A DNA stretch of 41,830 nucleotides, from IMG/VR virus record IMGVR_UViG_3300045988_035073, positions 1-41,830 of that record; one strand, given 5' to 3'. The position numbers were made by a program, and so were the translations under genes. The notes under the pieces are model-generated. The model searched no databases. It was not told the DNA's origin and was given only the letters and a program-made list of their open reading frames with translations. Numbering within the stretch: position 1 is the first letter of the stretch; each line of letters starts with the position of its first letter. The DNA comes from a virus. Positions 1 through 41,830 of this stretch are shown here, piece by piece.

Positions 1-119
1 AAGGAGGGGAAGGCATGAGCGCTAGAAGGCCTTGTGTGGAGAAGCGGCTGACCCTCTTCCGTATCTGCGGGACCTGCGGAAAGACCATCGTGACCACGGC
101 GGACACGCCCTGGGTGCGG
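1..119. repeat. Left copy of exact 119-bp terminal overlap (identical to 41712-41830); circular or terminally redundant genome, unit 41711 bp
   Basis: Direct comparison of both window ends: aaggaggggaaggcatgagcgctagaagg...acgccctgggtgcgg occurs at both. Confidence 0.95.
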
Positions 120-422
120 CAGGTGCCCAGGGATGGGAAGAAGATGGCCACGACCTACTACTGCTCCGAGGGCTGCTTCGCCGCCAGCTACAAGCACATC
201 GGCTGGTTTGACGGCAAAGCCGAGGAGCGCCGGAGGCTGAAAGACCGGAACCGGGACCCGGAGAGGGAGCGGGAACGCTGGCGGCGCTACTACACCACCC
301 ACCGGGAGGAGCGGATAGAGGCGGCCCGACAGCGCCGCCGGGAGAATCCCGGACTTGCCGCCGCCGACAACGCCTACTACCGGCGGAAACGGAAGCTGAT
401 GGCGGAGGGGGCGCAGGTATGA
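15..422 (+). CDS. Hypothetical protein, CxxC...CxxxC zinc-ribbon-like N-terminus, Arg/Glu-rich C-terminus
   Basis: ATG 6 nt after AAGGAGGGG RBS; start overlaps stop of the 41370..41729 gene (ATGA) across the circular junction. Confidence 0.7.
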   Translation: MSARRPCVEKRLTLFRICGTCGKTIVTTADTPWVRQVPRDGKKMATTYYCSEGCFAASYKHIGWFDGKAEERRRLKDRNRDPERERERWRRYYTTHREERIEAARQRRRENPGLAAADNAYYRRKRKLMAEGAQV

Positions 423-685
423 GAGGGGAATACATCCGCAGAGCGGACGCTATGGAGAAGATCACCTCCTCCGAGACGCAGAAGGCGCTGCGGGCAATGA
501 CCGGTGAGGAAGCGTATGTGACCGTCGTTGGTATCCTGAATGAGCTTCCGGCGGCAGACGTGCGTCCGGTGGTGCGGTGTAAGGACTGCGTTCACTGCGG
601 ATTCTGCGGAAAAGAAACCAACCTTGAAGTGATGGGATTTTACGGTTATTGCAGCCGTGGCAAGCAAAAGGACGGTGACGGCTGA
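419..685 (+). CDS. Hypothetical protein with C-terminal Cys cluster (RCKDCVHCGFCG)
   Basis: ATGA overlap with upstream gene; protein-like composition. Confidence 0.65.
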   Translation: MRGEYIRRADAMEKITSSETQKALRAMTGEEAYVTVVGILNELPAADVRPVVRCKDCVHCGFCGKETNLEVMGFYGYCSRGKQKDGDG

Positions 686-1122
686 TGGCGCTGACATCGG
701 CAGACCTGGCCCGGCTGGGGCCGGGGGCGCAGAGGCAGATTCTGGCCAAGCAGGCGAAGCCGCCGGCGGCGTCGGAGAAACGGCAGAAGTACGGGAACCG
801 CAAAGCCAAGCGGATCATGCCCAACGGGGAGGAGCGCACCTTCGACAGCGAGAAGGAGGCCCGGCGCTATGATGAGCTCGCACTGCTGCTGAAGGCCGGA
901 AGGATACAGAACCTCCGGCTCCAGCAGGATTTCACGCTGGCGGAGGCCTTCGTGAAGCCCTCCGGGGAGGCCGTGAGGGCGGAGCGCTACAAGGCGGACT
1001 TCACCTACTACCGGGACGGGATCTTTGTCGTAGAGGACGTGAAGGGCTACCGGACCCAGGATTACATCAACAAGCGGAAAGCAATGTACGAGAAATACGG
1101 AATCGAGGTAACGGAGATATGA
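685..1122 (+). CDS. DUF1064-type phage protein (PD-(D/E)XK-like, putative structure-specific nuclease/resolvase)
   Basis: Motifs KYGNRKA..FDSEKEARRYDEL..YKADFTY..VVEDVKG typical of DUF1064; TGATG coupling. Confidence 0.7.
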   Translation: MALTSADLARLGPGAQRQILAKQAKPPAASEKRQKYGNRKAKRIMPNGEERTFDSEKEARRYDELALLLKAGRIQNLRLQQDFTLAEAFVKPSGEAVRAERYKADFTYYRDGIFVVEDVKGYRTQDYINKRKAMYEKYGIEVTEI

Positions 1123-1409
1123 GAATGAAACAGAATCCCTGTATCCGCCGGGGCGGATGCTACTGGGTGGAGAACCTGAACGCTGTCGGGCACGAGATGA
1201 TGAAGACCCGGCCCGCCGTGGTGGTGAGCTGCGGTGCCCTGGCTGGGACGAGCCCGGTGGTCAATATCGTGTATCTCTCCAATGCCATCCCTGCGGTCCC
1301 GCAGGAATCGAAGGCGCCGGACACCGCAGCGGTGGAGCGGGACATCTACCGGCGGCTCTATGAGGGCCTGCTGGACCGGATGCGGATGGACCGGAGGGAG
1401 ACAGCATGA
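1119..1409 (+). CDS. PemK/MazF-like N-terminal half fused to an unrelated short helical C-terminus
   Basis: IRRGGCYWVENLNAVGHEMMKTRPAVVVS...SPVVNIVYLS aligns by eye with MazF/EndoA [28 protein letters not shown]...SPTVIVAAIT; only 96 aa. Confidence 0.5.
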   Translation: MRMKQNPCIRRGGCYWVENLNAVGHEMMKTRPAVVVSCGALAGTSPVVNIVYLSNAIPAVPQESKAPDTAAVERDIYRRLYEGLLDRMRMDRRETA

Positions 1410-2005
1410 AGCGGAATCTGTGGACGATGACGGTGGTTTTCTGGGTGCTGTTCATCGTGGCGACGCTGCTGATCTTTTGGCCTGCCAGAGCGGTCGAAGA
1501 GGCGGAACACACGGAAAATCGCACGGAGATTACGCCGGAACGCACGGAATATGCGATTGAGGCGGAGCCCGAGGAGGAACCCGAGAACGAGTACATCGAG
1601 GCAGCGCTTTACGCATCCGGATACTTCCGGGAGGATGTGCTGCTCGACGGCGATACCCAGGCGCTCCTCCGGGCGGCCTGTGAGGAGACCGGCATCCCCT
1701 ATGAGTTGGCCCTGGCCGTAATCCGGCAGGAGACGGAATTTCGCAATGTCACGGGCGACGATGGGCGCAGCGTAGGCTATATGCAGGTGCAGCAACGCTG
1801 GCACGAGGACCGGATGGCCCGCTTGGGCGTGACGGATCTCACGGACCCTTACGGCAATTTCCGAGTGGGCTGTGACTACATGGCGGAGCTGCTGGGGAAA
1901 TATCCGCTGGAAGAGGCGTTGACGGCCTACAACAGCGGGAAGCCCGGGAAAAGCGCCTATGCCTCCAATGTCCTGGCGTATATGGAGGCGTACTATGGCG
2001 ATTAA
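1406..2005 (+). CDS. Membrane-anchored lytic transglycosylase (SLT domain)
   Basis: N-terminal TM helix (VVFWVLFIVATLLIFW); SLT motifs RQETEF, GYMQV, AYNSG. Confidence 0.85.
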   Translation: MKRNLWTMTVVFWVLFIVATLLIFWPARAVEEAEHTENRTEITPERTEYAIEAEPEEEPENEYIEAALYASGYFREDVLLDGDTQALLRAACEETGIPYELALAVIRQETEFRNVTGDDGRSVGYMQVQQRWHEDRMARLGVTDLTDPYGNFRVGCDYMAELLGKYPLEEALTAYNSGKPGKSAYASNVLAYMEAYYGD

Positions 2006-2354
2006 ATGCAAGGGGTGTATCCATCGCAACCTCAGCGGCTACGCCGGGTACTGTGATTACCTCAAAAACACCGGCCATTGCAAAATTGTGAAGAAGGTTT
2101 TGCCGAACGGGGTGGGAATCAAAACGGTGGCCGATCCGGACGACTGCCCGTTTTTCGAGCCGAAGAAGAAAAAAGTCGAGAAGCCGCCGAAGGTTGTCCG
2201 GGCGCCGATTGATTTTGAGCTTGTGCAGAAGCTGTACGAGCAGGGAATGAATGATCGGGAGATCGGAGAAGAGGCTGAGTGCTCCGGTTGCGTTGTGTGG
2301 AAGTGGCGCAAAAAGAACAAACTGCCGCCCAATAAGCGGAAGAAGCCGTACTGA
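1995..2354 (+). CDS. Cys-rich N-terminus plus C-terminal HTH DNA-binding protein
   Basis: GGAGG RBS 7 nt before ATG 1995 (ORF track start 1959 is probably too early); C-terminus LYEQGMNDREIGEEAECS..VWKWRKK is HTH-like. Confidence 0.6.
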   Translation: MAIKCKGCIHRNLSGYAGYCDYLKNTGHCKIVKKVLPNGVGIKTVADPDDCPFFEPKKKKVEKPPKVVRAPIDFELVQKLYEQGMNDREIGEEAECSGCVVWKWRKKNKLPPNKRKKPY

Positions 2355-2364
2355 GGAGGTGTAC

Positions 2365-2673
2365 ATGAGCAAGCCAAGATATCCTTGGTGGGGATATGTC
2401 AAAGCGATCATCCGGCAGTATAACGGAGGGAAGTTTGCCCCGGCGTCCGCCTCCCAGATCGCGGAGTATCAGGCGGTCCGGGATGCGGTAGAGCAGACGG
2501 AAGCCATGAATGGCGGCAAGGAGCGTATCTGGCTTGTGCGGATCGTGTTTTGGGAGCGGACGCATACCCTGGAGGGAGCGGCGCTGGAAGTGCATTGCTC
2601 GGAGCGTACCGCCCGCCGGTGGCATACGGATTTTATCCTTTTGGTTGCCAAAAAAAGAGGGCTCTTGGACTAA
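2365..2673 (+). CDS. RinA-family / sigma-region-4-like late transcription activator
   Basis: AGGAGG RBS then ATG 2365; C-terminus ...LEGAALEVHCSERTARRWHTDFILLVAKKRG resembles RinA ...ISDRTAHRIKRKII..LA..LG. Confidence 0.65.
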   Translation: MSKPRYPWWGYVKAIIRQYNGGKFAPASASQIAEYQAVRDAVEQTEAMNGGKERIWLVRIVFWERTHTLEGAALEVHCSERTARRWHTDFILLVAKKRGLLD

Positions 2674-2708
2674 AAGTTGGACTTAAAAAGCCATTGACTT
2701 GTGTTACA

Positions 2709-2753
2709 GTGGGAGATGGGAGGATATTCCTTCCACCTCCCACTTCCCTTTCT
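2709..2753 (+). terminator. Hairpin (14 bp, one mismatch) followed by T/C-rich tract; likely terminator of the 15-2673 operon or 5' hairpin of the noncoding locus
   Basis: gtgggagatgggagg-atatt-ccttccacctcccac then ttccctttct. Confidence 0.45.
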
Positions 2754-3279
2754 GTCGCCCGTGCGGCGGTCCGTCCTCCTTCTGCCGCACGGGAATATGC
2801 CGCACGCACGATGCAGCCCAACGATCAGGGCCGAGAGGCCGCACCTCTCATGCGGTACAGCATGTTTGATGCAGGGTCGCTCCCTTCCGTGCAAGCCGGA
2901 CGGAACACAGACCGATAGTAACTGCGACACGACGGAGAGCAACGCCGGATAGCCCACAATGAGAGGGCGCGCGGAACACGACGCAACGGGACTTCGAGAG
3001 CCTGAGAAATCGTGGCACAAAGTAAGGGGCTGGCCGTCATAGTCCCTACCCGGGAATGGTCGCTGAAAACTACGCACGCGGGGGAGCGAGCTCCCTATCT
3101 CGATGGACGTGTCTGTGGATTGTGTCCGAAGCGCCTGTGTGGCGTCGGACCCGAGGTCGTAAGATAATCTAAGCGGCAAGACTGCCAAAATCAGGCCCCT
3201 CAGCGGGCAGCACGGAGACGTGCGCAAACATGACAGAACTCCCCGCACCTCTCAACGATGTGTCCCAGGGGAGACGTTT

Positions 3280-3351
3280 GCAGACGGAAGCTGGGTGGAT
3301 GCAGCTCCGTGTAGAGTATCGGGTTCGCAGGTTCAAATCCTGCCGTCTGCA
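3280..3351 (+). ncRNA. tRNA-like element (72 nt) with intact acceptor, D and T arms but a degenerate anticodon arm; no encoded CCA
   Basis: Acceptor GCAGACG/CGTCTGC; D stem AGCT(G)/(C)AGCT with GG in the loop; T arm GCAGG-TTCAAAT-CCTGC; discriminator A. The anticodon region ccgtgtagagtatcggg forms only a 3-bp stem. Confidence 0.5.
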
Positions 3352-3407
3352 CAATGCGTATGGTATCACGCCCCGGCAGCTATGATTGCGTAAGTCCGAT
3401 AACGAGC

Positions 3408-3456
3408 CTTCCCTGTGCGCTGTATGTAAGCGGCAGGGCGAAGTATTTATTATTTA
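3408..3456 (+). terminator. Terminator-like hairpin followed by an AT-rich tract
   Basis: cttccctg..cgct-gtatgta-agcg..cagggcgaag (about 12 bp with a bulge) then tatttattattt. Confidence 0.35.
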
Positions 3457-3754
3457 GCTGGACCCGGCTTGTGTAAAAGAAACGGATGCGACCGACATAC
3501 CGGCGCAGGGCTGAAAAGTTCCGTGGTTATCCGGCGCTGCTGTCTTTGCGAGGAGGCTGAGGCGGTAAATGGATGTGGCGTGGTGACGGTAATCGAGAGA
3601 TTAAGCCGTTGTGTAGGCCAGGCCGAACAGAGCGCAGCGCCGGAGACTGTGTAAGTATCACGCCCCTTGCGGGCATAGAGTAGCCCTTCGGGGTGGGTAA
3701 TGTCTGCTATGTAAGGCCAAGGGGTGGGGGCTGGTAGCAAAACAGGAGGATGGC
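3457..3754 (+). promoter_or_regulatory. Structured leader upstream of the late/packaging operon
   Basis: ORF-free; 11-bp perfect long-range helix 3530-3540/3634-3644; UUCG-type hairpin at about 3683-3694; GGAGGA RBS at 3745-3750. Confidence 0.35.
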
Positions 3755-4945
3755 ATGGAAATCACAAAGCGGCGGCTTGCGGATATTGTGCCGTATGCCG
3801 CAAACGCAAAAAAGCATGATAAGCGGCAAATCAACAACGTTGCGGAGAGCATCAAGCAGTACGGCTTTGTGCAGCCGATCGTGATTGACCGTGACGGCGT
3901 GATCGTAATCGGTCACTGCCGCGCTTTGGCGGCGAAGAAGCTGGGCATGGAAGAAGTGCCTTGCGTCTGCGTGGACGATCTGACACCGGAGCAGGTGAAC
4001 GCCCTGCGGCTGGTGGATAACAAGAGCAACGAGAGCGACTGGGACTTTGACCTACTGGCTGATAAGCTGCCCGGTCTCGACCTGTCGGCGTTTGACTTTG
4101 AATGGGGTCTGCGTGACGAACTGAACGATTCCGTTGTCGAGGATGATTATGAACCTGTCATTCCGGCGGAGCCGAAGAGTAAGCTGGGCGATGTGTACCA
4201 GCTTGGAGACCATCGCTTGATGTGCGGAGACAGTACGTCTTTGACTGACGTACAAAGACTTGTAGGGGGGGCACAAATCGATCTTCTTCTCACCGATCCT
4301 CCGTACAATGTGGACTACCAGGGCACCGCCGGTAAAATCAAGAACGATAACATGGAAGATGCAGCATTTAGGCAGTTCCTGACGGATGCCTTCTCCAATG
4401 CGGTGATGGTTATGAAACCCGGCGCTCCGTTTTACATTTGGCATGCAGACAGTGAGGGGTATAACTTCCGTGGTGCGTGCCGAGATGCGATGCTGCGTGT
4501 CCGGCAGTGCCTGATTTGGGTGAAGAATTCTCTCGTAATGGGGAGACAGGATTTCCAGTGGAAACATGAACCTTGCCTGTACGGTGAAAGTGAGATTGAA
4601 GAGGACGATCATGAGCCTTGCCTTTACGGATGGACGGAAGGCAAGAAGCACTACTTCTTCAAGAACCGCAGACAGACAACTGTATTGAATTTCGATAAGC
4701 CTGTCAAATCTGCGGAGCATCCGACCATGAAGCCGATTAAGCTGTTTGATTACCAGATGCAGTGCTCCAGTAAGCCGGGAGAGAATGTCCTCGACCTGTT
4801 TGCTGGCTCCGGTACAACGATCATGGCAGCGGAGCAGAATGGGAGACACGCTTTCTGCATGGAGTTTGACCCGAAGTATGCCGACGTCATTGTTGACCGG
4901 TGGGAGAAGTTCACCGGAAAGAAGGCGGTGCTTCTGCATGACTGA
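3755..4945 (+). CDS. ParB-like nuclease domain fused to N6-adenine/N4-cytosine DNA methyltransferase
   Basis: N-terminal ParB-N pattern (..VQPIVIDRDGVIVIGHCRALAAKKLG); MTase motif IV LLLTDPPYN; AdoMet motif DLFAGSGTT. Confidence 0.9.
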   Translation: MEITKRRLADIVPYAANAKKHDKRQINNVAESIKQYGFVQPIVIDRDGVIVIGHCRALAAKKLGMEEVPCVCVDDLTPEQVNALRLVDNKSNESDWDFDLLADKLPGLDLSAFDFEWGLRDELNDSVVEDDYEPVIPAEPKSKLGDVYQLGDHRLMCGDSTSLTDVQRLVGGAQIDLLLTDPPYNVDYQGTAGKIKNDNMEDAAFRQFLTDAFSNAVMVMKPGAPFYIWHADSEGYNFRGACRDAMLRVRQCLIWVKNSLVMGRQDFQWKHEPCLYGESEIEEDDHEPCLYGWTEGKKHYFFKNRRQTTVLNFDKPVKSAEHPTMKPIKLFDYQMQCSSKPGENVLDLFAGSGTTIMAAEQNGRHAFCMEFDPKYADVIVDRWEKFTGKKAVLLHD

Positions 4946-5183
4946 TGCTCAGGCGACTGCGCGGAGGATGTTGAAGAAAAACCAGCAGCATTTATCCACA
5001 CAGCAGATGAAAACACTGAACGGGCTGATTAAGTCCGGCGATATTACAGGGGCCATGAATGGCCTGCATACATTGGTGGCGAGAAAGCTGACTGCGAGAA
5101 AGGAGGGCGCGTATGGCAAGGCCAAGAAAGGAAATAGACCAGAAGCAGTTCGAGAACCTCTGCGGCCTGCAATGCACGCTTGA
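4938..5183 (+). CDS. Hypothetical small basic protein (81 aa)
   Basis: ATG overlaps the MTase stop; its 3' end overlaps the terS start by 71 nt, so the extent is uncertain. Confidence 0.4.
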   Translation: MTDAQATARRMLKKNQQHLSTQQMKTLNGLIKSGDITGAMNGLHTLVARKLTARKEGAYGKAKKGNRPEAVREPLRPAMHA

Positions 5184-5439
5184 GGAAATCTGCGGTTGGT
5201 TTGGTGTGACTGATAAAACACTGGATAGTTGGTGTAAACGCACCTATCATGCCAGTTTTTCCGAGGTATTTAAGCAAAAGCGCGGAGCGGGGAAAATTTC
5301 ACTGCGTCGGAGCCAGTGGCGATTGGCTGAAAAGAACGCGAATATGGCTATTTGGCTGGGGAAACAGTACCTCGACCAGAAGGATATTGTGGAGCAGAAC
5401 ATCAACACAGAGGGTGTCAAGGTGATAATTGATGTCTGA
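5113..5439 (+). CDS. terS: Terminase small subunit (HTH type)
   Basis: KEIDQKQFENLCGLQCTLEEICGWFGVTDKTLDSWCKR...SLRRSQWRLAEKNANMAIWLGKQYLDQ is a typical TerS pattern; immediately precedes terL. Confidence 0.8.
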   Translation: MARPRKEIDQKQFENLCGLQCTLEEICGWFGVTDKTLDSWCKRTYHASFSEVFKQKRGAGKISLRRSQWRLAEKNANMAIWLGKQYLDQKDIVEQNINTEGVKVIIDV

Positions 5440-6706
5440 CATTCGCCTGTCTGAAAAAATCGGCCCTGCGTTTTATAGCATTGCACATGACATTTTTAGG
5501 CATGGGCATACGCACTACGATTTCAGCGGTGGGCGCGGCTCACTGAAGTCCTCCACGGTGTCTGTACTCGTTCCCCTGCTTCTGATAAACAATCCCGGCA
5601 CGCACGCGCTCGTGCTGCGCAAGGTGGCAAACACAATCCGCGATAGCGTCTATGCCCAGTATATCTGGGCAATCGGTGAACTGGGCATGGCTGCGTACTG
5701 GGAAGCCAAAGTCTCCCCAATGGAGCTGATCTACAAGCCTACCGGGCAGAAGATCATGTTCCGGGGCGCTGACGATCCCATGAAGATCAAGTCTATCAAA
5801 GTCCCGTTTGGCTATATCGCCGTGACGCACTTTGAGGAAAAAGATCAGTTTGCCGGGCGCGCTGAAATCCGAAACATTTTACAGTCGACCATGCGTGGTG
5901 GCTCGGTGTTTTGGAATTTTGAAAGCTATAACCCACCTATTTCACGTGATAACTGGGCAAACAAGGATAGCCTTGAAGATCGCCCGGACCGGCTATGCCA
6001 TAAATCAACGTACTTACAAGCGCCTCCGGAATGGCTGGGGCAGCAGTTTATTGATGAGGCGGAGCACCTAAAAGAGACAGACGAGCGGGCATATCAGCAT
6101 GAATACCTCGGTATCCCGGTCGGTACCGGCGGGAACGTGTTTGAAAACTTGGAGCTGCGAGAGATTACCGATGAAGAAATTTCGCAGTTCGACCGCATTT
6201 ATAACGGCGTTGACTGGGGATATTTTCCCGACCCGTGGGCATTCAATCGTTGCTATTACGACGCTGCGAGACGCACGTTATACATTTTCACGGAAATGAC
6301 CGCAAACAAAAAGCGGAACAAAGAAACGGCGGATATGCTGATTGACTATGGGCTGACCCGCGATGACCTCATCACGGCAGACGGCGCAGAGCCAAAGAGC
6401 GTCGCGGACTATCAAAAATTCGGCTTACGTTGCATTAGCGCAAGAAAAGGGCCGGGAAGCATTGACCGCTCTATGCAGTGGTTGCAAGGGTTATCGAGCA
6501 TCGTAATTGACAAGGTAAAATGCCCCAAAACGGCAGAAGAATTTATTTCCTATGAGTACGAGCGGAACCGCGATGGAGAGATCATCAGCGGCTATCCTGA
6601 CGCAAACAACCACCATATTGATGCATGCCGATATGCGACGGAATCGATATGGAGGATGCCGGGTCAAAAGGGAAAGAGCGATTATACCCCCATTTGGAAC
6701 AGATAG
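5429..6706 (+). CDS. terL: Terminase large subunit (PBSX/Terminase_3-like)
   Basis: Walker A-like GGRGSLKS; size and position; C-terminal nuclease region ...HHIDACRYA. Confidence 0.9.
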   Translation: MMSDIRLSEKIGPAFYSIAHDIFRHGHTHYDFSGGRGSLKSSTVSVLVPLLLINNPGTHALVLRKVANTIRDSVYAQYIWAIGELGMAAYWEAKVSPMELIYKPTGQKIMFRGADDPMKIKSIKVPFGYIAVTHFEEKDQFAGRAEIRNILQSTMRGGSVFWNFESYNPPISRDNWANKDSLEDRPDRLCHKSTYLQAPPEWLGQQFIDEAEHLKETDERAYQHEYLGIPVGTGGNVFENLELREITDEEISQFDRIYNGVDWGYFPDPWAFNRCYYDAARRTLYIFTEMTANKKRNKETADMLIDYGLTRDDLITADGAEPKSVADYQKFGLRCISARKGPGSIDRSMQWLQGLSSIVIDKVKCPKTAEEFISYEYERNRDGEIISGYPDANNHHIDACRYATESIWRMPGQKGKSDYTPIWNR

Positions 6707-6741
6707 GACGGTGAGCGGCTATCAAAACATATAACGACCTT

Positions 6742-8097
6742 GTGGCGGTCGGTGAAAACGAGCAAGCGCGCATTGAGTTCGTCCGCAGCACGATCAATGA
6801 GCACCGCGAGAGCACGGCGTATAAAACGGCGGTGGATGCGGAGGAATATTACAACGGATTGAATCCAACCATTAACCGCTACGAAAAGATCATCTACGAT
6901 ATGCAGGGGCGCAGCCACACGGATATGTGGACGGCAAACCATAAGCTGGCCAGCCGCTTCTTCGGTCTGGCGGTGGATCAGGAGATTTCCTATCTTCTGG
7001 GTAATGGCGTGACTTTTGCGGAGAAGGAAACGCCAAACAAGCTATGCCCGGACTTCGACCAGGAAGTCATGGATGCGGCGCGTGAAGCGAAAATCGCGGG
7101 CGTTTCGTTTGGCTTTTGGGATTTGACGCATTTGCGGGTATTTTCTCTGTTGGAGTTTGTGCCGCTTTACGATGAGGAAGACGGCGCAATGAAGGCCGGT
7201 ATCCGGTTCTGGCAGGTGGCGCAGGATAAGCCCCTGAGAGCGACATTATACGAGCTGGACGGGTTCACCGAGTATTTCCAGCCGAAAAACAAAGATATGA
7301 GCGTATTGCAGGAGAAGCGCAGCTACAAGCTCGTTATCCGCAAGGCCGAAGTTGGCGAAACCGAAATCTATGACGGCGGGAACTATCCGAGTTTCCCCAT
7401 CGTGCCGCTGAAAAACAACAAGCGGTGCCTCTCCGAGATCGTCGGCAAGCGCAACACCATTGACGCGCTGGATCTTGCGTCCTCTAACATGGTCAACAAC
7501 GTGGACGAGGGCAATCTGATCTATTGGGTGCTGTCCAACTGCAACGGCATGGACGATCTTGACGACGCGAAATTTGTGGAGCGCTTGAAAACCACGCACG
7601 TTGCCCACGCCAACGGCGACGACGGCGCGAAGGTGGAGAGCAAGACCATAGAGGCGCCGTATGAGGGCACAAGCAGCACCATTGATATGCTCAAGAAAAA
7701 GCTGTACGAGGATTTCCAGTGCTTTGACGCTGCGGCGGTATCTGCAGGGAACCAGACGGCGACCGCGATCAAGGCAAGCTATGCGCCGCTGGATCTGAAA
7801 ACGGACAAGTTTGAATCCGAGGTCACGCGGTTTATCGTGGAAATCCTGCGTCTGGCAGGCATTGAGGATCAGCCGAGTTACACGCGTAATCAAATTATCA
7901 ACAAGAGCGAGGAAACGCAAAATATTCTGCTGGGCGCAGCGTATTACGATGACGAGTACATCACAAAGAAGCTGTTGACGATCAACGGTGACATTGACCA
8001 GTACGAGGACATGGCAAAGCGGAAGGCTGCAGAAGAGATTGACCGGAGCTTTGAAGATCCAAACGCGCCGGGGGTGAACGGCGATGGCGACCAGTGA
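6742..8097 (+). CDS. Portal protein (SPP1 gp6-like)
   Basis: 451 aa, directly after terL and before the MuF-like gene; GTG start as in the ORF track. Confidence 0.85.
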   Translation: MAVGENEQARIEFVRSTINEHRESTAYKTAVDAEEYYNGLNPTINRYEKIIYDMQGRSHTDMWTANHKLASRFFGLAVDQEISYLLGNGVTFAEKETPNKLCPDFDQEVMDAAREAKIAGVSFGFWDLTHLRVFSLLEFVPLYDEEDGAMKAGIRFWQVAQDKPLRATLYELDGFTEYFQPKNKDMSVLQEKRSYKLVIRKAEVGETEIYDGGNYPSFPIVPLKNNKRCLSEIVGKRNTIDALDLASSNMVNNVDEGNLIYWVLSNCNGMDDLDDAKFVERLKTTHVAHANGDDGAKVESKTIEAPYEGTSSTIDMLKKKLYEDFQCFDAAAVSAGNQTATAIKASYAPLDLKTDKFESEVTRFIVEILRLAGIEDQPSYTRNQIINKSEETQNILLGAAYYDDEYITKKLLTINGDIDQYEDMAKRKAAEEIDRSFEDPNAPGVNGDGDQ

Positions 8098-9565
8098 TCT
8101 CGGCCACAAGCTGACCGACAAGGAGCTTGCAAAGCTAGAACGGCGTATTGCAAGGCTGTACCGTGAGGCTGGGGAAGAGCTGCAAGCGACCATCGACGCA
8201 TATTTTGAGCAATTCAAAAAGCGCGACGAGGAAATGAAAGCTCTGATCGGCACCGTGCAGAACGGTAAGGAATGGACGGAGGCCGACTATAAGCAATGGC
8301 GGCTGAACCAGATCGGGCGCGGCGAACGCTATCAGGCCATGCGTGATAAGGTGGCGCACCGCGTGACCGACGCAAACGCTGTGGCGGTGTCCTACACCAA
8401 CGATGCAACGCCTGGTATCTACTCCCTCAACCGCAACTATTCGGCCTATACCATCGAACAGGCCGCGGGAAACGTCGGCTTTGACCTGTGGGACGAGCAG
8501 ACGGTCAAGCGGCTCATGGTAGAGCAGCCGGATTTAATGCCATATTACCCGCCGAAACGCGCCTTAAAGCGCGGTATTGACCTCGCATATGGTAAGAAGC
8601 AAATCACGGCAAGCGTGACAAGCTCCATCTTGCAGGGCAAGAGCATCAAGCACATGGCGGATGACCTGCAAAAGCGCGTTACCACCATGAGCCGAGACAG
8701 CGCCATCCGCACCGCTAGAACCGCCGTGACCGGCGCGCAGAACGCAGGACGCATGGACAGCTATGCGGCGGCGGAGAAGATGGGAGTAAAGCTTAAAAAA
8801 GAATGGTTGGCCACGCTGGACGCGCGTACACGCCACTCTCATGCCATGCTTGACGGCGAACAAGTGGTGCAGGACAAGAAATTTTCCAATGGCTGCCGCT
8901 TCCCCGGAGACCCACAAGGGCCACCGTGGGAGATATATAACTGCCGCTGTACGCTGGTTGCGGCGGTGGACGGGGTATATACATCAGACGGGCTGCGTAG
9001 GACACGCGACGGGCCTATATCTGACATGACATATGCTCAGTGGGAAGCATCGAAGCAGGGATACAGCGGCAGACAGTTATCCCCATATCACATGGGGAGC
9101 GAAACATCTGTAAAGGATGTTACGAAGAAATACATAGATTCCGCCAAGCCACGCATGGGTAAGGTACGATACGAAAACGGCTATCGCGCAAAAGGCCATG
9201 AAACTGAAATTGAAGCTGCGAATCAACTGCACAATCAGTTTGGCGGAAAGATCGTGCTGTTGAAAGAAGCAAATGCGCAGGGGATAAAAACGCCGGACTA
9301 CCTGTGGCGCGGTAAACAGTGGGAATTGAAAAGTATATCAACAGCGAAAGCGGCAGATATGGCGATTCGAAAAGCCACAAAGCAAATTGCAAAAACTCCT
9401 GGAGGGGTTGTGTTACAGTGCACAGGATCCATCGATACCGATGAGCTTATACGCGTTGTAGATGATAGAGCAGTTCGAAGCGTGGTTAGCACTGGGTTCG
9501 GGTTTGATGTGATTGCATTGGAAGAGAACGGATCTCTCCTATTTGCACGAAGGTATAAAAAATGA
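8084..9565 (+). CDS. Head morphogenesis protein (MuF/SPP1 gp7) fused to a C-terminal PD-(D/E)XK-like putative nuclease toxin domain
   Basis: MuF motif WLATLDARTRHSHAMLDG...PGDPQGPPWEIYNCRCT; C-terminal ~160 aa has E..(PD)YLWRGKQW(ELK)S; the C-terminal DNA is visibly less GC-rich. Confidence 0.75.
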   Translation: MATSDLGHKLTDKELAKLERRIARLYREAGEELQATIDAYFEQFKKRDEEMKALIGTVQNGKEWTEADYKQWRLNQIGRGERYQAMRDKVAHRVTDANAVAVSYTNDATPGIYSLNRNYSAYTIEQAAGNVGFDLWDEQTVKRLMVEQPDLMPYYPPKRALKRGIDLAYGKKQITASVTSSILQGKSIKHMADDLQKRVTTMSRDSAIRTARTAVTGAQNAGRMDSYAAAEKMGVKLKKEWLATLDARTRHSHAMLDGEQVVQDKKFSNGCRFPGDPQGPPWEIYNCRCTLVAAVDGVYTSDGLRRTRDGPISDMTYAQWEASKQGYSGRQLSPYHMGSETSVKDVTKKYIDSAKPRMGKVRYENGYRAKGHETEIEAANQLHNQFGGKIVLLKEANAQGIKTPDYLWRGKQWELKSISTAKAADMAIRKATKQIAKTPGGVVLQCTGSIDTDELIRVVDDRAVRSVVSTGFGFDVIALEENGSLLFARRYKK

Positions 9566-9675
9566 GCCGCCCCCCCTCCAGTAACGGGAAGAGGTTCGGC
9601 TCGAAAAACGGAAACATGAGTTTCCTCACTGTCAGTATATGCAATTCCCGAAAAAAAGTCAAGAGGGATTTTGTG

Positions 9676-10080
9676 ATGAACGTTGAAATCACCGACAACA
9701 GCAAAGAGGTTTCTGGCGCCATCCATGCGGCGCTTCTGCGGGGGCTGGAAAAGTGCGGGCTTGTGGCAGAGGGATATGCGAAAAAGATGTGCCCCGTTGA
9801 CACCGGCAATCTGCGCAACAGCATCACCCATGTGGTAGACGAACAGGAACCGGCGGTAATCATCGGCACGGATTCCGAGTACGGCGGGTACGTTGAATTA
9901 GGCACGGGCATTTACGCCGAAGGCGGCGGCGGACGGCCTACACCGCGGGTGTATCAGGACGCAAAGGGAAATTGGCATTACACGCGTGGCAACAAGGCAC
10001 AGCCGTTTTTGAAACCAGCTGCCGCCGACCATGCGGGACAGTATCGGGACATTCTGGAAAGCGAGCTGAAAAATGGCTAA
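9676..10080 (+). CDS. HK97 gp10-family head-tail joining protein
   Basis: AAGAGGGA RBS then ATG 9676; motifs CPVDTGNLRNSI, YGGYVELGTG, QPFLKPA. Confidence 0.75.
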   Translation: MNVEITDNSKEVSGAIHAALLRGLEKCGLVAEGYAKKMCPVDTGNLRNSITHVVDEQEPAVIIGTDSEYGGYVELGTGIYAEGGGGRPTPRVYQDAKGNWHYTRGNKAQPFLKPAAADHAGQYRDILESELKNG

Positions 10081-10175
10081 GGACTTTATCGAGTAGATAA
10101 AACCCGCGAAGTACAGCGGTTTTATACAATCTATCGCCGCGACGAACTGCGGACAAGGGAAAGGAAGATAGAACA

Positions 10176-10781
10176 ATGGCACTTACACGCAAACTTTTGA
10201 AGGGCATGGGTCTCACCGACGAACAGGTGGATACCATCATCGAGGCACATACCGACACCGTGGACGGCTTGAAAGCTGATGTCAGCAAGTATAAGGCGGA
10301 TGCGGAGAAGCTGCCCGGCGTCCAGAAGCAGTTGGACGACCTCAAGGCAGCGGGTGACGGCGGTTACAAGGAGAAGTACGAGAAGGAACACTCGGCCTTT
10401 GAAGCCTTTAAGACCGACATCACGGCAAAGGAGAGCAAGGCGGCAAAGGAAAAGGCTGTGCGTGCTTACTTTGAGAGCAAAAACATCACCGGCGCGAATC
10501 TCGATCTTGCGATGCGCGGCTGCGGCGAGGAAATGGCCGCATTGGAGATGGACGGCGAAAAAATCAAGGACACCAAGAGCCTTGATGCGCTCGTAGACGG
10601 CACCTATAAGGGGCTGGTTTCCACCACGCAGACGCACGGCGCGAATCCCGCCACTCCCCCGGCGAATACTGGCGGCGGCGCAATGACTAAAGACCAGATC
10701 ATGCAGATCAAGGACAGGGCGGAGCGCCGCGCGGCGATCGCTGCAAACATCAATCTTTTTGAAAATAAGAACGGAGGCTAA
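10176..10781 (+). CDS. Scaffolding protein (Phage_GP20-like)
   Basis: LKGMGLTDEQVDTIIEAHTDTVDGLK..., coiled-coil, immediately upstream of the capsid gene. Confidence 0.8.
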   Translation: MALTRKLLKGMGLTDEQVDTIIEAHTDTVDGLKADVSKYKADAEKLPGVQKQLDDLKAAGDGGYKEKYEKEHSAFEAFKTDITAKESKAAKEKAVRAYFESKNITGANLDLAMRGCGEEMAALEMDGEKIKDTKSLDALVDGTYKGLVSTTQTHGANPATPPANTGGGAMTKDQIMQIKDRAERRAAIAANINLFENKNGG

Positions 10782-10783
10782 TT

Positions 10784-11923
10784 ATGGCTGCTGAAACCAA
10801 TCTGATCAAGAAAAATGACCTCGCCCGCGTGCGCGAGATCGAATTTACCGAAATGTTCGGTTACTCCATCAAGAAACTGATGGAGGCCCTGGGCGTCACC
10901 CGGAAGATCGCAAAGCAGGCCGGTACTGTGCTCAAGAGCTACAAGGCGACCGGCACGCTCGAGAGCGGCGTTGTGGCCGAGGGTGACACCATCCCCCTCT
11001 CCCACTACAAGACCGAGGCTGTGAACTACAAGGAGATCACGCTCAAGAAGTGGCGCAAGGCCACATCTGCCGAGGCGATCACCGATCGCGGCTACGATCA
11101 GGCGGTGGAGATGACTACCGACGAAATGCTCAAGGATGTGCAGAAGGGCATCCGCAAGAGCTTCTTTGACTTCCTCTCGACCGGCACCGGCGCGGTGAGC
11201 GGGAAGAACTTCCAGACTGTTCTCGCGCAGGCTTGGGGCAATCTGCAGGTCCTTTTCGAGGACGACGAGATCGGCGCGGTCTACTTCATGAATCCGCTGG
11301 ACGTTGCGGATTACCTGTCTACGGCCAACATCACTGTGCAGACCGCGTTCGGCATGAGCTACGTCGAGAACTTCCTTGGCCTCGGCACGCTCATCATGAA
11401 CGCCAGCGTCCCCAAGGGCAAGATCTACGCTACGGCGAAGGACAACATCGTCCTCTACTACATCCCCGTCAACGGCGCGGATCTGCAGGAGGTATTTACC
11501 TTTACCACCGACGCGACCGGCTACATCGGCATCCACGAAGAGCCCGACTATACCAATATGACGGCCTCCGACACCGTTATCAACGGCATGGAGCTGTTTG
11601 CCGAGCGGATCGACGGCGTTGTGGTTGGCACCATCGACAGCGGCACCCTGGGCGCTCTGACGGTGACTTCTGCCGCTGGCACCAAGAGCGGTGATACCAA
11701 GCTGACCGTTTCCCCCGCTAAGGCTGCTGCGGGCAACAAGTATAAGTACACGTCCGGCTCCTCTGCCGCGACCGTTGCTTACGGCGACAACGTCGCCGGT
11801 TGGAACGATTGGAACGGCAAGAGCGACCTGACCATTGCGACCGGCCAGACCGTGACCGTGGTCGAGTGCGACGGCAACTACCACGCGCTCAAGAGCGGCA
11901 GTGCAACCGTGACGGAGAAGTGA
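10784..11923 (+). CDS. Major capsid protein with C-terminal Ig-like decoration domain
   Basis: 379 aa after the scaffold gene; C-terminal ~90 aa is a beta-rich Ig-like segment (TVTSAAGTKSGDTKLTVSP...). Confidence 0.8.
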   Translation: MAAETNLIKKNDLARVREIEFTEMFGYSIKKLMEALGVTRKIAKQAGTVLKSYKATGTLESGVVAEGDTIPLSHYKTEAVNYKEITLKKWRKATSAEAITDRGYDQAVEMTTDEMLKDVQKGIRKSFFDFLSTGTGAVSGKNFQTVLAQAWGNLQVLFEDDEIGAVYFMNPLDVADYLSTANITVQTAFGMSYVENFLGLGTLIMNASVPKGKIYATAKDNIVLYYIPVNGADLQEVFTFTTDATGYIGIHEEPDYTNMTASDTVINGMELFAERIDGVVVGTIDSGTLGALTVTSAAGTKSGDTKLTVSPAKAAAGNKYKYTSGSSAATVAYGDNVAGWNDWNGKSDLTIATGQTVTVVECDGNYHALKSGSATVTEK

Positions 11924-11940
11924 GAATGGAGGGCGGCGTA

Positions 11941-12375
11941 ATGCTTGAAAACGTTTTGCAACACTTGAACAACTGGTTCCTTGTAGATGTCCACGAGGGC
12001 GAGTTTGTGGTGAGAAACGGCAGCATTACGCTGCCTTTTCTCCAAACCAACCAATATTTCCGGATCGTCGGTTCCGTTTTCAACGATGGCTTGCACCAGT
12101 ACCCGGTAGGGGATTTGGTGGATGAGACGTTTACAGGCTCTATTTGGGCGCTTGCCGTTCCTGGGGCGGTGGTGTCACTTTCTGGCGAAATCGAGGAATG
12201 GCAGGAGAAAAACGGAGCCATCGTCACAAGCCCATACACGTCGGAATCGTTTGGCGGGTATAGCTATACCAAAGCCAGCGGGGGGAAGGCGGATACCAGC
12301 GCTGTTACTGGCTGGCAGGACGCTTTCCGAGGCCGATTAAATTCCTGGCGGAAAATCAAGGGGGTGGAACCGTGA
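11941..12375 (+). CDS. Head-tail connector/adaptor (assigned by position)
   Basis: GGAGGG RBS 7 nt before ATG 11941; alternative start 11926. Confidence 0.55.
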   Translation: MLENVLQHLNNWFLVDVHEGEFVVRNGSITLPFLQTNQYFRIVGSVFNDGLHQYPVGDLVDETFTGSIWALAVPGAVVSLSGEIEEWQEKNGAIVTSPYTSESFGGYSYTKASGGKADTSAVTGWQDAFRGRLNSWRKIKGVEP

Positions 12376-12731
12376 GTTTACTGGACGATTTTGCCCACAA
12401 GTGCATTTTGATGGAGAAAAAGCGCACGCCTGACGGCGCGGGCGGCTACATCACCGCATGGGAAGAGGGCGCGGAGTTCCTCAATTACCAGTCTCTTGAC
12501 ACATCTATGGAGGCGCGCAAGGCGGAAAAGGACGGTGTGACCTCGGTATATTCCGCGCTGGTCAATCAGAGCGTTCCCATCGAGTATAACGATTATTTCC
12601 GCGATACGGAAACGGGGATTACCTATCGCGTGACCTCAAATCCCGAGGAAAAAAACGCACCGAGGTCTGCTGGCGCAATCATTAAGGCCCTGAAATTTTT
12701 CACCGCGGAGCGAAAGGAGCTGCCGAAATGA
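12372..12731 (+). CDS. Head closure / head-tail adaptor protein (assigned by position)
   Basis: GTG start overlapping the upstream stop; size and position in the connector block. Confidence 0.55.
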   Translation: MSLLDDFAHKCILMEKKRTPDGAGGYITAWEEGAEFLNYQSLDTSMEARKAEKDGVTSVYSALVNQSVPIEYNDYFRDTETGITYRVTSNPEEKNAPRSAGAIIKALKFFTAERKELPK

Positions 12732-13096
12732 CAAAGGACAAGGCGCTCCATGCGTGGTTTTCTCAATTCCTCCCGGCGTATCCGACCTCCAACGTGCCGA
12801 AGGACGCGACCTTCCCGTGGCTGACCTATGAGCTTATCACAGGATCATGGGAGAGCGGCGAGATCGCGCTGACGGTCAACCTCTGGGATTACACCGAGAG
12901 CGAGGCCGTACCGAACGCTAAGGCGCAGGAGATCTCCGACGCAATCGGCATGGGCGGCTGTATGGTCGCCTATGACGGCGGCGCTATGTGGATCAAGCGC
13001 GGGTCCCCGTGGTGTCAGAATATCGCGGACGAAAGCGATAAAAACATCAAGCGGCGGTATCTCAACATCACGGTTGAGTTCCTGTCGCAAAACTGA
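12728..13096 (+). CDS. Tail completion/terminator-like protein (assigned by position)
   Basis: ATGA coupling; precedes the major tail gene. Confidence 0.55.
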   Translation: MTKDKALHAWFSQFLPAYPTSNVPKDATFPWLTYELITGSWESGEIALTVNLWDYTESEAVPNAKAQEISDAIGMGGCMVAYDGGAMWIKRGSPWCQNIADESDKNIKRRYLNITVEFLSQN

Positions 13097-13111
13097 TGAA
13101 AGGACAACGAC

Positions 13112-13699
13112 ATGAAATTTACCAAGATTCCTTCTGATGCGTTTCAGAAGCTGCAGATTAACGCTGGTATCCTGACGACCGATTTCACACCGGCTACCGG
13201 CACCATCGGCGAGGCGGGGCAGATCGGCGCAACGACCGGCGGCGTCAACTTTACCGCCACGCCGACCTATTCGGACTTTGGCGAGGATATCGACAACTGC
13301 CCCAAGAACATGAAGGAGCTGAAAAAGCTCGATTCGTGGGAGGTCAAGATGACCGGCACGTTTGTCAATGCCGATACCGCCATTGCAAAGCGGCTGTGCG
13401 GCGCGGCTGACATCGGGACGACCGACACGACCAAGGTCACGCCGCGCAACGACCTCAAGGACGCAGACTTTGACGATATCTGGCTCGTGGGCGATTATTC
13501 CGACAAGAACGGCGAAACCAACGGCGGCTTTATCGCCATCAAGCTGCTCAACGCGCTTTCCACGGGCGGCTTCCAGCTTCAGACGAGCGACAAGGCCAAG
13601 GGCCAGTTTGCGTTTGAGTTTACCGGGCACTACTCCATGAGCGCGCAGGACACCGTTCCTTTTGAAATTTACATCAAGGCCGGCACGGCGGAGGCGTAA
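13112..13699 (+). CDS. Major tail (tube) protein
   Basis: 195 aa, RBS-preceded, directly upstream of the chaperone pair and tape measure. Confidence 0.75.
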   Translation: MKFTKIPSDAFQKLQINAGILTTDFTPATGTIGEAGQIGATTGGVNFTATPTYSDFGEDIDNCPKNMKELKKLDSWEVKMTGTFVNADTAIAKRLCGAADIGTTDTTKVTPRNDLKDADFDDIWLVGDYSDKNGETNGGFIAIKLLNALSTGGFQLQTSDKAKGQFAFEFTGHYSMSAQDTVPFEIYIKAGTAEA

Positions 13700-14095
13700 A
13701 TGAGACTTTCCGACATTCAGGGCGAGCGCGTCTTTGACGTCATCGCGGATATCATCGACCCGATTGCCAACATTGCGGAGGATGATGCGGCATCCGCGCT
13801 GTTTAAGCGCGAGAAACTGCCGGATGGCATGACGGTGAAGCAGTTTGCGACGCAGAGGGCGCGAAAAGCGCTCCCTGCGCTGCTCAAGGGCCACAAAGGC
13901 GACATCATCGCCATTCTTGCCTCTATTGAGGGCGTGAGCGCGGAGAGCTACAAGGGCGCGCTGAACCTCGTCAAGCTGATGCGAGACGCAACGGAACTTT
14001 TGAACGATGAAGCATTCGGCGCGCTTTTTCTCTCAGCGCAGAGCGGGAAATCCTCTGGCTCTGCGCAGGAGAATACCGAGGGCAAAGGCGAGTAA
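13700..14095 (+). CDS. Tail assembly chaperone (gpG-like)
   Basis: Position between tube and tape measure; acidic C-terminus. Confidence 0.7.
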   Translation: MRLSDIQGERVFDVIADIIDPIANIAEDDAASALFKREKLPDGMTVKQFATQRARKALPALLKGHKGDIIAILASIEGVSAESYKGALNLVKLMRDATELLNDEAFGALFLSAQSGKSSGSAQENTEGKGE

Positions 14096-14115
14096 GGCCG
14101 TTCCTGCGGTACTGT

Positions 14116-14343
14116 GTGGCGCGGCTCAATGAGAGAGCGAAAACCGAGGCGTACCGCATCTATGTGACCGACGCGCTGCGCATTGTAGCCGAAAACACGG
14201 CGCGATATGCGAGTGGAAACTACATCAAGGCGCGATACGCGGATATTATTGAGCCGAAAAAGCAGGACAACAGAACGTGCGAAGAGATTACCGCCGATGT
14301 AGTCGCGCGGTGCGGATTGGTGGTGAAACATGAATCTACTTGA
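14116..14343 (+). CDS. Tail assembly chaperone extension (gpT-like; possibly a -1 frameshift product of 13700..14095, or a stand-alone GTG-start ORF)
   Basis: Lies in the -1 frame relative to 13700..14095; that frame is open from 14011. Confidence 0.5.
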   Translation: MARLNERAKTEAYRIYVTDALRIVAENTARYASGNYIKARYADIIEPKKQDNRTCEEITADVVARCGLVVKHEST

Positions 14344-15829
14344 TTTATTTGTCAAAATCAGCGTAGACACGAGCGAAGTAGATAAAAACCTTGGGGATAC
14401 CAAAGAAAAGGCATTGAGCTTTGGCGATGTGCTGAAAGCGAATATTGCGGGGCAAGCCATTGTTGCTGGCGTGAAAGCTGTTGCAGGTGCGGTAAAAAAC
14501 ATCGGAGAAGCAGCAATCCAAAGCTACGGTGAGTATGAGCAGCTGGTCGGCGGCGTGGAAACGCTTTTCAAGTCTTCTGCCGATACCGTGATGCAGTACG
14601 CCGCAAACGCATACCAGACGGCAGGCATGAGTGCGAATGAGTACATGACCACCGTGACGGCGTTTTCCGCATCGCTGCTGCAATCGATGGGCGGCGACAC
14701 GGACGCGGCAGCGGAAAAGGCAAATCTCGCCATTACCGACATGAGCGACAACGCGAACAAGATGGGTTCCAGCATGGAATCTATCCAGAATGCGTATTCC
14801 GGCTTCGCCAAGCAAAACTATACCATGCTCGATAACCTCAAGCTCGGCTATGGCGGCACGAAGGAGGAAATGCAGCGGCTTTTGGACGATGCGAACGCCT
14901 TAAACGCCGCGCAAGGCAATTACACCGACTACACCATCGACAGCTACGCGGACATCGTTGACGCTATCCATACCGTGCAGACGGAAATGGGCATCACGGG
15001 AACAACGCAGCTGGAAGCCAGCACGACGATCCAAGGATCTATCGCGTCGATGAAAGCGGCGTATGACAACTTTATCACGGGACTTGGCGATGAAAACGCC
15101 GACATGGCGGAACTCATTACAAACCTTTTGGGCAGCACCGTGACGGTGGCGGAAAATCTTTTGCCGGTCGTTGAGAGAATCCTTGAAAACATCGGCGTTG
15201 TGGTGCAGGAAAAAGGCCCTGAAATGATTGAGAAATTTGTCGGCTATGCCGTCGAAAAACTGCCGCAGGTCATTGAGCTGGGCATGAAGATGGTGTTGGC
15301 GATCGTCAGCGGCCTTGCCAAAAATTTTCCGCAGATCGTTCGGTCGGTGCTTGACATGATGGCGACCATTGTAAAGACCTTCGTTTCCTCGCTCCCCAAT
15401 ATCGTAAATGTCGGCAAACAGATCGTGAAGGGCTTGTGGGAAGGCATCAAGGCAATGGGCAGCTGGATCAAGGAAAAAGTCGGCAGCTTTTTCTCCGGAA
15501 TTGTTTCAGGCGTAAAGAGCAAGCTTGGGATTCATTCCCCGTCTCGAGTATTTGCAGGGATCGGCGAGAATATGGCGCTGGGCCTTGGCGAGGGCTGGGA
15601 GAACGAATACGGCGACATCAAGCGGAATATTACGAGCAACCTCGACTTTGGGACGGCAAGCATCGGCACGGAACGGTCTGTTTTTGGGAAATTGCAGGGC
15701 GCAATCTCTTCTTTCGGAGGCATGGGCGGCGATATCAACATCGTTGTGCAGTCTGTGCTTGACGGGAAGGTGATCGGCGAGACGGCTTATAAATACAACC
15801 GCCAAATGCAGCGGGCGATGGGGGTGTGA
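14330..15829 (+). CDS. Tape measure protein
   Basis: 499 aa, helical; conserved TMP-type core ...NYTMLDNLKLGYGGTKEEMQRLL... Confidence 0.85.
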   Translation: MNLLDLFVKISVDTSEVDKNLGDTKEKALSFGDVLKANIAGQAIVAGVKAVAGAVKNIGEAAIQSYGEYEQLVGGVETLFKSSADTVMQYAANAYQTAGMSANEYMTTVTAFSASLLQSMGGDTDAAAEKANLAITDMSDNANKMGSSMESIQNAYSGFAKQNYTMLDNLKLGYGGTKEEMQRLLDDANALNAAQGNYTDYTIDSYADIVDAIHTVQTEMGITGTTQLEASTTIQGSIASMKAAYDNFITGLGDENADMAELITNLLGSTVTVAENLLPVVERILENIGVVVQEKGPEMIEKFVGYAVEKLPQVIELGMKMVLAIVSGLAKNFPQIVRSVLDMMATIVKTFVSSLPNIVNVGKQIVKGLWEGIKAMGSWIKEKVGSFFSGIVSGVKSKLGIHSPSRVFAGIGENMALGLGEGWENEYGDIKRNITSNLDFGTASIGTERSVFGKLQGAISSFGGMGGDINIVVQSVLDGKVIGETAYKYNRQMQRAMGV

Positions 15830-16197
15830 GCATGAATGTGACTTTCCAAATTGGCTCGCTTGATTTAAGCAAGCGCCTTTCTACCTATGCGGTGCAGATG
15901 GAAGTTTCCTATGGCAGAGTGCTGAAAACGATGGATGGGGTGGAACACGCAGTGCGGAGCCCGGACCGGGCCATTGTTTCCACGAGTTTTTTCCCCATGA
16001 CGGACGCAGAGGCGGAGGCGCTGTATGGCGCATTAAACAGCAGCGCCGTCACCGTGAAATTCAGCAATCCGTATACAAAGTCCGTAGAAACCCGAACTAT
16101 GCGGGTGGTAAGTAACCTGGACGCCGCTTTTGCGCTGAAATCCATAGACGGTAACGTGCGCTATAAAGGCGGCACGATCCAACTGAGGGCAAGATAA
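15826..16197 (+). CDS. Tail component (small, distal-tail position)
   Basis: Coupled to the TMP stop; position. Confidence 0.55.
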   Translation: MSMNVTFQIGSLDLSKRLSTYAVQMEVSYGRVLKTMDGVEHAVRSPDRAIVSTSFFPMTDAEAEALYGALNSSAVTVKFSNPYTKSVETRTMRVVSNLDAAFALKSIDGNVRYKGGTIQLRAR

Positions 16198-16886
16198 TGC
16201 AAACGACTAGCGCATTATGGAAAACACTCCTACAGGATAAAACGCACTGGAAAGAGCAAAAAATCAGCATTGGCCAGACGGAATACGATAAAGAGAAAAT
16301 CGTAAGCCTCTCCGTTTCGGCAGCGCTGTTCGGGGGACGGGTAGCAACCGTCGGGAGCTGTGTTTCTGCTCAATTAAGCCTTGTTTTGTGGAATCCTGGC
16401 AGCATTCCAAGGAATGCGGAGGTAAAAGCGTATACGCGATTGAGCAACGGGACGCAATCCTCGGAATGGCTGCAAGTCGGCGTTTTTTACATCGATACCA
16501 GGGATATTGATCCCGATGCAAATACCATTACCCTATCTTGCTATGACGCCATGCTCAAATCGGAGCAGACGTTTTTACTGGAAGGCGATACAGGCGAGTG
16601 GCCCAGGACGCAGCAAGCGGTTGTAAACGCCATTTGCACCCGCATGGGGGTGGAGCTGGATAGCCGGACGGTTATCAACTCCACCTACATGGTGGAGTAC
16701 CCCAACGACTATACCATGCGGGAGATTTTGGGCTATATCGCCGCCGCTCACGGCGGCTGCTGGATCATCACACCGGCGGGCAATCTGCGGCTGGTGACGC
16801 TGGGCGGCCTGCCGGCAGAGACAAATTACCTCGTGGATGAGTACGGCAACACAATCACGATGGGAGGGGTGAGAATCCTTGTCTGA
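16197..16886 (+). CDS. Tail/baseplate component
   Basis: Coupled start; position after the TMP. Confidence 0.55.
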   Translation: MQTTSALWKTLLQDKTHWKEQKISIGQTEYDKEKIVSLSVSAALFGGRVATVGSCVSAQLSLVLWNPGSIPRNAEVKAYTRLSNGTQSSEWLQVGVFYIDTRDIDPDANTITLSCYDAMLKSEQTFLLEGDTGEWPRTQQAVVNAICTRMGVELDSRTVINSTYMVEYPNDYTMREILGYIAAAHGGCWIITPAGNLRLVTLGGLPAETNYLVDEYGNTITMGGVRILV

Positions 16887-18252
16887 CAAACTCTACTTGG
16901 GGCGGCAGATCACGGATTTTTCTGCCCCTCCCAAATTTTTGCCCTATAGCCGGGTGACGATCTGGTACGACGACGAGAAAGCCTACACCGCCGGAGACGA
17001 TACCGGGCGGACGTTGGAGGTGGACTGCCCTTGGGCCACCCAGGCGATGGCCAACAACCTTCTGGCTGCCGTCTCCGGCTACGCATACCAGCCGTTTTCC
17101 GCTTCTGGTGCCATCCTGGACCCTGCGGCGGAGCTGGGCGATGCCATCACCGTCAACGGCATCTACAGTCTCCTGGCGGCCATCGACACCACGGCGGACG
17201 CCCTGGACAGTGCCGACATTGGCGCTCCCGGGGAGGAGGAAGTGGACCACGAGTACCCGTACCTCTCCCCCCAGGACCGGGCGCTGAAGCGCAAGGTCGC
17301 CCTGGGAGCTCTGTATTACGGCACCCGGATCAGCCGGAACAGGGGCCTCGAGATCGTGAAGACGGACGGAGAGACGGAGAAAGCCCGTGTAATCCTCAAC
17401 GCCGACACCCTGGCCTTCTACAATGATGACGGCGAAGAGGCGCTGTACTTCGATGCCGCAGCGGGCAAGTACAAGTTCCGGGGCATCATCAACGTCAACG
17501 ACAAGTTCCTGGTGGATAAGGATGGGAACGTAACCCTGGGCGGCAACGTGGTATTCACCGGCGAGAGCAGTTTTACGCAGGTTAAGTATTCTACCGACAA
17601 AGAGACCTGGGTGGATGAGTGGGACGAAGCCTGGGAGAACACCAGCACGGAGGTGTGGGCCAAGTACAGCTACAACGCCGGGACCACCTGGACCTCCCCC
17701 ATTCTGGTGCAGGCCAAAAACGGTGAACGGGGCCCCGCCGGGTCCTCCGCCAGCGTCACTTTCGCCAACATCAAGGCAGCTCTAATGCGGGCCAATGCCA
17801 CGGAAAGTACCTTTATCACGGCGGATGAATTTGGGTCCCCGAATATCTACGGCGGCAAAATCTACGGAGCGGAAATCTACGCAGGCAGCGGAGACACCGA
17901 CGAAGGCTACGCCGCCATGACGGCCAACGGCTTCGATGTGGTATCCGCTGGGGATTTGCACAAGATCGGCCTGGGCTTGGAAACCATCGGGAGCATCGAC
18001 TACCCGTACCTCATTTTGGGCGCTGGGTCTGGTGATACCGGCAGCGACAACGGCGTGGTGAAGAAGTTCACGACGGGCGTCTGGATCGGAGACAGCAGCG
18101 CCATTGGCGTGGCGAATTCCAGCCAGATCACCGGTACGGGGATTTTTATTTCTTTCGGCTCGAACACCATCTACCAGGTGAAAAACGGCTCGATGTCCGA
18201 AATTGGCTCCGGCAGCGGCGGCGAAGTCACCGTCCGGGCCGTGTGGGGGTGA
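16879..18252 (+). CDS. Baseplate/tail-associated structural protein (457 aa)
   Basis: TTG start 9 nt after GGGAGGGG; position. Confidence 0.6.
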   Translation: MSDKLYLGRQITDFSAPPKFLPYSRVTIWYDDEKAYTAGDDTGRTLEVDCPWATQAMANNLLAAVSGYAYQPFSASGAILDPAAELGDAITVNGIYSLLAAIDTTADALDSADIGAPGEEEVDHEYPYLSPQDRALKRKVALGALYYGTRISRNRGLEIVKTDGETEKARVILNADTLAFYNDDGEEALYFDAAAGKYKFRGIINVNDKFLVDKDGNVTLGGNVVFTGESSFTQVKYSTDKETWVDEWDEAWENTSTEVWAKYSYNAGTTWTSPILVQAKNGERGPAGSSASVTFANIKAALMRANATESTFITADEFGSPNIYGGKIYGAEIYAGSGDTDEGYAAMTANGFDVVSAGDLHKIGLGLETIGSIDYPYLILGAGSGDTGSDNGVVKKFTTGVWIGDSSAIGVANSSQITGTGIFISFGSNTIYQVKNGSMSEIGSGSGGEVTVRAVWG

Positions 18253-18900
18253 TTGGAGGTGGCTGCAAGCGTATTCCCCGGCAACTGGGAATGTGATTAC
18301 ACCGACACCACCATCACGGCGAGAGTTACTGATCCAGATGAATACTCCTATTTTGCTTGGTCCCTCCGGACTGCGGATGGTAACACAACCCTGCAATCCC
18401 GTGGGTACTCTCTCGCGCGGACGGCATCGTTTACCGGGCTTACTCCGGCTACAACGTACCGAGTATACCTCTCCTGGTCCCACTCAACCACTGGCGAGGG
18501 CAACTACGAGTACGATTATGTTACCACGCAGGCCGTGGAGCCTCAACCGGAGCGCCCTGCCAACTGGGAATGGACATCCACCGTGGAGGTGAATGCAAAA
18601 GTCCCGCTCACCTTGGAAGCAGATGGGACGTATCTTGCCAAATACCTCACGGCAACGGAATGGGACGGCTTTATTTCCCGTTGTATCGCCTTCGCCAAGT
18701 ATCTGGGGATGTCCGTCTCCGGCTCTCAGATCAGCACCACTCCTGGCACCAACATGGAGGCCAGCGACGTGAATGCTGTGATCGATCTCTTGACCACCAT
18801 GAATCCGCCCACGTCGCCTCCGGCCAAGGTAGCCGCCGGAGATGTGATCTCGGCGGCGACCATCAACGGCTTAAAAAACAGCCTCAACAGCATCACCTAG
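18253..18900 (+). CDS. Tail fibre-associated protein with FN3-like N-terminal domain
   Basis: TTG/GTG start abutting the upstream stop; ...FTGLTPATTYRVYLSW... is FN3-like. Confidence 0.55.
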   Translation: MEVAASVFPGNWECDYTDTTITARVTDPDEYSYFAWSLRTADGNTTLQSRGYSLARTASFTGLTPATTYRVYLSWSHSTTGEGNYEYDYVTTQAVEPQPERPANWEWTSTVEVNAKVPLTLEADGTYLAKYLTATEWDGFISRCIAFAKYLGMSVSGSQISTTPGTNMEASDVNAVIDLLTTMNPPTSPPAKVAAGDVISAATINGLKNSLNSIT

Positions 18901-18914
18901 AAAGGAGAAATCCC

Positions 18915-19076
18915 ATGGATAAATCGAAGATCATTCGCATGGCAGCTGGTATCCGGGACGCCGCGCGGCACGTTACCGTAGCGGGCGATGAGAACTGGAC
19001 GAATATGCTTGGCATCGTGCAGACGGCGGAGGCCATCATTGCGGAGGCCCGAAAGGAGGAGACTGCCGATGGCTGA
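18915..19076 (+). CDS. Small hypothetical protein (53 aa)
   Basis: AAAGGAG RBS then ATG 18915. Confidence 0.55.
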   Translation: MDKSKIIRMAAGIRDAARHVTVAGDENWTNMLGIVQTAEAIIAEARKEETADG

Positions 19077-19581
19077 TAAGAGCATCAACGATCTCCCGGC
19101 GGTAGAATCCCTGGCCGACGATGGCCTCCTGCCGGTATACCAGGACGGCGGGGCCAAGCGCCTTACCGGCGCTCTGCTTGCTCAGTACGCGGAGGCTGCC
19201 GCCAAAGTCCAGGCCGACGCTGCTGCCGTTAGCGCTCAAAAAGCGGAAGCTGCATCCAACAATCCCGCGTACATCGGGGATAACGGCAACTGGTACACCT
19301 GGGATAATCAGGCAGGAAACTACGCTGATAGCGGCGTAGCGGCCACCGGCCCCAAAGGGGCTACCGGTTCACGCGGCCCTACAGGCCCCCAAGGCCCCCA
19401 GGGTCCGGCTGGCCCCCAAGGCCCCCAGGGTCCGGCAGGTCCCGCAGGAAGCGGCACCGGCGATATGCTGGCATCTGTGTATGATCCGGCAGGCGAGGCC
19501 AAGCAGGTTCTGTTCAAAGGGCAGGTTACGGCATCGGTATCTGGGAAAAAACTCATTCTGACGATTCCGGGGGTGGCATGA
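19069..19581 (+). CDS. Collagen-like (GXY repeat) tail fibre protein
   Basis: GPKGATGSRGPTGPQGPQGPAGPQGPQGPAGPAGSG. Confidence 0.8.
   Translation: MADKSINDLPAVESLADDGLLPVYQDGGAKRLTGALLAQYAEAAAKVQADAAAVSAQKAEAASNNPAYIGDNGNWYTWDNQAGNYADSGVAATGPKGATGSRGPTGPQGPQGPAGPQGPQGPAGPAGSGTGDMLASVYDPAGEAKQVLFKGQVTASVSGKKLILTIPGVA
19384..19437 (+). repeat. Tandem 27-bp duplication inside the collagen-like region
   Basis: ggcccccaaggcccccagggtccggct / ggcccccaaggcccccagggtccggca. Confidence 0.9.
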
Positions 19582-19883
19582 AGATGACGCAAGGTGATTC
19601 TTACAGTATCGATATTACGATTGAAAACGAAGGAAAGCCGCTGGATATCTCGGAAATTGAGCTGGTTGAGATCACCTTGCTCAATCTCACGAAGACCTAT
19701 CCGGAGGAAGTTTCTTTCAGCGACGGAGCGTTCCATTTCCCTCTTTCCCAGGAGGAAACGATGCGTCTGGTGCCACTGCTATGCCCCATGCAGGTTCGCG
19801 TGAAGTTCACGAGCGGGGACGTGATCGGATCGGAAATCCAGAAGATCGATGTGCAGCGGGTTTTGAGTAAGGCGGTGCTGTAA
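19578..19883 (+). CDS. Hypothetical beta-rich structural protein
   Basis: ATGA coupling; lies in the fibre block. Confidence 0.55.
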   Translation: MKMTQGDSYSIDITIENEGKPLDISEIELVEITLLNLTKTYPEEVSFSDGAFHFPLSQEETMRLVPLLCPMQVRVKFTSGDVIGSEIQKIDVQRVLSKAVL

Positions 19884-20158
19884 TGGTGCCTATCACCTTC
19901 AAGATATCCCGCAAGACCGTGGGATTCTCCGTCCGAGCGCCTGCGCGAATCGGAATTACATTCAGCGTGTCCGTGCGGAACGGCGGGGAGCTGTACAATG
20001 GCCCCTATACCGTGGACCCGCATTTTGCCGCGCAGGTCCTCTCTACCAAGGAGAAGGTCCTTCGGGAAGATATCACCGTCAATCCCATCGATGTTGCCCG
20101 CGTGAGCAATCCGTCGGGCGGGAATACGATCTATATTGGAGGCATTACGAATGGCTAA
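19883..20158 (+). CDS. Hypothetical structural protein
   Basis: Coupled start; lies in the fibre block. Confidence 0.5.
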   Translation: MVPITFKISRKTVGFSVRAPARIGITFSVSVRNGGELYNGPYTVDPHFAAQVLSTKEKVLREDITVNPIDVARVSNPSGGNTIYIGGITNG

Positions 20159-20738
20159 TCAGTATAACAGCAAGGTGGTGTTGCAGTCTGGCGAAGTCCT
20201 CATGGACCTCACGGGCGATACCGTCGTGGCGGACAAGTTGCTTAAAGGCTACAAGGCCCACGGCAAGGATGGTGCTCCCATTACCGGCACCTGTACGTTC
20301 GACGCGGATACCAGCGAGGCCACCGCAGGCGCGTCGGAAATTCTACAGGGGAAGACGGCTTATGCGGTCGGCAACAAAGTCACCGGCTCTATGCCCAACA
20401 ACGGCGCGAAGACGCTGAATGTTGCGGAGAAAGGCACCACCGTCCCCATCCCCCAGGGATATCATGATGGCTCCGGCGTGGCCCAGCTCGATCCCACCGA
20501 GGCGGAGAAGCTGGTGTCGAAGAATATCCGCGAGGGCATCACGGTCTTCGGCGTGGCTGGTACGATGTCCGGCAGTGAGGGCATGAAGCCCCAGGCAAAG
20601 TCCGTTACGCCCAATTTTTCGAGTCAGCAGGTGCTTCCGGATACCGGGTACAACTGCATCTCGCAGGTGACGGTGGCCGCTATCCCCGTTGCGTATACTG
20701 ATAACGCACAGGGAGGCAAAACCGTCACCATCGGCTGA
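20151..20738 (+). CDS. Tail fibre module protein (N-terminus paralogous to 20750..21184)
   Basis: KVVLQSGEVLMDLTGDTVVADKLLKGYKAHGKDGAPITGT versus KVEMNGSTILDLTGDNVTPEALLVGVIAHDAAGERIVGT. Confidence 0.6.
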   Translation: MANQYNSKVVLQSGEVLMDLTGDTVVADKLLKGYKAHGKDGAPITGTCTFDADTSEATAGASEILQGKTAYAVGNKVTGSMPNNGAKTLNVAEKGTTVPIPQGYHDGSGVAQLDPTEAEKLVSKNIREGITVFGVAGTMSGSEGMKPQAKSVTPNFSSQQVLPDTGYNCISQVTVAAIPVAYTDNAQGGKTVTIG

Positions 20739-20749
20739 GGTGACGGCCT

Positions 20750-21184
20750 ATGGGAGTAAACAAGGTTGAGATGAATGGCTCCACCATCCTGGACCTGACG
20801 GGGGACAACGTTACTCCGGAGGCGCTTTTGGTGGGGGTCATCGCGCACGATGCTGCGGGAGAACGGATCGTCGGAACGCTCGATCTCAGCACCAAGCAAG
20901 ATGTGCTGCTTACATCCGGCGCGGCGGTCGGCAACCTAATCAAAGTTGCGGCGGTGGATGCGAACGGAAAGCCCACCGCCTGGGCCATTGCAGAGGCCGG
21001 AACAGACTATGCAGGCACTACACACGCATCCACCTCCGTGTACGGCATTACGAAGCTTAGTACCAGCGTAACGTCTGCCAGCAAGACAACAGCGGCCACC
21101 CCGTATTCTGTGAAATCTGCGTTAGCCAAAGCAAAGCAATACTGTGATGATGCGATTATTGGCGCGATCAACAGTAGCTATTAA
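20750..21184 (+). CDS. Tail fibre protein
   Basis: YGITKLSTSVTSASKTTAATPYSVKSA fibre motif; C-terminus ...AIIGAINSSY. Confidence 0.65.
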   Translation: MGVNKVEMNGSTILDLTGDNVTPEALLVGVIAHDAAGERIVGTLDLSTKQDVLLTSGAAVGNLIKVAAVDANGKPTAWAIAEAGTDYAGTTHASTSVYGITKLSTSVTSASKTTAATPYSVKSALAKAKQYCDDAIIGAINSSY

Positions 21185-21201
21185 GGCGGGAAGGTGACAA
21201 T

Positions 21202-21855
21202 ATGGGAAAAACAATTACCCTGACAAACATCCTTGCAAACAGCGGACAAGGAATTTTTGGTGCATTTCTTAATAACTGTACTTGGCAATCCTCTACGATA
21301 ACAGCGGGAGATGGAGCGACAAGAAGCGTAAGAGTAATCCCGTCAGCGGCGGGAGAATGTACCCTGACTACTGATTATCACAATCTGGTGGCATCTCATA
21401 AATACTACCTGAGTCTCAAAATTAAATTTGAATCTCAGGCCAGTGGAACCGTGGATTGGTATTGGCCCATTGCAGAACCGGCAGCAGTTTCTGGTATGAA
21501 AGTTGGCGGAGATGCTGATACGTGGGTCCGTTGTTCTGCTGTGTTTACTCGGACTCAATTTACGGATGGCAATTATCCTTGCCGGTTTGACTACAACAAC
21601 GAGAGTGTCAATGTACCGTTCCGGCTTACCTCTTGTATGCTGCTTGACCTGACTGCTGCTTTTGGGTCGGGCAAGGAACCCAGTAAAGAGTGGATGGATG
21701 AACACCTTACTACATTTTCCGATTCCCCAACGCTTTCCTACTACGAGAACCTTGGCGAGCTGTTCACGGATATCGCAAATGCCCTCCGGACGAAGAGCGG
21801 ACAGACAGAGGAGATTTTCGCCTGTGATTTCCCAGCGAAAATCCGGGCGCTGTAA
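21202..21855 (+). CDS. Putative receptor-binding / carbohydrate-binding fibre tip protein
   Basis: Visibly lower GC than its neighbours; jelly-roll-like beta-rich sequence; ...LLDLTAAFGSGKEPSKEWMD... Confidence 0.5.
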   Translation: MGKTITLTNILANSGQGIFGAFLNNCTWQSSTITAGDGATRSVRVIPSAAGECTLTTDYHNLVASHKYYLSLKIKFESQASGTVDWYWPIAEPAAVSGMKVGGDADTWVRCSAVFTRTQFTDGNYPCRFDYNNESVNVPFRLTSCMLLDLTAAFGSGKEPSKEWMDEHLTTFSDSPTLSYYENLGELFTDIANALRTKSGQTEEIFACDFPAKIRAL

Positions 21856-21869
21856 TTGGAGAGTAGCGT

Positions 21870-22088
21870 ATGGCAGAGCTGACACAAATCGAGCTGAACG
21901 GGACGGCATACGATATCCGGGATGCGCGAATTCAAGGCAACAACGCAACCGCACAGGCCAGCAAATTTGCGGTCATTGATGGTTCCGGGAATATCAATTA
22001 TCGCACGGCTAGTCAGGTCTTTTCGGATATCGGGGTGGATGCGGCGATCCAAACCGCAATCGTGGTAGCCATCAATAGCGAGTATTGA
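21870..22088 (+). CDS. Small fibre-associated protein sharing a C-terminal motif with 20750..21184
   Basis: Ends ...AIVVAINSEY, compared with ...AIIGAINSSY. Confidence 0.5.
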   Translation: MAELTQIELNGTAYDIRDARIQGNNATAQASKFAVIDGSGNINYRTASQVFSDIGVDAAIQTAIVVAINSEY

Positions 22089-22107
22089 TGAGGCAAGAGA
22101 GGTGCAA

Positions 22108-22599
22108 ATGAAAAAAAACATTTTTCTGGATATCAAAACGTGGGTCACAGCGGCCATCGCCGCTTTGACCGCCGTCTGGGGCTGGTTCGGCTGGCTCATC
22201 GTGGCCTGGGTGCTGCTGATGCTGGCGGACTGGCTGATCGGGAGCGCGGCCGCCATGAAGCGGGGCGAGTGGTCCAGCAAGAAGCTCCGGGAGGGGGCGT
22301 GGCACAAGGGCGGCATGATCGTCATTGTGTGCGTGGCCTGCGCGGCGGACTGGCTGCTGGGGTCCATGCTGGGCAATCTCCCCGGCGTGACACTGCCCTT
22401 TGAATATACGGTGCTTCTGGGGCCTCTCGTGGTGGTGTGGTACATTCTGGGCGAGCTGGGGAGCCTGGCGGAGCACGGAGTGAGTATGGGAGCACCGGTC
22501 CCCAAGTGGCTGGTCCGGCTGCTGGCGGCGGGGAAAAAGGCCGTAGATGCCGCCGGAGATAAGATGGCGCCGGAGGACGAGGAGGTCAAAAATGAGTAA
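22108..22599 (+). CDS. Holin (Phage_holin_4_1 / TcdE-like)
   Basis: Multiple TM helices, ...LGELGSLAEHG.. motif, charged C-terminus; alternative GTG start at 22102. Confidence 0.8.
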   Translation: MKKNIFLDIKTWVTAAIAALTAVWGWFGWLIVAWVLLMLADWLIGSAAAMKRGEWSSKKLREGAWHKGGMIVIVCVACAADWLLGSMLGNLPGVTLPFEYTVLLGPLVVVWYILGELGSLAEHGVSMGAPVPKWLVRLLAAGKKAVDAAGDKMAPEDEEVKNE

Positions 22600-23911
22600 G
22601 ATGGTTACGGTGCGTTTTGCCCCGGATGGCCTGCAGAAGATTCAGCTCTATGTGACGAAGAAGACGGAGAAACTGACGGCCAGCCAGGTCCGCAAGCGGA
22701 CAGGGGCCGACGTGGTCATCAACGCCAGCCTCTACGACTCCAACCGCTGGGTCCCCAACTGCGACGTGAAGGCGGACGGGAAGATCCTGAGCGATGACAA
22801 GTACAGCTACCGGGGCCTGGGCTGGAACAGCGGGGAGGGGAAGTTTCGTATCGCCGTCAGCGGCGAGATGGAGAGCTATGACAACTTCATCTCCGGTGTG
22901 CTTCTCCTCTGGCAGGGGAAGCCCTACCCCTACCATGCTGACGCCGCCGTTTCCCGCCGGAGCGGACGGACGGTCCTTCTGGGCCTCACGGATGGGAGCT
23001 ATCTCCTGCGCTGCTTCCCGGACGGGGCGCTGGGGATGACGCCGGGGGAGCTCCAGCGTGCGCTCCTCCGGGAGTTCCCGGCGGCGGACTGGGCCCTGAT
23101 GCTGGACGGCGGCGGCAGCGTGCAGCTCTCTCAGGAGGGGGAGGCGTATCTCTACTCTCCCCGGCGGGTCCACAACTACCTCTGCTTCTGGCGGAAGCGG
23201 GAGGCGGACGGCTGCCCGTATCCGGAGCCCACGGCGCTGGTGCGGCAGGGGAGCTCTGGCAGCGGGGCTCGGTGGGTCCAGTGGCAGCTCCAGCGCCACG
23301 GCGGGGACCTGGCGGTAGACGGCAGCTTTGGGGCAGAGAGTGACCGGACGCTGCGGGCCTTCCAGGAGGCGTATGATCTGGAGGCGGACGGAATCTGCGG
23401 ACCGGCTACGAGAAAGCAGCTGAAAGCGGAGCGGGAGGAGAAGACAGCCCGGGCCGTGCTTTTCGCGGCTGCTAGTCAGGTGGGTGTCACGGAAAGCCCT
23501 GCCGGTAGCAACCGGGTGAAGTACAACACGGCCTACTATGGCCGGGAGGTTTCTGGCAAGGCGTACCCCTGGTGCATGGCCTTCGTCTGGTGGGTCTTCC
23601 GCCAGGCGGGGCTCTCCCTCTACAAAACGGCGTCTTGCAGCGCCCTGGTGGGCCGCTACAAGGCGCAGGCCCCCGGGCAGGTCATCCGGGGAGGATACCG
23701 GCCCGGAGACATCGTATTCTTTGACTTCACGGGCAAACGGACCAAGACAGAGCACGTGGGCATCGTGGAGAGAGTGAGAACAGACGGGACCCTCACCACC
23801 ATCGAGGGCAACACCGGCATGGGCAACGACACCAACGGCGGCGCTGTCATGCGGCGGAAGCGGAAACAGGGGCTCGTCACCTGCGGTGTAAGACCGGGGT
23901 ATCCAGATTAA
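22592..23911 (+). CDS. Endolysin: phosphodiester-glycosidase-like (NAGPA/DUF2233-type) N-domain + PG_binding_1 + CHAP
   Basis: ADVVINASLYD...LMLDGGGSVQL; WVQWQLQRHGGDLAVDGSFG..TLRAFQ; CHAP Cys/His PWCMAFVWW...EHVGIVE. Confidence 0.8.
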   Translation: MSKMVTVRFAPDGLQKIQLYVTKKTEKLTASQVRKRTGADVVINASLYDSNRWVPNCDVKADGKILSDDKYSYRGLGWNSGEGKFRIAVSGEMESYDNFISGVLLLWQGKPYPYHADAAVSRRSGRTVLLGLTDGSYLLRCFPDGALGMTPGELQRALLREFPAADWALMLDGGGSVQLSQEGEAYLYSPRRVHNYLCFWRKREADGCPYPEPTALVRQGSSGSGARWVQWQLQRHGGDLAVDGSFGAESDRTLRAFQEAYDLEADGICGPATRKQLKAEREEKTARAVLFAAASQVGVTESPAGSNRVKYNTAYYGREVSGKAYPWCMAFVWWVFRQAGLSLYKTASCSALVGRYKAQAPGQVIRGGYRPGDIVFFDFTGKRTKTEHVGIVERVRTDGTLTTIEGNTGMGNDTNGGAVMRRKRKQGLVTCGVRPGYPD

Positions 23912-23985
23912 AATTTGAGAGGAGGCAAGCCAGATGATGGCGACATCCGCACGGCCCCGCCGTGTCCTGCAAGTCCGGCGACAAG

Positions 23986-24222
23986 ATGGACGTACAGCAC
24001 CGGGAGATCAGAGCGCTGCTCTCCGGCATGGCCCCACGCCGGGCCACGGAGGCGGTCCGTGCGGCGGGCTTGCCGCCGGACGAGGAGACCTGCGTCGTTG
24101 AGGTGGATATCTTGGGCCGCAGCTGCCTGCAGACTGCTGCCCGGCTCAACCTCAGCGTGGACGGGCTCTACAAGCTCCGCAGGAGGGCTTATGCCCACCT
24201 GGCGGATGACATCAGGGGATAA
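23986..24222 (+). CDS. Small sigma-region-4-like HTH protein
   Basis: ...SCLQTAARLNLSVDGLYKLRRRAYAHLA; start uncertain (GTG 23962 or ATG 23986). Confidence 0.5.
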   Translation: MDVQHREIRALLSGMAPRRATEAVRAAGLPPDEETCVVEVDILGRSCLQTAARLNLSVDGLYKLRRRAYAHLADDIRG

Positions 24223-24227
24223 GAGGA

Positions 24228-24260
24228 GGCCGTGCCCAATTTGGGCACGGCCTTTTGCTT
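24228..24260. terminator. Terminator between convergent genes
   Basis: ggccgtgccc-aattt-gggcacggcc (10 bp perfect) followed by ttttgcttt. Confidence 0.8.
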
Positions 24261-25306
24261 TATTCATCCTGCTCCGGCGGGAGGACGGTCCAGCCGTAGG
24301 CGGTACGGCGCTTTCCCGATTTTGCTTTGGCAAACAGTGTAAGCATAGTGCGCACGTTTTGCGGTGTCGGCTCTCTGGCGAATAGCTCTCGACAATTTTC
24401 CCGTAGCCATTCACTCAGATTTCTGACAAGGATTAACTCTCCATCCGGAGATTTTAGCAGCACCGGCTTGCCGCCTCCCCTCTCTGCTACTGGGAGATCT
24501 TTGCAATCAAAATGAGTAACATAGTTACCCACAACGGCCCCTCCCGCTTTCTCCCCGTCAGCTCTTCTCCGCCGATATCGCTCACAGGCAGCCGTAAGCA
24601 TTTGCTCATGATATTTTTTCGCGGTGTTTGCTTTCTTCTCCTCTGTACGAGCCTTTAAGGCCGCTTGCTTTTTGACAAAAAATTCTCCACGGACAGGAGG
24701 CCCTGAAGTAGAGCATAGCTCCCCGTGATCGTCCTCCCAGCCGTCAAGCTGCCATCCTTTATACTGTGGGACCGCAAACAGGCGGCCCTTTTGCAATCTG
24801 GCCCCGGTGTAAGATCGTTTTATAGCGGCAAAACCGGACTCAATTACGCCCCCATTGTGATCGTTTGGTTCCATCCCAAATTTTTGAGCATTTTCTCTCG
24901 CCCATCCACACAAATTACATACCTTAATTTTAGCCCCCTGCGGAGAGCGGATATACCATACTGTTTCGGGCCTCTTGGCAGCTTTTTTCCCAATGGCGGA
25001 CCAATTTTTGCGCATTTGCTCCCTGTAATTTGGGCTATCGTAGGCGGAAGAATTATAACTGCCCCACGCTATCATTTCCTGCTTGGCTTTCTCCCGTGCG
25101 GCGGCTGCCTCGTCAATGCTGCGGAATCCGTCTGCCGCCCAGCAAATTCCATTCACCCGTACAATGGCAGAGTAAGTTCCGGCACATTTGCCTTTTGGGC
25201 AAAACTGGACGCCGGTCACGCTGGTTTTTTTACCATCTGGATTTCGCGATTTCCGGAGCTGAATGCCACATCTGGCTTCCGGCTGAGTTTTATTCTTTAC
25301 GTCCAT
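24260..25306 (-). CDS. AP2-domain DNA-binding protein with two copies of a ~60-aa module seen in homing-endonuclease-type DNA-binding regions; no nuclease motif recognised
   Basis: AP2-like YSAIVRVNGICWAADGFRSIDEAAAAREKA; repeats VWYIRSPQGAKIKVCNLCGWARENAQKFG...YKGWQL and PVLLKSPDGELILVRNLSEWLRENCRELF...AYGWTVL. Confidence 0.6.
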   Translation of the reverse strand: MDVKNKTQPEARCGIQLRKSRNPDGKKTSVTGVQFCPKGKCAGTYSAIVRVNGICWAADGFRSIDEAAAAREKAKQEMIAWGSYNSSAYDSPNYREQMRKNWSAIGKKAAKRPETVWYIRSPQGAKIKVCNLCGWARENAQKFGMEPNDHNGGVIESGFAAIKRSYTGARLQKGRLFAVPQYKGWQLDGWEDDHGELCSTSGPPVRGEFFVKKQAALKARTEEKKANTAKKYHEQMLTAACERYRRRRADGEKAGGAVVGNYVTHFDCKDLPVAERGGGKPVLLKSPDGELILVRNLSEWLRENCRELFAREPTPQNVRTMLTLFAKAKSGKRRTAYGWTVLPPEQDE

Positions 25307-25651
25307 TTATCCCTCCGGGCGGCGATAGAAGCCAGTGACCTGAGCTAGCAGGAGCCGGACGTAATCCGGGCACTGGCTGTCGCCCCGCTCCCAATTCTCC
25401 ACGGAGCGGTACGGGATCAGGTAGCGGAGGGCGAAGGCCGTCCTAGTAAGCCCGGTGTGCGCCCGAAGGTCCCGGATGGTGACGTGGGCCACGTCCCAGA
25501 GGGCGCCAAGATCACTGATCCGCTGGGAGGGAATCTCGGCGTCCTCGGCGTCTCCCCATGCGGAGGAAAGGGCCCAATCGGAGACATACTTATCCCGATC
25601 ATCCGTCTTTAGCGCGGCGCCGAAAAGTGCGCTGAATTTATCGTCCATCAT
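25307..25651 (-). CDS. XRE-type HTH protein
   Basis: C-terminus ...GLTRTAFALRYLIPYRSVENWERGDSQCPDYVRLLLAQ; stop abuts the start of 24260..25306. Confidence 0.7.
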   Translation of the reverse strand: MMDDKFSALFGAALKTDDRDKYVSDWALSSAWGDAEDAEIPSQRISDLGALWDVAHVTIRDLRAHTGLTRTAFALRYLIPYRSVENWERGDSQCPDYVRLLLAQVTGFYRRPEG

Positions 25652-25658
25652 CGCTCAG

Positions 25659-25850
25659 TCAAAAGTCCCGGATTTCGTCCACGCAGATGGGGTCGCCCTC
25701 GTCGTCGATCACGGCGATGTAAGCGTCCTCGTACCCGTTTGCGCGGTACTTCTTGGCCATCTCGATAGCCTCGTCCATGTTGTTGCTGCCGGTGCCCCAA
25801 TCAGTATCGTCGTTGTCCCGCATAACCGCATACCACATAGTGTTCTTCAT
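25659..25850 (-). CDS. Small acidic hypothetical protein (63 aa)
   Basis: GGAGGA RBS before ATG (25850); MKNTMWYAVMRDNDDTDWGTG...; the longer 133-aa ORF-track form is rejected. Confidence 0.6.
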   Translation of the reverse strand: MKNTMWYAVMRDNDDTDWGTGSNNMDEAIEMAKKYRANGYEDAYIAVIDDEGDPICVDEIRDF

Positions 25851-25893
25851 TTTTATGTCCTCCTGGGCTGTGCCCCTCTTGATTACATTACTC

Positions 25894-25949
25894 ATTATAC
25901 ACCAATTTGGGGTATTGTCAAGAGAAAATACACCAAATTGGTGTATTTT
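25894..25949 (-). promoter_or_regulatory. Near-consensus minus-strand promoter with operator palindrome
   Basis: Minus strand: TTGACA (25916-25921), N16, TATAAT (25894-25899). Perfect 25-bp palindrome aaaatacaccaa-a-ttggtgtatttt at 25925-25949, and a half-site tacaccaa at 25898-25905. Confidence 0.65.
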
Positions 25950-26025
25950 CTGAGGTTTGGAGAGGTGCACAAATCCTGTGGAAGCTTTTGTGCGCTTTGC
26001 CATTTCCGCAGAATGCGGGCAGAAT

Positions 26026-26053
26026 CCGGGCAGTTTGACTGCCCGGATTTTTT
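26026..26053 (+). terminator. Intrinsic terminator-like hairpin inside the leader of the 26084 operon
   Basis: ccgggcag-tttga-ctgcccgg followed by attttttg, 30 nt before ATG 26084. Confidence 0.6.
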
Positions 26054-26083
26054 GTACCATAAGGGGAGAAGGAAGGTGGTTAA

Positions 26084-26227
26084 ATGTTTGATCGCCTTAT
26101 CGCCTGCGGCTTTACGGACCGCATGGCCTGGGACATCATTATCGCTTACGCAAATGATCTGGACGGGCTGGCGCAGTACGTAAAAACCATTGAGCTGATG
26201 CATAGCGCCAGGGCGGATCATGTATAG
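26084..26227 (+). CDS. Small hypothetical protein (47 aa, not in the ORF track)
   Basis: GGAGAAGGAAGGTGG RBS; MFDRLIACGFTDRMAWDIIIAYANDLDGLAQYVKTIELMHSARADHV; overlaps the next start. Confidence 0.45.
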   Translation: MFDRLIACGFTDRMAWDIIIAYANDLDGLAQYVKTIELMHSARADHV

Positions 26228-26603
26228 CTACTTTAACCCAAACCCCAACGGGCGCAACGTTTCCGATTGCACCGTTCGGGCGATCTGCAAAGCAACCGGA
26301 AAGGACTGGGGCGAGGTTTATTTGGCGCTTTGCATCCAGGGGTATTTGGACGGCGATCTTCCTAATGCCAACGCCTGCTGGGGCGCTTACCTTCGCAAGC
26401 TGGGGTATCGGAGGCATATCGTCCCAGATACTTGCCCGGATTGCTTCACGGTGGCGGATTTTGCGGCGGAAAGGCCGGTAGGCACATACATTTTGGCGCT
26501 GTCCGGGCACGTAGTTTGCGTGCAGAATGGCACAATTTTTGATTCTTGGGATTCCAGCGGTGAAGTGCCGCTGTATTACTGGGAGAAAGAAACGGAGGCA
26601 TAA
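26220..26603 (+). CDS. Hypothetical protein with conserved Cys...His arrangement (possible papain-like fold)
   Basis: NPNPNGRNVSDCTVRAI...SGHVVCVQNGTIFDSWDS; function not established. Confidence 0.55.
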   Translation: MYSYFNPNPNGRNVSDCTVRAICKATGKDWGEVYLALCIQGYLDGDLPNANACWGAYLRKLGYRRHIVPDTCPDCFTVADFAAERPVGTYILALSGHVVCVQNGTIFDSWDSSGEVPLYYWEKETEA

Positions 26604-26605
26604 AC

Positions 26606-27040
26606 ATGGCGTTTAATCCTTACTACCAGAACCCGTATTATCCTCAACCGATGCCTGATAACCTCATGCAGATGCGGCAGCAGCAGATGATGCAGCCGCA
26701 GATGCCACAGCCCGTTCCGCAGAATCCGGTGGCGCAAGGCAGCGTGCAGTGGGTAAGCGGCGAGCAGGAGGCAAGAGGCTATCTCATCGCTCCCAACTCT
26801 GCTGTGGCGCTGTGGGATTCCACCGCTCCGACTGTGTATCTCAAGCAGGCGGATGCAAGTGGCAAGCCGACGCTCAAGATTTACGACCTCGTAGAGCGCA
26901 CAGAAACGGCTGCTCCTGCCACGCAAAAGGCAAGAGTGGAGTTTGTCACCCGCGAAGAATTTGACCGTCTGGCGGCGCTTGTGGGCGAAATAAAGGGCAA
27001 GAAGAAGCTCAGGGTGGAGGAGGATGACGACGATGAATAA
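26606..27040 (+). CDS. Hypothetical protein, Q/P/Y-rich N-terminus, acidic tail
   Basis: MAFNPYYQNPYYPQPMPDNLMQMRQQQMMQPQMPQP...; ends EEDDDDE. Confidence 0.6.
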   Translation: MAFNPYYQNPYYPQPMPDNLMQMRQQQMMQPQMPQPVPQNPVAQGSVQWVSGEQEARGYLIAPNSAVALWDSTAPTVYLKQADASGKPTLKIYDLVERTETAAPATQKARVEFVTREEFDRLAALVGEIKGKKKLRVEEDDDDE

Positions 27041-27251
27041 TCCGTTTATGGCTGCGCTTGGCGGCGGGCAGATGCCGGGGCCAATGGGCAACTTCACACA
27101 GATGGTGCAGCAGTTTCAGCAATTCAAGGCTAACTTTCAGGGCGATCCAAAAGCAGAGGTCGAAAAGCTCTTGCAGAGCGGTAAGCTAAACCAGCAGCAG
27201 CTCAACCAGCTTCAGCAGATGGCAAAGCAGTTTCAAAGTCTGATGCGGTAA
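27033..27251 (+). CDS. Hypothetical Q-rich small protein
   Basis: GGAGGAGG RBS 9 nt before ATG 27033; ...QQFQQFKANFQGDP...QQQLNQLQQMAKQFQ. Confidence 0.55.
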   Translation: MNNPFMAALGGGQMPGPMGNFTQMVQQFQQFKANFQGDPKAEVEKLLQSGKLNQQQLNQLQQMAKQFQSLMR

Positions 27252-27311
27252 TCATCAACACAAATCAACATCGTGGCCACGATTTGATAAATAATTAAAA
27301 GGAGTGATTTT

Positions 27312-28046
27312 ATGTCTCTTTCCGATGGCGGCGCTCCCATGCTGACCATGCCGGTCTCGCCTACCAACAACGGCGGCGGTTTCGGCTGGGGCGGTGACGG
27401 CGCATGGCTCATTATTCTCTTCCTCATTTTTGCTGTCTTTGGCTGGGGCGGCAACAGCTGGGGCAACAACGCTGGCAATTCCGGCGGCGTGGTCGATGGC
27501 TATGTGCTGACTTCTGATTTTGCTAATGTCGAGCGCAAGATCGACAGTGTAAATCAGGGCCTTTGCGACGGATTTTACCAGCAGGCGCAGCTTGTCAACG
27601 GCACCAACATGGCAATGGCCAACGGCTTTGCACAGGCTGAGCTTTCCCGCAGTAACCAGCAGGCGGCTCTCATGCAGCAGTTGACTGCCATGCAGATGCA
27701 GGCCGCTGAGTGTTGCTGCAACACCCAGCGCAGCATCGAGGGCGTGCGTTACGACATGGCGGCGCAGGCGTGCGACACGCGCAACACCGTACAGAACGCC
27801 ACGCGCGACATTATTGACGCGAACAACCAGAACAGCCGCGCCATCCTCGATTTCCTGACGCAGAGCAAGCTGTCCGACCTCCAGACCGAGAATCAGAATC
27901 TGAAGCTGGCGGCATCTCAGGCCGCGCAGAACAACTATCTGATCTCGCAGCTGCGTCCGTGCCCTTCGCCTGCCTACATTACTTGTAACCCGTGGGCGGG
28001 CAGCGGTTACGGCGGCTGCGGCTGCAATCAGGGCTGCGGCTGCTGA
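27312..28046 (+). CDS. Membrane-anchored Gly-rich / coiled-coil / Cys-rich-tail protein (N-terminus reminiscent of tiny YjcZ-type sporulation membrane proteins)
   Basis: GGGFGWGGDGAWLIILFLIFAVFGWGG; Q/N-rich helical middle with an ECCC motif; C-terminus GYGGCGCNQGCGC. Confidence 0.65.
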   Translation: MSLSDGGAPMLTMPVSPTNNGGGFGWGGDGAWLIILFLIFAVFGWGGNSWGNNAGNSGGVVDGYVLTSDFANVERKIDSVNQGLCDGFYQQAQLVNGTNMAMANGFAQAELSRSNQQAALMQQLTAMQMQAAECCCNTQRSIEGVRYDMAAQACDTRNTVQNATRDIIDANNQNSRAILDFLTQSKLSDLQTENQNLKLAASQAAQNNYLISQLRPCPSPAYITCNPWAGSGYGGCGCNQGCGC

Positions 28047-28187
28047 CAACTGCATAGCATAGCTTTTTGCCGACAACGGCAAAATGATCGGCCCCGTGCC
28101 GATACTGCGACAACGCGGCGGGGCTATTGCCTCGCCGCTGTATTTTAACAGGGTCGATTTCGACCCCTTTAGAAAGGACTGATTATT

Positions 28188-28610
28188 TTGGCAGAGTACA
28201 CAAACGCGAATATTGTAAGCGTAGCCGCAGGGCAGAACGTCCCCTTGACCGAAACGGCGGTCAATAGCAAGCCGTGTATCGTGCATCGCCAGGGCGCAGG
28301 TATTGTCACGCTGCGCGGCCTCACTAATCAAAATCGCGCCCTGTTTAAGATCTCCTTTGGCGGCAACATCGCTATTCCAACCGGAGGCACGGTCGAGGCC
28401 ATCACGGCGGCGCTTGCCATCAACGGAGAGCCGCTGACCAGTGCAACGGCAACTGTCACGCCTGCGGCGGTAGAGAACTACTTTAACATTTATGTTTCCG
28501 CACAGGTTTGCGTCCCGAAAGGCTGCTGCCTGACGGTCGCAATGGAAAACACCAGCACTCAGGCCGTCAACTTCGCCAACTCGAATCTGACGGTTGAGAG
28601 AATCGCGTGA
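28188..28610 (+). CDS. Beta-rich protein resembling BclA/ExsF-type C-terminal (C1q/TNF-like) exosporium domains
   Basis: TTG start; ...IVTLRGLT..ALFKISFGGNIAIP...LAINGEPL...CCLTVAMENTS...SNLTVERIA compared by eye with the BclA C-terminal domain ...FYKITVIAN...IQVNGVPV...ASIIIEKVA. Confidence 0.45.
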   Translation: MAEYTNANIVSVAAGQNVPLTETAVNSKPCIVHRQGAGIVTLRGLTNQNRALFKISFGGNIAIPTGGTVEAITAALAINGEPLTSATATVTPAAVENYFNIYVSAQVCVPKGCCLTVAMENTSTQAVNFANSNLTVERIA

Positions 28611-28623
28611 AAGGAGACTGGAC

Positions 28624-28998
28624 ATGAGTAAGAAAGCAATGTATGATCTTCGCAATATGCTGTGCGACGAACTCGACGAGCTGGCACGTAAGGGCGAGCT
28701 TGGCGCGGGCGATCTTGAAATTGCGCACAAGCTGACGGCCACCATCAAGAATATCGACAAGATCGAGATGATGGAAAGCGAGGGCTATTCCGGCACCGGC
28801 GACTGGGAAGCCGATATTCGGGGCACCTACGGCCACGGCGATTCCTGGCGGGGCCGCCATCGGGATTCCCGCGGTAGGTATAGCCGCACTGGCGGGGCAG
28901 AGCATTTGCGGGAGCAGCTCAATGATATGCTGCGGGAAACCGACGACGAGCGGGTAAAAGAGGCCCTTCGGCGGGCAATGTCCCTGATGGAGGGCTAA
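28624..28998 (+). CDS. Hypothetical helical protein with Gly/Arg/Asp-rich centre
   Basis: AAAGGAG RBS then ATG 28624. Confidence 0.6.
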   Translation: MSKKAMYDLRNMLCDELDELARKGELGAGDLEIAHKLTATIKNIDKIEMMESEGYSGTGDWEADIRGTYGHGDSWRGRHRDSRGRYSRTGGAEHLREQLNDMLRETDDERVKEALRRAMSLMEG

Positions 28999-29012
28999 GG
29001 GGGTGTAACCCC

Positions 29013-29354
29013 ATGATCGACGAGAACGAGCTCCGGCTATGGATCAGCCGCCTAGAAACGGAAGAATCCAGCTGGAACAACTATGAGAAACTGGCGGCTC
29101 TCTACATCATCCAAAACCAGCACAAGAGAAAGCCCGAAAGCACAGTAGCTCCGGTGATGTACTCCTCTGCGGCGGCGCCTACCGTTGCGGTAAGCGCCGA
29201 CGTGGGGGAGTACGGCGATACTGATTTTCTTCGGGCCGTCGCCGGGAAAAACCCGGCAAAGGCGTGGGCGGTTGTGGATGAGCTGATGGATACGTTACGC
29301 ATTGTAAACGAGCGGGTTTACAACAGCGTAATGCGGAAGATTCAAGCTCTTTAA
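29013..29354 (+). CDS. Hypothetical protein
   Basis: Last gene of the + operon before attP. Confidence 0.6.
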   Translation: MIDENELRLWISRLETEESSWNNYEKLAALYIIQNQHKRKPESTVAPVMYSSAAAPTVAVSADVGEYGDTDFLRAVAGKNPAKAWAVVDELMDTLRIVNERVYNSVMRKIQAL

Positions 29355-29360
29355 CTCCGC

Positions 29361-29386
29361 AAAATTGCACACGAAATTGCACACGA
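29361..29386 (+). repeat. Left arm repeat, 2 x aaattgcacacg
   Basis: aaaattgcacacgaaattgcacacga is identical to 29590-29615. Confidence 0.9.
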
Positions 29387-29430
29387 CTTGATTCTTCCGT
29401 TGAATTTATGCGGTTTGTAAAGGTTTTAAG

Positions 29431-29459
29431 CAGGGGTTCAACTCCCCTCGCCTCCACCA
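29431..29459 (+). other. 3'-terminal fragment of a tmRNA (ssrA) or tRNA gene: T-arm + acceptor 3' strand + ACCA (probable attP core)
   Basis: c-AGGGG-TTCAACT-CCCCT-CGCCTCC-A-CCA; the T at position 70 is compatible with G3:U70. Confidence 0.7.
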
Positions 29460-29460
29460 A

Positions 29461-29501
29461 AAGGAAAACCGAGGAATCTCAATGGTTCCCCGGTTTTCCT
29501 T
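29461..29501 (+). terminator. Hairpin directly after the CCA end (replacement terminator for the target RNA gene)
   Basis: aaggaaaaccg...cggttttcctt (11 bp perfect) then gatttt. Confidence 0.6.
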
Positions 29502-29589
29502 GATTTTATGCGGGTTTGGCGGCTCTTGCGTCTTGCAAATTTTACAAGTCAATTTTAGCGTGTGCAATTAAAAATCGGTTTTTAGGAGG

Positions 29590-29615
29590 AAAATTGCACA
29601 CGAAATTGCACACGA
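29590..29615 (+). repeat. Right arm repeat, 2 x aaattgcacacg (an inverted copy lies at 29559-29569)
   Basis: Identical to 29361-29386. Confidence 0.9.
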
Positions 29616-29622
29616 AAATGGG

Positions 29623-30648
29623 CTATTTTTTCGGAGCAAACAACTCCTCAAAATGCCCGTCAATGATTTTATCAAACGCCTTTTCTTTTTCGGCGAGAGT
29701 GTGTTGGTATGTGGTTTTCAGCATGTTATTGGTAGCGTGGCCCATCCGCTTTATGCCGTACTTATCCGGGATACCTTCCGCCAGCATGACGGATGCGTTA
29801 AAGTGCCGCAGATCGTGGAATCGGTAGTGCTTTACTTTTGCCTTCTCGCAGATGCGAACAAAGCCACTGTATAGCGCATGCCCAGAAAGGTTCACAATGT
29901 GTTCGCTTGTCTTGGGTTGTTTCTGGATCAAATCCAAAAGGTAAAGCGGAAGGTGTATCCTTCTGGTGCCGCTATACGTTTTTACTCCCTTTTCAACAGG
30001 CCCGTTTTCCCCGGCCACAATGGCCCTCCGGATTTGCAGATACTCACCATCGATATCATCCCAGCGCAGGCCAATAATCTCGGATGCCCGGAGGCCAAGC
30101 CAAATGGCAATCATAATTGGCAGCTCGTATTTTGTACCTTTGCATGCGTTGGCAATGGCTACAGCGTCGGCCTCAGACGGTATCTCGATCTCCGTTTTTA
30201 CCTTTTGTGGCATGGTTGTGCGTAAGGCCATTTCCGGCTTATATTCCGCAAGGATTGGGCTCAAAAATCCGTGTGCGTTTGCGATTGTCTTTGGCGTTTT
30301 TCCTTCCCTCGATAGCCTGTTTACCCAGCGTTGCACTCGCTCTTGTGTGAGATCGGCTAAAACGATATTCTCAATATCCTTCATCAGATTTTTCCGGATT
30401 CGTTTATACCCGGCAATGGTGGACGGGGAAAGCACCTCGCTTCTGGTTTCGATGTATCGGTCGGCAGCTTCCCCAACTGTAAGTCTTCTTACAGGCTTTT
30501 GCGCCTCCACCATTTTTGTTTTGATGCCGGAGGCCCAGAATCGGGCTTCTTCCGCCGTATCAAAAGTGTTCCCAACTCGTTTCCTGTCAACCATGATCTG
30601 GATGCGGTATTTCCCTGATGGTAACTTTATTGGCTCTGGAATTTTCAC
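29623..30648 (-). CDS. int: Tyrosine integrase
   Basis: Arm-binding N-terminus KLPSGKYRIQIMV..., catalytic region HDLRHFNASVMLAEG...GHATNNMLKTTYQH; GTG start after AGGAGG. Confidence 0.9.
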   Translation of the reverse strand: MKIPEPIKLPSGKYRIQIMVDRKRVGNTFDTAEEARFWASGIKTKMVEAQKPVRRLTVGEAADRYIETRSEVLSPSTIAGYKRIRKNLMKDIENIVLADLTQERVQRWVNRLSREGKTPKTIANAHGFLSPILAEYKPEMALRTTMPQKVKTEIEIPSEADAVAIANACKGTKYELPIMIAIWLGLRASEIIGLRWDDIDGEYLQIRRAIVAGENGPVEKGVKTYSGTRRIHLPLYLLDLIQKQPKTSEHIVNLSGHALYSGFVRICEKAKVKHYRFHDLRHFNASVMLAEGIPDKYGIKRMGHATNNMLKTTYQHTLAEKEKAFDKIIDGHFEELFAPKK

Positions 30649-30682
30649 TTGCGTTTTCCTCCTGCTTTGCTATAATGGAGGG

Positions 30683-30760
30683 GCGGATTGCTTTGCATCA
30701 GCATCCGCTTCCTGATCGCTGCCTCCGGTATTTCGGTATCGGAGGCAGCTCCTCTTTTTA
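30683..30760 (+). ncRNA. Candidate ~75-nt sRNA antisense to the int upstream region
   Basis: Plus-strand promoter TTGCGT (30649-54), N16, TGcTATAAT (30668-76); hairpins gcggat/atccgc (30683-30708) and gctgcctccg/cggaggcagc (30718-30749), then tcctcttttta. Confidence 0.4.
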
Positions 30761-31165
30761 TCCCCTGAAAAGGCCCATGCTGGGGTTTAACAGGTCCAGG
30801 GTAATGCCATACACCAGCGCCAGGGCAAAAATAAACAGTAGAGCAAAAATCACTCGGTTCTTGTGCTTGATGGTTTCACTCAGCAGCTTGTTCATATCCT
30901 GTTCGTGGCTCACTTGCTGGGTAAGCAAGGCTTCCTCCCGCTCCGTCAAATCCTCGCCTTTCGGCACGATCTCAAAATACCGGTCCAGGGACACTCCCAG
31001 GCTCTTGCAAATGGGCCCTACAGTGTAGACGGACGGCTGCTTGGATGCGCTGGAAAAGTAGTTGTTGACAGTCGAGATAGAGATGCCGGATTCGTCCGCT
31101 ATGGTTTGCGCTGTTTTTCGTTGTGCTTCTCGCTCCTTCCAGCAAATGTCCTGGATGGTTTCCAT
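30758..31165 (-). CDS. XRE-type HTH protein with C-terminal transmembrane helix
   Basis: AAAGGAG RBS then ATG 31165; ...TAQTIADESGISISTVNNYF...; C-terminus VIFALLFIFALALVYGI. Confidence 0.75.
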   Translation of the reverse strand: METIQDICWKEREAQRKTAQTIADESGISISTVNNYFSSASKQPSVYTVGPICKSLGVSLDRYFEIVPKGEDLTEREEALLTQQVSHEQDMNKLLSETIKHKNRVIFALLFIFALALVYGITLDLLNPSMGLFRG

Positions 31166-31433
31166 GAGGTACACTCCTTTCGTTTGCCTGGTTTCTGGCA
31201 GATGTTACCAAGCCTAATTTTGCCAAATTTCAAGAATTGGAGAGATTCTGCCTTTGCCTCGGCTTGCTCTGCCAACCACCACCCTGCTATGATGCAGCCA
31301 TAGCAGGTAGGCTTGATGTTTGGTGGCTATCTGCTATAAGGCCCCTCTGCCGGTTGCAGGCGGCAGGGGGGCCAACAGAACACAATTGCGATTGGCTCCC
31401 CAATCGATGGTATTACATATTGGAATCTTGTTG

Positions 31434-31462
31434 TTGACTTGCGATTGCAAATTGTATAAACT
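31434..31462 (+). promoter_or_regulatory. Candidate sigma-A-type promoter for 31606..31917
   Basis: TTGACT (31434-39) followed 15-17 nt later by TATAAA/TAAACT; the spacer contains ttgcgattgcaa. Confidence 0.45.
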
Positions 31463-31605
31463 GAAAAGGAAGAAGGCGGGGAATTGAAGGAACTGTTGTG
31501 TGCGGGATCTTCGGCGCTTGCGCCGGAAAACGTGCGAGAAAGGCTAAAGGCCGAAATTTTGGGGCTGACTGATTCTCAGGCGGAATATGTGTTGGAGAGG
31601 TTGCA

Positions 31606-31917
31606 ATGTTTATTACAAGAAAAGAGTTAGAAGACTTGCAGGAAGAAAACCGAAAACTCAAAGAACAGCTTTCGGAAGAACAAGAGCGTACCCGCCGGTC
31701 TGCCGTCATTGACAATGCCGCCCTTCCGCAGTGCAAAAGCATTGCTTGTTCCGGCTGCAAATACGTGGTTGCTCGCTATACCAATTGGGGCGGATGGTAC
31801 ATTCTTGGCTGTGGAAAGGATAACCCTTGCAAAGACTATGAGCCAACAGATATTACCCCCGAAAAGGCTGAAGCTATTCGAGAAGCGCTGCACATCCAGT
31901 GGCAGTACAACAACTAA
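31606..31917 (+). CDS. Hypothetical Cys-rich protein with N-terminal coiled coil
   Basis: Isolated + strand gene inside the lysogeny block. Confidence 0.6.
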   Translation: MFITRKELEDLQEENRKLKEQLSEEQERTRRSAVIDNAALPQCKSIACSGCKYVVARYTNWGGWYILGCGKDNPCKDYEPTDITPEKAEAIREALHIQWQYNN

Positions 31918-32312
31918 CCGGATAGCAAGCAATTCAATAGAAACCCGCAAATAGCGCCAGTTATCGCTACAAAACAGTCTCTTGCCGTAATAGAGCGTTC
32001 TTTTGCGGTCTCTTTCTTCGCATAAGCAAGAAAGTTATACCCTCTTTGACGGAGAATAATCCCACGCTTCTCATTTTTCACAAGCACATGGACAAAATTA
32101 TGATGTAAAAGGACAGCAACATCATTCTCGTTTTCCGGCGTTACAAGTACCACGTCTTTTTGCGCCTGCTTCAAAAGCTTCATTTGCGCCTTTGTAAGAG
32201 CAATGTATGGGAAATCGTATTTTTTGTTCTCTAGATCGGCTTCCCATTTTTGCCGCTCAATTTCCGTCAAATGCTTGTCGTTTGGGTTTGTGGGAATAAA
32301 CACGCTACTCAT
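31914..32312 (-). CDS. Hypothetical protein with C-terminal TM helix
   Basis: Lower-GC gene downstream of and coupled to the repressor gene. Confidence 0.6.
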   Translation of the reverse strand: MSSVFIPTNPNDKHLTEIERQKWEADLENKKYDFPYIALTKAQMKLLKQAQKDVVLVTPENENDVAVLLHHNFVHVLVKNEKRGIILRQRGYNFLAYAKKETAKERSITARDCFVAITGAICGFLLNCLLSG

Positions 32313-32665
32313 AATACCGTCTTTGCACTTAATACGATGGGCAGCAGCTTTTCACACTGCTCATCCGTCAGGCCATCAATCGCATTTATCAGCGCTCGTT
32401 TTGCTGCGCTGATGCCCTCGCCCTCTGTGGCGGGGGCTTTTTTTGCGCCCTCCGGCGGCAGGACGGGCAGTTCATCCCCGTCCAGCTCCGCGAGAGTGAT
32501 GCCGAAGTGCTCGGCAATCTTCTGGCGTGTCTTTTTGTGGGGGACATTTCCGCCATCGAGCCAGTTTAATACGCCCTGGTTGCTTACTCCAAGTATTTTG
32601 GCAAGACGGTACGCAGAATACCCTCTTTGTTCCATGCAAAAACTAAAGTTTTGAGCAAATGGCAT
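32309..32665 (-). CDS. CI-like XRE-family repressor
   Basis: HTH ...GYSAYRLAKILGVSNQGVLNWLDG...; divergent from the early operon. Confidence 0.75.
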   Translation of the reverse strand: MPFAQNFSFCMEQRGYSAYRLAKILGVSNQGVLNWLDGGNVPHKKTRQKIAEHFGITLAELDGDELPVLPPEGAKKAPATEGEGISAAKRALINAIDGLTDEQCEKLLPIVLSAKTVL

Positions 32666-32876
32666 AAACAGAACCTCAAAATTTGTGCATATTGCTACTC
32701 AAGTTTTTATTGACTATTGCTCAAATTTGGAGTAACATAATATTCGTGGACAGGCAATAAAACCCTGCACCACCCCGATAAATAGGGCTGGCGTGATAGG
32801 AAAGTTTGTAGCAAAACCAAACTATCACAAATACTCTAATTTGTCAAGAAAATAATCTAACTTTGGAGGTGAAAAT
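32666..32876. promoter_or_regulatory. AT-rich switch region with rightward promoter and repeated operator-like sites
   Basis: TTGACT (32710-15), N17, TAACAT (32733-38); ttgctcaaa (32717-25) with inverted copy tttgagcaa (32650-58), plus attgctactcaa (32691-32702). Confidence 0.5.
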
Positions 32877-33017
32877 TTGAACACTACTATTAACGCCCGC
32901 TTGGAAAACGCTTTGATCGAAGTCGTTGAAAGGTTTGCAGCACAGAGTACGACCGCCGCAGAGGTGGAAGCTCTTGCAGCGGTCGCACAGGTGTTAGCTG
33001 GTATGCAGAATGGTTAG
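32877..33017 (+). CDS. Small helical hypothetical protein (46 aa, TTG start; not in the ORF track)
   Basis: GGAGGTG RBS; MNTTINARLENALIEVVERFAAQSTTAAEVEALAAVAQVLAGMQNG. Confidence 0.35.
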   Translation: MNTTINARLENALIEVVERFAAQSTTAAEVEALAAVAQVLAGMQNG

Positions 33018-33178
33018 TTTTTGCTGTTAGACAGAGCCAACAGGCGGTTGTAGATTTCCTCGAAGAAATCAGCCACATTTTTGCCACCGGCTTTGTCGGA
33101 AGATGTTGTTGAGCTTGTCATTTTGGCGATGACGATTTCTTTTGCGGCATCAAACGCATACTTTTCAACAGAGTTCAT
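33014..33178 (-). CDS. Small hypothetical protein (54 aa; not in the ORF track)
   Basis: GGGGGTG RBS 6 nt before ATG; MNSVEKYAFDAAKEIVIAKMTSSTTSSDKAGGKNVADFFEEIYNRLLALSNSKN; its stop overlaps the stop of 32877..33017. Confidence 0.45.
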   Translation of the reverse strand: MNSVEKYAFDAAKEIVIAKMTSSTTSSDKAGGKNVADFFEEIYNRLLALSNSKN

Positions 33179-33202
33179 TATTTCACCCCCTTTCTCTACT
33201 CT

Positions 33203-33232
33203 ATTTTATCATGCGTTAGCAAGAGTGGACAA
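33203..33232 (-). promoter_or_regulatory. Leftward promoter with extended -10
   Basis: Minus strand: TTGTCC, N18, TGaTAAAAT. Confidence 0.5.
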
Positions 33233-33258
33233 GGGGCGAAAAAGAAAGGAGTGATATT

Positions 33259-33462
33259 TTGGGATTTGGTGAAAACCTCGCACGGCTGCAGGAAGAACAC
33301 GGCGAGACGAGTTACCGACTGGCAAAGGCTATTGGCGTACATCAGACGTCCATTACGAACTGGAAGAACGGCATCAAGCCGCACCCGAAGCATGTAAAGC
33401 TGGTGGCGGATCACTATGGCGTATCAGTAGAGGAGCTGATGGAATGCCGAGGACAAAGCTAG
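33259..33462 (+). CDS. Cro-like XRE HTH protein
   Basis: TTG start after AAAGGAG; ...ETSYRLAKAIGVHQTSITNWKNG... Confidence 0.7.
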   Translation: MGFGENLARLQEEHGETSYRLAKAIGVHQTSITNWKNGIKPHPKHVKLVADHYGVSVEELMECRGQS

Positions 33463-33701
33463 ATCGGTTTTCCAAGAACCCGGAGACTTACCGGAAGATG
33501 GTAAACCGGACGATCCGGGAGGCGATGGCCCGCCAGGAGGTAGCCCACAACAAAGAGCTGGGCGAGGCCATCGGCCTGTCGGAGACGCAGACCAGCAACC
33601 GCTTCAAAAAGGGTTGGAGCGCCTGGGAACTTTTTCGGATCAGCCAAGTTCTCCATTTCACGGAGGCGGAGGCGATCCGGCTGATGGGAGGACAAGCATA
33701 A
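33444..33701 (+). CDS. HTH DNA-binding protein
   Basis: AGGAG RBS; ...ELGEAIGLSETQTSNRFKKG... Confidence 0.65.
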   Translation: MPRTKLDRFSKNPETYRKMVNRTIREAMARQEVAHNKELGEAIGLSETQTSNRFKKGWSAWELFRISQVLHFTEAEAIRLMGGQA

Positions 33702-33796
33702 TGGACGCTTACACGCTGGCGCTGGTCATCATCGGGGCCGGGACGGCTACGAGCTGGCTCTTCCGGCTCATCGACAGGATCGAGGGGCGGAGATGA
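33701..33796 (+). CDS. Tiny membrane peptide (31 aa)
   Basis: MDAYTLALVIIGAGTATSWLFRLIDRIEGRR; coupled on both sides. Confidence 0.4.
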   Translation: MDAYTLALVIIGAGTATSWLFRLIDRIEGRR

Positions 33797-33969
33797 GCCG
33801 GAACCCGACGAAGGACAAGCTTATGGCGAAGCTGGACGCTATGGAAAACTACGCCAGGACGCAGAAGGGCGCTCCGTATCTGATGGAGCAGAGCCCAATT
33901 AGCGCTATCTGGTGGGAAGGTTACCTGGCGGCTCTGCGGGATATCAGGAAGGAGATGGGGAAAGGATGA
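33793..33969 (+). CDS. Small hypothetical protein (58 aa)
   Basis: ATGA coupling at both ends. Confidence 0.45.
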   Translation: MSRNPTKDKLMAKLDAMENYARTQKGAPYLMEQSPISAIWWEGYLAALRDIRKEMGKG

Positions 33970-34139
33970 AGCTTTGGAAGTGCAAGGCTTGCGGCCAGAT
34001 TTTTGATGCCTTTATCTTCCTGAGCGGCCCAGCGAATCCGCATGGGCGAGAGATTCTGGCCTGCTGCCCTGATTGCAGGACGCCGAAGATGTACGAGCCG
34101 ATTGAGGTTCCTGACGACTTCCGGATGGGCGGCGAGTGA
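33966..34139 (+). CDS. Zinc-ribbon protein (57 aa)
   Basis: CKACG...CCPDC. Confidence 0.55.
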   Translation: MKLWKCKACGQIFDAFIFLSGPANPHGREILACCPDCRTPKMYEPIEVPDDFRMGGE

Positions 34140-34176
34140 TTCGTAATAAAATGAAATTTCAAGGAGGAAAAGCGAA

Positions 34177-34548
34177 ATGGAGCAGTTTGACAAGAAGAGC
34201 ATTTTGGAGATGTCCATGGGCGCCATCCTGGAGCGGGTGGACTACGAAATGGGCCGTGTGCTGGAAAACGTCTTGGACCCCAACACCAAGGCCACGGCCA
34301 AGCGTAAGATCACCGTGGGACTGGAGCTGGTGCCCAGCGCTGACCGGAAGACCATCACGGTCCTTACCACGGCGAAGGCGGCCCTGGTCCCCACGGACCC
34401 TGTGACTACCAGCCTCTTTATCACCTCCGCTCCCAACACCGGCGAGATGGTGGTGGCGGAGATGGTCCCCCAGGTGCCCGGCCAGATTTTCATGGACGGG
34501 GACGAGCAGGGACAGCCCAAGATCCTCAAATTTGCCCGGCAGGCGTAA
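34177..34548 (+). CDS. Hypothetical early protein
   Basis: RBS-preceded ATG; protein-like composition. Confidence 0.65.
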   Translation: MEQFDKKSILEMSMGAILERVDYEMGRVLENVLDPNTKATAKRKITVGLELVPSADRKTITVLTTAKAALVPTDPVTTSLFITSAPNTGEMVVAEMVPQVPGQIFMDGDEQGQPKILKFARQA

Positions 34549-34575
34549 GCCGGAACGTTGAAAGGAGTTTTACCT

Positions 34576-35292
34576 ATGCTGAAAGAATTTGCCCAGTATC
34601 TTGTGTCCCTCAAGGAAAACAAGACCTATGACATCCACGGCGACACCTACTCGGACCGGGACCTGGTTCGCATCGAGCCTCACATCGACCGGCCCACCAG
34701 CATCTCCGTCTCTGGCCTGGACAGCATCGTGAAGCTGGTCCGCAATGAAATGGACATGCTTACCAACCTGCCGGTCTTCATCCGTGTGGACGGCGCCAAC
34801 CGGGTCGTTGTGTTCACGACCTACGATGACGTGATGCTCAGAGACAGCCTCTATATTGCGGAGTGCGATGTCCCCGGCTTCCGTGATGGCTTCCGGGAGT
34901 ATGAGAAGGCCATCATCGAGCTGCGGAGCAAGTTCGCCCCCGGCCCCGGCGTAGACTACATGCTGGACCTGCTCTCCCGCATCAGCAAGGAGAATGGCGT
35001 GACCACCAGCGACAACGGCGTTTCTCAGACGGTGGAGGCCCGGCAGGGCGTCTCCCTGAAGACGATGGTGGCGGTCAAGCCTCGTGTGGCACTGCGCCCC
35101 TATCGCACTTTCCTGGAGGTGGATCAGCCGGAGAGCGAGTTCCTGCTGCGGCTGGACGACAACGGCAATGTGGGCCTCTTCGAGGCCGACGGCGGTATGT
35201 GGAAGCAGACGGCCAAGGCCAGCATCCTGTCTTACTTCGAGGAGCACCTGGCCGAAGAGGTCAAGACGGGTAAGGTCGTTGTGATGATGTGA
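34576..35292 (+). CDS. Hypothetical early protein (238 aa; possibly DUF2303/YfdQ-like)
   Basis: AAAGGAG RBS then ATG 34576. Confidence 0.6.
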   Translation: MLKEFAQYLVSLKENKTYDIHGDTYSDRDLVRIEPHIDRPTSISVSGLDSIVKLVRNEMDMLTNLPVFIRVDGANRVVVFTTYDDVMLRDSLYIAECDVPGFRDGFREYEKAIIELRSKFAPGPGVDYMLDLLSRISKENGVTTSDNGVSQTVEARQGVSLKTMVAVKPRVALRPYRTFLEVDQPESEFLLRLDDNGNVGLFEADGGMWKQTAKASILSYFEEHLAEEVKTGKVVVMM

Positions 35293-35534
35293 TGGATGCC
35301 CCTGGCGGCCGCTTTGGCCGCCAGGGGAGGATGGAGGGCAGGATGAGGACTTGGATGGATGATCGTATCCCCGAGCGGCCATTGGAGCCGCCGGAGCCGG
35401 AAGAAAATCCCCGCTGCCCCTGTTGCGGCGAGGAGTGCGAGACGCTGTACCGGGTGTTATCCGGGGCCGTAGTTGGCTGCGAAAAGTGCGTGGACGCCCT
35501 GGACGCCTGGGAGCGCCGGGATTTGGCGGATTGA
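35292..35534 (+). CDS. Zinc-ribbon protein (start uncertain: 35292 or 35343)
   Basis: CPCCGEEC...GCEKC. Confidence 0.5.
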   Translation: MDAPGGRFGRQGRMEGRMRTWMDDRIPERPLEPPEPEENPRCPCCGEECETLYRVLSGAVVGCEKCVDALDAWERRDLAD

Positions 35535-35668
35535 ACACAGGGCTCCCGCCGGAAACCAGCGAAGCGTTTCCGGTGGGAAGAGGACGAACGACGGAATGAG
35601 TGAGCCCTGCCGCAAGGCGGCGGGGCATGCGATATGAAGTCCGTGCGGACGACAAGGAGGACAAGGAC

Positions 35669-36562
35669 GTGACAGCACCGAAGGTGTGTGAGAACTGCGG
35701 GGCGGCCCTGGACGCCGGGGAGACCTGCGATTGCCGGGAGACGCCCCAGGACAGCGGATTGATCCGGCTGGTCCAGCTCCCCGTCATTGAGGAGCGGCTG
35801 CGGGACCTGAAGGAGGCCACGGAGCGGCGCACGGGCCAGGCCATGAGCATGGTATGCGCTCCAGAGACCCTGGCGGCGGTGAAGACCGTCCGGGCGGAGC
35901 TGAACCAGGAATTTGCGGAGATGGAGGCCCAGCGGAAGGCGGTAAAGGCCGCCATCATGGAGCCCTATGACCGCTTTGAGGCGGTTTACCGGGACTGCGT
36001 GGCGGTCCCCTTCCGCCAGGCGGACGCCGACCTGAAGGGGAAGATCGAGGCCACGGAGCGGGAGATCAAGGAGCACTGCGAGGAGTATCTGCGGCGATAC
36101 TTTGCGGAGCTCTGCGCCGCCCACGGGGTCGATTTCCTGACCTACGAGCAGACCAGCGTGAAGGTGGATATGGCCTCGGCCCGTGCCAAGACCCCCAAGA
36201 AGCTCATGGAGCAGTTGCGGATGATGGTGGAGGGCTGCGCCCAGGCGATGGCCGCCATCGACGGCATGGAGCATGGGGACGAGATCGCCGTGGAGTACAA
36301 GAAGTGCCTGGACCTGACCTTCGCCATTCAGGTGGTGACCAAGCGGCACCAGCTGTTGGAGGCGGAGCGGCAGCGGAAGACGGAGGCGGTGGAGAACTGT
36401 GTCCGGCCCGTCCAGGAGGCCCCGGAGGTGACGCCGGTCCCCAAGCGGGTGGAGAAGGCGGCTGTTGAGACCCTGACCTGCACCTTCACCGTGACGGCCA
36501 CCCGGGAGCGGCTGAAGCTCCTGAAGAGTTTCCTGGACAGCAACGGCTACAACTACAACTGA
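35669..36562 (+). CDS. DUF1351-type protein (RecT-associated)
   Basis: AAGGAGG RBS 8 nt before GTG 35669 (alternative ATG 35627); long helical protein directly upstream of recT. Confidence 0.6.
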   Translation: MTAPKVCENCGAALDAGETCDCRETPQDSGLIRLVQLPVIEERLRDLKEATERRTGQAMSMVCAPETLAAVKTVRAELNQEFAEMEAQRKAVKAAIMEPYDRFEAVYRDCVAVPFRQADADLKGKIEATEREIKEHCEEYLRRYFAELCAAHGVDFLTYEQTSVKVDMASARAKTPKKLMEQLRMMVEGCAQAMAAIDGMEHGDEIAVEYKKCLDLTFAIQVVTKRHQLLEAERQRKTEAVENCVRPVQEAPEVTPVPKRVEKAAVETLTCTFTVTATRERLKLLKSFLDSNGYNYN

Positions 36563-36576
36563 GGAGGAGAATCGCC

Positions 36577-37452
36577 ATGAACGAGATGCAGAACTATGCC
36601 CCCAATGAGGGGATGGCCCCGAAGACGGTAAGTACGGAAATGATGATCTCCCGGCAGGCCCAGGAGGTCCAGGCGGCGATGGTGGTGGCAAAACGCTTCC
36701 CTCGGAACGAGGTGGAGAGCCACAACCGCATCCTCAACGCCTGCAAGCGCAGGAGCCTGGCGGAGCGGGCAGTCTATGAGTATCCCCGTGGCGGGGAGAA
36801 CGTCACCGGCCCCTCTATCCGCCTGGCGGAGGTCATGGCCCAGAACTGGGGCAACCTGGACTTCGGCATCACGGAACTGGAGCAGAAGGGCAACCGCTCC
36901 ACGGTGATGGCCTACTGCTGGGACCTGGAGACCAATGTCCGGCAGACCAAGATTTTTGAAGTCCCCCACGTCCGGCAGACCAAGAAGGGCACCAAGGCCC
37001 TGACGGACCCTCGGGACATCTACGAGATGGTGGCAAACCAGGGCGCTCGGCGGCTGCGTGCCTGCATCCTGGGGATCATCCCCGGGGACGTGGTGGATGC
37101 CGCTGTTGACGCCTGCTCAAAGACGCTGCTGAGCGGCGGGGAGCCTCTGATCGACCGGATCCGCAAGATGGCGCAGGCGTTCCAGGAGGACTTCGGCGTG
37201 CCGCTGGAGTGCCTGGAAAAGTACATCGGCTGCAAGGCGGAGGCCTTCACCAGCCAGAGCATTGTGAAACTGCGGGGGGTCTATACGGCCCTGAAGGATG
37301 GCCGGGCGGACCGGGAGCAGTATTTTGACCTGCCCGCCGTGGACGAGAAGACCGGCGAGGTAGTGGAAGGGACCCCCGCTGAAACGGTCGGCACGCCAGA
37401 TGACGGCAGGACTGACAGCGCTCCGAAGCAGGTGAGCCTGAGTGACCTGTAA
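36577..37452 (+). CDS. recT: RecT-family single-strand annealing recombinase
   Basis: ...AKRFPRNE...NVTGPSIRLAEVMAQNWGNL...MAYCWDLETN... is a RecT pattern. Confidence 0.8.
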   Translation: MNEMQNYAPNEGMAPKTVSTEMMISRQAQEVQAAMVVAKRFPRNEVESHNRILNACKRRSLAERAVYEYPRGGENVTGPSIRLAEVMAQNWGNLDFGITELEQKGNRSTVMAYCWDLETNVRQTKIFEVPHVRQTKKGTKALTDPRDIYEMVANQGARRLRACILGIIPGDVVDAAVDACSKTLLSGGEPLIDRIRKMAQAFQEDFGVPLECLEKYIGCKAEAFTSQSIVKLRGVYTALKDGRADREQYFDLPAVDEKTGEVVEGTPAETVGTPDDGRTDSAPKQVSLSDL

Positions 37453-37453
37453 T

Positions 37454-38116
37454 GTGATCGCAACCGGGTCTCAGGGCAACGCCGTGGTTCTGGATGGGAC
37501 CATCCTTCTGGACTGCGGCGTGCCCTTCGGGGCGCTGGAGGAGGTCTGTCAGGACCTCTCCCTGGTGGTCCTGACCCACATCCATGGGGACCACTTCCGC
37601 CCGGAGACCATCAAGCGCCTGGCCTTCCTGCGGCCTGCGCTGCGCTTTCTTTGCCCGCCCTGGCTGCACCAGCCGTTGAGTTCCCTGGGTATCTATGAGC
37701 GGGTGATCGACGTGGCAAGCACGGCCTACCGGCTCTCCTACGGACGGCTGGGCGGGACCTGGCGCAATATTCAATTCGAGATGCAGCCCATTCCACACGA
37801 TGTCCCCAACTGCGCCTGGCATATCTTTGCCGACGTGGGAGGTCAGCTCCACAGGAATGAGGTCTTCTACGCTACGGACTGCGGCTCCCTGGACGGTGTG
37901 GAGGCCAGGGATTATGACCTCTACCTCATCGAAGCCAACTACGGCGAGGCGGAGCTCCAGGAGCGGATGGCCCGGAAGCTGGCGGCGGGTGGGTATGCCT
38001 ACGAGAGCCGCTGCGTGGAGAGCCACCTGAGCCGGGAGCAGGCGGAAGCCTGGCTTGCCGCCAACGCCAAAGAGGGATGGAGCAAGGTGCTGTTTCTGCA
38101 CCAGCACAGAGAGTGA
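37454..38116 (+). CDS. Metallo-beta-lactamase-fold hydrolase (putative recombination nuclease)
   Basis: GSQGNAVVL...VVLTHIHGDH (HxHxDH); alternative start 37442. Confidence 0.75.
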   Translation: MIATGSQGNAVVLDGTILLDCGVPFGALEEVCQDLSLVVLTHIHGDHFRPETIKRLAFLRPALRFLCPPWLHQPLSSLGIYERVIDVASTAYRLSYGRLGGTWRNIQFEMQPIPHDVPNCAWHIFADVGGQLHRNEVFYATDCGSLDGVEARDYDLYLIEANYGEAELQERMARKLAAGGYAYESRCVESHLSREQAEAWLAANAKEGWSKVLFLHQHRE

Positions 38117-38124
38117 GGCGAGAT

Positions 38125-38889
38125 ATGGAGCGAGGGCAATTTACCTTCTACGCTTCCTTTGCCAAAGCGGCGGAGCGCATCCGGAAGAAGACGGACCGCT
38201 GCGACTTCTATGATGCCGTGAAGGACTACGCCATTTACGGGAAGGAGCCGGAATGGGAGGCCCTTTCCGATACGGTAGCGGTGGCCTTCGAGTTGGTCCG
38301 GCCTACTCTGGACGCAAGCAAACGGAAAGCGGAGAACGGCAAACGGGGAGGAGCCGCAAGCAAGCCGGAAGCAACCGGAAGCAAATCGAAGCAAAGTGAA
38401 AGCAAACCGGAAGCAAAGAAAAGCAAACCGAAGCAACCCGCAAGCGAGAAAGAGGGGGAGAAAGAGGACGAGGTAGAGGGAGAGAAAGAGAGTGAGATAG
38501 AGAACGAATGTTCAAAAATATTACCCCCTGGCGGGGGTAATACAAAAAGCCCCGCCGCAGCCGCCGATGTTTCTCCGCTCTCCTCCGCCGTGGCGATGGT
38601 CCAGGCAGATTATCTCAACCGGGTCAACGCCGCAGCCTCCCCGGCGTCGCTGGACGAGCTGGCGGGCTTCGTGGAGGCGATGGGGCCGGATTGCTGCCGG
38701 AGGGCCTTTGACATCGCCCTGGACGAGCGCATTACCCGCTGGAGCTACATCCGGGGCATCCTGCAGGACAAGCAGCAGCGGGGCGTCAAGTGCCTGGCGG
38801 ACTGGGACGCTCTGGACGGACAGCGGCAGAAAAAGCGCAGGGACGGCACGTTCCAGTACGACTACGGCGACATGGGAGGAAGCCTATGA
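38125..38889 (+). CDS. Replisome organiser / DnaD-like replication initiator with K/S/E-rich linker
   Basis: C-terminus ...RWSYIRGILQDKQQRG is DnaD-like; precedes the helicase-loader ATPase. Confidence 0.65.
   Translation: MERGQFTFYASFAKAAERIRKKTDRCDFYDAVKDYAIYGKEPEWEALSDTVAVAFELVRPTLDASKRKAENGKRGGAASKPEATGSKSKQSESKPEAKKSKPKQPASEKEGEKEDEVEGEKESEIENECSKILPPGGGNTKSPAAAADVSPLSSAVAMVQADYLNRVNAAASPASLDELAGFVEAMGPDCCRRAFDIALDERITRWSYIRGILQDKQQRGVKCLADWDALDGQRQKKRRDGTFQYDYGDMGGSL
38358..38446 (+). repeat. Nine phased AAGCAA repeats (10-11 nt period); candidate iterons / origin inside the initiator gene
   Basis: aagcaa at 38358, 38369, 38379, 38389, 38400, 38411, 38421 and 38431, plus caagcg at 38441. 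Confidence 0.55.
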
Positions 38890-39698
38890 TGGACGCTATC
38901 GTTGATTCTCTGGCCCGGAAGAGCGCCGCAAGGCGGGAGCCGGGAGACTACACGCAGGATGGCCTGCTGTACTGCGGGCACTGCGGGACGCCGAAGCAGT
39001 GCCGGATATCCCTCGGGGCCGGTGTGCGGATCGTCGGTTGCCAGTGCGCCTGCCAGACCAGGCGCTTCGAGGCGGAGCGGCAGGCGGAACGGGATCGGGA
39101 AATGCGGCTCCGCATTGAGCATCTGCGGGCCTCCGGCATTCGGGACCGAAATCTGGCGGATTGCCGCTTTGAGACGGCCATGGAGACGGAGGAACTGACG
39201 AAATGCCGCCGGTATGCGGAGCACTGGGAGGAGATGTACGCCCAGAACAACGGCCTTTTGCTCTGGGGCAACACCGGGAATGGGAAGACCTACGCCGCCG
39301 CCTGCATTGCGAACGCACTGATCGCCAGGGGCATCCCGGCCCTCATCACGAGCTTTCCACGGATACTGAACGCAGGCTGGGACAAGCGGGAGATCGCCGA
39401 GCAGATGCGCCAATACCCATTGCTGGTCATCGACGATCTGGGGGCGGAGCGTGAGAGCGATTACGCCCTGGAGACCGTCTACATGGTCATCGACGAGCGC
39501 TATAAGGCCCGGAAACCGCTGATCGTCACCACCAACCTGACGCTGGAAGAGATCTGCAAGCCCAGGAGCATGGACTACCAGCGCATCTACGACCGCATCC
39601 TGGAGATGTGCGTCCCGGTGGTGTTTCAGGGCGGGAGCATCCGCCGCAAGACGGCCAACGAGAAGCTACGAAGAGCACGGGAGGTGCTGGATGGTTGA
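38886..39698 (+). CDS. DnaC/IstB-like helicase-loader ATPase
   Basis: Walker A GNTGNGKTY, Walker B LLVIDDLG; N-terminal Cys cluster. Confidence 0.85.
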   Translation: MMDAIVDSLARKSAARREPGDYTQDGLLYCGHCGTPKQCRISLGAGVRIVGCQCACQTRRFEAERQAERDREMRLRIEHLRASGIRDRNLADCRFETAMETEELTKCRRYAEHWEEMYAQNNGLLLWGNTGNGKTYAAACIANALIARGIPALITSFPRILNAGWDKREIAEQMRQYPLLVIDDLGAERESDYALETVYMVIDERYKARKPLIVTTNLTLEEICKPRSMDYQRIYDRILEMCVPVVFQGGSIRRKTANEKLRRAREVLDG

Positions 39699-39831
39699 CC
39701 ATGTGCGTGTGGTAGTAGACGTTTACGGGGTAGACGATTACTTGGCGGCAAAGGAATCCGTAGCTATAATGCTGGAACCGCTTGGGAATGTCCGGGTGGT
39801 ACAGGTGATTGCGGACGGGAAGACAAGTTAG
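39691..39831 (+). CDS. Small hypothetical protein (46 aa, not in the ORF track)
   Basis: GGAGGTG RBS; MVDHVRVVVDVYGVDDYLAAKESVAIMLEPLGNVRVVQVIADGKTS; fills an otherwise empty gap. Confidence 0.4.
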   Translation: MVDHVRVVVDVYGVDDYLAAKESVAIMLEPLGNVRVVQVIADGKTS

Positions 39832-39840
39832 GAGGACACA

Positions 39841-40344
39841 ATGACCATAGAAGAAATTTTGGCAGCCGCCCGGAAATGCGTTTGCGGCGACCGGGAGCAG
39901 GACTATGGCAGCCCGGAACGGTCCTTCGGGGGCATCGGGCAGTTTTGGGAGACTTACCTGCAGGAGAAGTGCCTGGAACCGCGGTGCGGTGGGCCCCCCG
40001 GAAGTCCAGATCTTTCCGGAGGACGAGGAGGGGGAGCTGCCGTTTTGAGAGCGAGAGAGGATATTATCCGGGCTCTGCGCTGCAGTGCCAGCACGGGGGA
40101 TAAGGACTGCACCGGATGCCCGTATCTCATCCGGGGAGAGTTTGAGGGCTTTACCTGGGAGAGCTGTGACTGTGACCGGATGGCCGTGGATGCCGCCGAG
40201 ATGCTGGAGACAGACGCAAGGACCATCTCGGCACTGATCGAGGACCGAAAGAACTGGATGGAAAGGTACGAGAAGCTGAAAAGCCTGGTGCCGCTGTACA
40301 ACTTCGTGCCGCCAGAGGAGGGAGCGGAAGATGATGAAGCGTGA
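39841..40344 (+). CDS. Chimeric protein: DUF6378-like N-terminal fragment + low-complexity linker + Cys-rich domain
   Basis: ILAAARKCVCGDREQDYGSPERSFGGIGQFWETYL; later ALRCSASTGDKDCTGCPY...AVDAAEMLE. Confidence 0.6.
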   Translation: MTIEEILAAARKCVCGDREQDYGSPERSFGGIGQFWETYLQEKCLEPRCGGPPGSPDLSGGRGGGAAVLRAREDIIRALRCSASTGDKDCTGCPYLIRGEFEGFTWESCDCDRMAVDAAEMLETDARTISALIEDRKNWMERYEKLKSLVPLYNFVPPEEGAEDDEA

Positions 40345-40858
40345 TGAGATCGTGGCCGCTTTGCGGTGGCTGAGGCCGGAGAGCGGGGACTTTGCCTGCG
40401 ATGGCTGTGGCTGGGAGAATAGCTGCGGTGTCCGTGGCTGTCGGATCATGCGGGAGGCGGCTGACATGCTGGAGAACGACGAGACTTACAGCGGCGTCCT
40501 CCAGGACGCCATTGAGAAGTGGAAAAAGGCGTATGGGACGCTCCGGGAAAAGCACAGCGCCCTCCTGGAGCAGAACGGAAAGCTGCGGGACGATGCCGCT
40601 GATGTCACCCGCCTGGCAGCCGAGGCCGCCGTGGAGCGGGACTGGATCAGCGTGACGGACCGGCTGCCGGAGGATGACGGAGACGTGCTCGCGATCGTCT
40701 CCGGATATCCGACCCCCAATATCACCCTTGAGGATGTGCTGGTAGTTGCGGCGTTTTGCGAGGGAGAGGGGTGGTACATTGGGGAGTACCCGGATTGGGA
40801 TAACCCGATCATCTCCTACTGGATGCCGCTGCCGGAGCCGCCGAAGGAGGGGAAATGA
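40331..40858 (+). CDS. Cys-rich N-domain + DUF551 C-domain protein
   Basis: ALRWLRPESGDFACDGCGW...REAADMLE; C-terminus WISVTDRLPEDDGDVL...SYWMPLPEPP. Confidence 0.7.
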   Translation: MMKRDEIVAALRWLRPESGDFACDGCGWENSCGVRGCRIMREAADMLENDETYSGVLQDAIEKWKKAYGTLREKHSALLEQNGKLRDDAADVTRLAAEAAVERDWISVTDRLPEDDGDVLAIVSGYPTPNITLEDVLVVAAFCEGEGWYIGEYPDWDNPIISYWMPLPEPPKEGK

Positions 40859-41373
40859 GTAGGGCTGTTATGCTGAGCATCCGCCCAAAGTGGTGTGAAA
40901 AGATTGCCAGCGGCGAAAAGACGATTGAGGTGCGCAAGACGCGGCCAAAGCTGGATACGCCGTTTAGGGGCTATATCTACTGCACGCTGCAAGGCTGTAA
41001 CGAGTTTTTTAGAGTTGATCTTGGGCGTGATGTTGCCAAGTGGAACCGCGGCAAGTGGGCAGACCGCAAGGGCAAGGTCATTGGGGAGTTTACCTGCGAA
41101 AGAATCGCCCTTATTGCATACGATGGCGGCGAGTTAAGTAGTACAACAAATGCCGCCTTTTCCCCCGCAACGTGCTTAACCCAGTCAGAAATTATAGCTT
41201 ATATCGGCGATAAGGGGCGTTGTTACGGCTGGCACATGTCCGACTTGCGCATTTATGATACGCCGCGCGAACTGAGCGAGTTTACCGGATTACGCAATAC
41301 GAGATTCGGCGCAGCGCCATATGATATCAAGCGCCCGCCTCAGAGCTGGTGCTATGTGGAGGCGGAAGGATGA
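40855..41373 (+). CDS. ASCH-domain protein
   Basis: MLSIRPKWCEKIASGEKTIEVRKTRP... is a typical ASCH N-terminus. Confidence 0.75.
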   Translation: MSRAVMLSIRPKWCEKIASGEKTIEVRKTRPKLDTPFRGYIYCTLQGCNEFFRVDLGRDVAKWNRGKWADRKGKVIGEFTCERIALIAYDGGELSSTTNAAFSPATCLTQSEIIAYIGDKGRCYGWHMSDLRIYDTPRELSEFTGLRNTRFGAAPYDIKRPPQSWCYVEAEG

Positions 41374-41729
41374 AGCAATCCGCATACCTCATCCAGCAGC
41401 GGGAGACCCGGCGGAGGCTGGTCCAGGCGGCGGAGCGGGTGACCCAGCAGCTCATGCTGGACACCCTGCAGGTGACGCTCCACCAGGAGTTTGGCTTCGG
41501 CTACGACCGGATCAAGCGGTTGACGGATGCCTGGGGCAAGACCTACAACCAGTTCCACGACGCCCTGGACGGCGGGACGGAAGCCGACTACTGGCAGGAG
41601 AAATTGGACCGGCTCTTACTGGACCTGCTGCGGGACCACCAGGCGCTCATTCCCTTCGGGGAGCGCTACCCGGAGATCCAGGAGATTACATACGGTCCCA
41701 GGCAGGCCGGAAAGGAGGGGAAGGCATGA
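41370..41729 (+). CDS. Hypothetical protein
   Basis: ATGA coupling on both sides. Confidence 0.6.
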   Translation: MKQSAYLIQQRETRRRLVQAAERVTQQLMLDTLQVTLHQEFGFGYDRIKRLTDAWGKTYNQFHDALDGGTEADYWQEKLDRLLLDLLRDHQALIPFGERYPEIQEITYGPRQAGKEGKA

Positions 41730-41830
41730 GCGCTAGAAGGCCTTGTGTGGAGAAGCGGCTGACCCTCTTCCGTATCTGCGGGACCTGCGGAAAGACCATC
41801 GTGACCACGGCGGACACGCCCTGGGTGCGG
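41712..41830. repeat. Right copy of the exact 119-bp terminal overlap
   Basis: Identical to 1-119. Confidence 0.95.
41726..41830 (+). CDS. Truncated duplicate of the 5' end of the 15..422 gene (terminal overlap; not a separate gene)
   Basis: Identical to 15-119. Confidence 0.9.
   Translation, partial: MSARRPCVEKRLTLFRICGTCGKTIVTTADTPWVR

Follow-up and report, generated by a model that had tools for sequence, protein, structure and literature searches.

GOLLD and ROOL are non-coding structured RNAs of Firmicutes prophages, often located by tRNA genes and possibly co-transcribed with them (PMC5737381). ROOL has a length of about 580 nt with six multistem junctions along with three pseudoknots (PMC5737381), and the GOLLD model comprises about 800 nt with multistem junctions and a conserved 3' half. 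Skipping-rope and DUF3800-VIII are structured orphan motifs, often followed by terminators (PMC5737381), and were originally associated with DUF3800 (RNase H2-like) genes (PMC5737381, PMC7736814). Theta ribozymes, which are HDV-like, adjoin tRNAs in gut Caudoviricetes within about 5 nt of the tRNA end and have been proposed to act in tRNA end processing (PMC10879173). The function of phage tRNA clusters, GOLLD, ROOL and skipping-rope is a long-standing question.

In the late control region of lambdoid phages the Q gene lies directly 5' of pR' and a short terminator (tR'/6S RNA) follows the transcription start. The T4 species 1 and 2 RNAs (rnaC/rnaD) are stable RNAs encoded in a tRNA cluster, from which the enzymes of tRNA processing set them free. 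Mimics without decoding function are known from the tRNA-like domains of tmRNA and the bacterial Y RNA YrlA; tmRNA carries G3.U70 and A73. In lambdoid Stx phages the interval from Q/pR' to the late genes holds tRNA genes and accessory cargo, the tRNA genes as reportedly found in phage 933W by Plunkett et al. in 1999. Three tRNAs have been described around stx2a (PMC7946995).

The window, i.e. the whole stretch of 41,830 nt analysed here, derives from a temperate phage of Clostridia with an integrase at 29623-30648. We studied positions 2674-3754, which lie between a 102-aa regulator ORF (2365-2673) and an ORF with ParB_N and N6_N4 methyltransferase domains (3755-4945); the packaging genes follow (TerS 5113, TerL 5429, portal 6742). 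All RNA elements are on the same strand as the flanking genes. The first-pass annotation was right in describing a non-coding locus ahead of the packaging genes, in which conserved structured RNA and a tRNA-like element are physically linked. With a probability of roughly 0.6, we consider that this temperate gut phage of Clostridia has here the promoter of its late (packaging and structural) operon and a long untranslated leader, which doubles as a slot for RNA cassettes. Sequence comparison with about 270 related loci (L numbers) shows a modular mosaic, a chain of separate, exchangeable RNA modules and not one giant RNA. Its features are as follows.

2365-2673, plus strand: regulator gene encoding a 102-aa HTH protein, the 'late activator' of the first-pass annotation, always the last gene 5' of the leader
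2673-2710, plus strand: putative regulator-dependent late promoter, composed of the box AAAGTTGGACTTAAAAAGCC (2673-2692) and an extended -10-like TGtTACAGT (2702-2710)
2708-2756, plus strand: leader hairpin 1 (arms 2708-2724 and 2728-2744) followed by the pyrimidine tract TTCCCTTTCTGTC, promoter-proximal and terminator-like
2757-2794, plus strand: leader hairpin 2 of 12 bp with the anti-Shine-Dalgarno-like loop GUCCGUCCUCCUUC, followed by a near-invariant AUAUGCC
2795-2860, plus strand: 5' domain of the leader core motif, a three-way junction with P1 GCCGCA/UGCGG(U), P1b and P1c GAGAGG/CCUCUC
2861-3232, plus strand: lineage-specific insert of 372 nt in the linker joining the two core domains
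3233-3279, plus strand: 3' domain of the leader core motif, hairpin P2 CUCCCC/GGGGAG with a nearly invariant apical CACCUCUCAACGAUGUG(U/G)CCCAG
3280-3352, plus strand: tRNA-like element of 73 nt, standing alone, in a fixed 'tRNA slot'
3353-3404, plus strand: linker common to only about 5 loci, in which the 12-nt direct repeat GTATCACGCCCC occurs for the first time
3405-3665, plus strand: M8, a structured RNA of ~260 nt found in tRNA arrays, with covariation and an invariant block
3680-3742, plus strand: 'piece 3', a conserved hairpin ahead of the first late gene, G-rich in its loop AAGGGGYGGGGG and ending at the RBS

The segment is truly non-coding and RNA-rich. It had been proposed to hold no credible ORF, which is confirmed, as its junk ORFs have no Pfam match and relatives show no conserved ORF. 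Codon-like (3-periodic) substitution in homologues, named beforehand as an observation that would speak against RNA, is absent. In 12 relatives of 71-99% identity substitutions are distributed evenly over the three codon positions (e.g. 36/33/35, or 53 as 20/18/15), and indels are mainly 1, 2 or 4 nt long, shifting the frame; indels of these lengths occur throughout, even among relatives at 94-98% identity. Because substitutions are without phase bias and indels shift the frame, coding is excluded under any genetic code. All ten helices listed in the first pass exist, and six of them show compensatory changes in relatives (2758-2767/2784-2793, 2834-2839/2845-2850, 3239-3244/3267-3272, 3126-3148, 3411-3438 and 3530-3540/3634-3644). 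The accompanying remark that the rest of the genome is almost gap-free did not hold, as crude ORF tiling reveals gaps of 556 nt (at 21185) and 489 nt (at 31761). Folding-energy z-scores amount to -6.98 for 2706-2796 and -3.52 for 3526-3650, and are within chance for 2858-3236 (-1.22), 3352-3754 (-0.54) and 3405-3530 (-0.38). Across large parts of the segment folding energy alone is not above chance.

The regulator has no Pfam family and is closest to phrog_36 'transcriptional regulator' (E=8e-5); some of its 115 homologues carry HTH_28. In five relatives (L010, L012, L015, L138, L141) the regulator gene is followed by a gap of 270-610 nt and then by packaging genes. Among relatives whose regulators share just 48-62% identity, the spacing from the box to TGnTAnnnT is constant and the order regulator stop, box, TGnTAnnnT, U/C-tailed hairpin, hairpin 2, first cassette is kept. 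The -10-like element reads TGaTAGCAT in L012, TGcTATAAT in L138 and TGaTACTAT in L141. In about half of the loci the palindrome CTCACTTATAAGTGAG replaces the box, with the -10 position unchanged. This arrangement points to a putative regulator-dependent extended -10 promoter directly 3' of the regulator gene. The -10 of the window itself (TACAGT) is weak, and the promoter is a consensus match only.

Hairpin 1 varies in sequence among relatives, and a hairpin with a U/C-rich tail is always there; L141 has it in the form of a canonical terminator, ACCTGCGGGG..CCCCGCAGGT CACATTTTTT. A terminator scan of the window did not call hairpin 1, whose tail is mixed U/C, probably because its stem contains a mismatch. 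Hairpin 1 could merely terminate the regulator's own transcript. The stem of hairpin 2 is retained despite wholly different sequences in L010, L015 and L001, and its loop is common to the window and L015. Nine of the ten loop positions are complementary to the RBS and start codon (3744-3753). Pairing of this CCUCC loop, or of the P2 loop, with piece 3 or the RBS was considered and not adopted; the stretches are complementary and offer no covariation by which to judge the pairing.

The layout resembles lambdoid late control in that a regulator gene, a promoter-like box and a hairpin precede tRNA or other cargo ahead of the late genes. The differences are evident as well: the regulator, a 102-aa HTH protein, is unrelated, the bacterial host belongs to the Clostridia, and the conserved structured RNAs of the leader have no lambda counterpart. 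As no similarity of the regulator to Q proteins is detectable, antitermination is proposed here by analogy of layout only.

The leader core motif is a conserved structured RNA with strong covariation. It comprises ~115 nt (2795-2860 and 3233-3279), interrupted in the window by the insert, and is found between leader hairpin 2 and the tRNA slot. An exact-pattern scan detected it in at least 119 IMG/VR contigs, and no Rfam family matches it. In its alignment (A3) 10 of 31 pairs show compensatory changes and 98.5% of cells are paired, values attained by 0 of 500 shuffles; slid controls are ~40% paired. With the insert removed, the window aligns across all 31 pairs (P1, P1a, P1b, P1c, P2). Four of the six P2 pairs covary, and the 3' domain is present in all 98 core-anchored loci. 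The motif is 88-95% identical between phages with regulators at only 55-60% identity; it is absent from distant relatives, in which a tRNA directly follows hairpin 2 (L141). An alternative pairing of the P1c strand GAGAGG with a second CCUCUC copy in the P2 loop was dismissed, as P1c covaries with its local partner and the loop copy is fixed.

The 372-nt insert has inverted ends (CATGTTTG...CAAACATG) and is flanked on both sides by the direct repeat ACAG. It is missing in 95 of the 98 core-bearing loci, where the core domains are contiguous, and breaks no helix; the linker varies by 4 nt in other members too. All copies detected (in 5 IMG/VR and 8 metagenome contigs) belong to the clade of the window itself and share one context. 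The make-up of the insert is composite; its breakpoints lie at 3017 and 3182/3191. Compensatory changes are confined to the hairpin 3126-3148, and its closing helix is loosely kept. A mobile element was considered as an identity for the insert and is not favoured, given the one context in viral and metagenome scans and a closing helix that is not strictly kept.

The tRNA-like element, reported at 3280-3351 in the first pass, is real yet marginal: with Rfam tRNA (RF00005) it reaches 29.5 bits, where the cut-off is 29; ARAGORN, suggested earlier as a check, calls it 'Ser(aga)'. It has an acceptor arm of 7 bp, a D arm of 4 bp, a T arm of 5 bp and the T-loop UUCAAAU. Its anticodon arm consists of a 3-bp stem (CCG/CGG) and a 10-nt loop, compared with 5 bp and 7 nt in a tRNA; the long variable arm of tRNA-Ser is missing, and the 3' end is ACAA, not ACCA. 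The element belongs to a small family with covarying acceptor and T stems, in which the 'anticodon' stem has 3-4 bp and the hypervariable loop 10-14 nt. It retains exactly the parts required by RNase P, i.e. the covarying acceptor and T stems, along with a non-functional anticodon arm. In keeping acceptor, T and D arms without a usable anticodon arm it resembles tmRNA and YrlA, and one subgroup of its family shares G3.U70 plus A73 with tmRNA. Unlike these, it has merely 73 nt and stands alone; ARAGORN made no tmRNA call, and Rfam, assumed to cover both tmRNA and bacterial Y RNA, yielded no match to either.

A tRNA of variable identity (Gln, Thr, Trp, Gly or Ile) that scores 44-67 bits begins in relatives at precisely the same place, +110 from the core start. 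The same slot is occupied by skipping-rope RNA in L019, L042, L061, L070, L076 and L112 (45-51 bits) and by DUF3800-VIII RNA in L008 and L009 (46-48 bits). Covariance models of skipping-rope (RF02924) and DUF3800-VIII (RF03075) found neither in the window. These RNAs thus fill the window's cassette slot in sister phages, where, in contrast to their original association, DUF3800 genes were not seen beside them. Truncated tRNAs also occur in relatives, namely the 5' half of a tRNA-Gln in L097 and a 3' end in L009/L121. An attP/tRNA integration site was rejected, with the integrase at 29.6 kb and the slot filled by whole tRNAs.

M8, too, is a conserved structured RNA with strong covariation. It lies 56 nt 3' of the tRNA-like element and is flanked by the GTATCACGCCCC repeat, whose second copy lies at 3655-3666. 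It consists of H1 (3411-3438), an A/U-rich tract, H2, an invariant block of ~45 nt (3480-3526) and a multi-stem domain closed by the covarying long-range helix 3530-3540/3634-3644. A 27-mer of the block (3500-3526) recurs in at least 119 IMG/VR contigs, some from phages of 60-120 kb; in these contigs M8 is always on the tRNA strand and between tRNAs. In such arrays the upstream tRNA starts about 220-245 nt before the motif and the next tRNA follows at +179. In the M8 alignment (A4) 15 of 54 pairs are compensatory and 98.8% of cells are paired; none of 500 shuffles attains these values, and slid controls are 32-48% paired. The window carries the exact block with CCGGCGCAGGGCUGAAAAGUUCCGUGG at 3500-3526 and all 54 consensus pairs. 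No Rfam match to M8 was obtained in a search of the window and related loci. M8 is reminiscent of the T4 species 1 and 2 RNAs in that it lies between same-strand tRNA genes in many phages and would likewise be freed by the enzymes of tRNA processing, but is unrelated to them in sequence, larger (~260 nt) and distinguished by its invariant 45-nt core and its occurrence in gut Clostridia-type phages. It differs from theta ribozymes in its length of about 260 nt and in its distance of about 55 nt from the tRNA-like element, and Rfam models of the HDV family had no match in the window and related loci.

Piece 3 is followed by the RBS AGGAGG (3744-3749), with the ATG at 3755. Of the 98 core-anchored loci 97 possess this hairpin, as do 167 of the 269 loci overall, and the first genes and TerS types behind it are of at least three different, unrelated kinds. 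Its stem GCUA/UAGC is replaced by GCCG/CGGC in L108.

Only three pieces (2794-2860, 3233-3286 and 3680-3742) are common across about 130 loci. The stretch that separates them measures 261-951 nt, and breakpoints recur and cassettes are replaced wholesale among phages with regulators 95-99% identical. This pattern bears on the reading of the segment as one large ornate RNA of about 1 kb, be it a divergent relative of GOLLD and ROOL or a new giant class, in which the conserved 5' motif, the tRNA-like element, M8 and piece 3 would form domains of one functional fold and the variable parts expansion segments. Such an RNA would fit the co-occurrence of leader motif and piece 3, which bracket the variable middle in 97 of 98 loci and, given this co-occurrence, are possibly two halves of one functional RNA. 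It would also fit the position of the insert in a linker where no helix is broken, the distant complementarity of 2935-2954 with 3525-3544 and of 2771-2780 with 3744-3753, and the frequent location of GOLLD and ROOL near tRNAs in prophages (PMC5737381). However, M8 is found in only 8 of 98 motif-anchored loci and the leader motif in only 11 of 88 M8-anchored loci, which leaves 90 loci with the motif and without M8 and 77 with the reverse. L141 lacks the leader motif and has its tRNA straight after hairpin 2, and the span varies by cassette replacement, not by gradual expansion. The covariation check suggested in the first pass gave a divided answer: leader motif and M8 each covary, and no covariation was seen for pairing between modules. 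Membership in GOLLD or ROOL is contradicted by cmscan (Rfam 15), which found neither in the whole window at the gathering threshold; GOLLD (RF01998), ROOL (RF03087) and other large RNAs were likewise without a hit at E<=10 on both strands of 2500-3900, and neither they nor any other large RNA of Rfam matched in 42 related loci. Even at a permissive threshold, Rfam matches in the window and these 42 loci were limited to tRNA, skipping-rope, DUF3800-VIII and GP20-b. Weak hits to miRNA, abiF and ar14 models were discarded as chance matches to simple hairpins. Whereas GOLLD and ROOL are single RNAs of 580-800 nt, the locus consists of independent modules of 70-260 nt, and neither a multi-junction architecture nor a homo-oligomer-forming fold is evident in it. 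What the first pass took as a body of ~530 nt 5' of the tRNA-like element is no single unit and resolves into the ~115-nt motif and the 372-nt clade-specific insert; M8, the larger RNA with the best support, is situated 3' of the element and not 5'. Of the proposal 'divergent member or new class', structured RNAs unmatched in Rfam (leader motif, M8) remain, and a single RNA of the GOLLD/ROOL class is not supported. We regard one large RNA as distinctly improbable.

A decaying tRNA gene cluster, i.e. mostly pseudogene and spacer debris with function limited to the late promoter, could explain why good tRNAs (44-67 bits) occupy the same place in relatives and truncated halves occur in L097 and L009/L121, why the tRNA-like element reaches just 29.5 bits and has lost its CCA, and why the folding z-scores of 2858-3236 and 3352-3754 are unremarkable. 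Debris should not, however, covary and remain 88-95% identical at 55-60% regulator identity as the leader motif does, nor hold the invariant 45-nt block and 15 compensatory pairs of M8. Covarying acceptor and T stems with variation in the anticodon arm alone are the opposite of random decay, and further tRNA remnants in the window are not detectable; decay is unlikely. We hold it equally unlikely that the conserved pieces are DNA sites, whether pac/cos, binding sites of terminase or regulator, or recombination sites for cassette exchange. Their position directly 5' of the terminase genes, the resemblance of conserved flanks and a variable middle to a recombination hot spot, and the direct repeats at cassette borders (ACAG at the insert, GTATCACGCCCC at M8) agree with such sites, and the box beside the regulator gene is most simply taken as a DNA-binding site. 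Yet the compensatory changes on one strand keep Watson-Crick and G-U pairs, which indicates RNA and not DNA, and the integrase, hence attP, is 26 kb off. A pac/cos site was rejected in particular: piece 3 is kept before at least three unrelated first genes and TerS types, unlike a TerS-specific pac, and contig ends near the locus are scattered without a common position. Protein coding under an alternative genetic code, or by small unannotated genes, might be suspected from a 192-aa ORF on the minus strand (2670-3248) and a 122-aa ORF (2550-2918), the more so as stop codons are recoded in some gut phages (PMC10879173). The missing 3-periodicity, the indels of 1, 2 and 4 nt and the lack of Pfam matches oppose it, and the M8 block is invariant at each position, would-be wobble sites included, so that we attach next to no probability to coding.

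For a late-operon promoter and leader that doubles as a cassette slot, the following course of events is conceivable. Transcription would start at the regulator-dependent extended -10 promoter directly 3' of the regulator gene. RNA polymerase would pass the terminator-like hairpin 1 and then the conserved hairpin 2, and would co-transcribe a series of self-contained RNAs, namely the leader motif with its insert, the tRNA-like element, M8 and the pre-RBS hairpin, before reaching the first late gene. Since terminator-like hairpins lie between promoter and late genes, read-through probably needs antitermination (compare lambda Q, pR' and tR'). The tRNAs or tRNA-like elements probably provide RNase P and RNase Z sites, at which cuts would free the neighbouring RNAs and the mRNA separately. 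The cassettes may also be passengers rather than act as RNA.

More tentatively, and in our estimation rather doubtful, leader motif and M8 are two previously unclassified RNA classes, as judged against Rfam, the former regulatory and the latter trans-acting, and the leader is an 'RNA accessory island'. M8 would then be a protein-binding or catalytic RNA acting in trans after being freed by tRNA-processing enzymes, and the leader motif, jointly with the pre-RBS hairpin, would regulate how the late operon is read through or translated; these roles are read from sequence patterns. If this is true, the cargo exchanged among phages in this leader comprises tRNAs, tRNA mimics and the orphan RNAs skipping-rope and DUF3800-VIII, and the cassettes could counter host defences directed at tRNA or RNA. 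The locus itself shows a large group of human and animal gut phages to keep such RNAs in one defined, exchangeable slot of the probable late leader. Conserved structured elements frame this slot, so that one promoter-to-RBS segment offers an experimental handle on each cassette. Leader motif and M8, with more than 100 instances each, are well-supported candidate families that could enter RNA family databases, and their addition would improve the annotation of gut viromes. In a single scan of genome_contigs one MAG contig matched, assigned to Candidatus Ventrousia excrementavium; this contig may be the phage itself.

Region 2674-3754 is non-coding, modular and mosaic, with a fixed slot for exchangeable RNA cassettes, and carries at least two conserved structured RNAs without an Rfam family (a leader motif and M8) as well as conserved hairpins. 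It lies between a small regulator-like ORF and a methyltransferase ORF, followed by the packaging genes:

2365-2673, ORF of 102 aa (regulator)
2795-2860 and 3233-3279, leader motif of about 115 nt
2861-3232, 372-nt insert splitting the leader motif
3280-3351, tRNA-like element
3405-3665, M8, structured RNA of about 260 nt
3680-3742, piece 3, hairpin preceding the RBS
3755-4945, ORF with ParB_N and N6/N4 DNA methyltransferase domains
5113, TerS; 5429, Terminase_3 TerL; 6742, portal
22547-23911, endolysin
29623-30648, tyrosine integrase (the phage is temperate)

The 102-aa protein belongs to no Pfam family, and matches phrog_36 'transcriptional regulator'; HTH_28 is faintly detectable in some of its 115 homologues. 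MAGs of Oscillospiraceae and Clostridiales supply related regulators, and a genome-collection search yielded a single match, on a MAG contig of Candidatus Ventrousia (Clostridia). The methyltransferase gene is found in only some relatives (e.g. loci L004 and L046), piece 3 being followed directly by terS in the others; it behaves like an inserted accessory gene.

Concerning coding potential, none of the mechanical ORFs in 2674-3754 has a Pfam match. When the region is aligned pairwise to 12 relatives (71-99% identity), substitutions are even over the three phases, and there are many indels of 1, 2 and 4 nt, also between near-identical phages. The lack of phase bias, together with these frame-shifting indels, rules out coding under an alternative genetic code as well. 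The RNA-rich non-coding locus noticed in the first-pass annotation is confirmed, and its broader idea of structured phage RNAs linked to a tRNA-like element 5' of the packaging genes is supported. The single giant GOLLD/ROOL-like RNA it proposed is unsupported, since neither these nor any other large RNA match in Rfam 15 on 2500-3900, even at E<=10, and the modules are mutually independent. The sole Rfam match is a borderline tRNA at 3280-3351 (29.5 bits, cut-off 29). More than 8,000 short candidate structured RNAs from IMG/VR have been catalogued in bulk (PMC10690425). The GP20-b cis-regulatory RNA (RF03003, 57 bits) occurs in a related phage (L130, 5431-5490) and is absent from the window by Rfam scan.

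Seven IMG/VR phages with 95-99% identical regulators differ from the window by segments swapped wholesale, with recurrent breakpoints at about 2800, 2860, 3017, 3182-3191, 3232, 3286, 3352, 3390 and 3686; the swapped-in segments include the Rfam motif DUF3800-VIII and good tRNAs scoring as high as 67 bits. Window 2826-2855, used as an exact pattern, was matched in at least 119 viral contigs. Three window pieces, and no others, are common to nearly all of these loci: 2794-2860 and 3233-3286, which are contiguous in most, and 3680-3742. The distance from the first to the third piece ranges from 261 to 951 nt, the 948 nt of the window being among the longest. The tRNA-like element of the window lies at +110, precisely where a tRNA (Gln, Thr, Trp, Gly or Ile) begins in relatives; in other loci the slot holds a skipping-rope RNA (45-51 bits).

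The leader motif forms a three-way junction and a hairpin, the apical 23 nt of which are nearly invariant, in an alignment of 20 sequences including the divergent members L203, L260 and L157 from a second scan. Compensatory changes occur in 10 of 31 pairs, and pairing holds in 98.5% of cells; none of 500 column shuffles reaches these values, and sliding the structure by 1-3 columns lowers pairing to 36-49%. The 372-nt insert occupies the inter-domain linker and leaves every helix intact. It was found solely within the clade of the window (5 viral contigs and 8 from metagenomes, always in the same context), is composite, shows no folding beyond that of shuffled sequence (z = -1.22) and has a compensatory change in one hairpin only, 3126-3148. 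For these reasons the body of about 530 nt previously taken as one unit dissolves into a small conserved motif and a young, lineage-specific insertion. The insert has 8-nt inverted ends, CATGTTTG / CAAACATG (2857-2868, 3225-3236), flanked by the direct repeat ACAG, and resembles a helix-closed expansion or a small mobile element; its closing helix is imperfect in L003 and L008.

M8 contains a 27-mer (3500-3526) shared by at least 119 viral contigs, a large number of them from phages of 60-120 kb, always on the tRNA strand. Because the distance from the start of the upstream tRNA to the motif is about 220 to 245 nt, and tRNA-Gly(tcc) often begins at +179 from the motif, M8 fills an inter-tRNA spacer. 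Alignment of 16 sequences in four sequence variants gives 54 consensus pairs, 15 of them compensatory, with pairing in 98.8% of cells (0/500 shuffles reach these values; slid controls 32-48%) and an invariant block of about 45 nt (3480-3526). The long-range helix 3530-3540/3634-3644, already pointed out from the sequence, is preserved through four wholly different sequences. M8 and the leader motif are independent of each other: M8 is found in 8 of 98 motif-anchored loci, the leader motif in 11 of 88 M8-anchored loci. A perfect 12-nt direct repeat, GTATCACGCCCC, lies on either side of M8 (3363-3374 and 3655-3666; about 0.04 expected by chance per 1.2 kb, by our own estimate) and could be the footprint of cassette insertion by short-homology recombination.

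Piece 3 is a conserved hairpin that has a G-rich loop and runs up to the RBS. Of the 98 motif-anchored loci 97 carry it, and of 269 loci overall, 167. The first gene behind it differs between loci (at least three kinds), which speaks against a packaging site specific to TerS.

The hairpin density seen at first reading corresponds to exceptional folding energy in some segments but not in others; the real support for structure is covariation, not stability.

Folding z-scores of segments of the window
2706-2796, -6.98
3526-3650, -3.52
spliced leader motif, -2.68
tRNA-like element 3280-3352, -2.67
2858-3236, -1.22
3352-3754, -0.54
3405-3530, -0.38
3676-3745, +0.82

Both ARAGORN ('tRNA-Ser(aga)') and Rfam call the tRNA-like element, but Rfam does so only at the borderline, and by inspection the anticodon arm is abnormal (3-bp stem, 10-nt loop), a long variable arm is missing and the 3' end is ACAA. 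The element belongs to a small family with covarying acceptor (GCAGACG/CGUCUGC versus GCGGGCG/CGCCUGC) and T stems (GCAGG/CCUGC versus GCAAG/CUUGC) and a constant D arm, in which only the 'anticodon' loop is free to vary in sequence and length (10-14 nt). This pattern does not match simple decay or a decoding tRNA; it fits a maintained tRNA mimic, possibly a processing signal. A subgroup (L224, L239, L201) combines a non-decoding anticodon arm with the alanine identity set that tmRNA uses (G3.U70 and A73). Further tRNA-like genes whose anticodon loops are abnormally sized (L007 4435-4509, L163, L190, L198, L200; ARAGORN 'tRNA-???') lie inside the same arrays in several relatives and larger phages. 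The tRNA slot of L027 and similar loci holds an element of about 115 nt whose acceptor stem (GCAGAUG/CAUCUGC) is perfect. It has a T arm and ends in ACCA, but about 75 nt of other sequence replaces the D and anticodon arms, and none of the tRNA tools calls it.

The 5' end has a layout that recurs across regulators just 48-62% identical, in this order:

regulator stop codon
conserved box AAAAGTTGGC...
extended -10-like TGnTAnnnT
hairpin with U/C-rich tail, a canonical terminator in L141
second hairpin with covarying stem and CCUCC-rich loop
AUAUGC, often
first cassette, in L141 directly tRNA-Trp

Judged from sequence, this is the layout of a putative regulator-controlled late promoter with a promoter-proximal terminator, and the arrangement is like that of lambda Q, pR' and tR'. 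A regulator homologue was not detected in about half of the motif-bearing loci (e.g. L001, L020, L030). In these a palindrome, CTCACTTATAAGTGAG, replaces the AAAAGTTGGCC box roughly 130-110 nt 5' of the leader motif, with the -10 position and downstream leader unchanged, which suggests that this leader is also driven by a second regulator unrelated to the first. Region 2674-3754 would be a late-operon leader, transcribed from a regulator-dependent promoter and cut apart by RNase P and RNase Z at tRNA and tRNA-like elements, and some form of antitermination would be needed to reach the late genes. Stx phages likewise have tRNA genes in the late leader. Their tRNAs have been mentioned (PMC7946995). 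RNAs of the DUF3800-VIII and skipping-rope type are otherwise associated with DUF3800 nuclease genes (PMC5737381), DUF3800 being an RNase H2-like retron effector domain (PMC7736814). Since the slot holds tRNAs, tRNA mimics and DUF3800-associated RNAs, a putative counter-defence role of the cassettes is an attractive hypothesis.

The loop of hairpin 2, CCGUCCUCCU (2771-2780), is complementary at 9 of 10 positions to 3744-3753, where the first late gene has its RBS and start codon, 963 nt downstream; the same loop is found on a different stem in L015. Crude ORF tiling shows two more gaps without a long ORF, 21185-21740 (556 nt) and 31761-32249 (489 nt). Upstream of the regulator, and adjoining it in close relatives too, is a conserved 131-aa ORF (1959-2354) with a Cys-rich N terminus and a C-terminal HTH weakly similar to small-terminase HTHs (PF07141, E=0.008; phrog_4494).
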